Below are positions 1 to 37,613 of a DNA stretch of 37,613 bases, piece after piece. How positions within the stretch are numbered: the first letter of the stretch is position 1; every line of letters begins with the position of its first letter. The notes under the pieces are model-generated. The model was not told the origin of the DNA. It was given only the letters and a program-made list of their open reading frames with translations, and made no database searches. The position numbers and the translations under genes are program-made. Origin of the DNA: a virus. The stretch spans positions 1 through 37,613 of IMG/VR virus record IMGVR_UViG_3300045988_014133; one strand, written 5' to 3'.

Positions 1-55
1 AATGACTGCATTGGCGGATTTACGTACATTACCGACGGAACCATGCTATAGAAAG
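1..55. repeat. Terminal direct duplication, identical to 37559..37613 (circular-contig overlap)
   Basis: aatgactgcattggcggatttacgtacattaccgacggaaccatgctatagaaag occurs at both ends. It carries the last codons and the TAG stop of CDS 34805..37609. Confidence 0.95.
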
Positions 56-63
56 GAGCAAGA

Positions 64-2235
64 ATGAAATCAGAAAAACAGCTCTACCAATGGGATGTGA
101 ATCAGTATCTAATAGAGTTGCAACCAACAGCACAGTTTGTAGATTACCCGATGGGTAATGAGATTATCAGAATTGAGACGGACGGCAAGCGCTGCCGAAT
201 TCCCGACGAATTTCTGCAAACTGCAGGCTTTAAAACGTGCTATGAGCGCTATTCCGACGGCACTTACAAGGCGTATAACTTCAACGTGCAATCATCGCCA
301 AAGCCGCCTGACTACGTCTACACAGCGGAAGAGCGCACAACTTTTGATGCGCTCGTGGCTAAAGCAGATGCCGCAATCGCAGAAATAAAGCGCCGTGCCG
401 ATTCCGGAGAGTTTACGCCGAAAAAGGGCGTGGACTATTTCACGGATGCGGAGAAAACTGAGCTGATGGAGGGCGTATCAAGCGGAGCGGTCGGAGAATT
501 CCGGAAGGTTGTTGACACTGCAACCGCCGAATACAACGACAATCACAACTTGAAGTTAGCCAAATACAACGCCAACGCCGCCGAGAAGCTGACCACCTAC
601 GACACCAACGACGAACAGCGCACCAGCGACTACAACCGCAACGCCGAGGTGAAGCTGGAAGCCTATAACAGCAATCACACCGCAAAGGTGGCGGAGTACA
701 ATGAGAACGCCGCCGCCCTGCAAACCGAGGTGGACCACTTACGGGGCGAGTGCGACAATTTGACGGCAGAAAACCGGAAGCAGGAGAATCGAATCGACGC
801 CCTGATGAAGCTGAATAAGGGGCAGACCTATGACATTCTGCCAGAAGAGGGCGAAGCCGCAAGCAGAACGGCACCGAGTGGGGCGAAATATGTGAGCGTG
901 GATAAGGTTGGCGGCAAGAGTATCGTGTGGAATCAGCAGATTGACACCTCCGGAGCTGCGTTGATAACGAGAGGAGGGGTTACTGTTTCAAAAAAAGAGA
1001 ATGGAAAGTTGTTTTTGAGTGGTACTGCCACCGGTGGAATCGCATGGTGTATTGTAGGGAGTGCTAGATTAGTGCAAGGGCACAAGTATATCGCCAAGAA
1101 GATAGGTGAAAATGTACCTTTGAGATTCGACAATTTGGATGGCGGTGTGGGGCTTAATTTTACTGATGGGCTAGAAGTCATGACGCTAACGCAGGAATGT
1201 AAAAGCAATGTATATGCTCCAGTCCCCGAAGGTGTTAGTGTCGATTTTGAAATAAGCCCTTTTATTGTCGACCTTACTTTGATGTTCGGAGCCGGCAACG
1301 AACCCACCGCCGAACAGTTCGAGGCGATGCTCCCGGCGGAATCGTCCACGTACAATCCGGGCGAAATCATTTCCGGAACTACCGCCAGCATCGATTTAAT
1401 CCCAGGCAACATCTACCCCGGCACACAATCGGTGAAATATTACCCCTGCAAGATTGCAAAAGGCGAAACGTTCACGGCATCCGCTACGTGCGGACAATCA
1501 GATGTTAAGTGCCGATTTGCATCGGAAGACGGAAGTCAAAAGGACTATTTTTCGCTTTCGACTGGTGTCGGTGGTGGGCGCTACAAAAGAGTAATATCAG
1601 CACAATTTGACATTGCCATCGTGATGTTCGACGTTGCAACCGGAAAAGAAGCGTCGGGCTTTGTCGTCGAGATGGGCGAAGGAGACGGAACATACAAAAA
1701 GTATTTCGAACCGTCGCAACTCCCGACAAGTTTTCCAGAGCTACGGTCAGCAAGGGCAGCACACGACTACATCGAGTTAGACGGTGGAGAGATTCGGCGG
1801 AATGTTGGTGCGGTGGATTTGGAAACGCTCAACTGGACCTATTCTGACAAGTATAGATGGATTATTTCGAGAGATTTGATTGGTATCATTGCAACGCCAG
1901 CTACGTCAATTGATATCCCTAATGCAATATCTAATAAATTTGACATTGTAGAACAGAAAAACAACACAACACTGCCCGGGCTGTGCGTGTGGTCGAACGG
2001 TCCAATCACCATTAAAAGCGAAAATATAACGTCTGCGGCAGACCTATCCGGGGCTGTATTGCAGTACGAACTGGCAACCCCGACAACCGAGCCCGTCACC
2101 ATCCCGGAAGCCCTGCAAGAATGGCTACCGGTAGAAGCCGGCGGAACGGTCACATTCCGGAACGAGGATGAATCGAAGCAACTGGCGGTACCTAACGCAG
2201 TAAGCTGGGTTAGGAAATTGAACGAGGTAAATTGA
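64..2235 (+). CDS. Tail fibre / receptor-binding baseplate protein (BppU-like N-terminus, hendecad repeat stalk, C-terminal globular part)
   Basis: 723-aa ORF with AAAGGAG 5 nt before the ATG. It follows Tal on the circular map and precedes the lysis genes. It has six 11-residue xxYNxNxxxKL repeats and a GVDYFTDAEK fibre-like motif. Confidence 0.65.
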   Translation: MKSEKQLYQWDVNQYLIELQPTAQFVDYPMGNEIIRIETDGKRCRIPDEFLQTAGFKTCYERYSDGTYKAYNFNVQSSPKPPDYVYTAEERTTFDALVAKADAAIAEIKRRADSGEFTPKKGVDYFTDAEKTELMEGVSSGAVGEFRKVVDTATAEYNDNHNLKLAKYNANAAEKLTTYDTNDEQRTSDYNRNAEVKLEAYNSNHTAKVAEYNENAAALQTEVDHLRGECDNLTAENRKQENRIDALMKLNKGQTYDILPEEGEAASRTAPSGAKYVSVDKVGGKSIVWNQQIDTSGAALITRGGVTVSKKENGKLFLSGTATGGIAWCIVGSARLVQGHKYIAKKIGENVPLRFDNLDGGVGLNFTDGLEVMTLTQECKSNVYAPVPEGVSVDFEISPFIVDLTLMFGAGNEPTAEQFEAMLPAESSTYNPGEIISGTTASIDLIPGNIYPGTQSVKYYPCKIAKGETFTASATCGQSDVKCRFASEDGSQKDYFSLSTGVGGGRYKRVISAQFDIAIVMFDVATGKEASGFVVEMGEGDGTYKKYFEPSQLPTSFPELRSARAAHDYIELDGGEIRRNVGAVDLETLNWTYSDKYRWIISRDLIGIIATPATSIDIPNAISNKFDIVEQKNNTTLPGLCVWSNGPITIKSENITSAADLSGAVLQYELATPTTEPVTIPEALQEWLPVEAGGTVTFRNEDESKQLAVPNAVSWVRKLNEVN
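526..723 (+). repeat. Six consecutive degenerate 33-nt (11-aa) coding repeats inside the fibre gene
   Basis: In-frame units are AEYNDNHNLKL / AKYNANAAEKL / TTYDTNDEQRT / SDYNRNAEVKL / EAYNSNHTAKV / AEYNENAAALQ. Confidence 0.85.
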
Positions 2236-2236
2236 A

Positions 2237-2380
2237 ATGGCAAAATTAGAGAAATTATATGAATTAATCGACAAAGAGAACTTTGAACCGGGCGGAACAT
2301 TAGAAGAGCGGGTGTCCGTGCTGGAAGAAGTGCTGCAGGAGCAGGTCATGGCGGTCACGACCGCAAAAGAAGATGATTAA
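2237..2380 (+). CDS. Small hypothetical protein (47 aa), below the ORF-track cutoff
   Basis: ATG at 2237 lies 1 nt after the fibre stop, with GAGGT 7 nt upstream. It reads MAKLEKLYELIDKENFEPGGTLEERVSVLEEVLQEQVMAVTTAKEDD, ends at TAA 2378-2380 and is followed directly by a terminator. Confidence 0.45.
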   Translation: MAKLEKLYELIDKENFEPGGTLEERVSVLEEVLQEQVMAVTTAKEDD

Positions 2381-2386
2381 CGAAAT

Positions 2387-2408
2387 GCCACCTATGCGGT
2401 GGCTTTTT
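2387..2408 (+). terminator. Rho-independent terminator
   Basis: Stem GCCACC / GGTGGC with loop TATGC, followed by TTTTT. Confidence 0.75.
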
Positions 2409-2440
2409 CGTTGCCAAAAATCAAGAAGGGAGGTGATACC

Positions 2441-2752
2441 ATGCGAATGTACGTAACTACCGAGGATATCCTTTGGCTTGCGGGTGCAATCGTGGCTATT
2501 TCGGCGGCAATTAAAGTAGTATGCGGCGCAATCGAACAATTCCGGAAGCCGAACAAAACACAGGATGCGAGAATAGCAGAATTGGAGCGCAAAGCGGTTA
2601 ATGATTACAACCGACTCAACCAGCTTGAAGAGGGTAACATCATTACACAGCGTGCACTGCTTGCGCTGTTGGCGCACGGAATCGACGGCAACGATATCGA
2701 GGCGATGCGGAAGGCAAAAGCGGAGCTGACGGACTACCTAATCGAACGCTAG
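2441..2752 (+). CDS. Membrane-anchored coiled-coil protein, possible BhlA/UviB-like holin-type accessory
   Basis: GGGAGGTG RBS 5 nt before ATG 2441 (the track start at 2399 lies inside the terminator). It has an N-terminal TM segment (ILWLAGAIVAISAAIKVVCGAI) and then a helical region. It sits immediately upstream of the holin. Confidence 0.5.
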   Translation: MRMYVTTEDILWLAGAIVAISAAIKVVCGAIEQFRKPNKTQDARIAELERKAVNDYNRLNQLEEGNIITQRALLALLAHGIDGNDIEAMRKAKAELTDYLIER

Positions 2753-2863
2753 GATTGCTCTACAGCGCCATTATTTAGCTTCTAACAGCTTTAAATCAGT
2801 TAACCTTATAACTTATCACTAATATTAAAAAAACCGCTTAAAACAGCGGAGAAGGAGAAGAAA

Positions 2864-3208
2864 ATGGATATTTCTATTGTAAATGATTACTTTGTACCGG
2901 CGGTAGTTGTGATGTGCCTTTGCATCGGCTACATCATGAGAAACTGGATGCCAACCGATAACAAGTGGATTCCAACGGTGCTGTTTGTCGTCGGTATCGT
3001 ATGCGGAATCGTGGTAGACGGTCTGACCTTTACGGCGGTAGTTTCCGGTGCAGTGTCCGGACTGGCGGCGGTCGGGCTGAATCAGGCGTTCAAACAGGCG
3101 TTAGGCTTGAATGTTCGCCCGGACATTGAAACCACCGACGAAGAGGTGCAGGATTACGAACTGGCAGAGGAAGAGGATGAAGCAGAAGAAGGTGAAGATG
3201 ATGAGTAA
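2864..3208 (+). CDS. Holin (Phage_holin_5 / Hol44-like)
   Basis: It has a GGAGAAGGAG RBS and hydrophobic segments (VPAVVVMCLCIGYI, WIPTVLFVVGIVCGIVV, AVVSGAVSGLAAVGLNQAFKQ). It ends in an acidic tail and overlaps the start of the endolysin. Confidence 0.75.
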   Translation: MDISIVNDYFVPAVVVMCLCIGYIMRNWMPTDNKWIPTVLFVVGIVCGIVVDGLTFTAVVSGAVSGLAAVGLNQAFKQALGLNVRPDIETTDEEVQDYELAEEEDEAEEGEDDE

Positions 3209-3911
3209 GACGATTGCAGTACATTGTGGGCATGGCGTGAGTTTGGACGGAAGCTGGGATTCCGGCTGTGTATATAAGGGATATTCGGAAGCTAAATTGA
3301 TGCTTGCCATCACGAAGGCGGCGGTCAAGTATTTGAGAGCTTCCGGTGTAAAGGTGCAGTCGGATGCAGACCATGGCAACAACAAAAACATGATTGCCGA
3401 TGTACGACAGGCGAACAATTCCGGCGTTGCCATGTACTTGTCTATCCACTGTGATTATTCCGGAGCACCTAGAGGCGTTATGCCGCTGTACGTGTCCGGA
3501 AGCGGAAAAAAGCTTGCTAAGTGCCTTGAAAAGACCATTAAAAAAGATATGGGTATGAAATCCCGTGGAGTACAGAAGAGAACGGACCTTTTTGAGCTGA
3601 ACGGTACCGACATGACGGCGTGCATCTTGGAGACTGGCAGCATTAAGGGCGACTTGGCTACACTGAGAGACCATCCGGACAAGTACGGAAAAGCCATCGC
3701 AAAGGGCGTGTGCAGCTACTTAGGCGTGCCTTTCAAGGATGGGAAGAAGAAACCCAGTAAAGAAATCTACCGTGTAAGAAAAACATGGAAGGATACAAAG
3801 AGTCAGAAGGGCGCCTTTTCGTCACTGGAGAACGCTAAGAAATGTGCCGATAAAAACGGCTACTCTGTTTTTAACAGTAAAGGAAAGGCGGTGTATCGTG
3901 GCAAAAAGTAG
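3198..3911 (+). CDS. N-acetylmuramoyl-L-alanine amidase endolysin (Amidase_3) with a short SPOR-like C-terminal module
   Basis: Amidase_3 motifs are IAVHCGHG, LSIHCDY and ACILETGSI. The C-terminus YRVRKTWKDTKSQKGAFSSLENAKKCADKNGYSVF resembles SPOR / cell-wall-binding repeats. The start is taken at ATG 3198 after AAGGTG; the track start at 3111 lies inside the holin. Confidence 0.85.
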   Translation: MMSKTIAVHCGHGVSLDGSWDSGCVYKGYSEAKLMLAITKAAVKYLRASGVKVQSDADHGNNKNMIADVRQANNSGVAMYLSIHCDYSGAPRGVMPLYVSGSGKKLAKCLEKTIKKDMGMKSRGVQKRTDLFELNGTDMTACILETGSIKGDLATLRDHPDKYGKAIAKGVCSYLGVPFKDGKKKPSKEIYRVRKTWKDTKSQKGAFSSLENAKKCADKNGYSVFNSKGKAVYRGKK

Positions 3912-4602
3912 GAAGATAAACAGGACTTACGTTGTTATCAAGGCTGACCCCCTGCGGGTCAAGCCTTCTTACAAGTCGAAGCGGAAAAAGACCCTTGCGG
4001 TCGGAACGAAGGTACACGCCACAAGGATTAAAGGCTATTATATCTACGTTCCGGCACTTAAGGGATGGACCATCTGGAAGGACTCAAAGGGACAGAAATA
4101 CGTCCGTCTTGTCTCAGTCCCGAAAAGCACAAAAGCAGACAAGCTGCTGACGGCACTGAAAACCAACGCCGCAAAGATGATTAAGGCACACGTGAAGTAT
4201 TCGGCTAACCATGCCTGCAAGAGCCTAGCAAGCGCCTTGAAGAACAAGAGAACGAATTGTGCTACATATGTTTCTTTTGGCTTGCAGTCAATCGGCGTGC
4301 TTCCGAAAGGAAAATACATTTGGCTTGATACAAAGATTCACGGGTCCGGAAGCTCCATCATCCGGAAGAAGGCAAAAATCGCATATCCCCGAAAATCGTG
4401 GAAATACGCAAAGCTGAAAAAGGGGGACATCTGCGGTTTTGCCAATAAGCCGCATACGATGGTATACGCCGGTAAAAGCAAACACGGCTATCCTCTGTGG
4501 TATTCGGCAGGCGGTTCCGATGTGAAAGCCAAAAACTACGGACCGAAACGAAAGAAAAGTTATGAGAAGCGGAAAATCTATGTGAGGATTCGGTTGAAGT
4601 AA
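3898..4602 (+). CDS. Putative second cell-wall hydrolase: SH3b-like N-terminus plus NlpC/P60-like Cys/His domain
   Basis: GTG 3898 follows AGGAAAGG. The N-terminal pattern (LRVKPSY...GTKVHATRIKGYYIYVPALKGWTIW) is SH3b-like. The C-terminal TNCATYVSFGL ... KKGDICGFANKPHTMVYAG resembles the NlpC/P60 Cys and His motifs. Confidence 0.45.
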   Translation: MAKSRKINRTYVVIKADPLRVKPSYKSKRKKTLAVGTKVHATRIKGYYIYVPALKGWTIWKDSKGQKYVRLVSVPKSTKADKLLTALKTNAAKMIKAHVKYSANHACKSLASALKNKRTNCATYVSFGLQSIGVLPKGKYIWLDTKIHGSGSSIIRKKAKIAYPRKSWKYAKLKKGDICGFANKPHTMVYAGKSKHGYPLWYSAGGSDVKAKNYGPKRKKSYEKRKIYVRIRLK

Positions 4603-4850
4603 TGACAAATGAGGTAATATGGACAAAAATAGTGCTTGAGAGATTTATTGAACAGGCTAATTTGTCGGAGGATGAAGAAATCGTGATTCGGACACGGGCG
4701 GCAGGGTGGAGCAGAATAAAGCAGGCGATGGAGCTGAATCTTTCGGTATCGACGATAGACCGGATTATCAGCCGGTTAAAACGGAAGTATGACGAAGTGC
4801 AGGCATCCGACCCAATCCTACCCCCACGGCAACGTGGAGTTTACAAGTGA
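4602..4850 (+). CDS. Small sigma-70 region-4-like HTH protein
   Basis: The TAATG overlap with the preceding stop suggests translational coupling. The HTH is LSVSTIDRIISRLKRKY. A strong terminator follows. Confidence 0.5.
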   Translation: MTNEVIWTKIVLERFIEQANLSEDEEIVIRTRAAGWSRIKQAMELNLSVSTIDRIISRLKRKYDEVQASDPILPPRQRGVYK

Positions 4851-4865
4851 ATAATGTGATAGTAA

Positions 4866-4906
4866 GGCGGCAGTTAATCGAAAGATTAGCTGCCGTCTTT
4901 TTTTTT
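4866..4906 (+). terminator. Rho-independent terminator closing the late/lysis operon
   Basis: The stem GGCGGCAG / CTGCCGTC has 8 bp including one G-U pair, and is followed by nine T. Confidence 0.85.
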
Positions 4907-4936
4907 ATCATTAAATCACAAGAAAGGAGAAAAGCC

Positions 4937-5275
4937 ATGTACGGATTTTATCAGCAGCCATACGAACAGCTTATTCGTGTAACTGGACTTGACGGCGCTA
5001 AAGCGTATCAGATGCGCCCTAACAGTGCCGTAGCACTATTCGATGGGGCGGAAGATATCTTCTATCTCAAATCAACGGACGGTGCAGGATTTCCGACGAT
5101 TCGGGTATTCCGGTTCGAGGAAGTCACAGCTACACCGGCAGCGGCGCCGGAGTATATCACCAAGGCAGAATTTGAAAAGTTCAAGGAGGAAATCTTAAAT
5201 GGGCAGCAGCATATTCAGGAATCAGAACAACCAAATCGGCGACCTAGCAAACAAGGCAAAAGCCATGATGAATGA
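4937..5275 (+). CDS. Hypothetical protein (112 aa), moron cassette gene A
   Basis: AAAGGAGAAAAGCC precedes ATG 4937. The track start at 4847 would span the terminator. No recognised motif. Confidence 0.6.
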   Translation: MYGFYQQPYEQLIRVTGLDGAKAYQMRPNSAVALFDGAEDIFYLKSTDGAGFPTIRVFRFEEVTATPAAAPEYITKAEFEKFKEEILNGQQHIQESEQPNRRPSKQGKSHDE

Positions 5276-5402
5276 TTCAAGGCAGATGCAGAACGTAATG
5301 GGTATGTTATCCGGAAGGGGAATGTCAGCGGAACAAATGGTCCGGTCCATTTGTAAGGAACGTGGAATCGACGTGAACGAATTCATGAACAGCATTAAAT
5401 AG
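5199..5402 (+). CDS. Hypothetical protein (67 aa), moron cassette gene B
   Basis: A strong AAGGAGG (5183-5189) lies 9 nt before the ATG. It overlaps gene A by 77 nt in another frame. Confidence 0.5.
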   Translation: MGSSIFRNQNNQIGDLANKAKAMMNDSRQMQNVMGMLSGRGMSAEQMVRSICKERGIDVNEFMNSIK

Positions 5403-5515
5403 CAAATTCCTATTTAAAAAAATCGCCAAAATTGTAAATACCAATCAGCTTTAACACTTGCAAGTGAAAGATATTTTAATTATTTATTCGGTCTATCCGA
5501 AGGAAGGAGAAGAAA

Positions 5516-6097
5516 ATGGAAAACATGAGCTTGTCGGACATTGCCGCCGTGACAAAGGATAATGATGATTATTTTGGCAACGGTGGAATGTGGATTTTCG
5601 CCCTACTGATTCTGATGATGATGGGCGGCGGATTCTGGAATAGAGGGAATCAGCCTGAACCGGTGACGGAAGCGGGATTATGCAATGCGATGAACTTCAA
5701 CGGTCTGGAGAACAGCGTGGGAAGACTGAACGATAGCCTTCAGAACGATTACATGGGCGTGCAGAACGGCATTTCAAATCTCGGTTATGAGACTTTGAGA
5801 AACTTCAATGAGACGCAGAACAGAATTTCTGACTGTTGTTGCATTACCCAGCGTGGTATTGACGGAGTGAATTATAACGGAGCAATCAATACGGCGAACA
5901 TCAATGCGAACACTACAGCACAGACTCAGAAGATTCTGGATGCGTTAGCTCAGAACAAAATTGAGTCATTGCAGGCACAGGTAACACAGCTTCAGATGCA
6001 GAACGCAATGTGCGGTGTTGTAAGATACCCTAGCGCTACTACTTATTGTAGCGGTGCTAATCCGTTCGGTGCCTGCGGATGCGGAAACGCTATTTAA
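5516..6097 (+). CDS. Single-pass membrane protein with N/Q-rich helical region and Cys-rich C-terminus, moron cassette gene C
   Basis: It has a GGAAGGAG RBS and a TM segment MWIFALLILMMMGGGF. It also carries DCCCITQ and the tail CGVVRYPSATTYCSGANPFGACGCGNAI. Confidence 0.7.
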   Translation: MENMSLSDIAAVTKDNDDYFGNGGMWIFALLILMMMGGGFWNRGNQPEPVTEAGLCNAMNFNGLENSVGRLNDSLQNDYMGVQNGISNLGYETLRNFNETQNRISDCCCITQRGIDGVNYNGAINTANINANTTAQTQKILDALAQNKIESLQAQVTQLQMQNAMCGVVRYPSATTYCSGANPFGACGCGNAI

Positions 6098-6131
6098 TAG
6101 GGTGTAAAGGCATATAGCCAAGGAGGACATT

Positions 6132-6536
6132 ATGAGTTGTAAAAGTGCGATTTATGCGGTGAATACCAGCACGGCGACTATTCCGGAAGGTGGAACCTAT
6201 CAGCCAAATACAATAATTAGAAGATTTGGTCAGTGCTGCCAAATGGCGAACAACGCCATGGAGCTGAACGGTCAAGGCTACTATGATGTTGCGGTCACGG
6301 CTACGGTGGTAGGAACTGCGGTAGGAAACGTCACAATGGCGGTTTATCAGGACGGTACAGCCGTTCCCGGAATGAATGCTACACAGACCATCAAGGCAAT
6401 CGGCGATACCGTCACGCTTGGAACAAGTGGCATCGTGCGGGTGTACTGCGGTAAGAACAGTTCGACTCTTACTATTGTTATCGGCGGTCAGGCGGTCACC
6501 GGAAACAATCTTGCTATCGACATTACAAAGCAGTAA
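6132..6536 (+). CDS. Beta-rich Cys-containing protein (possible C1q/BclA-CTD-like sandwich), moron cassette gene D
   Basis: AAGGAGG lies 6 nt before the ATG. Alternating beta-strand-like segments include YYDVAVTATVVGTAVGNVTMAVYQDG. The fold assignment is a guess from pattern only. Confidence 0.65.
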   Translation: MSCKSAIYAVNTSTATIPEGGTYQPNTIIRRFGQCCQMANNAMELNGQGYYDVAVTATVVGTAVGNVTMAVYQDGTAVPGMNATQTIKAIGDTVTLGTSGIVRVYCGKNSSTLTIVIGGQAVTGNNLAIDITKQ

Positions 6537-6550
6537 GAGAACAAATGTTC

Positions 6551-6579
6551 TTGCATGAACTTTGAAAGAGGTGTATAAT
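6551..6579 (+). promoter_or_regulatory. Putative sigma-A promoter (TTGCAT-17 nt-TATAAT)
   Basis: TTGCAT is at 6551-6556, followed by a 17-nt spacer and a perfect TATAAT at 6574-6579. It lies just after the stop of gene D. Confidence 0.5.
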
Positions 6580-6585
6580 AAAACT

Positions 6586-6681
6586 GTGAATTTTACCATG
6601 CGTTCTAGGTATCATTGAGCGCCTCCTTTCATTAAATACGAGTTCTATGGAAAAAGAGTCGGAGTTATCCGGCTCTTTTTT
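6586..6681 (+). ncRNA. Putative ~95-nt small RNA (promoter-to-terminator unit without a credible ORF)
   Basis: It is bounded by the 6551-6579 promoter and the 6651-6681 terminator. The only plus-strand ATG (6598) opens a 6-codon ORF with no RBS. The RNA contains the anti-SD-like CCTCCTTTCAT (6622-6632). Confidence 0.3.
6651..6681. terminator. Bidirectional rho-independent terminator
   Basis: The stem GAGTCGG / CCGGCTC has 7 bp including one G-U pair and a 6-nt loop. It is flanked by AAAAA upstream and TTTTTT downstream, and it overlaps the stop of the minus-strand 72-aa gene. Confidence 0.75.
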
Positions 6682-6899
6682 CATGTTACAACTGCAAGCG
6701 ATTCAACGTAAACAGCAGTCCTATTAACGTATCCTTGCACGGTATTTACAAGGAAACCTTTGATTTCAACGAAAGAGAAAAGCGGAATATATGTCGTATC
6801 GGCGCCAATACAGCGGATAAATACGCCATCACAATTTACGATAAAGAAGTTCTTACAACGATGAGATAACAATCCGATAAGATTTACGTAATTAGACAT
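6681..6899 (-). CDS. Hypothetical 72-aa protein (Cys-containing, beta-rich), AT-rich accessory gene
   Basis: On the minus strand AAGGAG lies 7 nt before the second ATG (6899). The first ATG at 6905 is only 1 nt from the SD. The protein begins MSNYVNLIGLLSHRCKNFFIVNCDG. Confidence 0.55.
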   Translation of the reverse strand: MSNYVNLIGLLSHRCKNFFIVNCDGVFIRCIGADTTYIPLFSFVEIKGFLVNTVQGYVNRTAVYVESLAVVT

Positions 6900-6937
6900 A
6901 CACATACTCCTTTCATGATTACAAGTAATATGTGGCG

Positions 6938-6966
6938 ATTTTATACCTTACATTAAAAAAGCACAA
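6938..6966 (-). promoter_or_regulatory. Putative promoter of the 72-aa gene (TTGTGC-17 nt-TAAAAT on the minus strand)
   Basis: The reverse complement of 6961-6966 is TTGTGC and of 6938-6943 is TAAAAT, with a 17-nt spacer. Confidence 0.4.
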
Positions 6967-7056
6967 ACCATTTTCGGGGTGGAAAACAAGACAAAAAAAG
7001 CCCTTTTTATTACCTTTTGATAAGTGATAAAATACAATAGAATGGAGGTGTTAAAG

Positions 7057-7620
7057 ATGAAGGTGGAAATTCACGAAATATTGAAATTCGTACGGCAAAA
7101 GTCGAAGAAATCACAAGAAGAACTAGCATTTCTATTGCAGGTAGACGTTAAGACAATTCGGAAGTGGGAGACCGGAAAAAGTGAGCCGCCGTGTTCAAAG
7201 GTTGTCGAATGGTTCCGGGGCGTTGGCATGAACCCAATACCTTATTTGCTTGTGTACGCATATCCTAATGATTTCAAATTGGAAGAAATGCAGGATGCAG
7301 ACAAGATAGCAAAGCTCTATGAACTCATCACCGAGAACTTGACCATCGAGGATAAGAAGGCATTGGTTCAGATATTTTCGGGAATGCACGGGTCAAGTCC
7401 ATCTTCCGTGATTCAACTCATGTTGGCACATTTGAGCAACCCATTGTTGGAGCGAATTTATGTTGCAGAATTTATACTGGAGCAGTACAGATTCAACCAT
7501 ATGAACGATGAAGAGAACTACCATCCAAACATAGAAATGCTGGAGCGGGCAGTGCAGGCAGCCAAAGACGCCGTCGAGAAGGGCGATGAAGGCTACATGA
7601 ATACTATGGATGATATGTAA
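7057..7620 (+). CDS. XRE-family HTH protein with a ~120-aa C-terminal domain of unknown function
   Basis: GGAGGTG lies 6 nt before ATG 7057. The HTH is KSQEELAFLLQVDVKTIRKWETGKSEP. It is the last gene before attP. Confidence 0.75.
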   Translation: MKVEIHEILKFVRQKSKKSQEELAFLLQVDVKTIRKWETGKSEPPCSKVVEWFRGVGMNPIPYLLVYAYPNDFKLEEMQDADKIAKLYELITENLTIEDKKALVQIFSGMHGSSPSSVIQLMLAHLSNPLLERIYVAEFILEQYRFNHMNDEENYHPNIEMLERAVQAAKDAVEKGDEGYMNTMDDM

Positions 7621-7651
7621 CATGAGTGTAACATTATTCTTCTATGTAACA
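7616..7651 (+). promoter_or_regulatory. Three direct TGTAACA repeats (candidate integrase arm-type sites, P arm)
   Basis: TGTAACA occurs at 7616-7622, 7627-7633 and 7645-7651. A fourth copy at 7823-7829 lies on the other side of the core. Confidence 0.4.
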
Positions 7652-7730
7652 GTATGCACCAGTATGTATTAGTTGCAACAACTGTTGAAAAGTAAGGGTT
7701 TTATGCAATCAGTGCATACTAGCGTATACT
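7651..7730. repeat. Inverted pairs of AGTAT(G/A) motifs upstream of the att core
   Basis: AGTATGCAC (7651-7659) is the exact reverse complement of GTGCATACT (7712-7720). Adjacent to these are AGTATGTA (7661-7668) and CGTATACT (7723-7730). Confidence 0.5.
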
Positions 7731-7738
7731 AGGGTGTC

Positions 7739-7764
7739 GGGTTCGACTCCCACCATCTCCACCA
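7739..7764 (+). other. attP core: 3'-terminal fragment of an ssrA (tmRNA) or tRNA-Ala-type gene
   Basis: GGGTTCGACTCCCACCATCTCCACCA holds a T-loop, a T-stem 3' strand, a 7-nt acceptor strand, discriminator A and an encoded CCA. It is very close to the Bacillus-type tmRNA 3' end. The 5' T-stem partner upstream does not pair, so this is a fragment and not a gene. Confidence 0.7.
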
Positions 7765-7770
7765 ACAAAA

Positions 7771-7802
7771 GCCTTGAAGCAATTGAGTTTCAAGGCTTTT
7801 TT
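7771..7802 (+). terminator. Rho-independent terminator supplied by the phage for the reconstituted host RNA gene
   Basis: The stem GCCTTGAA / TTCAAGGC has 8 bp and a 10-nt loop. It is followed by TTTTTT. Confidence 0.8.
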
Positions 7803-7822
7803 ATTTTGATAAGTAACGTATG

Positions 7823-7829
7823 TGTAACA
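7823..7829 (+). promoter_or_regulatory. Fourth TGTAACA repeat (P' arm side)
   Basis: It has the same orientation as the three copies at 7616-7651. It lies between the terminator and the integrase stop. Confidence 0.35.
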
Positions 7830-7845
7830 TTTTGAAATTTTATGC

Positions 7846-8967
7846 CTACTTTTCCACAGATTTTGAGAACATTTCGCCCAATGCGGAAGCTAGTTTATCT
7901 TCTTCCTCTTTCTTCTCGAAGAGATGCGTATAAATTCCGAGTGTCGTTGAAACATTAGCGTGACCCATGCGCTTTGAAACGGTTGCGGGGTCAGCGCCCA
8001 TTGAAATGCAGATGGAAGCGTACGTGTGACGGAGAGCATGAAAGGTAATCGGTTCAAGTCCGATGCGCTCCATGTAACGACTCAATCTTTTGGCGCACTG
8101 TTCCGGGTGGAAAGCTTCACCATTTTGTTCTTTAATTAGGTAGTCCGAATCGGTCCACAACGGACCGAGCTTCAATTTTTGCTCTATGTGATGTTTTCGG
8201 AGAGCCTTCACATCACGAATAACTGGCGCCGGAAGGATGCACAAGCGTTCACCGGAGGACGTTTTGGTATCCTTCACGAATTCGTTTCCTATCCGGTGCA
8301 TATATCTAGTGCGCTTGATAAAGAATCTTCCATCATCCGGTATTTCATCTTCCAGTATCCCCATTATCTCCCCACGACGAAGAGAGCCGAAAAGAGCCAG
8401 CTCAAAACAGACCCTTTGGTCAAGTGGGATTTCGTCAAGGTGGGAACAGAACACGGTGAAGTCTTCCGGCGAAAGTATCTGAATTTCTTTTTTCTTGTTT
8501 GATGGAAGTATAACATCATGACATGGATTGCTTTTCAAGAGTTCCCAGTTAACCGCAATCGAACAGCAAAGGCGGAGGATGGAATAGGTATCTTTCACGG
8601 TTTTCGGGGATAAATTCACCGATAAATCATCTATCCACGCTTGAATGGTCCGAGGCGTTAATTTAAGCAAATCTAGCGTTCCTATGGTGGTATCAATCCT
8701 CTTAAGTGCAGCGTTATATCCGTAAATGGTATTTTGAGATTTGTTATTGATAACCTGATTCCATACGGCGCTACACATATCCGACACTGTTTTACATTGC
8801 GAGGACACGACGGAAATTGACTCAACCCACTTATCTATTTGAGCGTTAAGGTCCTTTTTCGATGTGGCATGAAACACTTTTGATTTCTGCTTTCTTTTCC
8901 CGGTATAGTCCGGCTCTAAGTCTACCCATACCCTATATTTATTCCGCTCTAACTGCTTGATATGCAT
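7846..8967 (-). CDS. int: Tyrosine recombinase / phage integrase
   Basis: The 373-aa protein has a catalytic region LRRGEI ... HALRHTYASICISMGADPATVSKRMGHANVSTTLGIYTHLF (R..HxxR..Y). It is adjacent to attP. Confidence 0.95.
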   Translation of the reverse strand: MHIKQLERNKYRVWVDLEPDYTGKRKQKSKVFHATSKKDLNAQIDKWVESISVVSSQCKTVSDMCSAVWNQVINNKSQNTIYGYNAALKRIDTTIGTLDLLKLTPRTIQAWIDDLSVNLSPKTVKDTYSILRLCCSIAVNWELLKSNPCHDVILPSNKKKEIQILSPEDFTVFCSHLDEIPLDQRVCFELALFGSLRRGEIMGILEDEIPDDGRFFIKRTRYMHRIGNEFVKDTKTSSGERLCILPAPVIRDVKALRKHHIEQKLKLGPLWTDSDYLIKEQNGEAFHPEQCAKRLSRYMERIGLEPITFHALRHTYASICISMGADPATVSKRMGHANVSTTLGIYTHLFEKKEEEDKLASALGEMFSKSVEK

Positions 8968-8971
8968 AACA

Positions 8972-9379
8972 TCACTTCCTTTGACCGACTATAAAATCAA
9001 GCTGCTTATCCATATAGTCAACTTCTGAATCGTCTAAGTTGGAGGCTTTTATCTTTGCGCAAAGGTCGTTAGATGAGCTTTGCATTTCGACTAAAGCCTT
9101 AAACTCGGGATTGTCGGAATCAAGAATATAGTCGATGTAATATTCCTTATTGAGTCCGTCCGGAATATCCGCTTCCGTGAACCCGGCGAGGTAAGCAGGG
9201 TTCACATCTAAAACCTGTGCAAATTTCGCAACCTTATCACGTGGAATATCTCGTTCCCCTTTTTCGATTTTATTGATAGTAGACCTAGAACTATAACCGA
9301 CAAGCCGCCCCAATTCTGCCTGTGATAATCCTAGCCGCTCTCTTTCTTTTTTTATTCTCTTGCCTATATTATCCATCAT
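8972..9379 (-). CDS. CI-like lysogeny repressor (XRE HTH)
   Basis: The HTH is LSQAELGRLVGYSSRSTINKIEKGERDIP. It lies upstream of int in the same orientation and diverges from the early lytic genes. Confidence 0.85.
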   Translation of the reverse strand: MMDNIGKRIKKERERLGLSQAELGRLVGYSSRSTINKIEKGERDIPRDKVAKFAQVLDVNPAYLAGFTEADIPDGLNKEYYIDYILDSDNPEFKALVEMQSSSNDLCAKIKASNLDDSEVDYMDKQLDFIVGQRK

Positions 9380-9458
9380 AAACGCCTCACTTTCTGTTAG
9401 TTCTTATTGATATAGTACCATAAAGTTAAACAAAAATTAAATAATAATTAAAATAATG

Positions 9459-9487
9459 TTGACATGGAGTCGACATAGTGCTAATAT
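9459..9487 (+). promoter_or_regulatory. Early rightward promoter (TTGACA-17 nt-TGcTAATAT)
   Basis: TTGACA is at 9459-9464 and TAATAT at 9482-9487, with an extended -10 TG at 9479-9480. It lies in the 143-bp divergent switch region. Confidence 0.6.
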
Positions 9488-9522
9488 AGACGTAGGCTAA
9501 AAGTCTACGAAAGGAGGGAATC

Positions 9523-9729
9523 ATGACCGACAAGCAGAAGTTTGATGAGCGTGTTCAGGAGTGCGGCTACAGAATGGAATATGTGGCGGAGCGACTCGGG
9601 ATTACCGTTCAAGCCTTATATAACAAGCGTTGCGGAACTAGAAGCTTCACGGCTCCGGAAATCAAGACGTTATGTGAGCTGTTGTCAATCGATACGATGG
9701 CAGAAATGCGTGATATTTTTTTGTGCTAA
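9523..9729 (+). CDS. Cro-like / small HTH early regulator
   Basis: It has an AAAGGAGGG RBS and is the first rightward gene opposite the repressor. The HTH is MEYVAERLGITVQALYNKRCG. Confidence 0.7.
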   Translation: MTDKQKFDERVQECGYRMEYVAERLGITVQALYNKRCGTRSFTAPEIKTLCELLSIDTMAEMRDIFLC

Positions 9730-9762
9730 GTGTTGACAAATAGCCAACGAAAGGAGGGCAAT

Positions 9763-9954
9763 ATGTACGGATTCGTAACGGTACCGGAATTCAGTGTGTT
9801 GATGGGCATCAGCACAGACACGGTATACCGGCTAGTCAAGAATGATGCAATCCCTTACTACAAGGTCGGGCGGAACATCAGAATCAGAATTGACGATTTC
9901 AGAAAGGGGCGTGAAACAGACTATGAAGAATTCCAAATTCTGGAAGAAGATTAA
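9763..9954 (+). CDS. xis: Excisionase-family (MerR-like HTH_17) DNA-binding protein
   Basis: AAAGGAGGG precedes ATG 9763. The pattern VTVPEFSVLMGISTDTVYRLVKNDAIPYYKVGRNIRI is typical of excisionase-family HTH proteins. Confidence 0.65.
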   Translation: MYGFVTVPEFSVLMGISTDTVYRLVKNDAIPYYKVGRNIRIRIDDFRKGRETDYEEFQILEED

Positions 9955-10072
9955 GGCGTTCCTCGAAGATGAAGCGGCTGAGGAGTACAACGGCGACACG
10001 CTGGGAATGTACATCGGAGGCACGATAGGAACACTGCTCATGGTAGCAATGATTTTAATAGGAGGTATGTAA
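9923..10072 (+). CDS. Small C-terminally membrane-anchored protein (49 aa)
   Basis: The internal ATG 9923 of track ORF 9842..10072 gives MKNSKFWKKIKAFLEDEAAEEYNGDTLGMYIGGTIGTLLMVAMILIGGM. The RBS is weak. Confidence 0.4.
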   Translation: MKNSKFWKKIKAFLEDEAAEEYNGDTLGMYIGGTIGTLLMVAMILIGGM

Positions 10073-10073
10073 G

Positions 10074-10295
10074 ATGAAAATTCACAAGGAAATCGTATGG
10101 AACAAGGGTGATAATCCAAAGAAGGATGGCGAATATCTGTTTATCCAGTTCTGGAGTGATGGTTCGGTCACGTATGCGGCAAAGCTTGACTACACAGTCT
10201 TGCATGGATGGAACACACACTCCGACGAATACGAACATTCATTTGGGCAGACACCGAACAACGGAGATTACGCATGGGCAGAATTGCCTTTCTAA
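10074..10295 (+). CDS. Hypothetical protein (73 aa)
   Basis: AGGAGG lies 8 nt upstream. It is tightly packed in the early operon. Confidence 0.65.
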   Translation: MKIHKEIVWNKGDNPKKDGEYLFIQFWSDGSVTYAAKLDYTVLHGWNTHSDEYEHSFGQTPNNGDYAWAELPF

Positions 10296-10366
10296 AGCGA
10301 AAAGCCCATGCCGAAGCATGGACTAATCAAAACAACCAACTGTATTGTATCACAAGGAGAACAAAA

Positions 10367-10591
10367 ATGAAATACGAATGCGAAAACTGCGGAGCCTTTT
10401 ACTCCGACGAAGACGTCACCGAGGAGGGCGAAATGAGAGAAGACTACCTCGGAGTCAGATTCTGGGCAACTTTCCATTATTGCCCTTGCTGTGGCGAGGA
10501 AGTAATCACGGATGAGGACTACGAAGAAACTGAGACCATTGAGGATATTAACAAGTCGCTGTATAGCGAATGGATGAGACAAGCACTTTAG
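10367..10591 (+). CDS. Acidic zinc-ribbon protein (74 aa)
   Basis: AAGGAG precedes ATG 10367. It has CENC ... CPCC cysteine pairs and a very acidic composition. Confidence 0.6.
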   Translation: MKYECENCGAFYSDEDVTEEGEMREDYLGVRFWATFHYCPCCGEEVITDEDYEETETIEDINKSLYSEWMRQAL

Positions 10592-10600
10592 GAGGTAGAA

Positions 10601-11308
10601 ATGGAACTGAAATTCAGAAAGCTTAGAGCAGATGAAATCGATTGCCGAGTCCAAAATATTAAGCAGAACGGCTTGTCGCTGCTTCTGTACAAGGACGCAC
10701 GCTGCGACCAAAACATCCTTGACGAGACCGTCGGGGCGATGAATTGGCAACGGCACCATAGCAGAGACAACGCCAACTGCATCGTGTCCATTTGGGACAG
10801 CGAAAAGAACCAGTGGGTTGAGAAAGAGGACACGGGCAAGGAAAGCCGAACTGAGAAAGAGAAGGGGTTGGCTTCCGACAGCTTCAAGCGTGCCTGCTTC
10901 AACTGGGGAATCGGTCGAGAGCTGTACACGGCGCCCTTCATCTGGATTCATGCGGACGACTGTAACATCAAGGACGGTAAGTGCACTGACCGATTCAGGG
11001 TCACGAAGATTGACTACACCGGCGACAGAATCACGGAGCTGGTAATCTACAACCCCAAGACACGGGCGGTTTGCTTCCGAATGGGTAACCCGACTAACGA
11101 GCCTAGCGAACCGGAAGAACCGAGCATTGCGAACGAACGAATCAAGCCGCATGAGGCAAGAGTGATTAAGCGGATGCTTGAAGAGTCCGAATCGGACATT
11201 GACAGCTTCCTAGGCTATTACAACGTGGAAAAGGTCGAGGACATGACAGAGGCTGACTATGTGGATGCCAGCCGGAAGTTGAACAAGAAGCTGGAGGGCA
11301 AGCGATGA
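10601..11308 (+). CDS. Rad52-like single-strand annealing protein (Sak type)
   Basis: It has an AGGAGG RBS. The motifs YKDARCDQNILDETVGAMNWQ and KGLASDSFKRACFNWGIGRELY are characteristic of Rad52/Sak SSAPs. Confidence 0.75.
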   Translation: MELKFRKLRADEIDCRVQNIKQNGLSLLLYKDARCDQNILDETVGAMNWQRHHSRDNANCIVSIWDSEKNQWVEKEDTGKESRTEKEKGLASDSFKRACFNWGIGRELYTAPFIWIHADDCNIKDGKCTDRFRVTKIDYTGDRITELVIYNPKTRAVCFRMGNPTNEPSEPEEPSIANERIKPHEARVIKRMLEESESDIDSFLGYYNVEKVEDMTEADYVDASRKLNKKLEGKR

Positions 11309-11595
11309 AGTCAATCATGCAGGGGCAAAAACGTTGCCTGATATGCAGAAGTCCATACGTGGAGAAGCACCACGTGTTCGGAGCAGCAAACCGGAAGAAT
11401 TCCGAAAAGTACGGATTGACAGTTTGGCTTTGCCACAAGCACCACAACGAACCGCCGGAAGGAGTTCACTTCAACCGGCGGTTCATGGACGAACTGCACG
11501 AATGGGGTCAGAAACAGTTTGAAACCTATTATCCGGCGGAAAATTTCACCGCCATATTCGGTAAAAACTACGTGAGGTCTGCCGATGAAGATTAA
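11305..11595 (+). CDS. Zinc-binding HNH-like protein (CxxC...HH...CxxHH)
   Basis: The ATGA overlaps the SSAP stop. The relevant stretch is CLICRSPYVEKHHVFGAANRKNSEKYGLTVWLCHKHHNEPPEGVH. Confidence 0.45.
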   Translation: MKSIMQGQKRCLICRSPYVEKHHVFGAANRKNSEKYGLTVWLCHKHHNEPPEGVHFNRRFMDELHEWGQKQFETYYPAENFTAIFGKNYVRSADED

Positions 11596-12127
11596 AGATA
11601 TCAAACTAGAGAACTCACTATGGTCTGCTCAACTGACCATAGTGAGCGATGACCGGCAGGAGCTGGAGCGAATATTCGAGAATGCCGGAAAGGTGGACCC
11701 GGAAAAAGAGTACACGGTGAAAATCGAACCGAGACGGAAGAAGCGCACATTGGATGCCAACGCTTACATGTGGCAACTTCTGAACAAACTCGCTGAGAAG
11801 GTCCAAAACAGCCCCGTAGAGCTATACAAGTGGTTCGTCCGACAATATGGTCAATACTACGTAATTCCAGTCAGAGCGGATGCGAAAAGCGCCTTTTCGG
11901 ACGTGTGGAGCAGCCACGGGATAGCGTGGTTCTGTGATGATATCGGACCGTGCAAAAAAACGCTGGGATATCACAACCTAAGAGCGTTTTACGGAACGAG
12001 CGAATACGACACAAAAGCGATGGCACGACTGATAGATGAAGTCGTGGAAGAATGCAAGGCTCAAGGCATCGAAACCATGAGCAAAAGGGAACTTGATAAT
12101 TTGATAGGAGGTCAAAAGAATGAATAA
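11585..12127 (+). CDS. NinB/Orf-like recombination mediator
   Basis: RTLDANAYMWQLL and YGTSEYDTKAMARLIDEVVEECKAQGIE parallel lambda NinB (RSLDQNRKLWACL ... STSRM..EF..LLE). It lies between the SSAP and SSB. Confidence 0.6.
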   Translation: MKIKDIKLENSLWSAQLTIVSDDRQELERIFENAGKVDPEKEYTVKIEPRRKKRTLDANAYMWQLLNKLAEKVQNSPVELYKWFVRQYGQYYVIPVRADAKSAFSDVWSSHGIAWFCDDIGPCKKTLGYHNLRAFYGTSEYDTKAMARLIDEVVEECKAQGIETMSKRELDNLIGGQKNE

Positions 12128-12521
12128 CGTAGTACTTATCGGACGGTTGACAAAGGACCCGGAGCTTGCCTACGGCGGTCAGAACAGAGACATTGCAGTA
12201 TGCCGCTTCACACTGGCGGTGGACAGACCTACACAGGGCAAGGCGGCGGATTTTATTCGAATCGTTGTATTCCGGAAGCAGGCAGAGAACGCCCACCAGT
12301 ACCTTGCAAAGGGCAGACAGTGCGCCGTCGAGGGGCGGATTCAGACCGGAAGCTATAAGGACCGGGAAGGAAAGACGGTGTATACAACCGACGTTGTCGC
12401 AAACAGGGTGCAGTTCCTTGGTTCGAACGGTTCCAGCGGTCAGCAGAAGCCACAGGGACAGCCCGAATTCGAACCGGTCCCGGATGCATTCGTGAACTGC
12501 GATGATGATATCCCGTTTTAG
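12120..12521 (+). CDS. ssb: Single-stranded DNA-binding protein
   Basis: It starts MNNVVLIGRLTKDPEL and has an OB-fold core. It continues with a G/Q/P-rich linker and an acidic DDDIPF tip. Confidence 0.95.
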   Translation: MNNVVLIGRLTKDPELAYGGQNRDIAVCRFTLAVDRPTQGKAADFIRIVVFRKQAENAHQYLAKGRQCAVEGRIQTGSYKDREGKTVYTTDVVANRVQFLGSNGSSGQQKPQGQPEFEPVPDAFVNCDDDIPF

Positions 12522-12531
12522 GAGGTGAACA

Positions 12532-13278
12532 ATGGCAGAAAGAAGAATGTTTTCGAAGCGAGTAGTCGGAAGCGCTAGATTCCTTAAGATGCCAATCTCA
12601 ACTCAGTGTCTATACTTCCACCTTGGGCTTAACGCTGACGACGACGGAATCGTGGAGGCGTACACAACAATCAAACAGATTGGAGCGACGGAAGATGACT
12701 TGAAGGTGCTTGTGGCAAAGGGTTTTTGCAAGGTGTTGAACGAGGACCTTGTGACCTACATCACCGACTGGCGAGAAAATAACAAGCTGCGAGCAGACCG
12801 GAAGATAGACAGCATTTACAAAGACTTGCTGCTGCAGATGGTACCGGATGCGGATGTGCAGCAGGCACGCCGTAGGGCAGACCTTAAACCGCTTGCAGAA
12901 GGTGGACGTCCAGCGGACGTCCAAGTGGCGTCCCATGGACCGCATAGGTTAGGTAAGGGTAGGTTAGATAAGGATAGTATAGATAAGGATAGTTATCACA
13001 CACACATAGGCGGGAAGCTGAAATGTGGAAAACTCAATAATGTCTATCTGACACAAGAACAATTGGACGAGCTGAACAGATTGATACCGTCTCAAGCGCA
13101 AAAGTATATCGACAAATTCGGTTGGTATAAGTCTATCAAGAATATCGAATCCTACGACGATTACGCTTGGATTCGTGGCTGGATGGATGAGGACGAAGCC
13201 ATCGCCAAAGAACGCCGGAAGCAGGAAGCGGAACGCTGGGATGCCATCGTCGAGGAGGAAGCCAATGAAAAGCTATAA
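12532..13278 (+). CDS. Replisome organizer (Phage_rep_org_N-type)
   Basis: The N-terminus RRMFSKRVVGSARFLKMPISTQCLYFHLGLNADDDGIVE is typical of the family. Iterons lie inside the gene. Confidence 0.8.
   Translation: MAERRMFSKRVVGSARFLKMPISTQCLYFHLGLNADDDGIVEAYTTIKQIGATEDDLKVLVAKGFCKVLNEDLVTYITDWRENNKLRADRKIDSIYKDLLLQMVPDADVQQARRRADLKPLAEGGRPADVQVASHGPHRLGKGRLDKDSIDKDSYHTHIGGKLKCGKLNNVYLTQEQLDELNRLIPSQAQKYIDKFGWYKSIKNIESYDDYAWIRGWMDEDEAIAKERRKQEAERWDAIVEEEANEKL
12904..12993. repeat. Iteron cluster (putative replication origin) inside the replisome organizer gene
   Basis: GGACGTCCA occurs twice (12904-12912, 12914-12922) and TAGGTTAG twice (12945-12952, 12960-12967). AGATAAGGATAGT occurs twice with 15-bp spacing (12966-12978, 12981-12993). 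Confidence 0.6.
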
Positions 13279-13462
13279 CCCGACCTACGGACTGTGGAAC
13301 GATGGCGAGGACGAAGTCAAAAGCAGCAAAAAGTACGGCGCTAGAGCCCTCGACACGAGCGTGGAAGAAGCAGGCAGAGCGAACAGGGTGCACGAATGCA
13401 TCACTTATCATGCCGATAAGGAGCTGCTCAAGAAGGGAATCATCCGAAAGGTGGATGAATAA
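13265..13462 (+). CDS. Hypothetical protein (65 aa)
   Basis: GAGGAGGAAG precedes ATG 13265. It overlaps the end of the organizer gene. Confidence 0.55.
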   Translation: MKSYNPTYGLWNDGEDEVKSSKKYGARALDTSVEEAGRANRVHECITYHADKELLKKGIIRKVDE

Positions 13463-13523
13463 ATCAGTATAAGTTATTTCTACATAAAACAAAAAATCGG
13501 TTATTTTTCAAAGGTTGACAAGT

Positions 13524-13542
13524 CCCGCCCTTCATGGGCGGG
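13524..13542 (+). promoter_or_regulatory. GC-rich stem-loop immediately upstream of the gp157-like gene RBS
   Basis: The stem CCCGCCC / GGGCGGG has the loop TTCAT. There is no T-tract, and the SD AAGGAGG starts 3 nt downstream. Confidence 0.4.
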
Positions 13543-13560
13543 CAAAGGAGGAAGAGTAGG

Positions 13561-14034
13561 ATGGCAACACTGTACGAACTGGCAGAAGAACTGGCAAACT
13601 TTGAACTTGAAATTGACGAAGATACCGGGGAGGTATTGAACCTTGCGGACCTCGACAAGGTCGAGATGGAGTTTAAGACGAAGGTGGAAGGTATCTGCCT
13701 CTGGATTAAGAACCTTAAGGCGGACGCTTTGGCATACAAGGCAGAAAAAGACAGCTTCACGAGGAAGCAGAGGGAAGCCGAGAAGAAAGCGGAGTCGCTG
13801 AGCCGATACGTGCAGGGCGTTCTCAGAGGTGAGAAGTTCAAAACGAATCGTGTGGCGGTCAGCTATAGGAAGTCCGAGGTGGTGGAGTGCTCCGACTTGT
13901 CAAAGGTAAGCGAGCAGTTCCTCAGGTTCAAGGACCCGGAGCTTGACAAGACCGCCGTAAAGAAGGCGCTGAAAAATGGTGAAACGGTAGAAGGCTGCTC
14001 TCTCGTTGAGAAGCAGAACATGACAATCAGATAG
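13561..14034 (+). CDS. Siphovirus Gp157-family protein
   Basis: It begins MATLYELAEEL, followed by an acidic region. Further on it has VEGICLWIKNLKADALAYKAEKDSFTRKQREAEKKAESL and a C-terminal DKTAVKKALKNGETVEGCSL, which matches the Gp157 pattern. Confidence 0.7.
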   Translation: MATLYELAEELANFELEIDEDTGEVLNLADLDKVEMEFKTKVEGICLWIKNLKADALAYKAEKDSFTRKQREAEKKAESLSRYVQGVLRGEKFKTNRVAVSYRKSEVVECSDLSKVSEQFLRFKDPELDKTAVKKALKNGETVEGCSLVEKQNMTIR

Positions 14035-14054
14035 AGACTGGGAAGGAGAAAGCA

Positions 14055-14270
14055 ATGAAAGCAACAGCGACGACATTGGCAAAGTTGGTTAAGACCATGC
14101 GGACGGCGGAAGGCGTAACGCAACCGGAGCTTGCTGAGATGGTGTATTCGGACAAGGGTTCGATTTGCCGCTGGGAGCACGGCGAAAGCATCACGTGGCA
14201 CAAATTCATTGAGATTGCTGGGGTACTTGGCTACACGGTAGATATTGAAGTGAAGGGAGGTGCAGAGTAA
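14055..14270 (+). CDS. Small XRE-type HTH protein
   Basis: It has a GGAAGGAG RBS. The HTH is VTQPELAEMVYSDKGSICRWEHGES. Confidence 0.7.
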   Translation: MKATATTLAKLVKTMRTAEGVTQPELAEMVYSDKGSICRWEHGESITWHKFIEIAGVLGYTVDIEVKGGAE

Positions 14271-14425
14271 TGTTCCGAGATTACGGGCTGATGTGGGGTG
14301 AACTGAGAGCGCAAATGAAAGAACTGCAGGAGAAGAAGGATTCTATCGAACTTGTGGTTCTGATTGCGGTCATGGACCTAATCGAATACCTCGAAGAAGA
14401 GGGTGATTTGGAGGCGAGAGAATGA
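14270..14425 (+). CDS. Small hypothetical protein (51 aa), below the ORF-track cutoff
   Basis: TAATG overlaps the upstream stop and ATGA overlaps the downstream start. GGGAGGTG lies 8 nt upstream. The protein is MFRDYGLMWGELRAQMKELQEKKDSIELVVLIAVMDLIEYLEEEGDLEARE. Confidence 0.5.
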   Translation: MFRDYGLMWGELRAQMKELQEKKDSIELVVLIAVMDLIEYLEEEGDLEARE

Positions 14426-14766
14426 GCTATAACTGGACGAAGTACAACAACAAGAAAATCACCGTGGACGGTCAAATTTTCGATTCGAAGAAGGAAGCAA
14501 ATCGTTACAAAGAACTTAGACTGCTGGAAAAGGCGGGAGAGATTTATGACCTACGGAGGCAGGTGAAGTTCAAGCTCATTCCAACGCAACGTGATGAAGT
14601 AACCGGGGAGGTTGTAGAACGTGAGTGTTCCTATAAGGCGGATTTCGTCTACGATGAGGCAGGAGAAACCGTCGTGGAGGACGTTAAAGGCTTCCGGACG
14701 AAGGAATATATCATTAAGCGGAAGCTGATGTTATATCAGTACGGAATTAGAATCAGGGAGGTATAG
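14422..14766 (+). CDS. DUF1064-family protein (putative PD-(D/E)XK-type resolvase-like nuclease)
   Basis: The stretch VDGQIFDSKKEANRYKELRLLEKAGEIYDLRRQVKF ... YKADFVY ... VEDVKGFRTKEYIIKRKL matches the DUF1064 pattern. Confidence 0.7.
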   Translation: MSYNWTKYNNKKITVDGQIFDSKKEANRYKELRLLEKAGEIYDLRRQVKFKLIPTQRDEVTGEVVERECSYKADFVYDEAGETVVEDVKGFRTKEYIIKRKLMLYQYGIRIREV

Positions 14767-14767
14767 C

Positions 14768-14992
14768 ATGGCAACTAGAAAATTGCTAGATAGTTTGATT
14801 GGGAAAGAAGTGTGTGTGAATTTGCCCGACAAAGACGAGTTTGTCGGGATTCTACACAAAACTGGTAACGAAACAGACCCAAATTTATATTTAATGAAAA
14901 ATTATTATTACGTAGCCGATGATATGGGAAATGTTATAGGATGCTTGTTTAGAGCTTCTTACGTTAAGAAAATTACAAACCTTGAAATATAA
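14768..14992 (+). CDS. Hypothetical protein (74 aa)
   Basis: It has a GGGAGG RBS and starts 2 nt after the previous stop. Confidence 0.65.
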   Translation: MATRKLLDSLIGKEVCVNLPDKDEFVGILHKTGNETDPNLYLMKNYYYVADDMGNVIGCLFRASYVKKITNLEI

Positions 14993-15065
14993 GCGTTTGA
15001 AGCGTGCTAGGAAGTTATAAGTTAGTTAAAGAATAAGTGTTAGATGAGTGTTAGGAGGCGACAAG

Positions 15066-15323
15066 TTGAAATACAGAATGATGTGGGAATCGCTTAAAGA
15101 TACGGCGGAAATCATGATTGAGGACGGAATAGTTGGCGAGGTGAGCTGGTGCACGCTGTTAGAGATTATGCGGCACGGCGAAAAACTGTTCGAACCGGAG
15201 AAGCGGTCTAGTGCGAGGACGTTTCTAACTGTGTTTGTTGATGCTTTAGAATTCGGCTTTGCGTGCCTTGGAGTGCTAATGATGGTGCTGGTTTTCATGG
15301 GGAGGATTGCTTATGTGGGTTGA
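15066..15323 (+). CDS. Hypothetical protein with C-terminal TM segment
   Basis: AGGAGG (15053-15058) lies 7 nt before TTG 15066. The start is uncertain, with alternatives GTG 15048 and ATG 15078. The C-terminus is FGFACLGVLMMVLVFMG. Confidence 0.5.
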   Translation: MKYRMMWESLKDTAEIMIEDGIVGEVSWCTLLEIMRHGEKLFEPEKRSSARTFLTVFVDALEFGFACLGVLMMVLVFMGRIAYVG

Positions 15324-15540
15324 TATGGATGATGTGAGAGCAGAATTAGAACGCTTGGCGAGAGAAACCGAAGAAGAATTTGCTGGAAGAAGGAATCACA
15401 AGACACTGCATTACGGAATGTTGGTAGGCTACCACAAAGTTGAGGTAATGCTCGATGAGCTGGAAAAGGTTTATAGAGAACGAGAATCGGAATGTGTCAA
15501 ATGTGTCAGAGGTATGAAGGAGGTAGGAAATGAAGAATAG
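15313..15540 (+). CDS. Hypothetical protein (75 aa)
   Basis: GGAGG lies 7 nt before ATG 15313. Confidence 0.6.
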   Translation: MWVDMDDVRAELERLARETEEEFAGRRNHKTLHYGMLVGYHKVEVMLDELEKVYRERESECVKCVRGMKEVGNEE

Positions 15541-15952
15541 AGAAAAATACAAAAAAACGATTATGGAATTGGCGAGAGCCATGGAGGAAGGAAACTTTTG
15601 CATATTCAAAAAAAGATACGTGCTCCCACGGCTCTACGAAGACATTGCCCGAAACAGTTGTAATACTGTTTCCTGTGCTTGGTGCAACGTGTTGTTTTGG
15701 TTATGGCTTGACGAAGAATGCGAAGAACCCGAAAAACCCGAAGTCGACTGGGACTCTGTTCCGGTTGATACGCTAGTAAGGGTGAGAGATTACGAGTACT
15801 GCGAGTGGAATTTACGCTATTTCAAAGGAATTGACAAATCAAACCCAGAAGAAAAGTATGAGGCGTGGTCGAATGGAGCGACTAGCAAAACGGCTGATGA
15901 CAGTTCCAACCACTGGAAGTACTGCGAATTAGTGGAGGATGAAGATGATTAG
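15530..15952 (+). CDS. Hypothetical Cys-containing protein (140 aa)
   Basis: It has an AAGGAGG RBS and no recognised motif. Confidence 0.7.
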   Translation: MKNREKYKKTIMELARAMEEGNFCIFKKRYVLPRLYEDIARNSCNTVSCAWCNVLFWLWLDEECEEPEKPEVDWDSVPVDTLVRVRDYEYCEWNLRYFKGIDKSNPEEKYEAWSNGATSKTADDSSNHWKYCELVEDEDD

Positions 15953-16385
15953 ATTTTTGAAAGTAAACGATATTGGAGTTGTGAGCATTGACAAGATTGA
16001 AGCGTTCAATGCAGTGGTAAGGGTTGGCAAACTCAAAAGCGGGAGCGTGCGTGTAATAGCTGAAATTAATGTAGTAATGGAAAGTGGAGACCTTTACGAT
16101 GTTCTCGAGCTTAGCCGTGAGCGGTTGATTCACAAGGAAGCGGGCGAGGAGTGGGGAAAGGACTTAGCTCCGATTCCATTCGTTAAGTCCGAGCTTTATA
16201 ACACCATTACCCACATTGTGGAAGACATTGCTCACGGAAGCGCTCCGGTGGTGGAAGTCCGCCGACTTGACCTTGTCGCAATTTCAGAAGCTGTTGTTAA
16301 AGCAGTTAAACCAACAAAAGCGGAGAGATACTTGGAAGAAGACGAATCACAAGGAGTTGAGAGTGTGCTACTGGATGCAGAGTAG
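15945..16385 (+). CDS. Hypothetical protein (146 aa)
   Basis: GGAGG lies 6 nt before ATG 15945. The track ATG at 15939 abuts the SD. Confidence 0.7.
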   Translation: MIRFLKVNDIGVVSIDKIEAFNAVVRVGKLKSGSVRVIAEINVVMESGDLYDVLELSRERLIHKEAGEEWGKDLAPIPFVKSELYNTITHIVEDIAHGSAPVVEVRRLDLVAISEAVVKAVKPTKAERYLEEDESQGVESVLLDAE

Positions 16386-16527
16386 GGGAATACCTATGAG
16401 GGTTGCGGCGGAGTTGGCAGGAATACCCACTTCAACATTCCACCGCAACTACCAATACTGGGAAGGCTACATTTACGATTCAGACGGAAGGATTATAGGA
16501 GAGAAATGTTCAGAAAGAAAACGATAA
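16375..16527 (+). CDS. Possible small HTH protein (start uncertain: 16375 or 16396)
   Basis: MRVAAELAGIPTSTFHRNYQYW looks like an HTH. The RBS is weak, and the ORF overlaps both neighbours. Confidence 0.3.
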   Translation: MQSRGIPMRVAAELAGIPTSTFHRNYQYWEGYIYDSDGRIIGEKCSERKR

Positions 16528-16946
16528 GAAGGACACTTGAACAGCATGTGTTTAAAAACCAGCCTATTAAGACCGTGAAGGAGCTTTCGGAGCTCACCAT
16601 GACAATTGCGCAGGACTACAACAGGAGGTTAATGAGCGAAGACGAACTGATTGCGTACAAGGTAAATCGAATTGAAGGGGATGTTATGGATAGAAAACTT
16701 ATTGACCAGTGGCAAAAAGATTTCCATGAAGTAGTAGAGAGCTTGGATGTTGAAAAATACAAGGCGTTCTACCGGATGTATCAGGATAACGTTTACGGCG
16801 GCAGACCGATGCCGAAAAGCGACAAGGTAATAATGGCTTCGATGTGCAAGGTAGCGTTTACGCTCACGACAATCTCGGAAGCAACGAAAAAGAAGGCTGA
16901 TGAATGGCTTGAAGCGAACAATTTCTCGAAAGGAATTTGGATATGA
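16506..16946 (+). CDS. Hypothetical protein (146 aa)
   Basis: AGGAGAGAA precedes the ATG. No recognised motif. Confidence 0.7.
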   Translation: MFRKKTIRRTLEQHVFKNQPIKTVKELSELTMTIAQDYNRRLMSEDELIAYKVNRIEGDVMDRKLIDQWQKDFHEVVESLDVEKYKAFYRMYQDNVYGGRPMPKSDKVIMASMCKVAFTLTTISEATKKKADEWLEANNFSKGIWI

Positions 16947-17008
16947 GAAGGTATAGAATCAGCACCGACAAGGTCCGGAAGTGATTAGATGGCTCGTTCA
17001 TCTATTCG

Positions 17009-17203
17009 TTGGACGATGGCGACGTTACGATTGCCTGCCGTGACAAGGAGGTGGCAATCTTCCAAAATGGAAATGCGGTTCGGATGCCGCTCGGTCAGCT
17101 CAAGTGGCTGCTGGAAATGTGCGATGAGCACTACGACAATATCAAGTTTGCGGTTGAAATGTACATGCGGGCGAATCGTGATGAGATAGGGACGATAGAA
17201 TAG
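17009..17203 (+). CDS. Hypothetical protein; minimal TTG-initiated version of a reading frame that continues upstream across an in-frame TGA (see findings)
   Basis: The composition is protein-like (DDGDVTIACRDKEVAIFQNGNAVRMPLGQLKWLLEMCDEHYDNIKFAVEMYM). There is no SD before TTG 17009. The same frame starts with an ATGA-coupled ATG at 16943 and is broken only by TGA 16982-16984. Confidence 0.45.
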   Translation: MDDGDVTIACRDKEVAIFQNGNAVRMPLGQLKWLLEMCDEHYDNIKFAVEMYMRANRDEIGTIE

Positions 17204-17213
17204 GAGGTAACAA

Positions 17214-17651
17214 ATGACAGAATATGCACAAATTGCGGATGCACGGCTCCGGAAGTTGGGCGAGGCGGAATGGGAAATCAAATCTTGTATGCAGCGGATA
17301 GAAGAACTGGAGAATGTAGCTCAATGTTGCGGGTCCTTGAATATTACCGACAAGGTGCAGAATTCTGTCACCGGTAACAAGATGGAGGAGGCTGTCGTGG
17401 AGCTGCTGGAAGAGCAGGAGCGATTAAGAACAGTTGCTTCTAACTGGGTGCAGCTCAAAAGAGCTATAATATCCGAGCTTGAATCAATCGAGCCAACTTA
17501 TAGGGACGTCTTGACACGAAGATACATTCTTAAGCAAAGCACGGAAGAGGCGGCGAAAGAGTTAAACTACTCGGAATCGCACACAAAACGTCTTAAGAGG
17601 CAAGCGTTGGAAAGGTTCGGAAGAGAAATTACAAATCATGATACCAAATGA
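17214..17651 (+). CDS. Late-gene transcriptional activator, sigma-70 region-4-like (ArpU/RinA/DUF1492-type position and motif)
   Basis: It has an AGGAGG RBS. The C-terminus YRDVLTRRYILKQSTEEAAKELNYSESHTKRLKRQALERF is a region-4-type HTH. It is the last early gene before the packaging-side operon. Confidence 0.65.
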   Translation: MTEYAQIADARLRKLGEAEWEIKSCMQRIEELENVAQCCGSLNITDKVQNSVTGNKMEEAVVELLEEQERLRTVASNWVQLKRAIISELESIEPTYRDVLTRRYILKQSTEEAAKELNYSESHTKRLKRQALERFGREITNHDTK

Positions 17652-17725
17652 TACTCCCCTTCATGCTATTATGTATGTGTAAATAAAAGACCTTTCTCCA
17701 AAATTATAAGGAATAGTCGAGAGCG

Positions 17726-17747
17726 ACCGCCGAGAGGCGGTTTTTTT
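17726..17747 (+). terminator. Rho-independent terminator
   Basis: Stem ACCGCC / GGCGGT with loop GAGA, followed by seven T. Confidence 0.85.
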
Positions 17748-17766
17748 ATGCAAAAATGGAGGGCAT

Positions 17767-18816
17767 ATGAATATTGAATATGTCAAGACCGGAAGCGTAA
17801 AGCCATACGATAAAAACCCACGAAGAAATGATGATTCGGTAGAGTTTGTGGCGAATTCAATTAAAGAGTTCGGATTTCAGCAGCCTATTGTTGTTGACAA
17901 GGATATGGTTGTTATCGCCGGGCACACAAGACTTAAGGCGGCGAAAAAATTAAAGTTGAAAGAAGTCCCGGTGATAGTAGCTGACAACCTAACAGACGAA
18001 CAAGCAAAAGCCTATAGGCTTGCGGATAACAAGGTTTCGGAATCGTCTGAATGGGACTTTGAGCTGCTGGACGATGAGCTGAACCAAATTCTCAATATTG
18101 ATATGGATGATTTCGGATTCGACTTCACGGAAGATGAAGAAGATGAAGAAGATGAAGAGCCGGAAGAAAAACACAACGAAAGAGAACGGACCGGGAACGC
18201 TTACAACCTATCTGAATATGACCGGGTCAATGCGGTAGGCGACTATGATATTCCACGGCTGGACCCGGTAGATTATGCCCCAAAGGACTTGATACCGTTC
18301 AATTACATGTTAACGAGCAACGACTATGACAGCGGGGTACACTTTTACGTTGATGATTATCAATTCGAACGCATATGGAATTGTCCGGATGAGTACCTAG
18401 ATAAGATATCCAATTTCGACTGCATGTTAACGCCGGATTTCAGCTTGTATATGGAAATGCCTATTGCGATGCAGATATGGAACACGTACCGGAGCAGGCT
18501 TATTGGTCAGATGGCACAACGAAGGGGGATAACGGTTATCCCAACGGTCAGTTGGTGCAGAGACAACAGTTTTGACTTCTGCTTTGACGGGCTGCCGGAG
18601 AGAGCTACACTGTCCATCTCAACAATCGGAATCAAGAAAGAAGATTACAACTTTGGAGTGTGGAAGGATGGAATGGATGAAATGCTGCTGAGGTTGCAGC
18701 CGAAAAGGTTGTTGGTGTACGGTGGTAAAGTTCCATATGATTATGGCGATACGGAAGTAATTTATTATAAAAACAAGACAACCGAACGAATGAAACAGAA
18801 GGGAGATGTGGTATAA
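17767..18816 (+). CDS. ParB-like nuclease-domain protein fused to a DUF4417-like C-terminal domain
   Basis: The N-terminus KPYDKNPRRNDDSVEFVANSIKEFGFQQPIVV ... IAGHTRLKAAKKL is a ParB/Srx fold. An acidic linker follows. The C-terminus GVHFYVDDYQFERIWNCPDEY ... TPDFSLY is DUF4417-like. Confidence 0.75.
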   Translation: MNIEYVKTGSVKPYDKNPRRNDDSVEFVANSIKEFGFQQPIVVDKDMVVIAGHTRLKAAKKLKLKEVPVIVADNLTDEQAKAYRLADNKVSESSEWDFELLDDELNQILNIDMDDFGFDFTEDEEDEEDEEPEEKHNERERTGNAYNLSEYDRVNAVGDYDIPRLDPVDYAPKDLIPFNYMLTSNDYDSGVHFYVDDYQFERIWNCPDEYLDKISNFDCMLTPDFSLYMEMPIAMQIWNTYRSRLIGQMAQRRGITVIPTVSWCRDNSFDFCFDGLPERATLSISTIGIKKEDYNFGVWKDGMDEMLLRLQPKRLLVYGGKVPYDYGDTEVIYYKNKTTERMKQKGDVV

Positions 18817-18817
18817 T

Positions 18818-19450
18818 ATGGGTGGTAGAGGAGCATCTGGAGGCGGAAGATTAGCCGGTGGCGGTTTGAATGCTGGCGACATAACGGGGCTAGAAGACCT
18901 TGTCAGCATGAGAGAGGGAAAACCACGAGAAATCGACGAAGTGTTATCTGTTGGTAAGGACGTGCACGACAAGTACGGAGAAGACATTGACAACTTGAGC
19001 GCAGCAACACTCAAAGAAAGCAAATCCGGCGTGCTCGGATTCTTTGATGGTGGCGGTGGAATCGCTCTTAACAAGAGATATTTGGATTCAAAGAAAATGG
19101 ATAAAGTAATAGACGAAGCGATAAGTGATGGGTATCATCCACCAAGAGGCAAGAAAACAGGCTTACAGTCAGTCGCAGCCCATGAATACGGTCACAAGCT
19201 GACGGAAGCGGCAGGAAGGCGGCACGGAAAGTCACTGGATGCCATGGCGGATGAAATTGTTAAAGAAGCAAGACAGACGACGGGGCATAGAGGTGTCGTA
19301 AAAATGGCATCCAAAATCAGTAAGTATGCAACGGTGAGCAATGCGGAGGCAGTCGCAGAAGCGTTCACGGATGTTTACTGCAACGGCGGAAGAGCCAAAA
19401 GGGAAAGTATCGCCATTGTAAACGCATTGGATAAGCGTTTTGGATTATAA
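18818..19450 (+). CDS. Gly-rich N-terminus plus HExxH zincin-like metallopeptidase domain
   Basis: It begins MGGRGASGGGRLAGGGLNAG. HEYGH is at nt 19181-19195, with a downstream SNAEAVAEAFTDVY as a possible third-ligand Glu region. An alternative start is ATG 18806. Confidence 0.55.
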   Translation: MGGRGASGGGRLAGGGLNAGDITGLEDLVSMREGKPREIDEVLSVGKDVHDKYGEDIDNLSAATLKESKSGVLGFFDGGGGIALNKRYLDSKKMDKVIDEAISDGYHPPRGKKTGLQSVAAHEYGHKLTEAAGRRHGKSLDAMADEIVKEARQTTGHRGVVKMASKISKYATVSNAEAVAEAFTDVYCNGGRAKRESIAIVNALDKRFGL

Positions 19451-19461
19451 GGAGGTAAGAA

Positions 19462-19593
19462 ATGAAAAAGAACAGAGAAGTCACGTATTCGGAGCCGGTA
19501 GATTACATTCCTAAGGAGTTACGGAAGAAATACAAGCTCGGAGAGTTCGCCGATGAAGAGGACGACGAAGAAGAGAAAAAGAAAAGCAAATAG
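19462..19593 (+). CDS. Small acidic-tailed protein (43 aa), below the ORF-track cutoff
   Basis: AAGGAGG lies 6 nt before the ATG. The protein is MKKNREVTYSEPVDYIPKELRKKYKLGEFADEEDDEEEKKKSK. Confidence 0.5.
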   Translation: MKKNREVTYSEPVDYIPKELRKKYKLGEFADEEDDEEEKKKSK

Positions 19594-19601
19594 CAATCGT
19601 G

Positions 19602-19628
19602 AAAGGGACTTCTAAACGGGGTCCCTTT
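19602..19628 (+). terminator. Weak terminator-like hairpin
   Basis: The stem AAAGGGAC / GTCCCTTT has an 11-nt loop. The T-tract is short and runs into TATAAT (19629-19634). Confidence 0.35.
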
Positions 19629-19660
19629 TATAATGCCAAAACAAAGGGAGGTGCGAAAGT

Positions 19661-20473
19661 GTGGCACGCAAACAGTACGGCGTTCCATATCAAGGGAGCA
19701 AGTCGCAAATTGGCGAATGGATAATAGAAAATTTGCCGGAAGCGGATGTATTAGTCGATTTGTTCGCAGGTGGTTGTGCAATAACAGATTGCGCATTGCA
19801 ATCGGGAAAGTGGGACAAAGTAATCGCCAACGACAAGGAAGGTTCCGGAATAGAGCTTTTCATAGATGCAACACAGGGAAAATACAAGACCGAGTCTCGA
19901 TGGATAAGTCGGGACTTTTTTAATGAGAATAAAGAGACAGACCCATATATCAAATGGATATGGAGTTTCGGCAATGACGGAGAATCGTATTTATACGCAA
20001 AAGAGAAAGAAATGTGCTTAGAACCTGTCTGGAAGATGATTTTTTCTGACAGTACAGAGGAGGCACGGAGACAGTGGAAAGAATTTTGCGGTATGGGCGA
20101 AAAAAATATACCAGACCGTATTCAAAGCCTCGAAGGGCTCGAAAGACTTAAAAAAATTGAAAGACTTGAAACAAGCAGGATTAAGACAAGTAGAGAAGAC
20201 TATACAAAAGTTATTATTCCGGATAATTCGGTAATATATTGCGACCCGCCATATAAAGGCGTAAAAGGGTACAGCAAGTCAAAATTTGACCGTGAACCAT
20301 TCTATGAATGGTGTACAAGGCAGAGCGTTCCGGTATACATATCAGAATACTCTATGCCGGAAGAGCTTTTCGAAGTCGTCGCCGAAAAACCTAAGAGAAA
20401 TACGCAATCGGCGACGAAAAATTTGTTAAGAATAGAGAAAATATACAAGCCAAGAAAGATAGAGGTGAAATAA
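19661..20473 (+). CDS. N6-adenine DNA methyltransferase (D12/Dam class), orphan
   Basis: GTG follows AAGGGAGGTG. The motifs are PYQGSK, DLFAGGCAIT and IYCDPPY. No adjacent restriction endonuclease was seen. Confidence 0.9.
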   Translation: MARKQYGVPYQGSKSQIGEWIIENLPEADVLVDLFAGGCAITDCALQSGKWDKVIANDKEGSGIELFIDATQGKYKTESRWISRDFFNENKETDPYIKWIWSFGNDGESYLYAKEKEMCLEPVWKMIFSDSTEEARRQWKEFCGMGEKNIPDRIQSLEGLERLKKIERLETSRIKTSREDYTKVIIPDNSVIYCDPPYKGVKGYSKSKFDREPFYEWCTRQSVPVYISEYSMPEELFEVVAEKPKRNTQSATKNLLRIEKIYKPRKIEVK

Positions 20474-20884
20474 ATGGCAAATGAAGAAAATCTAAAGCCG
20501 CCAACCACGAGCGAAGCACGAAAAAGAGGCAAAAAAGGCGGCGTCAAATCGGGTAAAGCACGAAAAGAGCGAAAGGCGATGAAAGAGACCGCCGAAATGA
20601 TTCTGGAGCTAACCCTCAAGGATGGAACAGTAACCGACCTTGAAGACATTCAGAGCATGGCGGCAGCCAATGGGAAGAATATCACGGTTCAGGACGCAAT
20701 CATCTTGAAGCAGGCGCAGAAGGCGCTGAAAGGTGATATCAGAGCGGCGGAATTCATCAGGGATACCAGCGGAAACAGACCGACCAACGAACAGAGAATG
20801 GATGTAGCCGTGGACAACGGATTCATCGAGGCACTGAACGCTGCAGTTGAGGAAGTGGAGCAATGTTCAAGTGGCAGCCACTAA
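20474..20884 (+). CDS. terS: Terminase small subunit
   Basis: It lies immediately upstream of and overlapping terL. It has a basic N-terminus (NLKPPTTSEARKRGKKGGVKSGKARKERK). Confidence 0.65.
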   Translation: MANEENLKPPTTSEARKRGKKGGVKSGKARKERKAMKETAEMILELTLKDGTVTDLEDIQSMAAANGKNITVQDAIILKQAQKALKGDIRAAEFIRDTSGNRPTNEQRMDVAVDNGFIEALNAAVEEVEQCSSGSH

Positions 20885-22122
20885 GCCCGAAACAGTTCAA
20901 CATCTTCTCATGGTGGAACAGCGGTAGCAAGTATTCCGATATGGACGGAATCATTGCGGATGGTTCCATCCGTTCCGGAAAGACCGTAGCGATGGGAACA
21001 AGCTTCATTATGTGGGCGATGGAATCATTCGAAGGGGAGCAGTTCGCCATATGTGGTAAGACATTAGGAGCGCTAAGAAGAAACGTGCTCTCACCGATGC
21101 AGAATGTTTTACCAGATATGGGCTATGAAATATCAGAGAGCCGCCTCGAAAACAAGTGGACCATTAGGCACGGCGACAACGTGAACACCTTCTACTTGTT
21201 CGGAGGTAAAGACGAAAGCTCGCAGAACCTTATTCAGGGCGTAACGCTTGCGGGGGTCCTATTCGACGAAGTGGCACTGATGCCGGAATCATTCGTGAAT
21301 CAGGCAACAGCACGTTGTTCTGTAGAGGGTTCTAAGTGGTGGTTCAACTGCAACCCTTCAACCCCGTTCCACTGGTTCAAGGTGAACTGGATAGACCGGA
21401 AGGAAGAAAAGAATCTTTTGTATCTGCATTTCGAATTGGACGACAACCGCAGCCTATCGGAGCATATCAAAAATAGATACCGGAGCATGTATCAAGGCGT
21501 GTTCTACAGGCGCTATATCCTCGGAGAGTGGGTAGCAGCGGAGGGCATTATCTATGATATGTTCAGTGAAGACAGGCACGTTACAAAAGAGAAATATAAG
21601 CCCGTGGGCGACGTTTACGTGTCGTGCGATTATGGAATACAGAATGCAACTGTTTTCCTTATGTGGGCGAAAATAAAAGGCATATGGACATGCATTCGTG
21701 AGTATTGCTATTCCGGGCGGGAAAACCTAAAGCAGAAAACGGATGCAGAATTTGTTCAAGACATGAAGATGTGGCTTGACGGCACGATTCCGAAAAGGAT
21801 TATCGTTGACCCGTCAGCCACTTCTTTTATTGCAGAACTCAGGAAGAATGGTTACACGGTCAAGCGTGGCATGAACGACGTGCTGGACGGAATACGGTAC
21901 ACGTCAACCGCACTTGGGAGAGGAGAACTGATGTTCGTTTCCGATTGCGTGAATACCATTCGAGAGTTCCACTCCTATATGTGGGATTTGAAGTCAGCGG
22001 ATGCCGGAGAGGATAGACCGCTGAAAGAGCACGACCACTGCATGGATGCGATGAGATATTTCACTTATACGATTATGAGACAAGAAAAAGTTAAAGTTAA
22101 GGGATTCAAAGAGGGAATCTAA
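20863..22122 (+). CDS. terL: Terminase large subunit (PBSX/Terminase_3-like)
   Basis: It has a Walker A motif (DGSIRSGKT) and a Walker B-like LFDEV. A C-terminal nuclease region follows, and the gene precedes the portal. Confidence 0.9.
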   Translation: MFKWQPLSPKQFNIFSWWNSGSKYSDMDGIIADGSIRSGKTVAMGTSFIMWAMESFEGEQFAICGKTLGALRRNVLSPMQNVLPDMGYEISESRLENKWTIRHGDNVNTFYLFGGKDESSQNLIQGVTLAGVLFDEVALMPESFVNQATARCSVEGSKWWFNCNPSTPFHWFKVNWIDRKEEKNLLYLHFELDDNRSLSEHIKNRYRSMYQGVFYRRYILGEWVAAEGIIYDMFSEDRHVTKEKYKPVGDVYVSCDYGIQNATVFLMWAKIKGIWTCIREYCYSGRENLKQKTDAEFVQDMKMWLDGTIPKRIIVDPSATSFIAELRKNGYTVKRGMNDVLDGIRYTSTALGRGELMFVSDCVNTIREFHSYMWDLKSADAGEDRPLKEHDHCMDAMRYFTYTIMRQEKVKVKGFKEGI

Positions 22123-23540
22123 TGCATACAAAAAGACCATACGAATTACCAAAGCCAATCACGGCGGACCCGTCAATACTGGAGCACATCACGCCTCAGT
22201 TAATTGAGGGGTACATCAATAAGCACGAGAGCAAATTCAAGCGCTATGAATACCTTGAAAACCTATACAAGGGGTTTCACGACGTATATAGACAGCCGGA
22301 AAAGGAGAATTGGAAGCCCGACAACAGACTGGCAGTTAACTTCCCTAGGTACATCACAGACACCTTCCTAGGCTATGCCTACGGCGTACCGATTAAGTGC
22401 ACAGCATCGGAAGACTCAGAGGATGAGCGGCTGGCAGAATTCTACCGCAATAACGAAATGAACGACCATGATTCAGAGATGGCGAAAATGTGCTGCATCT
22501 ATGGGCACGCATGGGAGTTCTTCTATCAGGACGAAGACACCAACACAAAAGTGGTCGCCTATAATCCGAAAGACCTTTTTTGTGTCGTCGATGATACGGT
22601 GCAGCGCCGGGCACTGATGATGATTCAGTACGGGCGGCACACGGTGGACGGCGTGAACAATGGCGTGCTTTACGGCATGGCAGCCACGGCAGACACGCTT
22701 TATTACTTTGACAACGGAAAAATCGTTGATAGGAAAGAGAACCCATACGGCTTAATCCCATGTGTCGAGTGGCGACTTAACGAGGAGCGCATCGGACTTT
22801 TTGAGGGAGTGGCTGGACTGGTGGAGACGTACAACAGGACACTGGGAGAGAAGGCAAATGATGTTGATGCTTTTGCAGAGGCTTATTTGGCTGTAATTGG
22901 GTCCGAGCTTGACGATGAAGACGTGTACCGCATTCGGGACAACCGAATCATTAACCTTTACGGCACGGATAACGCAAAGGATATTCTGGTTCAGTTCATG
23001 ACAAAACCAACGGCAGACGGAACGCAGGAAAATCTGCTGAACCGCCTTGAAAATCTGATATATCAGATATCTATGGTTGCGAACATCTCAGATGAACAGT
23101 TCGGAAACGCAAGCTCCGGTGTAGCTTTGGCTTATAAGTTGCAGGCGATGAGCAATCTTGCCGTGACATTTGACCGGAAGATAGAAAAGAGCCTAAGGAA
23201 GCGCTTCAAGATATGGTCAAGTCTATCAACCAACGTGGCTGACAGAGAGGTGTGGCGTGATATCGATATCAAGTTTACCCGGAATCTTCCAAAGAATCTG
23301 CAAGAGGAAGCACAGACCGCTTCACAGCTTGAAGGTATCGTGTCGAAGGAAACGCAGCTATCCGTGCTCTCCATCGTTCCGGACGTTAAGAAGGAAATTG
23401 AAAAGATGGAAGAGGAAGAAGAAGAGCAGATGCAGCAGTTGAGCATGTATCAGCAGACCATGGGGGCAGTAAATGGCGAAAACAACGCAGGAAATATTTC
23501 TGGCGAAAACGAAGGAGAACCGGGATTACTGGAGAAGTAG
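22122..23540 (+). CDS. Portal protein (SPP1 gp6-like)
   Basis: It is 472 aa and starts with a TAATG overlap on terL. The N-terminal pattern YINKHESKFKRYEYLENLYKG ... NRLAVNFPRYITDTFLGY matches the family, and the C-terminus is acidic. Confidence 0.9.
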   Translation: MHTKRPYELPKPITADPSILEHITPQLIEGYINKHESKFKRYEYLENLYKGFHDVYRQPEKENWKPDNRLAVNFPRYITDTFLGYAYGVPIKCTASEDSEDERLAEFYRNNEMNDHDSEMAKMCCIYGHAWEFFYQDEDTNTKVVAYNPKDLFCVVDDTVQRRALMMIQYGRHTVDGVNNGVLYGMAATADTLYYFDNGKIVDRKENPYGLIPCVEWRLNEERIGLFEGVAGLVETYNRTLGEKANDVDAFAEAYLAVIGSELDDEDVYRIRDNRIINLYGTDNAKDILVQFMTKPTADGTQENLLNRLENLIYQISMVANISDEQFGNASSGVALAYKLQAMSNLAVTFDRKIEKSLRKRFKIWSSLSTNVADREVWRDIDIKFTRNLPKNLQEEAQTASQLEGIVSKETQLSVLSIVPDVKKEIEKMEEEEEEQMQQLSMYQQTMGAVNGENNAGNISGENEGEPGLLEK

Positions 23541-25038
23541 AGAAGACCGACAGGCGGTTGTAAACGAGCATACGATGAAAAACATCGATGCCGAAATTCA
23601 GCAGATTTACGAGCGGATGGTCCCAGAAATTCAAAAGGAAATTGAATCGTTCTATCAGAGGTACGCCGATAAAGAGGGAATCAGCCTAGCGGAAGCCAAA
23701 AAGAGAGTGTCGAAGTTCGATGTAAAGGCGTTCGAGGCAAGGGCTGCAAAACTGGTTAAAGACCGTGATTTCAGCGATGAGGCAAACGAGCTGATGAGGC
23801 TCTACAATGCAACTATGCGGATTAATCGGCTGGAGCTTTTAAAAGCGGATATCGGCTTGCATATGATAGACGGATTCGACGACCTAGAGAAGCTGACCGG
23901 AGAAAAGCTGACCGAGGAAGCCGTGAAGGAGTTCGAACGGCAAGCGGGAATCTTAGGGAATGGCGTTAAAGGTGCATCCGAAAGAGCTAAAAGCCTAGTG
24001 GGGCAGTCTTTCATGAATGCCACATTCAGCGAGCGCATATGGAGCAATCAGGAAGCATTGCGAAATAAGCTATCCACGATACTCACAAAGGGCTTGATTG
24101 GTGGTAAGAGCTATCAAAGCCTAGCGGCGGAGATTCGGAAGGATTTCAGCGTATCGGCACGAGAAGCAATGAGACTGGTTCGAACTGAAATGGTCCGGGT
24201 GCAGACACAGGCTCAGATTGATTCGTACAAGGCGAACGGATGGGAAGAGTTCGAATTCCTAGCATACGGCACGGCATCATGTGAAATCTGCAACGCCCTA
24301 AACAAAAAGCATTTCAAGATATCGGATTTTCAACCGGCAGAGAATGCGCCACCTATGCATCCGAATTGCAGATGCCGGACGGCGCCATACGAGGATGAAG
24401 AAGAATATCAGAAATGGTTGGATTCGTTCGGAAATTCAGATGATAAATCAGAGTTCTTAGGACAAACGACGAGGATAACCAAAAAGAGTCGCCCAACCGA
24501 TAGAGATATTGTTGATAGGGAACTGGTAAATTCAAAAGCGTTTCATGACAAATTCGAAAACTTAACAGGAAGAAAGATGGTTGATGAAATCATTTATCAA
24601 GAAGCAATGAAGATTCTTGAACACAGAGATGGAACGAGACAAGAAGATTTGGTTGTGTTGGACAGAAGGACAGGAGCAGTGGTTACGAAAGTTACGGACT
24701 CAGAAGATGACGGAAAACTAGTACTTACGAAAGAGCAACTAGAAGCGATAGAATCCTATCCTAAAGAAATAGTGCTACTTCACAATCATCCGAACGGAAG
24801 CAGACCCTCTTATACCGATATTTTGAGACTAAAGGATAAAAACGTTTCGTCAGTTATTGCAGTTGGGCACGATGGCAGCGTATACGAAATATCTGGATTG
24901 AACGAAAATATTGATATTGAAAAAATATATGAAGAATCGTATAATTACTACAAGAAAATATATGACTCTAAAACCGCAAACATTCATGCTACAAATGAAG
25001 TATATGATTCGGGTGCGTTTACCGTAAAAAAGAGGTGA
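23473..25038 (+). CDS. Head morphogenesis protein (Mu F / SPP1 gp7 family) with a ~200-aa C-terminal RadC-like JAB/MPN extension
   Basis: MuF core motifs are RTEMVRVQTQAQ and APPMHPNCRCRTAPY. The C-terminal QEDLVVLDRRTGAVV ... LLHNHPNGSRPSYTD (nt 24781-24819) fits the JAMM E...HxH...SxxD motif. Confidence 0.85.
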   Translation: MAKTTQEIFLAKTKENRDYWRSREDRQAVVNEHTMKNIDAEIQQIYERMVPEIQKEIESFYQRYADKEGISLAEAKKRVSKFDVKAFEARAAKLVKDRDFSDEANELMRLYNATMRINRLELLKADIGLHMIDGFDDLEKLTGEKLTEEAVKEFERQAGILGNGVKGASERAKSLVGQSFMNATFSERIWSNQEALRNKLSTILTKGLIGGKSYQSLAAEIRKDFSVSAREAMRLVRTEMVRVQTQAQIDSYKANGWEEFEFLAYGTASCEICNALNKKHFKISDFQPAENAPPMHPNCRCRTAPYEDEEEYQKWLDSFGNSDDKSEFLGQTTRITKKSRPTDRDIVDRELVNSKAFHDKFENLTGRKMVDEIIYQEAMKILEHRDGTRQEDLVVLDRRTGAVVTKVTDSEDDGKLVLTKEQLEAIESYPKEIVLLHNHPNGSRPSYTDILRLKDKNVSSVIAVGHDGSVYEISGLNENIDIEKIYEESYNYYKKIYDSKTANIHATNEVYDSGAFTVKKR

Positions 25039-25042
25039 TGAT

Positions 25043-25198
25043 ATGGAAATTAACGAAAAGGGAAAGTTCACATATATGGACGATTCCGTGGATATTGGAA
25101 AAGAGGCGCCGCCGATACCAGAAGAAAATCGACAATTTCATGAACAGGTAAAGAAAAAGATAAGAGAGAAGTATTTAACTAAAGCACCTACGGTCTAG
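25043..25198 (+). CDS. Small hypothetical protein (51 aa) downstream of the MuF-JAB gene, below the ORF-track cutoff
   Basis: AGAGG lies 7 nt before the ATG. The protein is MEINEKGKFTYMDDSVDIGKEAPPIPEENRQFHEQVKKKIREKYLTKAPTV. Its stop sits inside the terminator stem. Confidence 0.45.
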   Translation: MEINEKGKFTYMDDSVDIGKEAPPIPEENRQFHEQVKKKIREKYLTKAPTV

Positions 25199-25208
25199 GT
25201 GCTTTTTT
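25183..25208 (+). terminator. Rho-independent terminator
   Basis: The stem AGCACCTA / TAGGTGCT has 8 bp and the loop CGGTC. It is followed by a T-run. Confidence 0.8.
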
Positions 25209-25366
25209 AGTACACGAAATGCAAGCTTAATAATTATACCTTTGAAGAAAAATCGCTCATTATAGGGTGATTTTTTATATACCCTTTTTCGGGTGTGTCC
25301 AAGCATTTACGACATTAAACTGTATGGAATATCAAGCATTGCGATGTAAAACACATGGAGGAAATT

Positions 25367-25915
25367 ATGGCAGAAGAAATGAACAATCAGAACACAAGCG
25401 CAAACACTGAACCGAAAACCGAGCCGAACACTCAGACCGAGCCGAAAGGTGGAGCTGAGCCGGAAAAGAAGTATTCGGATGAAGACCTCGATAAAATCAT
25501 CGGTCAGAAGTACGCAAAATGGAGCGAAAAAACCGATAAAGCTATCGAGGATGCCAAAGCGGAGGCGGTCAAGCTGGCGAAAATGAACGCAGAGCAGAAA
25601 GCCGCCTATGAATCAGAGCAGAAGGACCTCAAAATTGCGGAAATGGAAGCACAGCTGCAGAAAATCGCACTGGGCAAGGTTGCCGGTGAGATTCTCAAGG
25701 AGCAGGGCATGGATGCTACACAGGACATTCTGGACATGGTCGTAGGCACAACCGCAGAGGACACAAAAGCACAGGTGGAAGCGTTCGTGAAGCTGGTCAA
25801 TGCACAGGTGGAAATCCGAGAAAGACAGAGGGCGACAGGTACCACCCCGAAATCTTACACCGGGTCGGAACCGCTTAGTGAAATTGAACAGCGGATTGCA
25901 AAGTACAGGAAGTAA
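25367..25915 (+). CDS. Capsid scaffolding protein (DUF4355-like)
   Basis: GGAGG lies 5 nt before ATG 25367. It is an acidic, helical, coiled-coil protein (KYSDEDLDKIIGQKYAKWSEK ... AEMEAQLQK) directly upstream of the major capsid gene. Confidence 0.8.
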   Translation: MAEEMNNQNTSANTEPKTEPNTQTEPKGGAEPEKKYSDEDLDKIIGQKYAKWSEKTDKAIEDAKAEAVKLAKMNAEQKAAYESEQKDLKIAEMEAQLQKIALGKVAGEILKEQGMDATQDILDMVVGTTAEDTKAQVEAFVKLVNAQVEIRERQRATGTTPKSYTGSEPLSEIEQRIAKYRK

Positions 25916-25927
25916 AAGGAGTAAATC

Positions 25928-26812
25928 ATGGCAGGTGAAAACAATAATCAGGCAGTAAGACGTTATACCAAGGAGTTTAAGGACCTTATGCAGGCGGTAT
26001 ACCAGACCCGAGCGTACTTTGGAGACTTTTTCGGCGGCGGAATCGAGGCACTGGACGGAATTCAGGAGAATCAGACCGCATTCAGCGTTAAGACTTCCGA
26101 CATTCCGGTAGCGGTAGGCACTTACAACACCGAGGAGAACACCGCATTCGGAACTGGAACGGGAAAGTCCAACAGATTCGGCAACAGAACCGAGATTATC
26201 TATACCAATTCGGATGTTCCTTACAGCTGGGGCTGGAGCTTCCACGAAGGAATCGACCGGAACACGGTTAACAACGACTTCGACACGGCGGTGGCTGACC
26301 GTCTTGAGCTGCAGGCACAGGCAAAGACGAACCAGTTCAATACCCATCACGGAAAGTTCATTTCCGATAGCGCCGCTGAGACAATCGAGGCGGCAGCAAT
26401 CACCGAAGAAGAGGTTGTAAAGGCATTCAACGCCCTTGCAAAGTACTTTGTGAACATTGGGGCTGTTGGCACAAAGGTAGCAAAGGTTACGCCGGATGTA
26501 TGGAACATCATTGTTGATTCAAAGCTCATGACTACAGCAAAGGGTAGTTCTGTTAACGTGGACAACAACACAGTGAACACCTTCAAGGGTTTTCAGCTTG
26601 AGGTGATTCCGGATGCAATGTTCCAGAAGAACGAGTGCATTTACGCTTATATCACCGGAATCGGTAAGGCGTTCACCGGCATTCAGACTGCTAGAACCAT
26701 CGAATCCGAGGATTTCGACGGCGTGGCACTGCAGGGAGCCGGTAAAGCGGGTGAGTACATTCTCCCGGCTAACAAGAAGGCGGTTGCAAAGGTTACAGCT
26801 ACGGTAGCATAG
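25928..26812 (+). CDS. Major capsid protein
   Basis: It has an AAAGGAG RBS, is 294 aa and follows the scaffold gene. The assignment rests on position and size. Confidence 0.8.
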   Translation: MAGENNNQAVRRYTKEFKDLMQAVYQTRAYFGDFFGGGIEALDGIQENQTAFSVKTSDIPVAVGTYNTEENTAFGTGTGKSNRFGNRTEIIYTNSDVPYSWGWSFHEGIDRNTVNNDFDTAVADRLELQAQAKTNQFNTHHGKFISDSAAETIEAAAITEEEVVKAFNALAKYFVNIGAVGTKVAKVTPDVWNIIVDSKLMTTAKGSSVNVDNNTVNTFKGFQLEVIPDAMFQKNECIYAYITGIGKAFTGIQTARTIESEDFDGVALQGAGKAGEYILPANKKAVAKVTATVA

Positions 26813-26822
26813 GAGGTAAGTA

Positions 26823-27056
26823 ATGGGTTATGTGGTTATTCATCGGTTCGCCGACACACAGGATGTGACCGAAACGAAGAACGGTTCAATTCCGTACATT
26901 TACGAAATCGGTGACGAGTTCCCACGAGCTGGAAAGCGTGTGAACAAGGGCAGAATTGAAGAGCTGGCGGGTTCTAAAAACAAGCCGGGCTTTCCACTGA
27001 TTGAGTACACCGAGGAGTGCAACACAAAGACCGTGAAAGGCAAAAGGACGAAGTAG
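26823..27056 (+). CDS. Hypothetical head-module protein (77 aa)
   Basis: It has an AGGAGG RBS. It lies between the capsid and connector genes. Confidence 0.6.
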   Translation: MGYVVIHRFADTQDVTETKNGSIPYIYEIGDEFPRAGKRVNKGRIEELAGSKNKPGFPLIEYTEECNTKTVKGKRTK

Positions 27057-27071
27057 TCGGAAAGGCACGAC

Positions 27072-27398
27072 ATGGAAGACTTGTTAGAATTGCTCAATAT
27101 GCAAGATGCCGGAGACGAACAGAGGAAGAAGCTGCAAACCATTATGGATATCACAAGCGACAGATTGAAAGTAAAGCTGGGCACTGATGAAGTGCCCAGT
27201 CAGCTGTCCTACATCGTGACGGAGGTATCCATCATCCGATTCAACCGGATTGGTTCAGAGGGGCTTTCTTCCCATACCGTCGAGGGCGAATCACTCAATT
27301 TCAGCGGAGACGACTTCACGCCGTATGAAGGCGACATTCAGGCGTGGATTGATGAAAACAAAGGCACGTCAAGAAGGGGGAGGATTCGTTTTATATGA
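27072..27398 (+). CDS. Head-tail connector protein (gp6-like / DNA packaging family)
   Basis: The pattern YIVTEVSIIRFNRIGSEGLSSHTVEGESLNF is typical of this family. Position also supports the call. Confidence 0.7.
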   Translation: MEDLLELLNMQDAGDEQRKKLQTIMDITSDRLKVKLGTDEVPSQLSYIVTEVSIIRFNRIGSEGLSSHTVEGESLNFSGDDFTPYEGDIQAWIDENKGTSRRGRIRFI

Positions 27399-27703
27399 GA
27401 TTTGGTACACAGGTGTACTTTCGCATCGAAAAGTCAGATTACAACGCTCAAACGGGCGATTATGACCGTCTGAAAGTGTTCGAGGTTCCGGCTAGAGCTT
27501 CAGTAAACCAAACAGAAACCGCAATGATTCGGATGGTATACGACAGTATACCGCAGGAGTCGTTGACGGTCCGGCTCCAAAACAAATATGAGAAGCCGTT
27601 CGACTATATTCGAATCGGAAAAAAGCTCTACAAGGTGGACAAGAGAATCGACTTATACACCAAACAAGCGTTCATTGTTTCGGAGGTACAGCATGGGCGT
27701 TGA
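27395..27703 (+). CDS. Head closure / head-tail adaptor protein
   Basis: It starts with an ATGA overlap. Size and position are those of SPP1 gp16-like proteins. Confidence 0.5.
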   Translation: MRFGTQVYFRIEKSDYNAQTGDYDRLKVFEVPARASVNQTETAMIRMVYDSIPQESLTVRLQNKYEKPFDYIRIGKKLYKVDKRIDLYTKQAFIVSEVQHGR

Positions 27704-28079
27704 TATTAAATGGGAAGGTCTCGACAAGCTGCAGGACAACTTAGAAAAAGCCGCCACACTGGACGACATTAAACGAGTGGTCCGGCACCAAGAAAAAAAC
27801 CTTATCGAGACGGCAAGCAAGCACGCCGTGAAAGCAAGTGAGGGCGGAGTTTTTGCAGGTGGCTATTCCGGAGTAGAGCAATCTCTCGGAAACATTAAAA
27901 ACAATCTGAAAACTGACCTATACGAAGAAGGTTTAGCGGTTGGAATAGGCACAACAGCCGAACACGCCGCCTACGTTGAGTACGGTACCCGGAACATGCC
28001 GCCGGAGCCATTCATGGAACCGACGGCACGAGAAGCGGGAGAGAAGTTTGTGAGAGATTTGAGGAAGTTGTTTAAATGA
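27693..28079 (+). CDS. HK97 gp10-family tail component
   Basis: GGAGG precedes ATG 27693. The motif is AEHAAYVEYGTRNMPPEPFMEP. Confidence 0.7.
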   Translation: MGVDIKWEGLDKLQDNLEKAATLDDIKRVVRHQEKNLIETASKHAVKASEGGVFAGGYSGVEQSLGNIKNNLKTDLYEEGLAVGIGTTAEHAAYVEYGTRNMPPEPFMEPTAREAGEKFVRDLRKLFK

Positions 28080-28462
28080 TGGATGCACAGCAAAGCCTTT
28101 TTACAGGGTTGAAAATGAAGATTGAAGCACTCGGATTAAGCGTGTATGACGGCGGTATGCCTTCTGAGGATGCGCCATACCCTTTTGTGTATCTCGCAGA
28201 TAACACGATGCGGGATATGATGGTTAAGGGAAGCGGAATCGGCACGGTATCGCAAAACATCCACGTATGGCAGAACAATTTGAAAAAGAGAGGCACGCTC
28301 TCACGGATTGCTGCAGAAGTGATGGAGGTTTGCCGGGAGTTCGAGGAGTACGGCGGCACGGGCTACACATTGCGGAGCTTGAGTCAGAAAATCATATCAG
28401 ACAACAGCACGGCGGAACCATTAATGCACGCAATTATCGAGGCAGAATATTACTACAGCTAA
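28076..28462 (+). CDS. Tail completion / tail terminator protein
   Basis: It starts with an ATGA overlap, is 128 aa and lies immediately upstream of the major tail protein. Confidence 0.5.
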   Translation: MMDAQQSLFTGLKMKIEALGLSVYDGGMPSEDAPYPFVYLADNTMRDMMVKGSGIGTVSQNIHVWQNNLKKRGTLSRIAAEVMEVCREFEEYGGTGYTLRSLSQKIISDNSTAEPLMHAIIEAEYYYS

Positions 28463-28477
28463 AGAAGGAGAAGAATT

Positions 28478-28978
28478 ATGGCAACAGCGATTGCAGGAAA
28501 GAAAATCATTTATCTTTACCGGTTGCTTGAGGATGCATCGAAGGAAGCAGCAAAGCAGATTGCATTTGTAACCGAGAACGGCAGAACGAAGTCGAAGGAT
28601 GCGGATTCAACAGCAACGAAGGACGGCACTATTCGTACCCCAGCAACAGCGGAGGTTGAAATCACGTGCACTTCCATTCTGGCAAAGGGTGACACCATGC
28701 TGGACAAGCTTGAATCTGCATTGGATAACGACAAATTGATTGAAGTATGGGAAGCAAACATGGATGAACCAGTTGAAAGTAAGACAAACCAGTACAAGGG
28801 CACTTACTTTCAGGGGTATCTTACCGAGATTGAGAGAACAGCCAACGCCGAGGACATGGTCGAGGTATCTCTCACCTTTGGTATCAACGGAGCGGGCGCA
28901 AAGGGCAACGTAACCGTAACAGACACGCAGGCAGACATGGCTTCCTATGTATTCAAAGACACTACAGTAGGAGCATAA
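28478..28978 (+). CDS. Major tail protein (TP901-1/phi13-like)
   Basis: It has an AAGGAG RBS and the pattern KIIYLYRLLEDASKEAAKQIAFVTENGRTKSKD. It precedes the chaperone and tape measure genes. Confidence 0.8.
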   Translation: MATAIAGKKIIYLYRLLEDASKEAAKQIAFVTENGRTKSKDADSTATKDGTIRTPATAEVEITCTSILAKGDTMLDKLESALDNDKLIEVWEANMDEPVESKTNQYKGTYFQGYLTEIERTANAEDMVEVSLTFGINGAGAKGNVTVTDTQADMASYVFKDTTVGA

Positions 28979-28989
28979 GTTTTAAGCGG

Positions 28990-29015
28990 GCGGGGGACGA
29001 TTGTTCCCCGCTTTT
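28990..29015 (+). terminator. Terminator/attenuator hairpin after the major tail gene
   Basis: GCGGGGGA / TCCCCGC is a GC-rich stem of about 8 bp. It is followed by TTTT. Confidence 0.5.
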
Positions 29016-29033
29016 GGTATATGGAGGATTAAT

Positions 29034-29405
29034 ATGTACGATATTGAAATCAACGGCACATCATACCCGGTTAAGTTTGGAATGAATTTCATTAGAGAGA
29101 TGAATCAGAGGGTTACTGTTTCCATGGATGCATGGGGCGGCAAAGAAGAGAATGTTGGGCTGAATTATTACATCGCAAGGCTGTTTGATGGAGACCTTGA
29201 GGCATTGCAGCAGATTCTTTTTGTGGCAAACAAAACCGAAACCCCAAAGCTCAATATTTCCATGCTTAATGATTGGTTCGAGGACGAGAACACCGATATT
29301 GACGAAGTGTTTAAGAAGGTGACCGATTTTTTATCAAATGCGAATTGTACGAAGAAGACGTACAGGGCAGTCAAGAAGGCAGTGGAAGAGCAGAAACAGA
29401 ATTAA
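29034..29405 (+). CDS. Tail assembly chaperone (gpG-like)
   Basis: GGAGG precedes ATG 29034. It lies between the major tail and tape measure genes and contains a slippery heptamer near its 3' end. Confidence 0.7.
   Translation: MYDIEINGTSYPVKFGMNFIREMNQRVTVSMDAWGGKEENVGLNYYIARLFDGDLEALQQILFVANKTETPKLNISMLNDWFEDENTDIDEVFKKVTDFLSNANCTKKTYRAVKKAVEEQKQN
29327..29333 (+). promoter_or_regulatory. -1 programmed ribosomal frameshift slippery heptamer T_TTT_TTA
   Basis: In the chaperone frame the codons are gaT TTT TTA. The -1 frame is open from 29315 through 29770. A possible hairpin TGTACG / CGTACA lies at 29346-29364. Confidence 0.55.
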
Positions 29406-29770
29406 ACCACATGACCTTTGAAAAGCTGATAGCCAAAATCACGGAAGATTGCTTCCGGTTTTTTGGCTTCCGGAGTTTCGATGAAGTGGACCGGCTGACG
29501 TTCCCGGAATATGAGCTGCTATGTAAAGCTCACAAGTTGAGCACGGTGGATAAAGATATGTGGGTTCACAAGCTCGCCTATCTGAACTTCATGGCTAAGG
29601 CAAGCCGAAAGGCGGGAAAGACACGGACCAAACCGGTATATGAAACGTTTGACAAGTTCTACGACTATCAGAAGGCACTGGAAAAGGTAGAGCGGGAATA
29701 CGACACGGAGCGGAACGAAAGATTCCTTGCTATCAGCAGAAAAATGAAAGAAGAAAGGAGGGAAGAATGA
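29333..29770 (+). CDS. -1 frame extension of the tail assembly chaperone (gpT-like part of a G-T fusion)
   Basis: The frame overlaps the chaperone 3' end and ends with ATGA at the tape measure start. There is no convincing RBS for the internal ATG 29411. Confidence 0.55.
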   Translation: MKCELYEEDVQGSQEGSGRAETELNHMTFEKLIAKITEDCFRFFGFRSFDEVDRLTFPEYELLCKAHKLSTVDKDMWVHKLAYLNFMAKASRKAGKTRTKPVYETFDKFYDYQKALEKVEREYDTERNERFLAISRKMKEERREE

Positions 29771-32352
29771 GCAGTAGCGACTACATTGTAACCGCCGTCC
29801 TAATGGCAAAGGATAGGAACTTTCAAAGTACTTTCGAAGCGGCAAACAAGACAACGCAAACTCTCGGAGGCAAGATTAAAAGCGGTCTCGGATTCGGAGC
29901 ACTCGCCGGAATCGGCGCAAAGGCGGTTGGCGTTGTGGGAAGCGGTCTAAAAAGTCTAGTGTCAGAGCTGGATAATACAAACAGTGCGTGGACGTCTTTT
30001 GCATCCAACATGGCTATGTCAGGCATGGGCAACACGAAAATCAAGGAAACACAAAAAGACTTACAGGATTACGCAAAAAAGACCGTATACACATCAAAAG
30101 ATATGGCGGCAACCTATGCGCAATTATATGCAGTCAACAGAAAAACATCACCAAGCCTTGTTAAAGGTTTCGGAAACGTTGCGGCGGCGGCACAGAACCC
30201 GGCGCAGGCAATGAAAACCTTGTCAATGCAGGCGACTCAGATGGCGGCTAAACCTAAAGTTCAATGGGAAGATTTCAAACTGATTCTTGAGCAAACACCA
30301 GCCGGAATGTCAAAGGTTGCGAAAGCAATGGGCATGACCACCACAGAGCTTGTTAAGAATGTTCAAGACGGCAAAGTCAAGACAGAAGACTTCTTTAAGG
30401 CGATGGAAAAGTTGTCAGAGGATAGCGACCTATCTAAGATGGCACAAAGCTATAAGACGATAGGGCAAGCGGCAGACGGCTTGACGGCTACACTGTCAGC
30501 AGGATTAGCGCCGGCATGGCAGAAGATTTCCGATGTTGCCATTGGTGGAATCACAAAGTTGATGGGCGTTGCAGATAAGGGAATTGGTGGACTATCGAAA
30601 ATCTTCAAGGGAACCGGAAAACAGCTCGAAAAAACAGCAAATTCCTTTGAACGGTTCGCTGGTACCCTTAGCCGGAACCAAGGCGTTATGGATATTCTTA
30701 AACTGACAGCAAAAGCCACGTCAGCGGCTCTTAACGCCCTTCTTAAGGTCATTGAGAAGGTGTCTAACGGTCTGAACAAGATGATTAAGATAGAGCCTAG
30801 ACTTCCGGAGCTTGCCATGGGATTCGGCGCAATCAGCGCCATCATGAAAAAGACAACCGGAAAGGGACTTTTAAGGTCCATGGGCGAACCGCTTGTTAAG
30901 AAGCTGACCACAACGGTTAAAGGGTTGAATATCTTCAAGCGGAGCGCCAAAAAAGCCACAGAGGAAGTGGGCGAAACACTGGCAGAAGGTGCAGCCGGAA
31001 TGTCCAATGCAGGAAAGGCGGCATCCTCGACAGGGGAGACGGTCGCAAAGACAGGGAACAAGCTTATGCAGACTGCAACAACTTTCCTTGTATTCGGCGC
31101 TGCAATTCTTGTAGTAGCCGCAGGTTTTTGGGTGCTCGCACAGGCGGCAACGACGGTAGCAAATGGAGGACCGGCAACAATCGCCGTGTTCTTTGGCATG
31201 ATAGCAGCCATCGCAGCTTTAGCGTTTGTTTTCTCCACTCTCGGAGAAGGCTTAAACCTTGCTATTCCGGGAATGGTCGCTTTTGGAGCCACAATAGCGC
31301 TTGTCGGAATCGGCGTAGCACTTATCGGTGCCGGCGTATACCTATTATGTGCCGGAATCGTAAAGCTGGCGGGCGCACTTCCGGCGATTGCATCAACGGG
31401 AGTTGCGGCGGCTGGAGGATTGCTTGCTTTAGCCGGCGGATTGCTTGCAGTTGTGGCAGTTGCGGCGGTTGCTGGCGCCGTGCTTGTGGTTCTCGGGTCC
31501 GTTGCGGGCGTTGCGGGTGCCGGAATCCTTGTTTTATTGGCAGCTGGAGTTGCCGTAGCGGCTGTTATGCTCATGTTTGCGGCAGCGCTAAAGCTAGTCA
31601 AAACGCAGGTATCGGGCATAGCCTCACAATCCAAAAAAGCGGCATCCAGCTTGAAACAGATGGTTACAAGCGTAAATGTCGTTAAGTCAGGGTTAGGCGC
31701 ACTTAAGAGCCTTGCATCCGGGGCAATGTCAGCCTTGAAGAGTGCTTTCAGCTCGGGAGCATCCGGGGCAAAATCGGCGGCGGCTTCCATCGGTAAGAAT
31801 TTTCGTTCAGGCATTTCGAGCGGAATGAGAGGCGGAGTAAGCGCCGCAAGAAGTGGAATGCACGCAATCAATAGCGCAATGTCGGGAGAAGCCGGGAAGG
31901 CTCATACCGTAGGCGTTAACATCGGCAGGGGATTGGCTAATGGTATTCGTGCAGAAATTCCGGCAATCAGAGCGGCGGCGGCAGCAGCTTCAAGCGCTGC
32001 AACCGTGAAGATGCGGAAGACGACGAAGGAACATTCACCTTCAAGAATAACCCATAAGATTGGTGCATTCCTATCAATGGGTTTAGTTAACGGTATGGAA
32101 TCCAAGAAGCGTGACATTAGCCGCATGGCTGCAAAGCTGGCGAACATGGCTACACTGAGTCCTAGCAGAATGGCATTTGCCGGAGATTATAGCTTGAACG
32201 ACACATGGGATTATACCAGTACCGCAAACTATGAAATCACGGTAGTGTCCGAGCTTGACGGAAAGGTGGTATCGAAGCAACTGGCGCCTACTATGCAGCA
32301 GGAACAGAACCGACTGACCACAAGAGCAAACAGAAGGAGAGGTATCAGATAG
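29767..32352 (+). CDS. Tail tape measure protein
   Basis: It is 861 aa, with helical repeats and a long A/G/V/L-rich hydrophobic central block. It lies downstream of the chaperone pair. Confidence 0.9.
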   Translation: MSSSDYIVTAVLMAKDRNFQSTFEAANKTTQTLGGKIKSGLGFGALAGIGAKAVGVVGSGLKSLVSELDNTNSAWTSFASNMAMSGMGNTKIKETQKDLQDYAKKTVYTSKDMAATYAQLYAVNRKTSPSLVKGFGNVAAAAQNPAQAMKTLSMQATQMAAKPKVQWEDFKLILEQTPAGMSKVAKAMGMTTTELVKNVQDGKVKTEDFFKAMEKLSEDSDLSKMAQSYKTIGQAADGLTATLSAGLAPAWQKISDVAIGGITKLMGVADKGIGGLSKIFKGTGKQLEKTANSFERFAGTLSRNQGVMDILKLTAKATSAALNALLKVIEKVSNGLNKMIKIEPRLPELAMGFGAISAIMKKTTGKGLLRSMGEPLVKKLTTTVKGLNIFKRSAKKATEEVGETLAEGAAGMSNAGKAASSTGETVAKTGNKLMQTATTFLVFGAAILVVAAGFWVLAQAATTVANGGPATIAVFFGMIAAIAALAFVFSTLGEGLNLAIPGMVAFGATIALVGIGVALIGAGVYLLCAGIVKLAGALPAIASTGVAAAGGLLALAGGLLAVVAVAAVAGAVLVVLGSVAGVAGAGILVLLAAGVAVAAVMLMFAAALKLVKTQVSGIASQSKKAASSLKQMVTSVNVVKSGLGALKSLASGAMSALKSAFSSGASGAKSAAASIGKNFRSGISSGMRGGVSAARSGMHAINSAMSGEAGKAHTVGVNIGRGLANGIRAEIPAIRAAAAAASSAATVKMRKTTKEHSPSRITHKIGAFLSMGLVNGMESKKRDISRMAAKLANMATLSPSRMAFAGDYSLNDTWDYTSTANYEITVVSELDGKVVSKQLAPTMQQEQNRLTTRANRRRGIR

Positions 32353-34808
32353 TGTACGTTTTCAGAGATACCACGGAGGTGGGGACTTTATTGTCCCTAC
32401 CTTCCGAGGCGGTAATGATTAACGGAGAATACATTGAAGATGAGAATTCGTCGTTTTATATCGAAGGTTACCGCACATTGTATACAAAAGGCAGGGAAAG
32501 CCTTAAAAAAGACCTTAAAACAGAAGAAATCGGAAGCCGGAACGGAACGAAAATCAAAACGACAAGATACCCGGAGCGGGAAATCGTCGTTGGTTTCCAG
32601 CTTGTCGCAGAAGATAACGAATCGTTCCGGAGCGCCTTCAATAAGCTGAATGGGATTCTCGATAGAGAAGAGAGTCAGTTCATCTTTCACGATGAAGAGG
32701 ATATGTTCTTTGTTGGAACGCCGTATTTTGAGGGCGATATCGAGGAAGGACGGAACGCCGTAAAAGGAGAGTGGACAATCTACTGTCAGGACCCGTTCAA
32801 GTATTCGGTTGATGAATATGAAGCGGAATCTTTCACGGACACGGACGGAAACACAACCATGATGGTTGAATACGGTGGAACGGTCCCGGCGCATCCGACA
32901 TTCAAGGCAAGTTTTTATACTACGAAGCCAGAAGTTGACGAAACCAACGCCGATGATACCAGTTATCAGGGTAACGAAGATGAAAAGCTGGGCGAACTTG
33001 GAAATTGCGGATACGTTGCGTTTTTTGACAGTAACGAACACATCTTGCAGTTTGGAGACCCGGATATTTCCATCGAGAAGCCGGCAGAAGTGCAGCCTAT
33101 CAGGGTATCGCAGGAGTTCACGCAGGCAGGCAACTTTGGGAGCGCTATTCAGCAGCTATGGAAGCCGAATCAGAGCGGCACCGGGTATTCCGGCGCACCT
33201 ATCGAGGGCGGTTTTTATGAAGCATATGGCGCCAATTCCACGCCTTCCGGAACTACCAGCGGGGCGATTATCGGCTATAAGTGGGATGCCAAAAAGAAAA
33301 CATGGGTTTCAAGTCCGGTGTCTGACAGTTCAGGAAGTGCACCGAGCGTTAAATACAAGATGTACTACAAGGCGACCGGAAGAACAGCTAGTTCGGTTAA
33401 GCTCACAGTGGATATTACGGCGGTCGTTGGTTCAGTCAGCGGCAAGGTCAAAAAGAACTGGAAGAAAGCAAAGCTGCAAGCGGTTCTTACGGTGGCGGGC
33501 AAGAGCTACACAAAAACAATCAAGGCTGGCGGCAAATCGTGGGGCAAAGGCTCGCACAAGGTGTCGTACACGTTCACGGTATCGGACATTCAAGCCGGGA
33601 CCATTGACCTATCCTGCAAGGTGGAGGTGAAGGAATCCGGAGCGAAAGGGTCAGCCGGAAAGCTGAGTTCTCGGAGCGGAAACACAATCACAATCCCAAC
33701 GTATACCGACAAGACCCCGACAAACTACTTCTTGAAATCAAGTTATGGAAGCGTAACACAGAGCGGATGGCACGGGGCAACAATCACAAGGGAGTTGCCG
33801 CCGGATGAGAACGGAACCAGCGGCGCAGAATTCTACAGCATTGATGCATCGGTCAAGTTTTCCATCGGGTCTAGTGCCAACGATGTTACGCAATGCGGAA
33901 TGCTAGAAGTCATGGCGCTGAACAAGAGTAACGACATAGTAGCAGGTATCCGAGCGTATAAGTCAAGTCGGGGCAAGAATGCGACTATTCAGTACGTATG
34001 GCAGAATGAAGTTGTCGACAAAACGACCACCTTCAACGCAGATAACAAGAATAGCAACCTTGCAGTTAAGATTGAGGGCGGATGGTACATGATATCCTAC
34101 AAATTCGGGAGCGCCACGAGCGAATTTTACCCGTTCCCGGCAATTTACAATTTCGAGGATACCAACGTCACAAAAATTGTAATTGCCGCTTACCAGTGGA
34201 AGGCGCAACCGCCGATGGATTGGTTAGGCGTTAGGAATCTATCGTTTTACGGGCGACCAAAGACGAGCGAAAGCACAACAGAAATTCCATTCCAAAACGG
34301 TGACATCTTGACGGCAGACGGAAAGACCGCCACTGTAACCATGCTGAGGCACGGAAGCGACGAAGGCGTAAAGCGCCCGGACCTTGGAGCGCTGGGGAAC
34401 GACTGGGAAACGCTAGTTTTAACGCCCGGAACGAATTCAGTTCACACGTCCTATTCGGCGTGGGCGGGGCAGCAGCCATACATTAGGCGTTGCCGGGCGG
34501 ATGAAGCTTATGGAAGAGATTACTACCAGCAGTTAGATTCCGACACTCCATATGATAGTGGGATGGAATATTACAATTCGGCGAAAGAGCGGGTATATCC
34601 GACCGAATCCGAGTACAACGCAAGCCCGGCAAGCTATTACCAGTTCATGGATGCGGGCACGAATCCGACCGTCTACTGCAATTCAAGCGGCACGGTGTAC
34701 AGCACGCAGCCTACATACGAACAGTGGGCGGCGAATCCGTCGGAGTATTACGTGAGCGAATCAACAGCGCCAAAGTTCTCAATGACATACAGAGAGGTTT
34801 TCATATGA
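32352..34808 (+). CDS. Distal tail protein (Dit, Sipho_tail family), enlarged 818-aa form
   Basis: It starts at GTG 32352. The N-terminal ~150 aa show the Dit-like pattern (SLPSEAVMINGEYIE ... REIVVGFQL ... FIFHDEEDMFFVG ... GEWTIYCQDPFKYS). A long extension follows. Confidence 0.75.
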   Translation: MYVFRDTTEVGTLLSLPSEAVMINGEYIEDENSSFYIEGYRTLYTKGRESLKKDLKTEEIGSRNGTKIKTTRYPEREIVVGFQLVAEDNESFRSAFNKLNGILDREESQFIFHDEEDMFFVGTPYFEGDIEEGRNAVKGEWTIYCQDPFKYSVDEYEAESFTDTDGNTTMMVEYGGTVPAHPTFKASFYTTKPEVDETNADDTSYQGNEDEKLGELGNCGYVAFFDSNEHILQFGDPDISIEKPAEVQPIRVSQEFTQAGNFGSAIQQLWKPNQSGTGYSGAPIEGGFYEAYGANSTPSGTTSGAIIGYKWDAKKKTWVSSPVSDSSGSAPSVKYKMYYKATGRTASSVKLTVDITAVVGSVSGKVKKNWKKAKLQAVLTVAGKSYTKTIKAGGKSWGKGSHKVSYTFTVSDIQAGTIDLSCKVEVKESGAKGSAGKLSSRSGNTITIPTYTDKTPTNYFLKSSYGSVTQSGWHGATITRELPPDENGTSGAEFYSIDASVKFSIGSSANDVTQCGMLEVMALNKSNDIVAGIRAYKSSRGKNATIQYVWQNEVVDKTTTFNADNKNSNLAVKIEGGWYMISYKFGSATSEFYPFPAIYNFEDTNVTKIVIAAYQWKAQPPMDWLGVRNLSFYGRPKTSESTTEIPFQNGDILTADGKTATVTMLRHGSDEGVKRPDLGALGNDWETLVLTPGTNSVHTSYSAWAGQQPYIRRCRADEAYGRDYYQQLDSDTPYDSGMEYYNSAKERVYPTESEYNASPASYYQFMDAGTNPTVYCNSSGTVYSTQPTYEQWAANPSEYYVSESTAPKFSMTYREVFI

Positions 34809-37609
34809 TTTTATATTTTGCGGATAAAAACTTTAAAATTCTCGGTACCGCTTCAACCAGTTTGTCGGGCGGCTATGTTATCACCGACGACACGAAAAAG
34901 GAAGAAGTGGAAACAGGAATTGCAACGCTCGATTGCACCGTTGCCTATACCGACGACACGAGAGCCGACATTGAAAGTTGGTGCCGGGCAGGTAATTATG
35001 TATTAGCCTACTACGGCAAAGACGATTCAGCGGATGTGGATATCGTAAACCTATTCATGATTACCACAACGGAGCTGTCTGTATTGGACCACACCGTCAA
35101 ATTCGAATCGGAGGATTCCGGGCTAGACCTGCTGAACAACCTTGCTAAGGAGTACACCGGAACGGAACAGATGAGTGCAGCGGATTACATCAATAAATTT
35201 CTTGAGAAAACAGGTTTTCGGCTCAGAAACAACAACGTTTCGAAGAACCCGAAAAAGCTTGAATGGACTAGCACCGATACGGTAACAAAGAGGCTTGCGG
35301 ATATTGCGGAGAAGTTCGATGCAGAGCTTACGTATGGATTCAGCGTTAAAGGCTTGACCGTGGCGGATAGATGGGTTGACATTGCAGATGAAACAGGGAG
35401 AGACACAAAAATCAATCTGTACATCGACAAAGAAGTGAACAACATCACAGTGAAGAACACCATCGAAAACCTAGCGACGGCGCTTTACGCCACCGGAAAG
35501 GACAATTTAACCCTTGTCGGATTCAAGATTCCGGAGGAGGATAAAGGAAAGTATCAGATTGACCCGGACGGAAACCTTGTGTCCCTCGAAGCGCTGACAA
35601 AATGGGCAAGAGTGGACTATTCGAGTAAAGATTCTTTCAGTGGTAATTTGTATCAGAAATTCGAATCCTCGGACACGGCTTCACAGGCTGACCTTTACAA
35701 GCTGGCAAAAGAAAAGCTGGATTCCATTTCGGATATTGAAACAAATTATGAAATTGACATTGCGGACCTGCCGCCGGGGGTAGGGATTGGTGACCGTGTA
35801 AACATCGTGGACGATGCCGGGAACACTTACATTTCCGGAAGAATCCTTGAACTTGAAACATCTGTCACCGACGGAACGAAGAAAGCTACACTGGGTGAAT
35901 ATGTTATCAAGGACAGCGGCATTTCGGAGCTGGTGGAAAGCCTAGCAAGCAGTTTTGCGAATTTGTCAAAAGTCCGGGAGCTGTACACATGGATTGCTTA
36001 CGCCGATACCATCGACGGCGACGGACTCTCATTTTCCCCGGAAGGGAAAGAGTACCTTGGTACTGCAGTAAATCAGCTGACGGAGGAAGCCGGAACGGAC
36101 CCGGCAGTGTATAAGTGGGTCAAAACCAAAGGCGAACAAGGGGAGCAAGGAATCCCCGGTGAAAAGGGACCAACCGGAGCGCCGGGCGAAAAAGGAGACC
36201 CCGGAGAAGATGGATACAGCCCAACAGTAGACCTTAGCACAGGCGAATCAGGTAGCACGGTTTTAACTGTAACCAATAAAACCGGACCGTCAAGCACGGA
36301 GCTTAAGGACCAAACAGCACGGAACGATGCTAGCGATGCACGGAATTATGCAGATAACTATATCAACACGGATGATACCGGAACGATGGTATCACCGGAA
36401 GCCGTAAAACCAATAGCAGCCACGAAAAACAACGTTCTACTCACCGATAAGGATGTACAGATTCGAGACGGTCAAAAAGTGCTTGCCTCTTACGGGGAGA
36501 CCATTGACATTGGCGGGGAAAGCGAACAGCATGTAACAATCGCAAAAGACAAAATGGCGGTAAACGCCGGACCAGAAAGCTTATTCAGCGTTGACAGCTT
36601 CAAAAGCGGCACGGAAATAATCAGCACTTGGATTAATACAGATAAGCTTACGCCGACCGAAGATATCTACCCGGAAATATCAGACAGCATCGCTTTTTCG
36701 GTAGAAGATATAAATAGAACGATAGACCTAGACGGAAGCTATAGCTATTCGTATAATTACAGCTTCTATAATAAAGGAGCTAAGCGAGTATGGTTTGAGC
36801 TTGAAGGCGGAGGAACCATAACAATCAATGAGGCTGTTGGTGGTAATAGCCTCCATTACGAAGAATTTAGCAATAGCGGTAATGAGTACTATAACGGCTT
36901 CGAACTTGCTACAAGCGAAAAAATTACGAGAAAGGATATCATAGCGCTACGAGCCGCATACGATATAGAATTTAATCCGGCTATCGTGGACATTGGACAA
37001 TATCGAACAAAAGACGTAATCAACTATATGGGAATGAATCTATACGATTTCAAAGCGCTGAAAATTGGCTCAGGAATTGCATCCGAAAACAATAGGAGAG
37101 ATGCATTTACAGTTGACTTTCTTGGAAATGGCTATTTCGGGAACACGCTGAATGTTGAGCAAGATATCCGTGCTATGTATGTAGGCACAGCGCAAGTTGA
37201 TGCTAATAAGATAGCAGCCGAAAACATATCAGCCGAAAACATATCAGCGAACAATATTGCGATGAATATACAACGTGGTACTGGAAAAATAACCCTAACA
37301 ACCGGAGCAGTTGGTTTTCAGCCACGTTGGTATCGGTGCGGAAACATTGTTCAGATGGAAGTTTCGACAAAATGTGCCGGAGAAGTAGCAAGCGGAGCAA
37401 ATATCGCCGCCGGAAAGATTAGGGGAGTTCCAAAGCCTATAACAGAATCGGGTGTTCGTGCCGTGTCGTATTACGGTAACAATGCCAATATATCCTATAT
37501 GGGTTCAGACGGTACGTTTTACGCCCGTAACGCTGGGTCGGATGCGCTTAAAAAGGACAATGACTGCATTGGCGGATTTACGTACATTACCGACGGAACC
37601 ATGCTATAG
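34805..37609 (+). CDS. Tail-associated protein Tal / prophage-tail family tip protein with collagen-like repeat and C-terminal fibre region
   Basis: It starts with an ATGA overlap on Dit. The N-terminus MILYFADKNFKILGTAST ... LDCTVAY is typical of phage minor structural / Tal proteins. It carries 9 G-X-Y triplets and the stop lies in the terminal duplication. Confidence 0.8.
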   Translation: MILYFADKNFKILGTASTSLSGGYVITDDTKKEEVETGIATLDCTVAYTDDTRADIESWCRAGNYVLAYYGKDDSADVDIVNLFMITTTELSVLDHTVKFESEDSGLDLLNNLAKEYTGTEQMSAADYINKFLEKTGFRLRNNNVSKNPKKLEWTSTDTVTKRLADIAEKFDAELTYGFSVKGLTVADRWVDIADETGRDTKINLYIDKEVNNITVKNTIENLATALYATGKDNLTLVGFKIPEEDKGKYQIDPDGNLVSLEALTKWARVDYSSKDSFSGNLYQKFESSDTASQADLYKLAKEKLDSISDIETNYEIDIADLPPGVGIGDRVNIVDDAGNTYISGRILELETSVTDGTKKATLGEYVIKDSGISELVESLASSFANLSKVRELYTWIAYADTIDGDGLSFSPEGKEYLGTAVNQLTEEAGTDPAVYKWVKTKGEQGEQGIPGEKGPTGAPGEKGDPGEDGYSPTVDLSTGESGSTVLTVTNKTGPSSTELKDQTARNDASDARNYADNYINTDDTGTMVSPEAVKPIAATKNNVLLTDKDVQIRDGQKVLASYGETIDIGGESEQHVTIAKDKMAVNAGPESLFSVDSFKSGTEIISTWINTDKLTPTEDIYPEISDSIAFSVEDINRTIDLDGSYSYSYNYSFYNKGAKRVWFELEGGGTITINEAVGGNSLHYEEFSNSGNEYYNGFELATSEKITRKDIIALRAAYDIEFNPAIVDIGQYRTKDVINYMGMNLYDFKALKIGSGIASENNRRDAFTVDFLGNGYFGNTLNVEQDIRAMYVGTAQVDANKIAAENISAENISANNIAMNIQRGTGKITLTTGAVGFQPRWYRCGNIVQMEVSTKCAGEVASGANIAAGKIRGVPKPITESGVRAVSYYGNNANISYMGSDGTFYARNAGSDALKKDNDCIGGFTYITDGTML
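36131..36214 (+). repeat. Collagen-like G-X-Y repeat coding region
   Basis: GEQGEQGIPGEKGPTGAPGEKGDPGEDG lies in frame within Tal. Confidence 0.9.
37216..37260 (+). repeat. Perfect 15-bp tandem duplication plus a degenerate third unit in the Tal C-terminus
   Basis: AGCCGAAAACATATC is at 37216-37230 and 37231-37245, followed by AGCGAACAATATTGC. The encoded peptide is AENIS AENIS ANNIA. Confidence 0.9.
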
Positions 37610-37613
37610 AAAG
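37559..37613. repeat. Terminal direct duplication, identical to 1..55
   Basis: Exact 55-nt copy of the window start. Confidence 0.95.

Follow-up and report, generated by a model that had tools for sequence, protein, structure and literature searches.

The window (the whole stretch of viral DNA that was analysed, 37,613 nucleotides, positions 1 to 37,613 of the IMG/VR record IMGVR_UViG_3300045988_014133) carries four plus-strand genes, A to D, behind its late/lysis operon. The last gene of this operon (4602 to 4850, plus strand) encodes an 82-aa stand-alone HTH protein, GerE/LuxR-like or sigma-70 region-4-like, and directly after it an intrinsic terminator on the same strand (4864 to 4906) ends the operon. 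This terminator has a stem of 16 pairs (4864 to 4899) and a T-run to 4906, and the stretch folds at −33 kcal/mol; the stem is by far the longest among three terminator-like sites in 3.4 kb, a count of sites that is itself not above shuffled expectation. Gene A (4937 to 5275, 112 aa, SD AAAGGAG), gene B (5199 to 5402, 67 aa, SD AAGGAGG), gene C (5516 to 6097, 193 aa, SD GGAAGGAG) and gene D (6132 to 6536, 134 aa, SD AAGGAGG) follow, each beginning with an ATG at the first coordinate given. The unit is closed by a bidirectional terminator on both strands (6654 to 6681; −26.4 kcal/mol by RNAfold for the plus strand), with an A-run before it and a T-run after it, which A-D share with a convergent minus-strand gene of 74 aa (6681 to 6905). 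Four SD-led genes after a strong terminator, forming a terminator-bounded unit, had been described in the first-pass annotation, and this description was confirmed by the coordinates, the SD sequences and the occurrence of homologues in the same order.

Between D and attP lie the 74-aa gene and a 198-aa HTH gene. The attP itself, a tmRNA 3′-end fragment (7732 to 7764, GGGTGTCGGGTTCGACTCCCACCATCTCCACCA), adjoins a terminator and the integrase gene, and in this window the unit lies towards the attR end of the prophage. The fragment is a partial Rfam match (E 0.032) that came from a permissive scan only; no Rfam match was obtained in the window at the gathering threshold, and ARAGORN reported neither a tRNA nor a tmRNA. 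Its position near the terminator and the integrase gene supports the earlier placement of the genes between lysin and attP, at an ssrA integration site.

Homologues of A, B, C and D each recur, with the gene order kept, across dozens of loci that are unrelated, and for this reason we regard all four as real genes. Conservation of the four-gene order had been proposed as a check, and HTH-A-B-C-D was indeed found as a syntenic module in 70 non-redundant loci with a GC content of 30 to 67%, usually behind an HTH homologue (31 of the 59 loci with enough flank had one in the 3.5 kb upstream). C was present in 75 of 76 sources, and its strand and its place in the order relative to A, B and D never changed; A was found in 47 of 59 loci, the slot after A held B or a B-like protein in 51 of 59, and D or a Cys-rich substitute, D2, was present in 59 of 67. 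In many relatives further small genes have been added to the module, including genes for downstream Tyr/Arg-rich proteins, and a small papain-like family stood alongside it in 19 of the 70 loci. The module is a very common, apparently separately switched unit in thousands of phages of Gram-positive gut bacteria. A-D matched no family with a named function in Pfam, NCBIfam or PHROGs and nothing in PADLOC, in agreement with the earlier view that they are unlike known virion, lysis or regulatory proteins, and extending it to defence families. A blastn search of the cassette against 50,697 phage records gave no match, the source proteins were all named "hypothetical protein", and the literature searched held no description of the module, of DUF7841 or of proteomes of these phages.

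The 82-aa HTH gene, a member of the module, had been left out of the first-pass annotation. The protein of the window matched TIGR02937 (sigma70-ECF, region 4; E 9e-4, 18.9 bits against a cut-off of 42.9) and HTH_23, all below the cut-offs. Among its homologues, matches to GerE (E 8e-5, 22.6 bits, cut-off 23.5) and Sigma70_r4_2 (20.2 bits, cut-off 25.7) also stayed below threshold, and Sigma70_r4 or Sigma70_r4_2 was matched in seven further neighbours. In the head operon of Dulem virus 35, the HTH homologue has moved along with the module. From these sequence comparisons, the HTH protein is likely a dedicated regulator of the module. In the phage XP41-N3, however, 2.6 kb separate the HTH homologue from the module, and the homologue follows a consensus early promoter; this spacing and promoter weaken the link between regulator and target in that phage.

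A −10-like hexamer, TATCAT (4906 to 4911, plus strand), can be read in the sequence abutting the T-run of the first terminator, with its −35 position falling inside the 3′ arm of the stem. This hexamer without a −35 element is a candidate promoter of the A-D unit. A terminator lay no more than 130 nt past the stop codon for 20 of 32 non-redundant HTH genes, compared to 108 of 844 control ORFs (13%), and in 10 of these 20 loci a TATAAT-like hexamer (at least five of six positions) lay within about 20 nt of the T-run, compared to 27 of the 108 controls. Three loci (L061, L069 and L071) have direct repeats and a TTGAAG...TGAGATAAT promoter in place of the hairpin. From this layout we infer a promoter for A-D that the HTH protein may activate. 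A second, internal promoter upstream of C had been suggested earlier, from TTGCAA at 5458 to 5463 and an AT-rich −10 region. It was not supported, as a consensus promoter scan did not return this site and no acceptable −10 was present at a distance of 15 to 19 nt. The long B-C spacer of the window was not conserved in other loci.

Relatives of A begin with a variable P/Q/Y-rich N-terminus; the next part, of about 55 aa, is the conserved core (LIRVTG.DGAKAY...NS..LFD...D..Y.K.TDGAGFPTIR.F.F), and the protein ends with a "YVTreEFe" helix and a tail that is charged. The homologues of A form 444 clusters, and A matched phrog_21718 (1e-13), which has no named function; its family profile found no relative among PDB sequences. 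B is a small Met/Gln/Asn-rich helical protein whose start codon is fixed by the SD and a conserved M(G/A)SS(I/L)F start. Since B begins inside A, sharing 77 nt with it in a different frame, an overlap that is kept across loci, the two genes are probably translationally coupled. Members of the B family gave sub-threshold matches to XPC-binding (four members, best 0.004), STI1-HOP_DP (5e-4) and SRP_SPB, and a B-like variant and the papain-like neighbour matched PHROG families without a named function.

C is a predicted Cys-rich single-pass membrane protein, highly conserved, and the core of the module. Its conserved N-tail (SLSDIAAVT) is acidic and net negative, and is followed by a single Gly-flanked hydrophobic segment (residues ~23 to 41) and a domain of about 150 aa that is low in charge and rich in N/Q/T. 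The hydrophobic segment is flanked by a single K/R on either side, which leaves the topology ambiguous. The protein has eight Cys in all, with invariant positions at 56, 107 to 109 (a CCC triplet), 166 and 187. The membrane segment and the triplet had been recognised in the first-pass annotation, but the last 28 residues hold four Cys (166, 178, 187 and 189) and not five as stated there. In public metagenomes C has at least 5009 homologue clusters at 90% identity, and the mean column identity was 82% across 39 selected close relatives that are 71 to 97% identical to the protein of the window. C matched phrog_16490 (6e-10), again without a named function, and its profile gave only noise against PDB sequences. 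Charged residues make up 12% of C and 10% of D, both of which are rich in N/Q/S/T.

Structure modelling, which had been proposed as a check on the genes, succeeded for D and not for C, for which AF2 with 39 close homologues gave an unusable model (pLDDT 40, pTM 0.16). The AF2 model of D (pLDDT 94.4, pTM 0.87) is all-beta, with 11 strands. Foldseek returned 296 PDB chains at E ≤ 1e-3, and the best 50 of the 296 were almost all BclA, BxpB/ExsFA, TNF-family or C1q, with BclA-CTD, F-BclA, BxpB and ExsFA at the top and TNF and C1q after them. The matches to the Bacillus exosporium proteins BclA-CTD and BxpB/ExsFA (1wck, 3twi, 8d02 and 7r1m), with which D shares a C1q/TNF jelly roll, had TM 0.72 to 0.82 and E 2e-10 to 7e-8 (3twi/1wck BclA, E 2e-10, TM 0.77; 8d02 BxpB, TM 0.82). 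We therefore confidently assign D, from its predicted structure, to stand-alone C1q/TNF-type jelly rolls closest to BclA-CTD, BxpB and ExsFA, and an earlier fold guess of this kind, offered as weak, proved right. Identity to these proteins is only 10 to 18%, and D had no Pfam match at E ≤ 1, no meaningful NCBIfam match and, for its family profile, no PDB sequence match. Like D, BxpB and ExsFA are stand-alone domains of about 135 to 150 aa without a signal peptide, whereas BclA has a collagen-like GXX stalk and an N-terminal exosporium-targeting domain, neither of which is found in D, where the jelly roll spans all 134 residues. Unlike BxpB and ExsFA (10 to 12% identity), D is encoded by a phage-borne gene that also occurs in Coriobacteriia-labelled loci and a virulent phage, and it is partnered by one membrane protein and two small soluble ones rather than by ExsY or BclA.

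The D family comprises 946 representatives at 50% identity, of which the best 150 were nearly all stand-alone proteins of about 130 to 145 aa, and the BFVD matches of D were uncharacterised gut-phage proteins of 130 to 153 aa. Longer "D" proteins (P0403, P0341 and others) probably reflect mis-called starts, and two apparent C-D fusions (P0054 and P0312) were set aside as in-frame C-D deletion products. The paired Cys and beta-rich character noted earlier for D were borne out by Cys 35 and 36 and the all-beta model, with further Cys at 3 and 106; in the family alignment Cys3 and the MSC N-terminus are invariant and Cys106 is nearly so. The substitute D2 is a Cys-rich small beta protein without a signal peptide, for which hhalign detected no relationship to the D family. 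In D2 loci, C was longer (median 262 compared to 204.5 aa) and had more Cys (median 12 compared to 8; p = 1e-6, uncorrected for phylogeny). These comparisons indicate that C co-varies with its partner, D or D2.

The genomic position of the module was variable. It is present in the cultured virulent Clostridium perfringens phages XP41-N3, vB_CpeS-17DYC and CPD1, just upstream of recombination and replication genes. Neither an integrase nor a repressor is annotated in XP41-N3, whose genes are nearly all on one strand, and there the module lies in the early region, flanked by its own terminators. In the temperate Dulem virus 35, it is placed between the minor capsid and the scaffold/MCP genes, and the lysin-integrase slot is filled by other genes. 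As no plus-strand terminator separates the module from the MCP gene, it is probably co-transcribed late in this phage. Among the six loci with 61 to 67% GC, five were labelled Coriobacteriia or were an obvious mis-bin; a 289-kb Collinsella contig is included in this set.

In the first-pass annotation, the unit had been read as a lysogenic-conversion moron, with the hypothesis that, expressed from the prophage, it remodels a surface in a spore-forming Firmicute host, either the coat or exosporium of the spore or the surface of the cell. The nearest solved structures of D are indeed exosporium proteins, the likely regulator is GerE-like, and in this window the attR end of the prophage is where the unit lies. 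Like the coat proteins made in the mother cell, C, D and D2 are rich in Cys and have no signal peptide, and relatives have Tyr/Pro/Gln-rich tails and weak rubrerythrin-like neighbours. However, none of the proteins matched a coat or exosporium family in Pfam or NCBIfam, and the recurrence of the gene order in 70 loci, including virulent XP41-N3 and the late head operon of Dulem virus 35, does not fit a lysogenic-conversion moron peculiar to the window. Coriobacteriia are not known to sporulate, and the presence of the module in Coriobacteriia-labelled loci means that a spore-specific role cannot be general. Taken together, we consider this reading very unlikely. Morons, which were first described in lambdoid phages as autonomous accessory transcription units, are likewise compact and terminator-bounded, and occupy varied sites in otherwise unrelated genomes; they have a promoter of their own, for which the module has a candidate. 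The module differs from them in having five or more co-evolving genes and a likely dedicated regulator, in occurring in a virulent phage and a late structural operon, and in being extremely widespread rather than sporadic.

A role in lysis or lysis timing could also be hypothesized, in which C would act with holin and endolysin at the membrane in an XhlA- or antiholin-like manner and the soluble proteins would modulate or complete envelope breakdown. The upstream neighbours of the module include Amidase_2/3, M15, CHAP, M23 and holins; lysis genes are the commonest recognisable upstream neighbours, are found downstream in a few loci, and precede a late-placed module in the window and in L001, L007, L008 and L023. 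C combines a predicted membrane segment with a helical region, and gave a very weak match to an Rz-like spanin PHROG (E 0.91). The PBSX/SPbeta pairs XhlA/BhlA and XepA/YomS, encoded beside holin/endolysin genes, combine a small membrane protein that has a helical domain with a soluble all-beta oligomer, a pairing in Firmicute phages that resembles C and D. However, no XhlA Pfam match was obtained, XepA and YomS were not among the best 50 structural matches of D, which were headed by TNF/BclA-type folds, and a TNF-like knob has no known lysis role. C is highly conserved beside differing holin families (Hol44, Dp1, Phage_holin_1 and r1t), which argues against an antiholin, for which co-evolution with one holin would be expected. 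The module often does not adjoin lysis genes, and in a head operon or an early region it is far removed from them, so that linkage to lysis genes is not obligatory. A spanin was rejected, given the mostly monoderm hosts and the single match at E 0.91, beyond which no sequence match to spanins or XhlA was found. Overall, a lysis function appears unlikely.

The flank charges of C, with its net negative N-tail, would also allow an N-out/C-in orientation, with the Cys-rich domain in the cytoplasm together with A, B and D, which have no signal peptides. The module could then have an intracellular, membrane-tethered role, such as counter-defence against systems triggered by late proteins or the organisation of replication or assembly at the membrane, and its position just upstream of recombination/replication genes in the virulent C. 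perfringens phages is consistent with this. However, there was no PADLOC or other defence-related match, nothing connects A-D with nucleic acid or with any known trigger of defence, and so few charged residues as in C and D are uncommon in cytoplasmic proteins, and we hold such a role to be highly improbable.

Alternatively, the products could form a particle-associated or post-lysis extracellular structure, i.e., a fibre, decoration or matrix that is assembled in the cytoplasm without signal peptides, cross-linked through Cys and freed with the virions. The probable co-transcription with scaffold and MCP in one subfamily points in this direction, as do the nearly or fully invariant Cys of D, the Cys-rich D2 and the papain-like neighbour. 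TNF/C1q knobs are common on phage fibre tips, and the low-charge, N/Q/T-rich composition of C and D is typical of fibres. Against this, the module shifts among BFVD-named myo-, sipho- and podoviruses and among genome positions, unlike an integral part of the virion, brings its own likely regulator and includes a predicted membrane segment in C. D2 matched neither Ena/DUF3992 nor any PDB sequence, and in each of the 48 loci matched, the D HMM found one ORF only, the D-slot gene, and no tail or fibre protein. We judge this reading to be improbable. The same HMM result, in the loci examined, disfavours D as a decoy of the phage's own RBP.

A related reading is that of a phage-made, separately switched coat-building operon, following the logic of exosporium and Ena assembly. 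In this scenario, C would serve as anchor, D as a BclA/BxpB-type knob or D2 in its place, low-complexity partners (A/B and the Tyr/Arg-rich proteins) and sometimes a papain-like enzyme would take part, and these would assemble by themselves in the cytoplasm of the infected cell into a layer or fibre cross-linked through cysteines and be released at lysis, with the terminator palindrome doubling as operator for the GerE-type activator. The subunits of Ena (endospore appendages) are jelly rolls with an N-terminal Cys connector, and D and D2 resemble them in their small beta build, the lack of a signal peptide, an MSC/MAC N-terminus and conserved body cysteines. However, neither D nor D2 matched DUF3992 in Pfam or the solved Ena chains, or any other PDB sequence. 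As a whole, the coat-building operon is a speculative proposal with a low probability.

The reading that we tentatively prefer, as possible rather than probable, is a lytic-cycle accessory operon with its own regulator, whose products would form a complex at the envelope that is anchored in the membrane, bears a knob and serves to exclude other phages or mask receptors; the timing, the protein-protein contacts, the topology of C and the biological role in this proposal are what we infer. The layout would run from the HTH gene over the terminator and its abutting promoter to A-B-C-D, and the module would be active in the lytic cycle and not specific to lysogeny. The HTH protein, as the last product of the late operon, would turn on the terminator-adjacent promoter that lacks a −35 element. 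C would then anchor in the cytoplasmic membrane, and A and B, made in coupled amounts, would act as soluble assembly partners, of which B may protect hydrophobic or low-complexity segments as a holdase of the STI1/DP kind. D, as a trimer-type TNF/C1q knob of the BclA/BxpB kind, would dock on C, giving a "coat-like" complex at the host envelope that is rich in cysteine and low in charge. Most likely it would serve to alter the surface or membrane that other phages encounter on infected or lysogenic cells and on their debris.

Envelope-level exclusion is possible. The lactococcal Sie2009, Ltp of TP-J34 and Imm and Sp of T4 are small phage membrane proteins that act at the envelope and are accessory to the core genome. 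The module showed no homology to them in Pfam or PADLOC, and differs in being a multi-protein system with a TNF-like knob and in its apparent late regulation, which is atypical of superinfection exclusion. Two further points count against the envelope reading. As D has no signal peptide, a surface location would need lysis or another export route. Moreover, known superinfection exclusion is the work of single small proteins that are produced early or by the prophage, and five-gene late units are not known to serve it.

The module shows an unusual control layout, in which a small HTH gene is followed by a terminator and an abutting candidate promoter without a −35 element, and it places an exosporium-type BclA/BxpB fold in a phage setting that is not tied to spores and is linked to a conserved membrane protein. 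Its presence in cultured virulent C. perfringens phages makes the function directly testable, and, with more than 5000 clusters of C, one experiment could annotate thousands of gut-phage genomes. If true, the coat-building reading would add a class that has so far gone unrecognised to the envelope or extracellular structures made by phages.

The window looks like the genome of a temperate siphophage in circularly permuted form, in which genes for a tail-fibre-like protein (64-2235), a Hol44 holin (PF16079; 2864-3208) and an Amidase_3 endolysin (3111-3911) precede an unannotated 252-aa ORF (3844-4602) and an 82-aa HTH gene (4602-4850). Beyond a strong intrinsic terminator (stem 4864-4899, T-run up to 4906) lie genes A (4937-5275; 112 aa), B (5199-5402; 67 aa), C (5516-6097; 193 aa) and D (6132-6536; 134 aa) on the plus strand, each preceded by a strong Shine-Dalgarno (SD) site. 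Past a bidirectional terminator (6654-6681) come a convergent minus-strand gene of 74 aa (6681-6905), an HTH_3 gene of 198 aa (7024-7620) and, again on the minus strand, the integrase (7846-8967) and a cI-like repressor (8972-9379). No RNA gene was found in the window by ARAGORN, or by Rfam at the gathering threshold. A permissive scan detected a 33-nt copy of a tmRNA 3' end (GGGTGTCGGGTTCGACTCCCACCATCTCCACCA, ending TCCACCA; partial Rfam tmRNA match, E 0.032) at 7732-7764, adjoining int just past the 3' end of the integrase gene and followed by a terminator (7767-7800). Because this fragment is the attP core, the first-pass annotation was right in placing the four genes in a lysin-attP slot of a phage integrating at ssrA. 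Upon integration, ssrA would receive a new 3' end and terminator from the phage.

The slot held several further features. The 252-aa ORF, 3' of the Amidase_3 gene, appeared by eye to combine an SH3b-like N-terminal part with a Cys...His NlpC/P60-like C-terminal part and may be a second lysin; it had no Pfam match and was conserved only in two of the other loci bearing module homologues, L007 and L008. The 74-aa gene shares the bidirectional terminator with D, has homologues (72-78 aa) at the same spot 3' of D in L007 and L008, and gave no Pfam match. The 198-aa HTH_3 gene showed weak RstR/MqsA-type matches, and together these two genes may be the cargo that the prophage actually expresses from this slot. 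Between the D stop and the terminator (6537-6650), the plus strand carries TTGCAT-17 nt-TATAAT (6551-6579) and the minus strand a strong SD and an ATG (about 6617) that starts an ORF of 30 codons overlapping the D 3' end; the two features could represent a small RNA paired with a small peptide.

Homologues comprised 58 close relatives of D, at least 5009 clusters of C and 444 clusters of A, every one unnamed or "hypothetical". Contigs with distant D and C homologues had the identical four-gene order, 3' of differing tail and lysis genes, and in these the module (the HTH gene plus A-B-C-D) led straight into replication genes, with no integrase within the flanks examined. A C-profile scan of GTDB representative genomes gave 69 loci. 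HMMs of the window proteins, iterated over all collected loci, detected C in 75 sources, A in 57, D in 48, B in 43 and the 82-aa HTH protein in 34, and the genes were invariably on a single strand in the order HTH-A-B-C-D. With redundancy removed and variant families occupying the same slots included, A was present in 47/59 loci, B or a B-like protein in 51/59, the HTH gene in 31/59, and D or D2 (a Cys-rich protein replacing D in some loci) in 59/67. GC content ranged from 30% to 67%, and one member of the high-GC group (L014-L019), on a 289-kb contig labelled Collinsella, had a tape-measure-like gene upstream. Conversion of the spore or cell surface, an idea of the first-pass annotation, is one rival function for the module; its spore-specific version is the least compatible with this distribution.

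The region ahead of A followed a common layout, in which the HTH stop is succeeded by a strong terminator, a hexamer resembling TATAAT a few bases from the T-run, and the SD. In the window, the hairpin directly follows the HTH stop (4850), its T-run merges with TATCAT (4906-4911), and gene A has its SD 12 nt and its ATG 26 nt beyond this hexamer; window-like layouts were also seen in L004, L008-L012, L023, L026, L028, L049, L073 and the temperate phage Dulem virus 35. In a uniform test, a terminator lay within 130 nt after 20 of 32 non-redundant HTH genes, compared to 108 of 844 other ORFs, and a hexamer matching at 5/6 or more positions stood just past it in 10/20 HTH loci versus 27/108 controls. 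Since the -35 position lies within the hairpin's 3' arm and shows no conservation, the sequence suggests that A-D have a promoter requiring an activator, for which the adjacent GerE/sigma-r4-type HTH protein (sub-threshold matches) is a candidate; the terminator inverted repeat could be its operator. An internal promoter previously proposed at 5458 was unsupported. The link between HTH gene and module is not universal, because in the Clostridium perfringens phage XP41-N3 the late operon ends with an HTH homologue, a perfect early promoter comes next, and the module stands apart, further along and behind its own terminator.

Variants of this region were also noted. In L009 (~770-850), L010 (~3510-3570) and L012 (~880-950), a second SD-like box (AAAGGAGCGT) and then a T-run hairpin lay between the promoter-like site and A, and could be a leader or attenuator missing from the window. 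In L061 (5095-5202), L069 (6165-6240) and L071 (6195-6272), 3 to 4 direct repeats of ACACTTTT took the place of the post-HTH hairpin, upstream of TTGAAG...TGAGATAAT; the HTH protein may bind to these repeats.

A, B and C had no covering Pfam, NCBIfam, PADLOC or named PHROG family and no description in the literature searched. A has a variable P/Q/Y-rich head, a conserved core of ~55 aa and, after it, a "VTreEFe" helix. B, whose start overlaps the A 3' end in nearly all loci, is helical and Met/Gln/Asn-rich with repeated NPQ motifs, and family members weakly matched XPC-binding, STI1-HOP_DP and SRP54-M, domains that hold hydrophobic peptides; we take these matches as a lead that B may do likewise, not as a membership call.

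For D, AF2 with 25 homologues gave an all-beta model (pLDDT 94.4, pTM 0.87). Foldseek against the PDB ranked BclA-CTD first (E 2e-10, TM 0.77), followed by F-BclA, BxpB (TM 0.82) and ExsFA, and then EDA, BAFF, C1q and a cyanophage fibre domain, bearing out an earlier weak guess of a C1q/TNF-like or BclA fold. The top BFVD matches (TM 0.83-0.91), all uncharacterised and 130-153 aa long, came from gut "Myoviridae/Siphoviridae/Podoviridae sp.", and two carry the automatic name "BclA protein"; the fold is already known and auto-annotated in virome records. A full HMMER scan gave 946 family representatives at 50% identity, and nearly all among the best-scoring 150 of these were stand-alone and 130-145 aa long. 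In alignment A1, M1-S2-C3 does not vary, and C106 is almost invariant. D2, a Cys-rich beta protein unrelated to D, occupied the D slot in 17 loci and starts with MSC or MAC, as D does with MSC.

C gave no usable AF2 model. Its conserved, acidic N-tail (L6 and D8-T13 invariant) has a net negative charge and leads into a short, Gly-flanked hydrophobic segment with a single K/R on either side; the remaining ~150 residues are 12% charged and 35% N/Q/S/T. The cysteines C56, C107-109, C166 and C187 are invariant, and the last 28 residues hold four, not five as first counted. The length and Cys count of C follow the partner type, D or D2. A membrane-tethered function inside the cell is a rival reading here; an envelope complex is tentatively favoured because the protein composition is surface-like. 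In the C. perfringens phage CPD1 (L078; 2682-3929), two C-sized genes, CPD1_038 (207 aa) and CPD1_039 (205 aa), lie in tandem; the C HMM matched CPD1_039 only, and CPD1_038 is a candidate paralogue.

In Pfam scans, the commonest recognisable upstream neighbours were lysis proteins (Amidase_2/3, Peptidase_M15, CHAP, M23 and three holin families), beside which a role as lysis accessory has to be weighed; additional Sigma70_r4 matches were also found among neighbours. In the virulent XP41-N3, whose record has no annotated integrase or repressor and nearly every gene on one strand, the module (8187-9991) lies in the early region, 3.8 kb past the lysis genes; an antirepressor gene with its terminator precedes the module, and gam/erf lie downstream. 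The XP41-N3 relatives 17DYC and CPD1 were similarly arranged. Dulem virus 35 has the HTH gene, a terminator (7618-7649) and A, B, C and D between the minor capsid and scaffold-like/major capsid genes, with no plus-strand terminator ahead of MCP, and other genes occupy the lysin-integrase slot. Elsewhere, three more upstream neighbours matched Phage_min_cap2 and one downstream neighbour Phage_scaffold; a virion-associated or post-lysis structure is the rival to be set beside such positions. Because the module occurs in an early region as well as a head operon, we consider the unit mobile and autonomous; "moron-like" fits it, while the proposed tie to lysogeny and an attP-proximal slot does not. 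An envelope complex is tentatively favoured over lysis or virion roles because the unit acts as a transferable accessory and not as part of one virion or lysis system.

Many relatives carried extra genes encoding a papain-like protein, DUF7841 proteins and several helical proteins with Tyr/Arg/Gly-rich tails. The papain-like family (~126 aa; signature N..DC.(I/V)RAI ... GH...I..G...D; matching phrog_3754) lay close beside the module, on its upstream or its downstream side, in 19/70 loci, e.g., L013 (3713-4141) and L072 (1123-1509). Three upstream neighbours in three loci matched AgrB (accessory gene regulator B; best E 6.5e-5, alignment A4); they may point to agr-type quorum-sensing genes carried by phages, or else be false positives of a holin-like kind.

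Together, these results make it very probable that A-D are real and form, with the HTH gene, a widespread, co-evolving and apparently separately transcribed phage module, with D as a knob of TNF/C1q type akin to BclA/BxpB and C as its conserved membrane component, and that this module extends beyond temperate phages and spore-forming hosts. Far more tentatively, the module might be a lytic-cycle accessory operon whose C protein would anchor a complex in the membrane, with the D-type knob borne on it, acting at the envelope via exclusion or receptor masking; we favour an envelope complex also because the sole anchored component is the most conserved one and the variable component is the knob. 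We regard the module as an accessory unit of phages that is autonomous, and a "coat-like assembly" logic without spores is an attractive, if less likely, way to view it.

Follow-up and report, generated by a model that had tools for sequence, protein, structure and literature searches.

The short spacer between two convergent genes at one end of a temperate phage genome raises the question of whether it encodes a small RNA and, if so, what signal would control this RNA and on what it would act. We suggest, with roughly an even chance of being correct, that it specifies an antisense RNA, induced in the SOS response, by which a lysogeny-expressed gene for an OB-fold protein is silenced. The window, by which we mean the whole 37,613-nt stretch of viral DNA that was analysed, is from a temperate phage of gut Clostridia whose hosts are likely Oscillospirales or other Clostridia; among its relatives, L057 is assigned to the Acutalibacteraceae and L058 to a 'Mogibacterium sp.' MAG. 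No similar DNA was found in 50,697 GenBank phage records, and the GTDB genomes held no exact 21-mer match to the spacer. The features on which the argument depends are as follows.

6538-6551, either strand: 14-bp palindrome AGAACAAATGTTCT, a GAAC-N4-GTTC LexA-type (Cheo) box, recognised by motif and conservation.
6551-6579, plus strand: putative small-RNA promoter, with -35 TTGCAT (6551-6556), a 17-nt spacer ending in GGTG and -10 TATAAT (6574-6579).
6586-6681, plus strand: predicted small RNA of ~96 nt, its start placed ~7 nt past the -10 and its 3′ end in the terminator T run.
6600-6622, plus strand: stem-loop 1, GCGTTC (6600-6605) paired with GAGCGC (6617-6622) across an 11-nt loop in the minimum-energy and centroid folds.
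6614-6632, plus strand: conserved block ATTGAGCGCCTCCTTTCAT, including the anti-Shine-Dalgarno sequence CCUCCUUUC; its last 10 nt recur at 6907-6916.
6651-6681, both strands: bidirectional intrinsic terminator AAAAAGAGTCGGAGTTATCCGGCTCTTTTTT (A5, GAGTCGG, loop AGTTAT, CCGGCTC, T6).
6615..6523, minus strand: 30-codon ORF with AAGGAGG upstream, as read in the sequence.
6681-6899, minus strand: 72-aa gene for a predicted minimal OB-fold protein (ORF 6899..6684, stop codon 6683..6681).
6907-6916, minus strand: Shine-Dalgarno region preceding the 72-aa ORF, where the mRNA reads AUGAAAGGAG; it coincides with the other copy of the direct repeat.
6938-6966, minus strand: putative promoter of the 72-aa gene, TTGTGC-17-TAAAAT, assigned by sequence.
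7057-7620, plus strand: divergent 187-aa XRE-family HTH protein (HTH_3; C-terminal half helical).
7732-7764, plus strand: att core duplicating a tmRNA-like 3′ end (GGGTGTCGGGTTCGACTCCCACCATCTCCACCA), placed by the L005 prophage/host junction.
7846-8967, minus strand: integrase.

The original prediction put this locus in an AT-rich, attR-proximal corner of the prophage, beside a divergent XRE regulator, and the setting was borne out in each respect; all the sequence features that it named were found at the positions given. Besides the att core, prophage L005 matches the phage up to ...CCACCA and continues as host DNA encoding EamA, ParA and ParB; a search for tRNA and tmRNA genes returned none, either in the window or in the flanking host DNA, and the att core is a 3′ fragment alone. 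The G+C count is 17 in 6901-6960 versus 36 in 601-660. The XRE protein matches HTH_3 (PF01381; E = 6.3e-8, 33 bits versus a cutoff of 23), and its AF2 model is confident for the HTH only (helices within residues 1-50, pLDDT 80-95), the model of the C-terminal half (pLDDT 64.5) not being good enough to support a fold search. Homologues of 34-56% identity occur in an unchanged layout in L026-L032, and the gene is missing from the P25-type and P26-type phages.

The case for an RNA gene begins with its promoter. The predicted plus-strand TTGCAT-17-TATAAT element is present and is conserved as a footprint in relatives: across 32 distinct copies of the spacer, TTG, GGTG and TA[T/C]AAT are invariant at fixed spacing, and every one of the 13 columns between TTGNNN and GGTG is variable, with two to four alleles each. 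TTGCAT is a weak -35, matching TTGACA at 3/6 positions. Simple scanners flagged neither the promoter nor the hairpin, and a promoter-pattern search of viral contigs returned no contigs beyond those already known. As had been anticipated, no credible plus-strand ORF follows, the ATG at 6598 opening just MRSRYH*. Only 2 of the 144 columns in 6537-6680 vary (diversity 0.004, compared with 0.07-0.125 in the flanks), so that a near-invariant spacer sits among flanks that differ by 7-12% in the same relatives; positions 6586-6681 were free of substitutions among the first 10 relatives, and low variation holds in 18 relatives, although the adjacent 72-aa gene has a dS of 0.3-0.7. This extreme conservation could come in part from a recombination joint between phage modules.

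The predicted RNA, 92-102 nt long across the 32 variants, would open with a short 5′ leader, followed by a single stem-loop, an unpaired CCUCCUUUC segment and, at its end, the terminator hairpin. The fold of 6586-6682 is more stable than expected (z = -3.45) and includes a 15-bp terminator stem. In 30 of the 32 variants, one pair of stem 1 is U.G when read on the plus strand but would be a C.A mismatch on the minus strand, and in L058 and L089 the stem is GTGTTC/GAACAC, a compensatory C-G to U-A change; ATTGAGCGCCTCCTTTC is the same in window-type and P27-type copies. The bidirectional terminator hairpin proposed to overlap the stop of the 72-aa gene was confirmed at 6651-6681: it is common to the small RNA and the 72-aa mRNA, its T run meets the stop codon at 6681-6683, and substitutions in its stem (U.G to U-A, A-U to G-C) preserve the pairing, while the loop is variable. 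Of the 32 distinct copies, 15 have an imperfect stem pair in this hairpin that fits the plus strand better and 7 have one that fits the minus strand better; the strand asymmetry is mixed because the hairpin is flipped in several relatives. Taken with the compensatory changes, the wobble pairs favour the plus strand and the hairpins. We think that the A and T runs lengthen the stem and consume the T tail, which would be why the hairpin went unflagged. Rfam 15 gave no gathering-threshold hits in the whole window and only sub-threshold matches in 6480-7060 (best 23.5 bits versus a gathering score of 60). These patterns argue that the small-RNA gene is very probably real; transcription of the spacer (6537-6681) and the start site of the RNA are what we infer from them.

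A candidate signal for its control lies immediately upstream. The box and the -35 element abut, with one T common to the end of the palindrome and the start of the -35 hexamer, and GAACAAATGTTC at 6539-6550, within the promoter region, is a GAAC-N4-GTT[CT] palindrome; the LexA consensus of Clostridia is GAACnnnnGTT[TC] (PMC4234289). AGAAC-N4-GTTCT has no exact match in the window other than 6538-6551, and 13 of the 14 box columns are invariant in the 32 distinct copies, the single variable column falling in the N4. The palindrome had been overlooked in the original prediction. In the P26-type phage L023, which has an unrelated spacer, GAACGGACGTTC lies between the -35 and -10 of TTGACT-17-TATAAT, and this promoter with its box is followed, after about 115 nt, by a hairpin. 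The identical box-to-TTG geometry is found at a different SOS-like promoter in L071 and L072, along with a second box, and in L030 a TATAAT and a hairpin are preceded by no more than a degenerate palindrome, GAAACGTGTTTC. An assignment to the cI/cro operator was rejected on the ground that the cI/cro region (9380-9520) holds no similar site. On balance, the motif and its placement suggest that the operator at 6538-6551 probably belongs to LexA.

The 72-aa ORF that converges on the RNA is a real gene as judged by its coding-type conservation in relatives, which had been set beforehand as a refutation test: dN/dS is 0-0.17 at dS values up to 0.68, and third codon positions account for 30 of the 42 variable sites. 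Its AAGGAG lies 7 nt upstream of the ATG at 6899. The predicted minus-strand promoter is present at 6966..6938, and its footprint is conserved in diverged relatives; P27-type relatives carry TTGTGA-17-TACAAT at the corresponding place in diverged surroundings, and both this and the small-RNA promoter are conserved as footprints where the identity of the 72-aa protein is only 39%. The mRNA 5′ region (6932..6850) folds no better than shuffled sequences (-10 kcal/mol, z = +0.70), and no stem that would sequester the Shine-Dalgarno sequence was found in it. Consistent with the earlier description of the product as beta-rich and unlike a classic hydrophobic toxin, the AF2 model (pLDDT 93) is an all-beta OB fold with strands at 4-14, 19-23, 26-31, 43-55 and 58-70, without a hydrophobic or transmembrane helix. 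The best Foldseek hits are without exception OB domains, namely aaRS anticodon-binding domains, SSB, PriB and YgiW (TMq 0.7-0.8). The modelled five-stranded barrel superposes on SSB, PriB, YgiW and the class IIb aaRS N-terminal domain, but its identity to these domains is just 7-22%, and it is shorter than the SSB or PriB domains and lacks a C-terminal tail. No match to the protein was obtained in Pfam, PHROG or NCBIfam, and none that was credible in PADLOC, where an E1-E2 match (10 bits, E = 0.04) was treated as chance; large SEA-domain proteins matching the query look like compositional noise, and the 65-aa protein of L030 is a remote homologue at best (E = 0.007). From its modelled fold, nucleic acid binding is the likeliest activity of this protein.

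Whether the RNA acts on this mRNA is less certain. As originally noted, the direct repeat occurs as CCTCCTTTCAT at 6622-6632 and as CTCCTTTCAT at 6907-6916; the 10-mer is present twice in the window, both times on the plus strand, versus 0.19 expected. RNA-RNA pairing prediction, which had been recommended as a check, yielded an extended, imperfect duplex of -31.9 kcal/mol with the translation start region of the 72-aa gene (z = -5.0 versus shuffles). This z value overstates the specificity of the pairing because real start sites provide a better null, and among the 134 Shine-Dalgarno-preceded starts in the window (mean -23.7, sd 4.9) that of the 72-aa gene is 10th; the core of the pairing is plain SD/anti-SD. 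The suggestion that the RNA masks the ribosome binding site is thus upheld to the extent that the repeat covers the Shine-Dalgarno sequence and masking is possible, and not with respect to gene specificity. At the cognate site of L026-L028 the duplex is weaker (-23.2, z -1.9 versus shuffles, rank 13-15 of 33-34), for the window type, cognate partners outscore non-cognate ones by 5-9 kcal/mol, and a variant with a 2-nt deletion (L003, L004, L011 and L013) pairs better with the 72-aa start region, at -32.5 to -34.2 kcal/mol. No significant complementarity of the RNA to the translation start region was detected in L023 or L021. Phage mosaics bear on the same point: in L053 the RNA module goes with the 72-aa gene rather than with the upstream gene, and in L025, L074, L084, L091 and L090 RNA type and gene type have freely recombined, so that no strict co-evolution is seen. 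We consider action of the RNA on the 72-aa mRNA, as judged by this complementarity, to be possible, at a little less than an even chance.

In the mechanism that we favor, host LexA would hold the RNA promoter low in a lysogen, in which the OB-fold gene would be expressed in moron-like fashion. DNA damage, leading to LexA cleavage, would permit the small RNA to be made from its sigma-A-type promoter. The RNA would then pair with the OB-fold mRNA both at the terminator hairpins, which are complementary, and across the Shine-Dalgarno/start region, lowering the translation of this mRNA, its stability or both. In this scheme, which has the logic of lambda OOP acting on cII and the layout of par RNA I and RNA II, we deduce from sequence that LexA would bind, that the RNA would pair with this particular mRNA and that the outcome would be repression. 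Lambda provides a precedent: there is a LexA site at the oop promoter, and the OOP transcript works against cII expression (PMC5869508). Both OOP and the predicted RNA would be short, terminated phage RNAs that run toward a lysogeny-related gene and are complementary to its 3′ end (here, RNA at 6586-6681, gene end at 6681 and a shared hairpin of 31 nt), with a LexA-type sequence, here as a motif, at the RNA promoter. The two have no sequence relationship, so the likeness is a functional analogy and not homology. The box here is GAAC-N4-GTTC in a Gram-positive host, while that of OOP is CTGT-N8-ACAG; the target here would be an OB-fold accessory protein by the att site, whereas that of lambda is a transcription activator in the immunity region; and the 3′ overlap here is the shared terminator only (~31 nt), with distant complementarity to the ribosome binding site in addition.

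Two other accounts explain the spacer differently. The original prediction allowed that the 30-codon minus-strand ORF might explain the CCTCC element, in which case the product would be a 30-aa peptide translated from transcripts of the 72-aa gene that run past the terminator, with the plus-strand RNA as its cis-antisense regulator. GGAGG-spacer-ATG is conserved in window-type and P27-type copies and in L041, with open frames of 30, 28 and 29 codons, and the block change in L041 preserves AGGAGG. However, the frame is destroyed by the 2-nt deletion in L003, L004, L011, L013 and further metagenome copies, which leaves 2 of its codons; a different frame, of 41 codons, is read in L058; and P26-type phages carry just an unrelated 11-codon ORF there. 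Conservation of its amino acids is limited to the stretches over the box, over the -10 and over the last part of the upstream gene, the portion in the promoter spacer varying at every codon position, and the ORF lies downstream of the terminator without a promoter of its own. We therefore rejected the ORF, which also has no family match, and regard this account as highly improbable. Two other frames were discarded as coding sequences, a 53-aa minus-strand ORF broken by a 1-nt deletion and a 169-aa antisense ORF (6090-6599) in which substitutions obey the plus-strand frame. The second possibility is that the region is a plain convergent-gene spacer at a recombination joint, in which the hairpin terminates both the late/moron operon and the 72-aa gene and the promoter and repeat are incidental. 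That scanners called neither promoter nor terminator is compatible with this, as are mosaic junctions on both sides of the spacer (L053, L025, L074 and L090) and the P25-type phages (L019, L020, L022 and L057), which get by with a hairpin alone: only 30-40 nt of hairpin separate their convergent genes, too little to accommodate an RNA gene, so that the 72-aa-type protein does not need one. A joint nevertheless leaves unexplained the fixed box, TTG, GGTG and TA[T/C]AAT held at constant spacing around 13 variable columns, the canonical promoter and GAAC-N4-GTTC box in the non-homologous spacer of L023, and the compensatory change in stem 1, making this explanation unlikely.

If the RNA is real, its role may still differ from that in our preferred scheme of LexA-controlled antisense silencing. 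[quoted passage not shown] The layout itself is upheld, since the convergent genes and promoters and the shared bidirectional terminator with complementary hairpins are hallmarks of par of pAD1, as is, with less certain pairing here, the repeat over the translation start (PMC7472228); furthermore, the locus is in prophage accessory DNA, and non-membrane type I toxins exist, e.g. SymE and the prophage-borne RalR (PMC4147584). The toxin-antitoxin interpretation fared less well. Fst toxins, of the Fst/Ldr family of membrane peptides (about 30-35 aa), are ~33-aa hydrophobic peptides with a PXXXG motif, whereas the 72-aa product is modelled as a soluble-looking OB barrel without a transmembrane helix, and defence and toxin-antitoxin libraries yielded nothing beyond the 10-bit chance match. 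RNA II is ~40 nt, compared with ~96 nt for the RNA predicted here, which has an SOS box on its promoter; the mRNA, unlike that of par, is without a 5′ stem-loop that hides the Shine-Dalgarno sequence, the pairing at the ribosome binding site is unspecific, and P25-type homologues of the protein leave no room for an antitoxin gene. [quoted passage not shown] SymE/SymR and RalR/RalA resemble the present pair in having a soluble partner that acts on nucleic acids, here by prediction, and SymE is tied to the SOS response while RalR is in a prophage (PMC4147584, PMC1891008). The folds of SymE and RalR are unrelated to the OB barrel, SymR overlaps the 5′ end of its target, and at symE LexA represses the toxin gene, not the RNA. 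LexA likewise controls the toxin of tisB and dinQ (PMC4147584); an SOS box on the RNA promoter would cause an antitoxin to be repressed in normal growth, the reverse of the known SOS-linked type I systems. We consider a toxin-antitoxin function quite unlikely. A somewhat more plausible, though still doubtful, alternative is that the RNA is real and the palindrome serves a phage regulator (XRE or another) as its operator, or that the RNA acts in trans on other ribosome binding sites, of the phage or of the host. Its anti-Shine-Dalgarno block pairs equally well or better with 9 other start regions of the window, and in relatives with the XRE start region (rank 2/31 in L001). Against a phage regulator, P26-type phages keep the box without the XRE gene, and neither the divergent stretch between the XRE and 72-aa genes nor the cI/cro region holds a site resembling the palindrome; against action in trans, the best candidate, the start region of the cI-like repressor (-32.3 kcal/mol in the window), was dropped as a target, being poorly kept in L001 (-21.3, rank 19/31). 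The pairing reveals broad, non-unique Shine-Dalgarno complementarity, and a more speculative idea, to which we assign a low probability, is that of an SOS-gated RNA carrying a 16S rRNA anti-Shine-Dalgarno mimic that hits several phage or host ribosome binding sites together upon prophage induction, or of a non-membrane, nucleic-acid-binding OB-fold type I toxin or exclusion factor that the RNA must silence for the phage to grow lytically.

If transcription and LexA control are confirmed, the damage-induced antisense RNA that we propose would represent a Gram-positive gut-phage counterpart of lambda OOP, which resets a lysogeny-expressed gene and uses the par-type plan without a membrane toxin. 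A family of 70-72-aa mini OB-fold proteins is fixed beside the tmRNA att site in several temperate-phage lineages of gut Clostridia, and the RNA would, on confirmation, provide a handle on this unannotated family.

Among ten relatives, the spacer 6537-6680, which lies between the 134-aa gene and the convergent minus-strand 72-aa gene (6899..6684), varies at only 2 of 144 columns (diversity 0.004), as against a diversity of 0.07-0.125 for both neighbouring genes and the two remaining spacers in the same first alignment. The stretch predicted to be transcribed as a small RNA (6586-6681, plus strand) carries no substitution in these ten, and eight further viral contigs agree with the conservation of the spacer. 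Protein-based and pattern-based scans supplied further copies of the element. Over the 32 distinct copies compared, the palindrome AGAACAAA[T/C]GTTCT is fixed save for one column within its central four bases, the -35 TTG, GGTG and TA[T/C]AAT never vary, and each of the 13 columns from TTGNNN to GGTG is variable, with two to four alleles, at a fixed spacing. A functional promoter preceded by an operator would be expected to leave such a footprint, and the length of the predicted RNA stays at 92-102 nt. The spacer (equivalent to 6530-6700) also acts as a mosaic joint in six contigs of related phages, prophages or metagenomes (designated by L-numbers): window-type RNA genes are joined to 72-aa genes of the P27 type of relatives, or the reverse, in L025, L074, L084, L091 and L090, and in L053, which has another gene upstream, the breakpoint falls exactly at the palindrome.

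Every feature that the original prediction had listed at this locus was recovered in place. The promoter consists of TTGCAT (6551-6556), a 17-nt spacer and TATAAT (6574-6579); the ATG at 6598 opens only a 6-codon ORF without a ribosome-binding site; and the hairpin 6651-6681 has its A5 and T6 runs. The 72-aa ORF has AAGGAG 7 nt before its ATG and the minus-strand promoter TTGTGC-17-TAAAAT, and local G+C drops to a minimum of 0.34 versus about 0.47. Consensus scanners called neither the small-RNA promoter, whose TTGCAT matches TTGACA at three of six positions, nor the terminator hairpin, which we think was missed because the A/T runs lengthen the stem and consume the T tail; folding gives a 15-bp terminator stem (z = -3.45).

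The original prediction overlooked the palindrome itself. The sequence AGAACAAATGTTCT (6538-6551) holds GAAC-N4-GTTC, and in Bacillus and Clostridia LexA operators follow the consensus GAACnnnnGTT[TC] (PMC4234289). It is the sole exact AGAAC-N4-GTTCT site in the window, and no other SOS-type box of the genome is associated with a promoter. The other GAAC-N4-GTTC (GAACTGATGTTC, 21925-21936) lies inside the large terminase gene and is probably incidental, given a chance expectation of about 0.5 such sites. In L023, a relative of the P26 type, the spacer sequence is unrelated, yet a canonical TTGACT-17-TATAAT carries GAACGGACGTTC between its hexamers and is followed by about 115 nt and a hairpin, up to a convergent 70-aa gene. 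The box might instead have served one of the phage's own regulators, the cI/cro system or the XRE protein encoded next to the 72-aa gene. Since the cI/cro region holds no LexA-type box or similar site, and P26-type phages keep the box while lacking the XRE gene, it is unlikely to be an operator of either. A metagenome scan also found a different element in L071 (4922-5100) and L072, in which AGAACATATGTTCT abuts TTGAAA-17-TATACT/TATATT and a second box, AGAATATATGTTCC, lies past the -10. Beyond it come GGGAGG and the ATG of a small ORF (~34-45 aa), then a hairpin and a convergent gene; the element, whose box-to-TTG geometry is unchanged, resembles a further SOS-type promoter.

The variants bear on which strand is functional as RNA. 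Stem 1 pairs GCGTTC (6600-6605) with GAGCGC (6617-6622) through a U.G pair that would be a C.A mismatch on the minus strand and is present in 30 of 32 variants; the other stem, GTGTTC/GAACAC in L058 and L089, combines a compensatory C-G to U-A change with a wobble-to-Watson-Crick one. In the terminator stem, A-U becomes G-C (L056, L086) and U.G becomes U-A, the loop varies freely, and a few variants are mismatched. Given the low sequence diversity, the covariation support is modest. The stem-loop equivalent to 6657-6676 is present as its exact reverse complement (GAGCCGG-ATAACT-CCGACTC for GAGTCGG-AGTTAT-CCGGCTC, with the same flanking A/T runs) in window-type L013 and L085 and in P27-type L045, L080 and L103, so that the sequences indicate independent flips in two lineages, perhaps by template switching.

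The original prediction had offered, as an alternative product, a 30-codon minus-strand ORF behind AAGGAGG. This ORF is present as sequence, and three types of variant retain its Shine-Dalgarno sequence and ATG, with 30, 28 and 29 codons. A deletion of 2 nt (6610-6611), found in 4 of 18 relatives, leaves it with 2 codons, the ATG of L058 starts another frame, 41 codons long, and amino acid conservation is confined to the overlap with the box, with the -10 and with the upstream gene's end; we therefore rejected it as a conserved coding sequence. A 1-nt deletion at 6648 likewise disrupts a 53-aa minus-strand ORF. The 2-nt deletion variant of the RNA pairs better with the 72-aa translation start region (-32.5 to -34.2 kcal/mol).

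The convergent 72-aa ORF is a real gene and not a membrane toxin. Close relatives (protein 90-96% identical) occur on 10 contigs in the same context, with 30 of 42 variable sites at codon position 3 and pairwise dN/dS of 0-0.17 (dS up to 0.68), and an exhaustive HMMER search found three further subfamilies of 70-72 aa at 39-45% identity. AlphaFold, given an alignment including these subfamilies, predicts five strands (pLDDT 93), and the top structural neighbours are all OB folds (TMq 0.7-0.8): AspRS/LysRS anticodon-binding domains, SSB, PriB, YgiW and RPA. The protein matches no Pfam, PHROG or NCBIfam family, and its sole PADLOC match (10 bits) was taken as chance. Its promoter is kept in relatives as TTGTGC/TTGTGA-17-TAAAAT/TACAAT. 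Because it has its own promoter and terminator and a lower G+C, the gene is probably expressed in the lysogen.

The locus belongs to a temperate siphovirus-like phage with a circularly permuted genome, whose tail genes leave the window at its end and resume at its start. Its landmarks are as follows:

3111-3911, endolysin
7732-7764, att core, a copy of a tmRNA-like 3' end (GGGTGTCGGGTTCGACTCCCACCATCTCCACCA), between the XRE gene and the integrase gene
7846-8967, minus strand, integrase, beyond the region of interest
8972-9379, minus strand, cI-like HTH repressor, beyond the region of interest

In prophage L005 the phage match ends right after ...CCACCA and is followed by the host genes EamA, ParA and ParB. 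This junction and the position of the att core place the locus at the attR-proximal end, as had been proposed. Two genome matches, an Acutalibacteraceae bacterium and a MAG labelled Mogibacterium sp., point to Clostridia as hosts. The att core is only a fragment, and for that reason ARAGORN called no gene there. Directly after the core the phage carries a hairpin terminator of 14 bp (7767-7800; 7732-7800 together with the core); because the core copies the tmRNA-like 3' end, the integrated phage would give the host ssrA gene a new 3' end and terminator. The cI-like repressor (8972-9520 region) has an HTH domain only, with no S24 peptidase match. Upstream of the spacer lie two 'moron' genes (5516-6536), encoding a 193-aa protein with a weak PHROG 16490 match and a Cys-rich C-terminus and a 134-aa protein with no family match; because both are kept in P27-type and most P25-type phages, they may be core late genes rather than accessory cargo.

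The XRE gene (7057-7620, plus strand; HTH_3 match, E = 6e-8) is an optional neighbour, found in window-type, P27-type and L030-type phages and not in P25 or P26. Among homologues of about 53% identity, the order of 134-aa gene, opposite-strand 72-aa gene and XRE gene is kept. The XRE protein may regulate the divergent promoter pair; no operator common to the XRE and 72-aa promoters could be defined. In L005 (4447-4845) the XRE gene is shortened to about 132-137 aa, with the 72-aa gene and spacer intact. The more distant phage L030 (4520-4660) has a 65-aa gene, a possible remote homologue of the 72-aa gene (hhalign E = 0.007), and an XRE homologue at the same positions; its spacer, with a degenerate palindrome GAAACGTGTTTC, TATAAT and a long-loop hairpin, may be a diverged form of the arrangement in the window.

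The two predicted transcripts would be complementary over their common hairpin (about 31 nt). Masking of the 72-aa ribosome-binding site had also been proposed, from the repeat CTCCTTTCAT at 6623 and 6907 (two copies only in the window versus 0.19 expected). RNAduplex predicts an extended but imperfect duplex of 6599-6649 with 6885-6932, a segment that takes in all of the 5' UTR, the Shine-Dalgarno sequence, the start codon and the first codons; it has 37 pairs, including several G.U, and an energy of -31.9 kcal/mol (z = -5.0 against dinucleotide shuffles; -4.1 for L043, of the main P27 type). Window-type RNA shows a preference of 5-9 kcal/mol for start regions of its own type. When the comparison is made with the 134 real Shine-Dalgarno-preceded starts in the window, which are a better null (mean -23.7, sd 4.9), however, the 72-aa start ranks only 10th. 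The cognate site of L026-L028 reaches -23.2 kcal/mol (z -1.9 against shuffles) and ranks 13-15 of 33-34, and L023 and L021 show no significant complementarity to the start region. The exchanges of RNA type and gene type in L025, L074, L084, L091 and L090, which run both ways, also limit the case for this contact. Since the shared core is anti-Shine-Dalgarno pairing with a Shine-Dalgarno sequence, masking is plausible but not specific to this gene, and the stronger connection is the one in cis, by way of the terminator.

[quoted passage not shown] Its physical plan does match par: the promoters converge, the terminator works in both directions, and, less certainly, direct repeats cover the translation start (PMC7472228). 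Several observations nevertheless argue against an addiction module: the 72-aa protein is a predicted OB barrel; its mRNA has no Shine-Dalgarno-sequestering stem in the 5' region; P25-type homologues (L019, L020, L022, L057) lie directly across att from the integrase, without an XRE gene and with only a 30-40 nt hairpin before the next gene, leaving no room for the RNA; and, with an SOS operator at its promoter, the RNA would be an 'antitoxin' that is shut down while cells grow normally. It is the toxin that is under LexA control in tisB, symE and dinQ (PMC4147584).

We favor an antisense switch, in which a LexA-repressed promoter would drive a ~96-nt non-coding RNA that, upon DNA damage, would pair with the convergent OB-fold mRNA and reduce its expression; for this whole chain we see about an even chance. 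Functionally, the closest known system is lambda OOP: a LexA site lies in its promoter region, and OOP RNA counteracts cII (PMC5869508). Neither Rfam nor any annotated protein family has a match to the locus, nor do the deposited phage genomes. On sequence evidence, we propose the locus as a candidate small-RNA gene that is well supported and comes with a clear, testable regulatory hypothesis, that of an SOS-responsive RNA which would turn down a phage OB-fold gene.

Follow-up and report, generated by a model that had tools for sequence, protein, structure and literature searches.

A MuF minor head protein fused to a predicted JAB-fold domain is encoded beside a small partner ORF in an exchangeable cassette of a temperate phage

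The gene following the portal gene in a viral DNA of 37,613 nucleotides (IMG/VR record IMGVR_UViG_3300045988_014133, positions 1 to 37,613; hereafter the window) encodes a MuF/gp7 head protein that continues into a C-terminal domain with a predicted JAB fold, and is followed by an ORF of only 51 codons. We consider it probable that this is a MuF polymorphic toxin locus comprising a delivered JAB-fold hydrolase, a cognate 51-aa inhibitor and a self-contained immunity transcript. MuF toxins are abundant in gut Firmicutes prophages, and few of their C-terminal domains have been characterised so far. The family defined here is large and unannotated; its catalytic signature is clear, it comes with a cognate mini-protein, and the limits of its cassette can be placed exactly.

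A head gene with an exchangeable 3′ cassette

The features that delimit the gene and its cassette are as follows.

23473..25038, + strand: MuF-JAB-like fusion gene, 521 aa (ORF list, Pfam Phage_Mu_F, phrog_115)
24067..24381, + strand: MuF/gp7 core domain, residues 199-303 (PF04233, TIGR01641)
24435..25216, + strand: exchangeable cassette of linker, JAB-like domain, small ORF and terminator (sibling DNA breakpoints, GC drop)

The 521-aa product matches Pfam Phage_Mu_F (PF04233) over residues 199-303 (E=2.5e-19) and the gp7 model TIGR01641 over residues 202-305, while the profile phrog_115, “minor head protein”, spans residues 12-496 (E=9.5e-110). The original prediction of a MuF/gp7 core in the ORF after the portal, including the strings quoted for it, is therefore confirmed. 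Directly 5′ lies an SPP1-type portal gene (22122..23540; PF05133, E=3e-110), and the gene order is TerL, portal, MuF-JAB-like gene, scaffold and capsid. The same phage carries an integrase gene (7846..8967) and an HTH (CI-like) repressor gene (8972..9379), and scans for tRNAs and Rfam families over the whole window were empty. The start codon of the fusion gene is ambiguous. In near-identical homologues the gene callers choose the Met equivalent to 23575, which would give a protein of 487 aa, but alignments to PHROG profiles already begin at residue 12-18 of the 521-aa form, which speaks for the start at 23473.

Comparison with sibling phages places sharp boundaries on the 3′ portion of the gene. 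Two siblings (L048 and L049) share ~94% identical DNA with the window up to 24434/24435 and again from 25217 onward, yet are unrelated to it in between, and GC content falls from ~0.48 to ~0.36 over this interval. After the sequence “...YQKWLDSFG”, MuF N-termini with 94-99% identity continue into at least eight unrelated C-termini, among them Gln_amidase (PF15644, a glutamine deamidase), HExxH-type domains and uncharacterised domains. Both L048 and L049 carry their own unrelated downstream ORF, of 87 or 91 aa. Another cassette found in siblings encodes a second “HNHP...S..ED” motif, and gave no HMM signal of homology to the JAB-like domain. Free-standing copies of the JAB-like domain with a small ORF also occur, in arrays beside cassettes composed of an ADP-ribosyltransferase plus ORF or Ntox50 plus ORF. 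The JAB-like domain is thus one allele of a swappable cassette, which is a hallmark of MuF polymorphic toxins, and the comparison drawn at the outset with the MuF toxin and immunity modules of temperate Firmicutes phages was correct.

The predicted JAB fold and its metal site

Two further features describe the C-terminal domain.

24526..25035, + strand: JAB-like C-terminal domain core, residues 352-521 (AF2 model, JAMM/MPN PDB matches)
24643..24819, + strand: predicted catalytic/metal-site residues E391, H437, H439, S446 and D449

The codon for E391 occupies nt 24643-24645, and the segment HNHPNGSRPSYTD corresponds exactly to nt 24781-24819, with H437-N-H439 at 24781-24789, S446 at 24808-24810 and D449 at 24817-24819. 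Among 150 diverse representatives sharing no more than 50% identity, E391 is retained in 149, H437 in 148, H439 in 147, and S446 and D449 in 146 each. Near-invariance in so diverse a set indicates that the E...HxH...S..D motif is not a chance match, and the JAMM-type ligands originally proposed from one sequence hold for the family. An additional histidine, H466 (24868-24870), is kept in 141 of the 150.

An AF2 model of the domain core, built from 56 sequences, reached a pLDDT of 95.9 and a pTM of 0.90; an earlier model that used 16 sequences and included the linker gave weaker Foldseek results. In the core model the HxH motif terminates a strand and the S..D pair opens the helix that follows, the arrangement known from JAMM proteins. 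All eight top Foldseek matches in the PDB are JAMM/MPN proteins, including BRCC36, PfJAMM1, AfJAMM and Rpn11. PfJAMM1 is matched with a probability of 0.97, although E-values for the top eight are weak (0.004-0.07) and TM scores are ~0.5 when normalised to the target. Structural matches in BFVD include RadC, MPN and JAB proteins. The structure comparison therefore agrees with the JAB assignment, if weakly, and the C-terminal 170 residues are a predicted JAB-fold, zinc-dependent hydrolase domain. Without exception, it forms the C-terminal end of the protein (265 of 265).

Sequence profiles place the domain at some distance from named families. Prok-JAB and RadC Pfam models score 15.4-16.9 bits (cut-off 25) and 13.3-14.5 bits (cut-off 22.1), respectively, with only the motif region aligning, and the NCBIfam RadC model scores 14.7 bits against a 180-bit cut-off. 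Neither the C-terminal domain nor the 51-codon ORF has a model in Pfam, NCBIfam or PHROGs, and Tox-JAB-1 and Tox-JAB-2 (DUF4329) gave no Pfam match at E<=1 for the protein and 16 homologues. Searches of PDB sequences with phmmer and hmmsearch returned chance beta-lactamase matches and a 25-residue RadC motif match (E=0.63).

The label “RadC-like”, also part of the original prediction, is moderately supported. In its favour is the HNHP...PSxxD signature, in which N438 is present in 143 and P440 in 127 of the 150 representatives and P445-S446-x-x-D449 is conserved. Alignments to RadC paralogues with hhalign reach probabilities of 61%, 72% and 89%, but the confident core covers only 24-26 columns, and colinearity over 94-104 columns appears only at a relaxed threshold. 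Against the label stand the sub-threshold RadC and Prok-JAB scores and the position of the solved RadC structure 2qlc outside the top 50 Foldseek matches.

Characters shared with RadC-like JAB proteins (E. coli YicR; prophage YkfG, YeeS and LfgB/YfjY; PDB 2qlc) are the HNHP(S/N)G...PSxxD signature, a colinear order of catalytic Glu, strand-HNH, helix-S..D and terminal hairpin, and an association with mobile elements. Unlike RadC, the JAB-like domain has an HxH-to-S loop that is one residue shorter, and its family has its own H466 and “EHRDG” motifs. JAB toxin domains are known from other polymorphic toxins (PMC3482391). The Tox-JAB-1 and Tox-JAB-2 domains of RHS, T6SS and T7SS toxins (Zhang et al. 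2012) similarly combine a JAB/deaminase fold and an E-HxH-S-D site with a C-terminal position in a polymorphic toxin paired with an immunity gene. However, those domains ride on RHS, PAAR or WXG trafficking domains and are paired with Imm65 or Imm-NTF2-2, whereas the domain described here rides on MuF and its candidate immunity protein is a small DD protein.

The partner ORF and its predicted transcription signals

Four features lie at or beyond the 3′ end of the fusion gene.

25043..25198, + strand: 51-codon partner ORF, putative immunity/inhibitor gene (conserved position, DD motif, co-divergence)
24917..24945, + strand: promoter-like TTGAAA-17-TATAAT, 11/12 match, inside the JAB-like coding sequence
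25181..25208, + strand: predicted intrinsic terminator of the cassette (dG -16.1 kcal/mol, z=-4.6)
25247..25276, + strand: second hairpin with a U-rich 3′ arm (dG -12.5 kcal/mol, z=-3.5)

The 51-codon ORF begins 4 nt past the stop codon of the fusion gene and is preceded by an AGAGGTG Shine-Dalgarno sequence 5 nt upstream. The pairing of this ORF with the domain, first proposed for the window, recurs throughout the relatives surveyed: an ORF of 38-67 aa lies directly 3′ of the domain in 55 of 55 related loci (41 + 14), at a spacing of -38 to +14 nt except at one locus (+72). An alignment of 22 partners (A4) reveals that D13 is invariant and that D14 is present in at least 90%. The partner also co-diverges with the C-terminal helices of the JAB-like domain. 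Between the window and its relative L047, identity is 97.6% for MuF and 93.5% for JAB residues 352-459, and falls to 61.3% for residues 460-521, while the small ORFs are identical at 23 of 51 positions. These patterns of conservation mark the 51-codon ORF as truly cognate to the JAB-like domain.

The promoter-like element resides ~100 nt upstream of the small ORF. Promoter scores of at least 10 were obtained for 58% of 33 viral loci and for 12 of 14 genome loci, compared with 2.5% among control windows and 5.7% among those rich in AT. The codons TAT AAT are used at a conserved Tyr-Asn in 15 of 15 loci, for which the expected joint probability is ~10^-4.6 under the assumption that the lineages are independent. 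Recurrence of the promoter is nevertheless partly a by-product of protein conservation, since the hexamers coincide with a conserved I-E-K...Y-N in an AT-rich gene.

The terminator consists of a hairpin (25181-25205) and a T-run extending to 25208, and none of 200 shuffled sequences was as stable. The stop codon of the small ORF sits within its stem. A consensus terminator scanner gave no call for this hairpin, probably because base pairing of the stem can continue into the T-run. Of 35 viral loci, 17 have a hairpin with a T-run at the corresponding position, and these 17 are nearly all of the window's subtype; so do 11 of 14 genome loci, as opposed to 1.1% of controls. In L047 the hairpin is preserved by a wobble change. 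The strong terminator attributed to the gene pair from the window's sequence is therefore a recurrent part of the cassette. Loci of a more distant subtype (L027-L043) mostly lack both TATAAT and a detected terminator. Enrichment of both the promoter and the terminator was replicated on the independent set of genome loci. The second hairpin, by comparison, belongs to the backbone that the siblings have in common, 5′ of the scaffold gene (25355), and is also present in siblings bearing other cassettes.

Together, the promoter-like element and the terminator suggest an autonomous immunity transcript in lysogens. In colicin-type operons, the immunity gene has a constitutive promoter inside the toxin coding sequence as well as its own terminator, such that immunity protein is produced even in the absence of toxin synthesis. 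The cassette likewise has a putative internal immunity promoter and a private terminator. Unlike in colicin operons, the toxin gene here encodes a structural protein of the phage and lies in a late operon, and the promoter is predicted solely from conserved sequence. A promoter inside the toxin ORF combined with a private terminator offers a testable answer to how a lysogen could be immune when the toxin is encoded in a late operon.

Proposed function, alternatives and known relatives

The organisation of the locus, which would belong to a temperate siphophage of a Clostridia or Lachnospiraceae-type host, is consistent with the following mechanism. By analogy with SPP1 gp7, the MuF/gp7 part would serve as the vehicle, binding the portal, being packaged in a few copies and exiting with the DNA. 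Infection would in this way bring the JAB-fold zinc-dependent hydrolase, with its predicted site of E391, H437, H439, S446 and D449, into the cell. As a candidate immunity protein, the 51-aa product may act as the cognate inhibitor of this hydrolase; its probable docking surface is the final pair of helices in the domain, and its invariant Asp-Asp may block the metal site. A sigma-A-type promoter in the toxin gene, together with the terminator, would yield an immunity transcript from the repressed prophage that ends before the scaffold and capsid genes, and lysogens would thereby be protected from the toxin of sibling virions.

The main alternative concerns the substrate, and we regard it as a credible though distinctly less favoured reading. 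The same MuF toxin and immunity architecture could carry a nuclease, or an enzyme that processes nucleic acids or nucleotides, rather than a peptidase. The RadC-type motif and the colinear alignment with RadC paralogues, at up to 89% probability, agree with this reading, as do published predictions for RadC and Tox-JAB (PMC3482391, PMC5512222). Moreover, nucleotide and nucleic-acid deaminases with this fold rank next after JAMM proteins among the structural matches, and nucleases make up more than half of MuF toxins according to Jamet et al. 2017 (PMC5576092). However, LfgB, the only RadC-like JAB protein with an activity found in our literature search, is reported as a protease (PMC10846083), and the search found no demonstrated nuclease activity for any JAB protein. 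Because of the LfgB report, a peptide-bond substrate is slightly favoured, with nucleic acid as the main alternative. With its built-in putative inhibitor, the locus is a tractable system for deciding whether RadC-like JAB proteins are peptidases or nucleases.

Because a few molecules per virion may not suffice to kill, “toxin” may here mean a host-modulating effector. An unlikely version of this idea is that the JAB-like enzyme is an early effector, for example a deconjugating or regulatory protease acting against host defence or on the lysis-lysogeny decision, with the DD mini-protein, expressed constitutively from the promoter within the enzyme gene, as a prophage-encoded “self” antidote in a phage-borne kin-recognition system.

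Less probable still is the proposal, labelled speculative when it was made, that the injected domain is a counter-defence isopeptidase that strips the ubiquitin-like conjugates of Bil or type II CBASS systems. It gains from the JAB fold with an intact JAMM-type site, from the fact that the closest solved structures are deubiquitinases or Ubl-processing enzymes, and from the view that MuF fusions deliver early effectors (PMC5512222). Yet the signature is the RadC-like HNHP...PSxxD, whereas Ubl-specific JAMMs carry H[ST]H, and Zhang et al. (PMC3482391) argued that the toxin and RadC JAB clades lack the groove for a Ubl tail. No Ubl, E1, E2 or CD-NTase genes were found nearby when 14 window ORFs were compared with Pfam; the neighbours are the portal gene, the small ORF and the scaffold gene, which leaves the proposal without specific support. 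The domain also needs a dedicated, co-evolving small partner, and it swaps with deamidase, HExxH-type and unrelated cassettes in otherwise identical phages, a poor fit to one specific defence target. Interchangeable domains that each have their own small ORF point to generic toxin and immunity logic instead of a dedicated deconjugase.

A morphogenetic role, with the domain as a head-maturation or scaffold-processing protease in the procapsid and the small ORF as an assembly factor, can be rejected as very improbable despite the location between portal and scaffold genes and one PHROG match labelled “head maturation protease”: this label covers only the MuF part (residues 18-365), the domain is also found on its own in arrays of toxin cassettes that are remote from head genes, and siblings with ~94% identical portal, scaffold and capsid genes carry unrelated domains instead, so the domain is dispensable and cannot be needed for assembly.

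Returning to the toxin and immunity reading, we assign the locus to a known class rather than to a new type of system: it is common, though unannotated, among the MuF polymorphic toxins. This class carries small downstream immunity ORFs, as described by Jamet et al. 2017 (PMC5576092), and includes the validated toxin and immunity pair Apk2/IapK (PMC12226406). In the same sources and in Zhang et al. 2012 (PMC3482391), a conserved N-terminal MuF/gp7 region encoded in the head module next to the portal gene, a temperate Firmicutes phage, a variable C-terminal effector and a small ORF directly downstream all recur as they do here. The differences are that the partner is unusually small (38-67 aa) and that the JAB-like domain lacks a Pfam or NCBIfam model. 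The main text and the consulted supplements of Jamet et al. 2017 (PMC5576092) contain no JAB-like C-terminal domain, and the words “promoter” and “terminator” never occur in the paper. What appears to be new is the near-consensus promoter-like element within the domain coding sequence, together with the putative terminator after the small ORF, both recurring in relatives well above background. Our literature search found no description of a MuF-JAB fusion.

The family is widespread under uninformative names. A search with the domain profile (E<=1e-10) recovered 1146 clusters at 50% identity, whose members are now labelled only “minor capsid protein”. Longer homologues carry no non-phage trafficking domains, only MuF, Phage_min_cap2 or an inserted HExxH-like domain. 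In some relatives an HExxH peptidase-like domain precedes the JAB-like domain within one fusion protein, an arrangement that is neutral with regard to nuclease or peptidase activity. No match was obtained when the locus was compared by Megablast with 50,697 phage records, and tblastn located the domain in only five isolated phages, namely Anaerostipes AC844P1-3, Streptococcus MissF and one “Bacteriophage sp.”

Exchange of MuF C-termini among sibling phages

The window encodes a temperate siphophage and has the following features.

Features of the window
7846..8967, minus strand: integrase
8972..9379, minus strand: CI-like HTH repressor
20863..22122: large terminase, first of the late genes
22122..23540: SPP1-type portal
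23473..25038: MuF-JAB-like ORF (521 aa)
24917-24945: promoter-like TTGAAA-17-TATAAT, within the JAB-like coding sequence and ~100 nt upstream of the small ORF
25043..25198: 51-codon ORF
25181-25205: terminator hairpin with T-run to 25208 (-16.1 kcal/mol, z=-4.6)
25247-25276: second hairpin with U-rich 3' arm, ~80 nt upstream of the scaffold gene (dG -12.5 kcal/mol, z=-3.5)
25355..25915: DUF4355 scaffold, then capsid protein and tail genes

Outside the late genes, a 349-aa early-region protein (17767-18816) joins ParB_N (E=3e-10) to DUF4417 (E=3e-70). Upstream of the integrase, a 723-aa ORF (64-2235) has no Pfam match at E<=0.001 and may be prophage-flanking host DNA or a cargo gene. No tRNA genes or Rfam families were found across the whole window.

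The original prediction of a MuF protein joined to a JAB-like domain and followed by a terminator is borne out: Pfam Phage_Mu_F matches residues 199-303 (E=2.5e-19), TIGR01641 also matches, the strings quoted in the prediction lie in the ORF where they had been placed, and the hairpin is stable. The start codon is ambiguous, being either 23473 or the Met equivalent to 23575, where gene callers begin near-identical homologues. The long form overlaps the portal gene by 68 nt and is favored by PHROG profile alignments, which begin at its residue 12-18.

After '...YQKWLDSFG', MuF N-termini that are 94-99% identical give way suddenly to one of at least eight unrelated C-termini. Three of these types are HExxH-like, one is a papain-fold glutamine deamidase (PF15644, E=7e-9), one is the JAB-like domain of the window, another contains an HNHP motif, and two are of unknown fold. 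Two sibling phage loci, L048 and L049, match the window at 94% DNA identity over the stretch between the terminase and 24434/24435, then carry unrelated sequence with a small ORF of their own (87 or 91 aa). Identity returns at 25217 and runs on through the scaffold and capsid genes. Besides the JAB-like domain and its linker, the exchanged block (24435-25216) includes the 51-codon ORF with the terminator; its GC content is about 0.36, compared to about 0.48 in its flanks.

Free-standing JAB-like domains with a small ORF also adjoin ADP-ribosyltransferase and Ntox50 cassettes, each with its own ORF, in arrays. In one array (L001, 4039-6519), a 221-aa ADPrib_exo_Tox is paired with a 62-aa ORF, and a 174-aa JAB-like domain and a 98-aa Ntox50 are each paired with a 64-aa ORF. 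The array recurs in L002-L004. A Phage_min_cap2 gene lies a few kb downstream of it, and the arrangement resembles a prophage-borne store of orphan toxin-immunity modules.

C-terminus swapping, cassette exchange and free-standing arrays together characterize polymorphic toxin systems, and match the MuF type in particular. MuF toxins were foreshadowed by Zhang et al. (PMC3482391) and described by Jamet et al. (PMC5576092), and experiments have validated one pair of toxin and immunity protein from this class, Apk2/IapK (PMC12226406). The window locus resembles the systems of Jamet et al. in its swapped C-termini on a conserved N-terminus and its own small ORF; the unrelated cassettes of sibling phages, each with a small ORF, uphold the comparison with MuF toxins and immunity genes made at the outset. 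The system class is thus already known, as are JAB toxins from other polymorphic toxin families. Jamet et al. make no mention of the present domain family or its mini-partner, and neither has a Pfam, NCBIfam or annotated PHROG description.

Several relatives show further variation. The L049 cassette (3001-4681; proteins P0265, P0266 and P0278-P0280) encodes 'YSYHNHPPE..FSFSGED', another HNHP...S..(E)D motif, followed by a 91-aa ORF; it has no detectable HMM similarity to the window's JAB-like domain and could represent an additional JAB-like toxin type that lacks annotation. In another two cassette types (P0269/P0272 and P0270) no domain is recognizable. Some relatives have Phage_min_cap2 in place of Phage_Mu_F as N-terminal carrier. 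Four long proteins (P0037, P0066, P0076 and P0082; 786-858 aa) carry a middle region between the MuF and JAB-like domains, which in P0076 and P0082 gives sub-threshold matches to HExxH metallopeptidases. These long relatives may bear two tandem effector domains on a single head protein.

The JAB-like domain and its small partner

The C-terminal domain (residues 352-521) defines a large family. Word-indexed searching recovers 15 close relatives, and 878 proteins once a profile is used, and an exhaustive profile search of 1.84 billion cluster representatives yielded 1146 clusters at E<=1e-10 and 153 at E<=1e-30. The domain occupies the extreme C-terminus in 265/265 retrieved proteins. Among 150 representatives of <=50% mutual identity, E391, H437, H439, S446 and D449 are each conserved in 146-149, and N438, H466 and G468 in 141-144.

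An AF2 model built from a 56-sequence alignment (pLDDT 95.9, pTM 0.90) places HxH at a strand end and S..D at the start of the following helix. Its best eight PDB matches are exclusively JAMM/MPN proteins, including BRCC36, PfJAMM1 (probability 0.97), AfJAMM and Rpn11, with same-fold deaminases ranking after them, although the matches are weak (E-values of only 0.004-0.07, TM-score about 0.5). Among predicted viral structures the top matches come from uncultured siphoviruses and are labeled 'minor capsid proteins' (500-630 aa); RadC, MPN, JAB and K-like tail proteins rank lower. When the domain's profile is aligned with those of four E. coli RadC paralogues, the probability is 61-89%, with confidence limited to ~25 columns; at a relaxed threshold the alignment is colinear over ~100 columns, with the catalytic Glu residues aligned.

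The domain is therefore a divergent JAB-superfamily member with the RadC-type signature HNHP..PSxxD. The signature part of the proposed 'RadC-like JAB' assignment stands, while membership of the RadC clade itself is tentative. Library scores fall below cut-offs: Prok-JAB (E=0.017) and RadC (E=0.079) match the motif region only, and NCBIfam RadC reaches 14.7 bits where 180 are required.

An ORF of 38-67 aa always follows the domain, both in a first set of 41 loci (36 IMG/VR contigs, two isolated phages and three metagenome contigs) and in a further 14 independent loci from bacterial genomes, at a spacing of -38 to +14 nt with a single exception of +72. Twenty-two diverse partners align, with a short hydrophobic stretch preceding an invariant Asp-Asp, and a distant JAB subtype (~28% identity) pairs with a distinct partner type, 'YYDGPxVDSGR'.

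Compared with L047, the closest relative with the same cassette, protein identity is 97.6% in the MuF part, 93.5% in JAB residues 352-459 and 61.3% in residues 460-521, and only 23 of 51 residues of the small ORF are identical. The small protein thus diverges jointly with the domain's two final helices, as would be expected of an interacting toxin-immunity pair. Between window 24850-25269 and L047 3450-3880, identity falls from about 94% to 59-69%. Only the terminal ~60 codons of the domain, together with the small ORF and the terminator, are affected, which suggests either sub-cassette exchange or accelerated co-evolution of an immunity specificity region. Constant presence and co-divergence agree with the earlier view of the 51-codon ORF as a private partner.

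Probable activity and alternatives

The most likely reading, which we consider reasonably probable, is that of a JAB-type zinc hydrolase carried on MuF. The virion would deliver this enzyme, and the cognate DD mini-protein would restrain it within the producer or lysogen. Peptidase activity is slightly favored, since LfgB, a RadC-like JAB protein, reportedly degrades MqsA as well as casein (PMC10846083). [quoted passage not shown]

The suggestion that the domain is an isopeptidase directed against Bil or CBASS finds no specific support, given that no Ubl, E1 or E2 genes adjoin it, its signature is RadC-like and not Ubl-type, and it swaps with unrelated toxins. That sibling phages dispense with the domain excludes a role as a morphogenetic protease.

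A putative embedded promoter and tandem terminator-like hairpins

The most interesting addition to known MuF toxins is the architecture of a putative embedded promoter and a terminator. Of 33 non-redundant viral loci, 58% have a promoter-like element comparable to that of the window (score >=10 of 12.5) in the corresponding position, compared to 2.5% of control windows and 5.7% of AT-rich controls. Such an element is also present in 12 of 14 hold-out genome loci. Protein conservation adds to this recurrence, since the hexamers fall on codons for conserved residues (I-E-K x5 Y-N). Tyr-Asn is coded TAT AAT in 15/15 non-redundant loci of the window's subtype, for which the expected joint probability is about 10^-4.6 given each gene's codon usage and assuming independent lineages.

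The terminator anticipated after the small ORF is present. Among viral loci, 17 of 35 have a hairpin with T-run directly behind this ORF, and among genome loci 11 of 14 do, compared to 1.1% of control windows. L047 keeps the hairpin with a wobble substitution. From these sequence features we infer a self-contained promoter-immunity-terminator unit, which goes without mention in the MuF toxin literature searched and could be transcribed in a lysogen without late-gene expression. In this, the predicted unit parallels the immunity promoters found in colicin operons.

The second hairpin sits in the backbone common to all sibling phages. Two terminator-like structures in tandem consequently stand between the MuF cassette and the scaffold and capsid genes, implying that the late genes further downstream rely on either antitermination or a promoter of their own.
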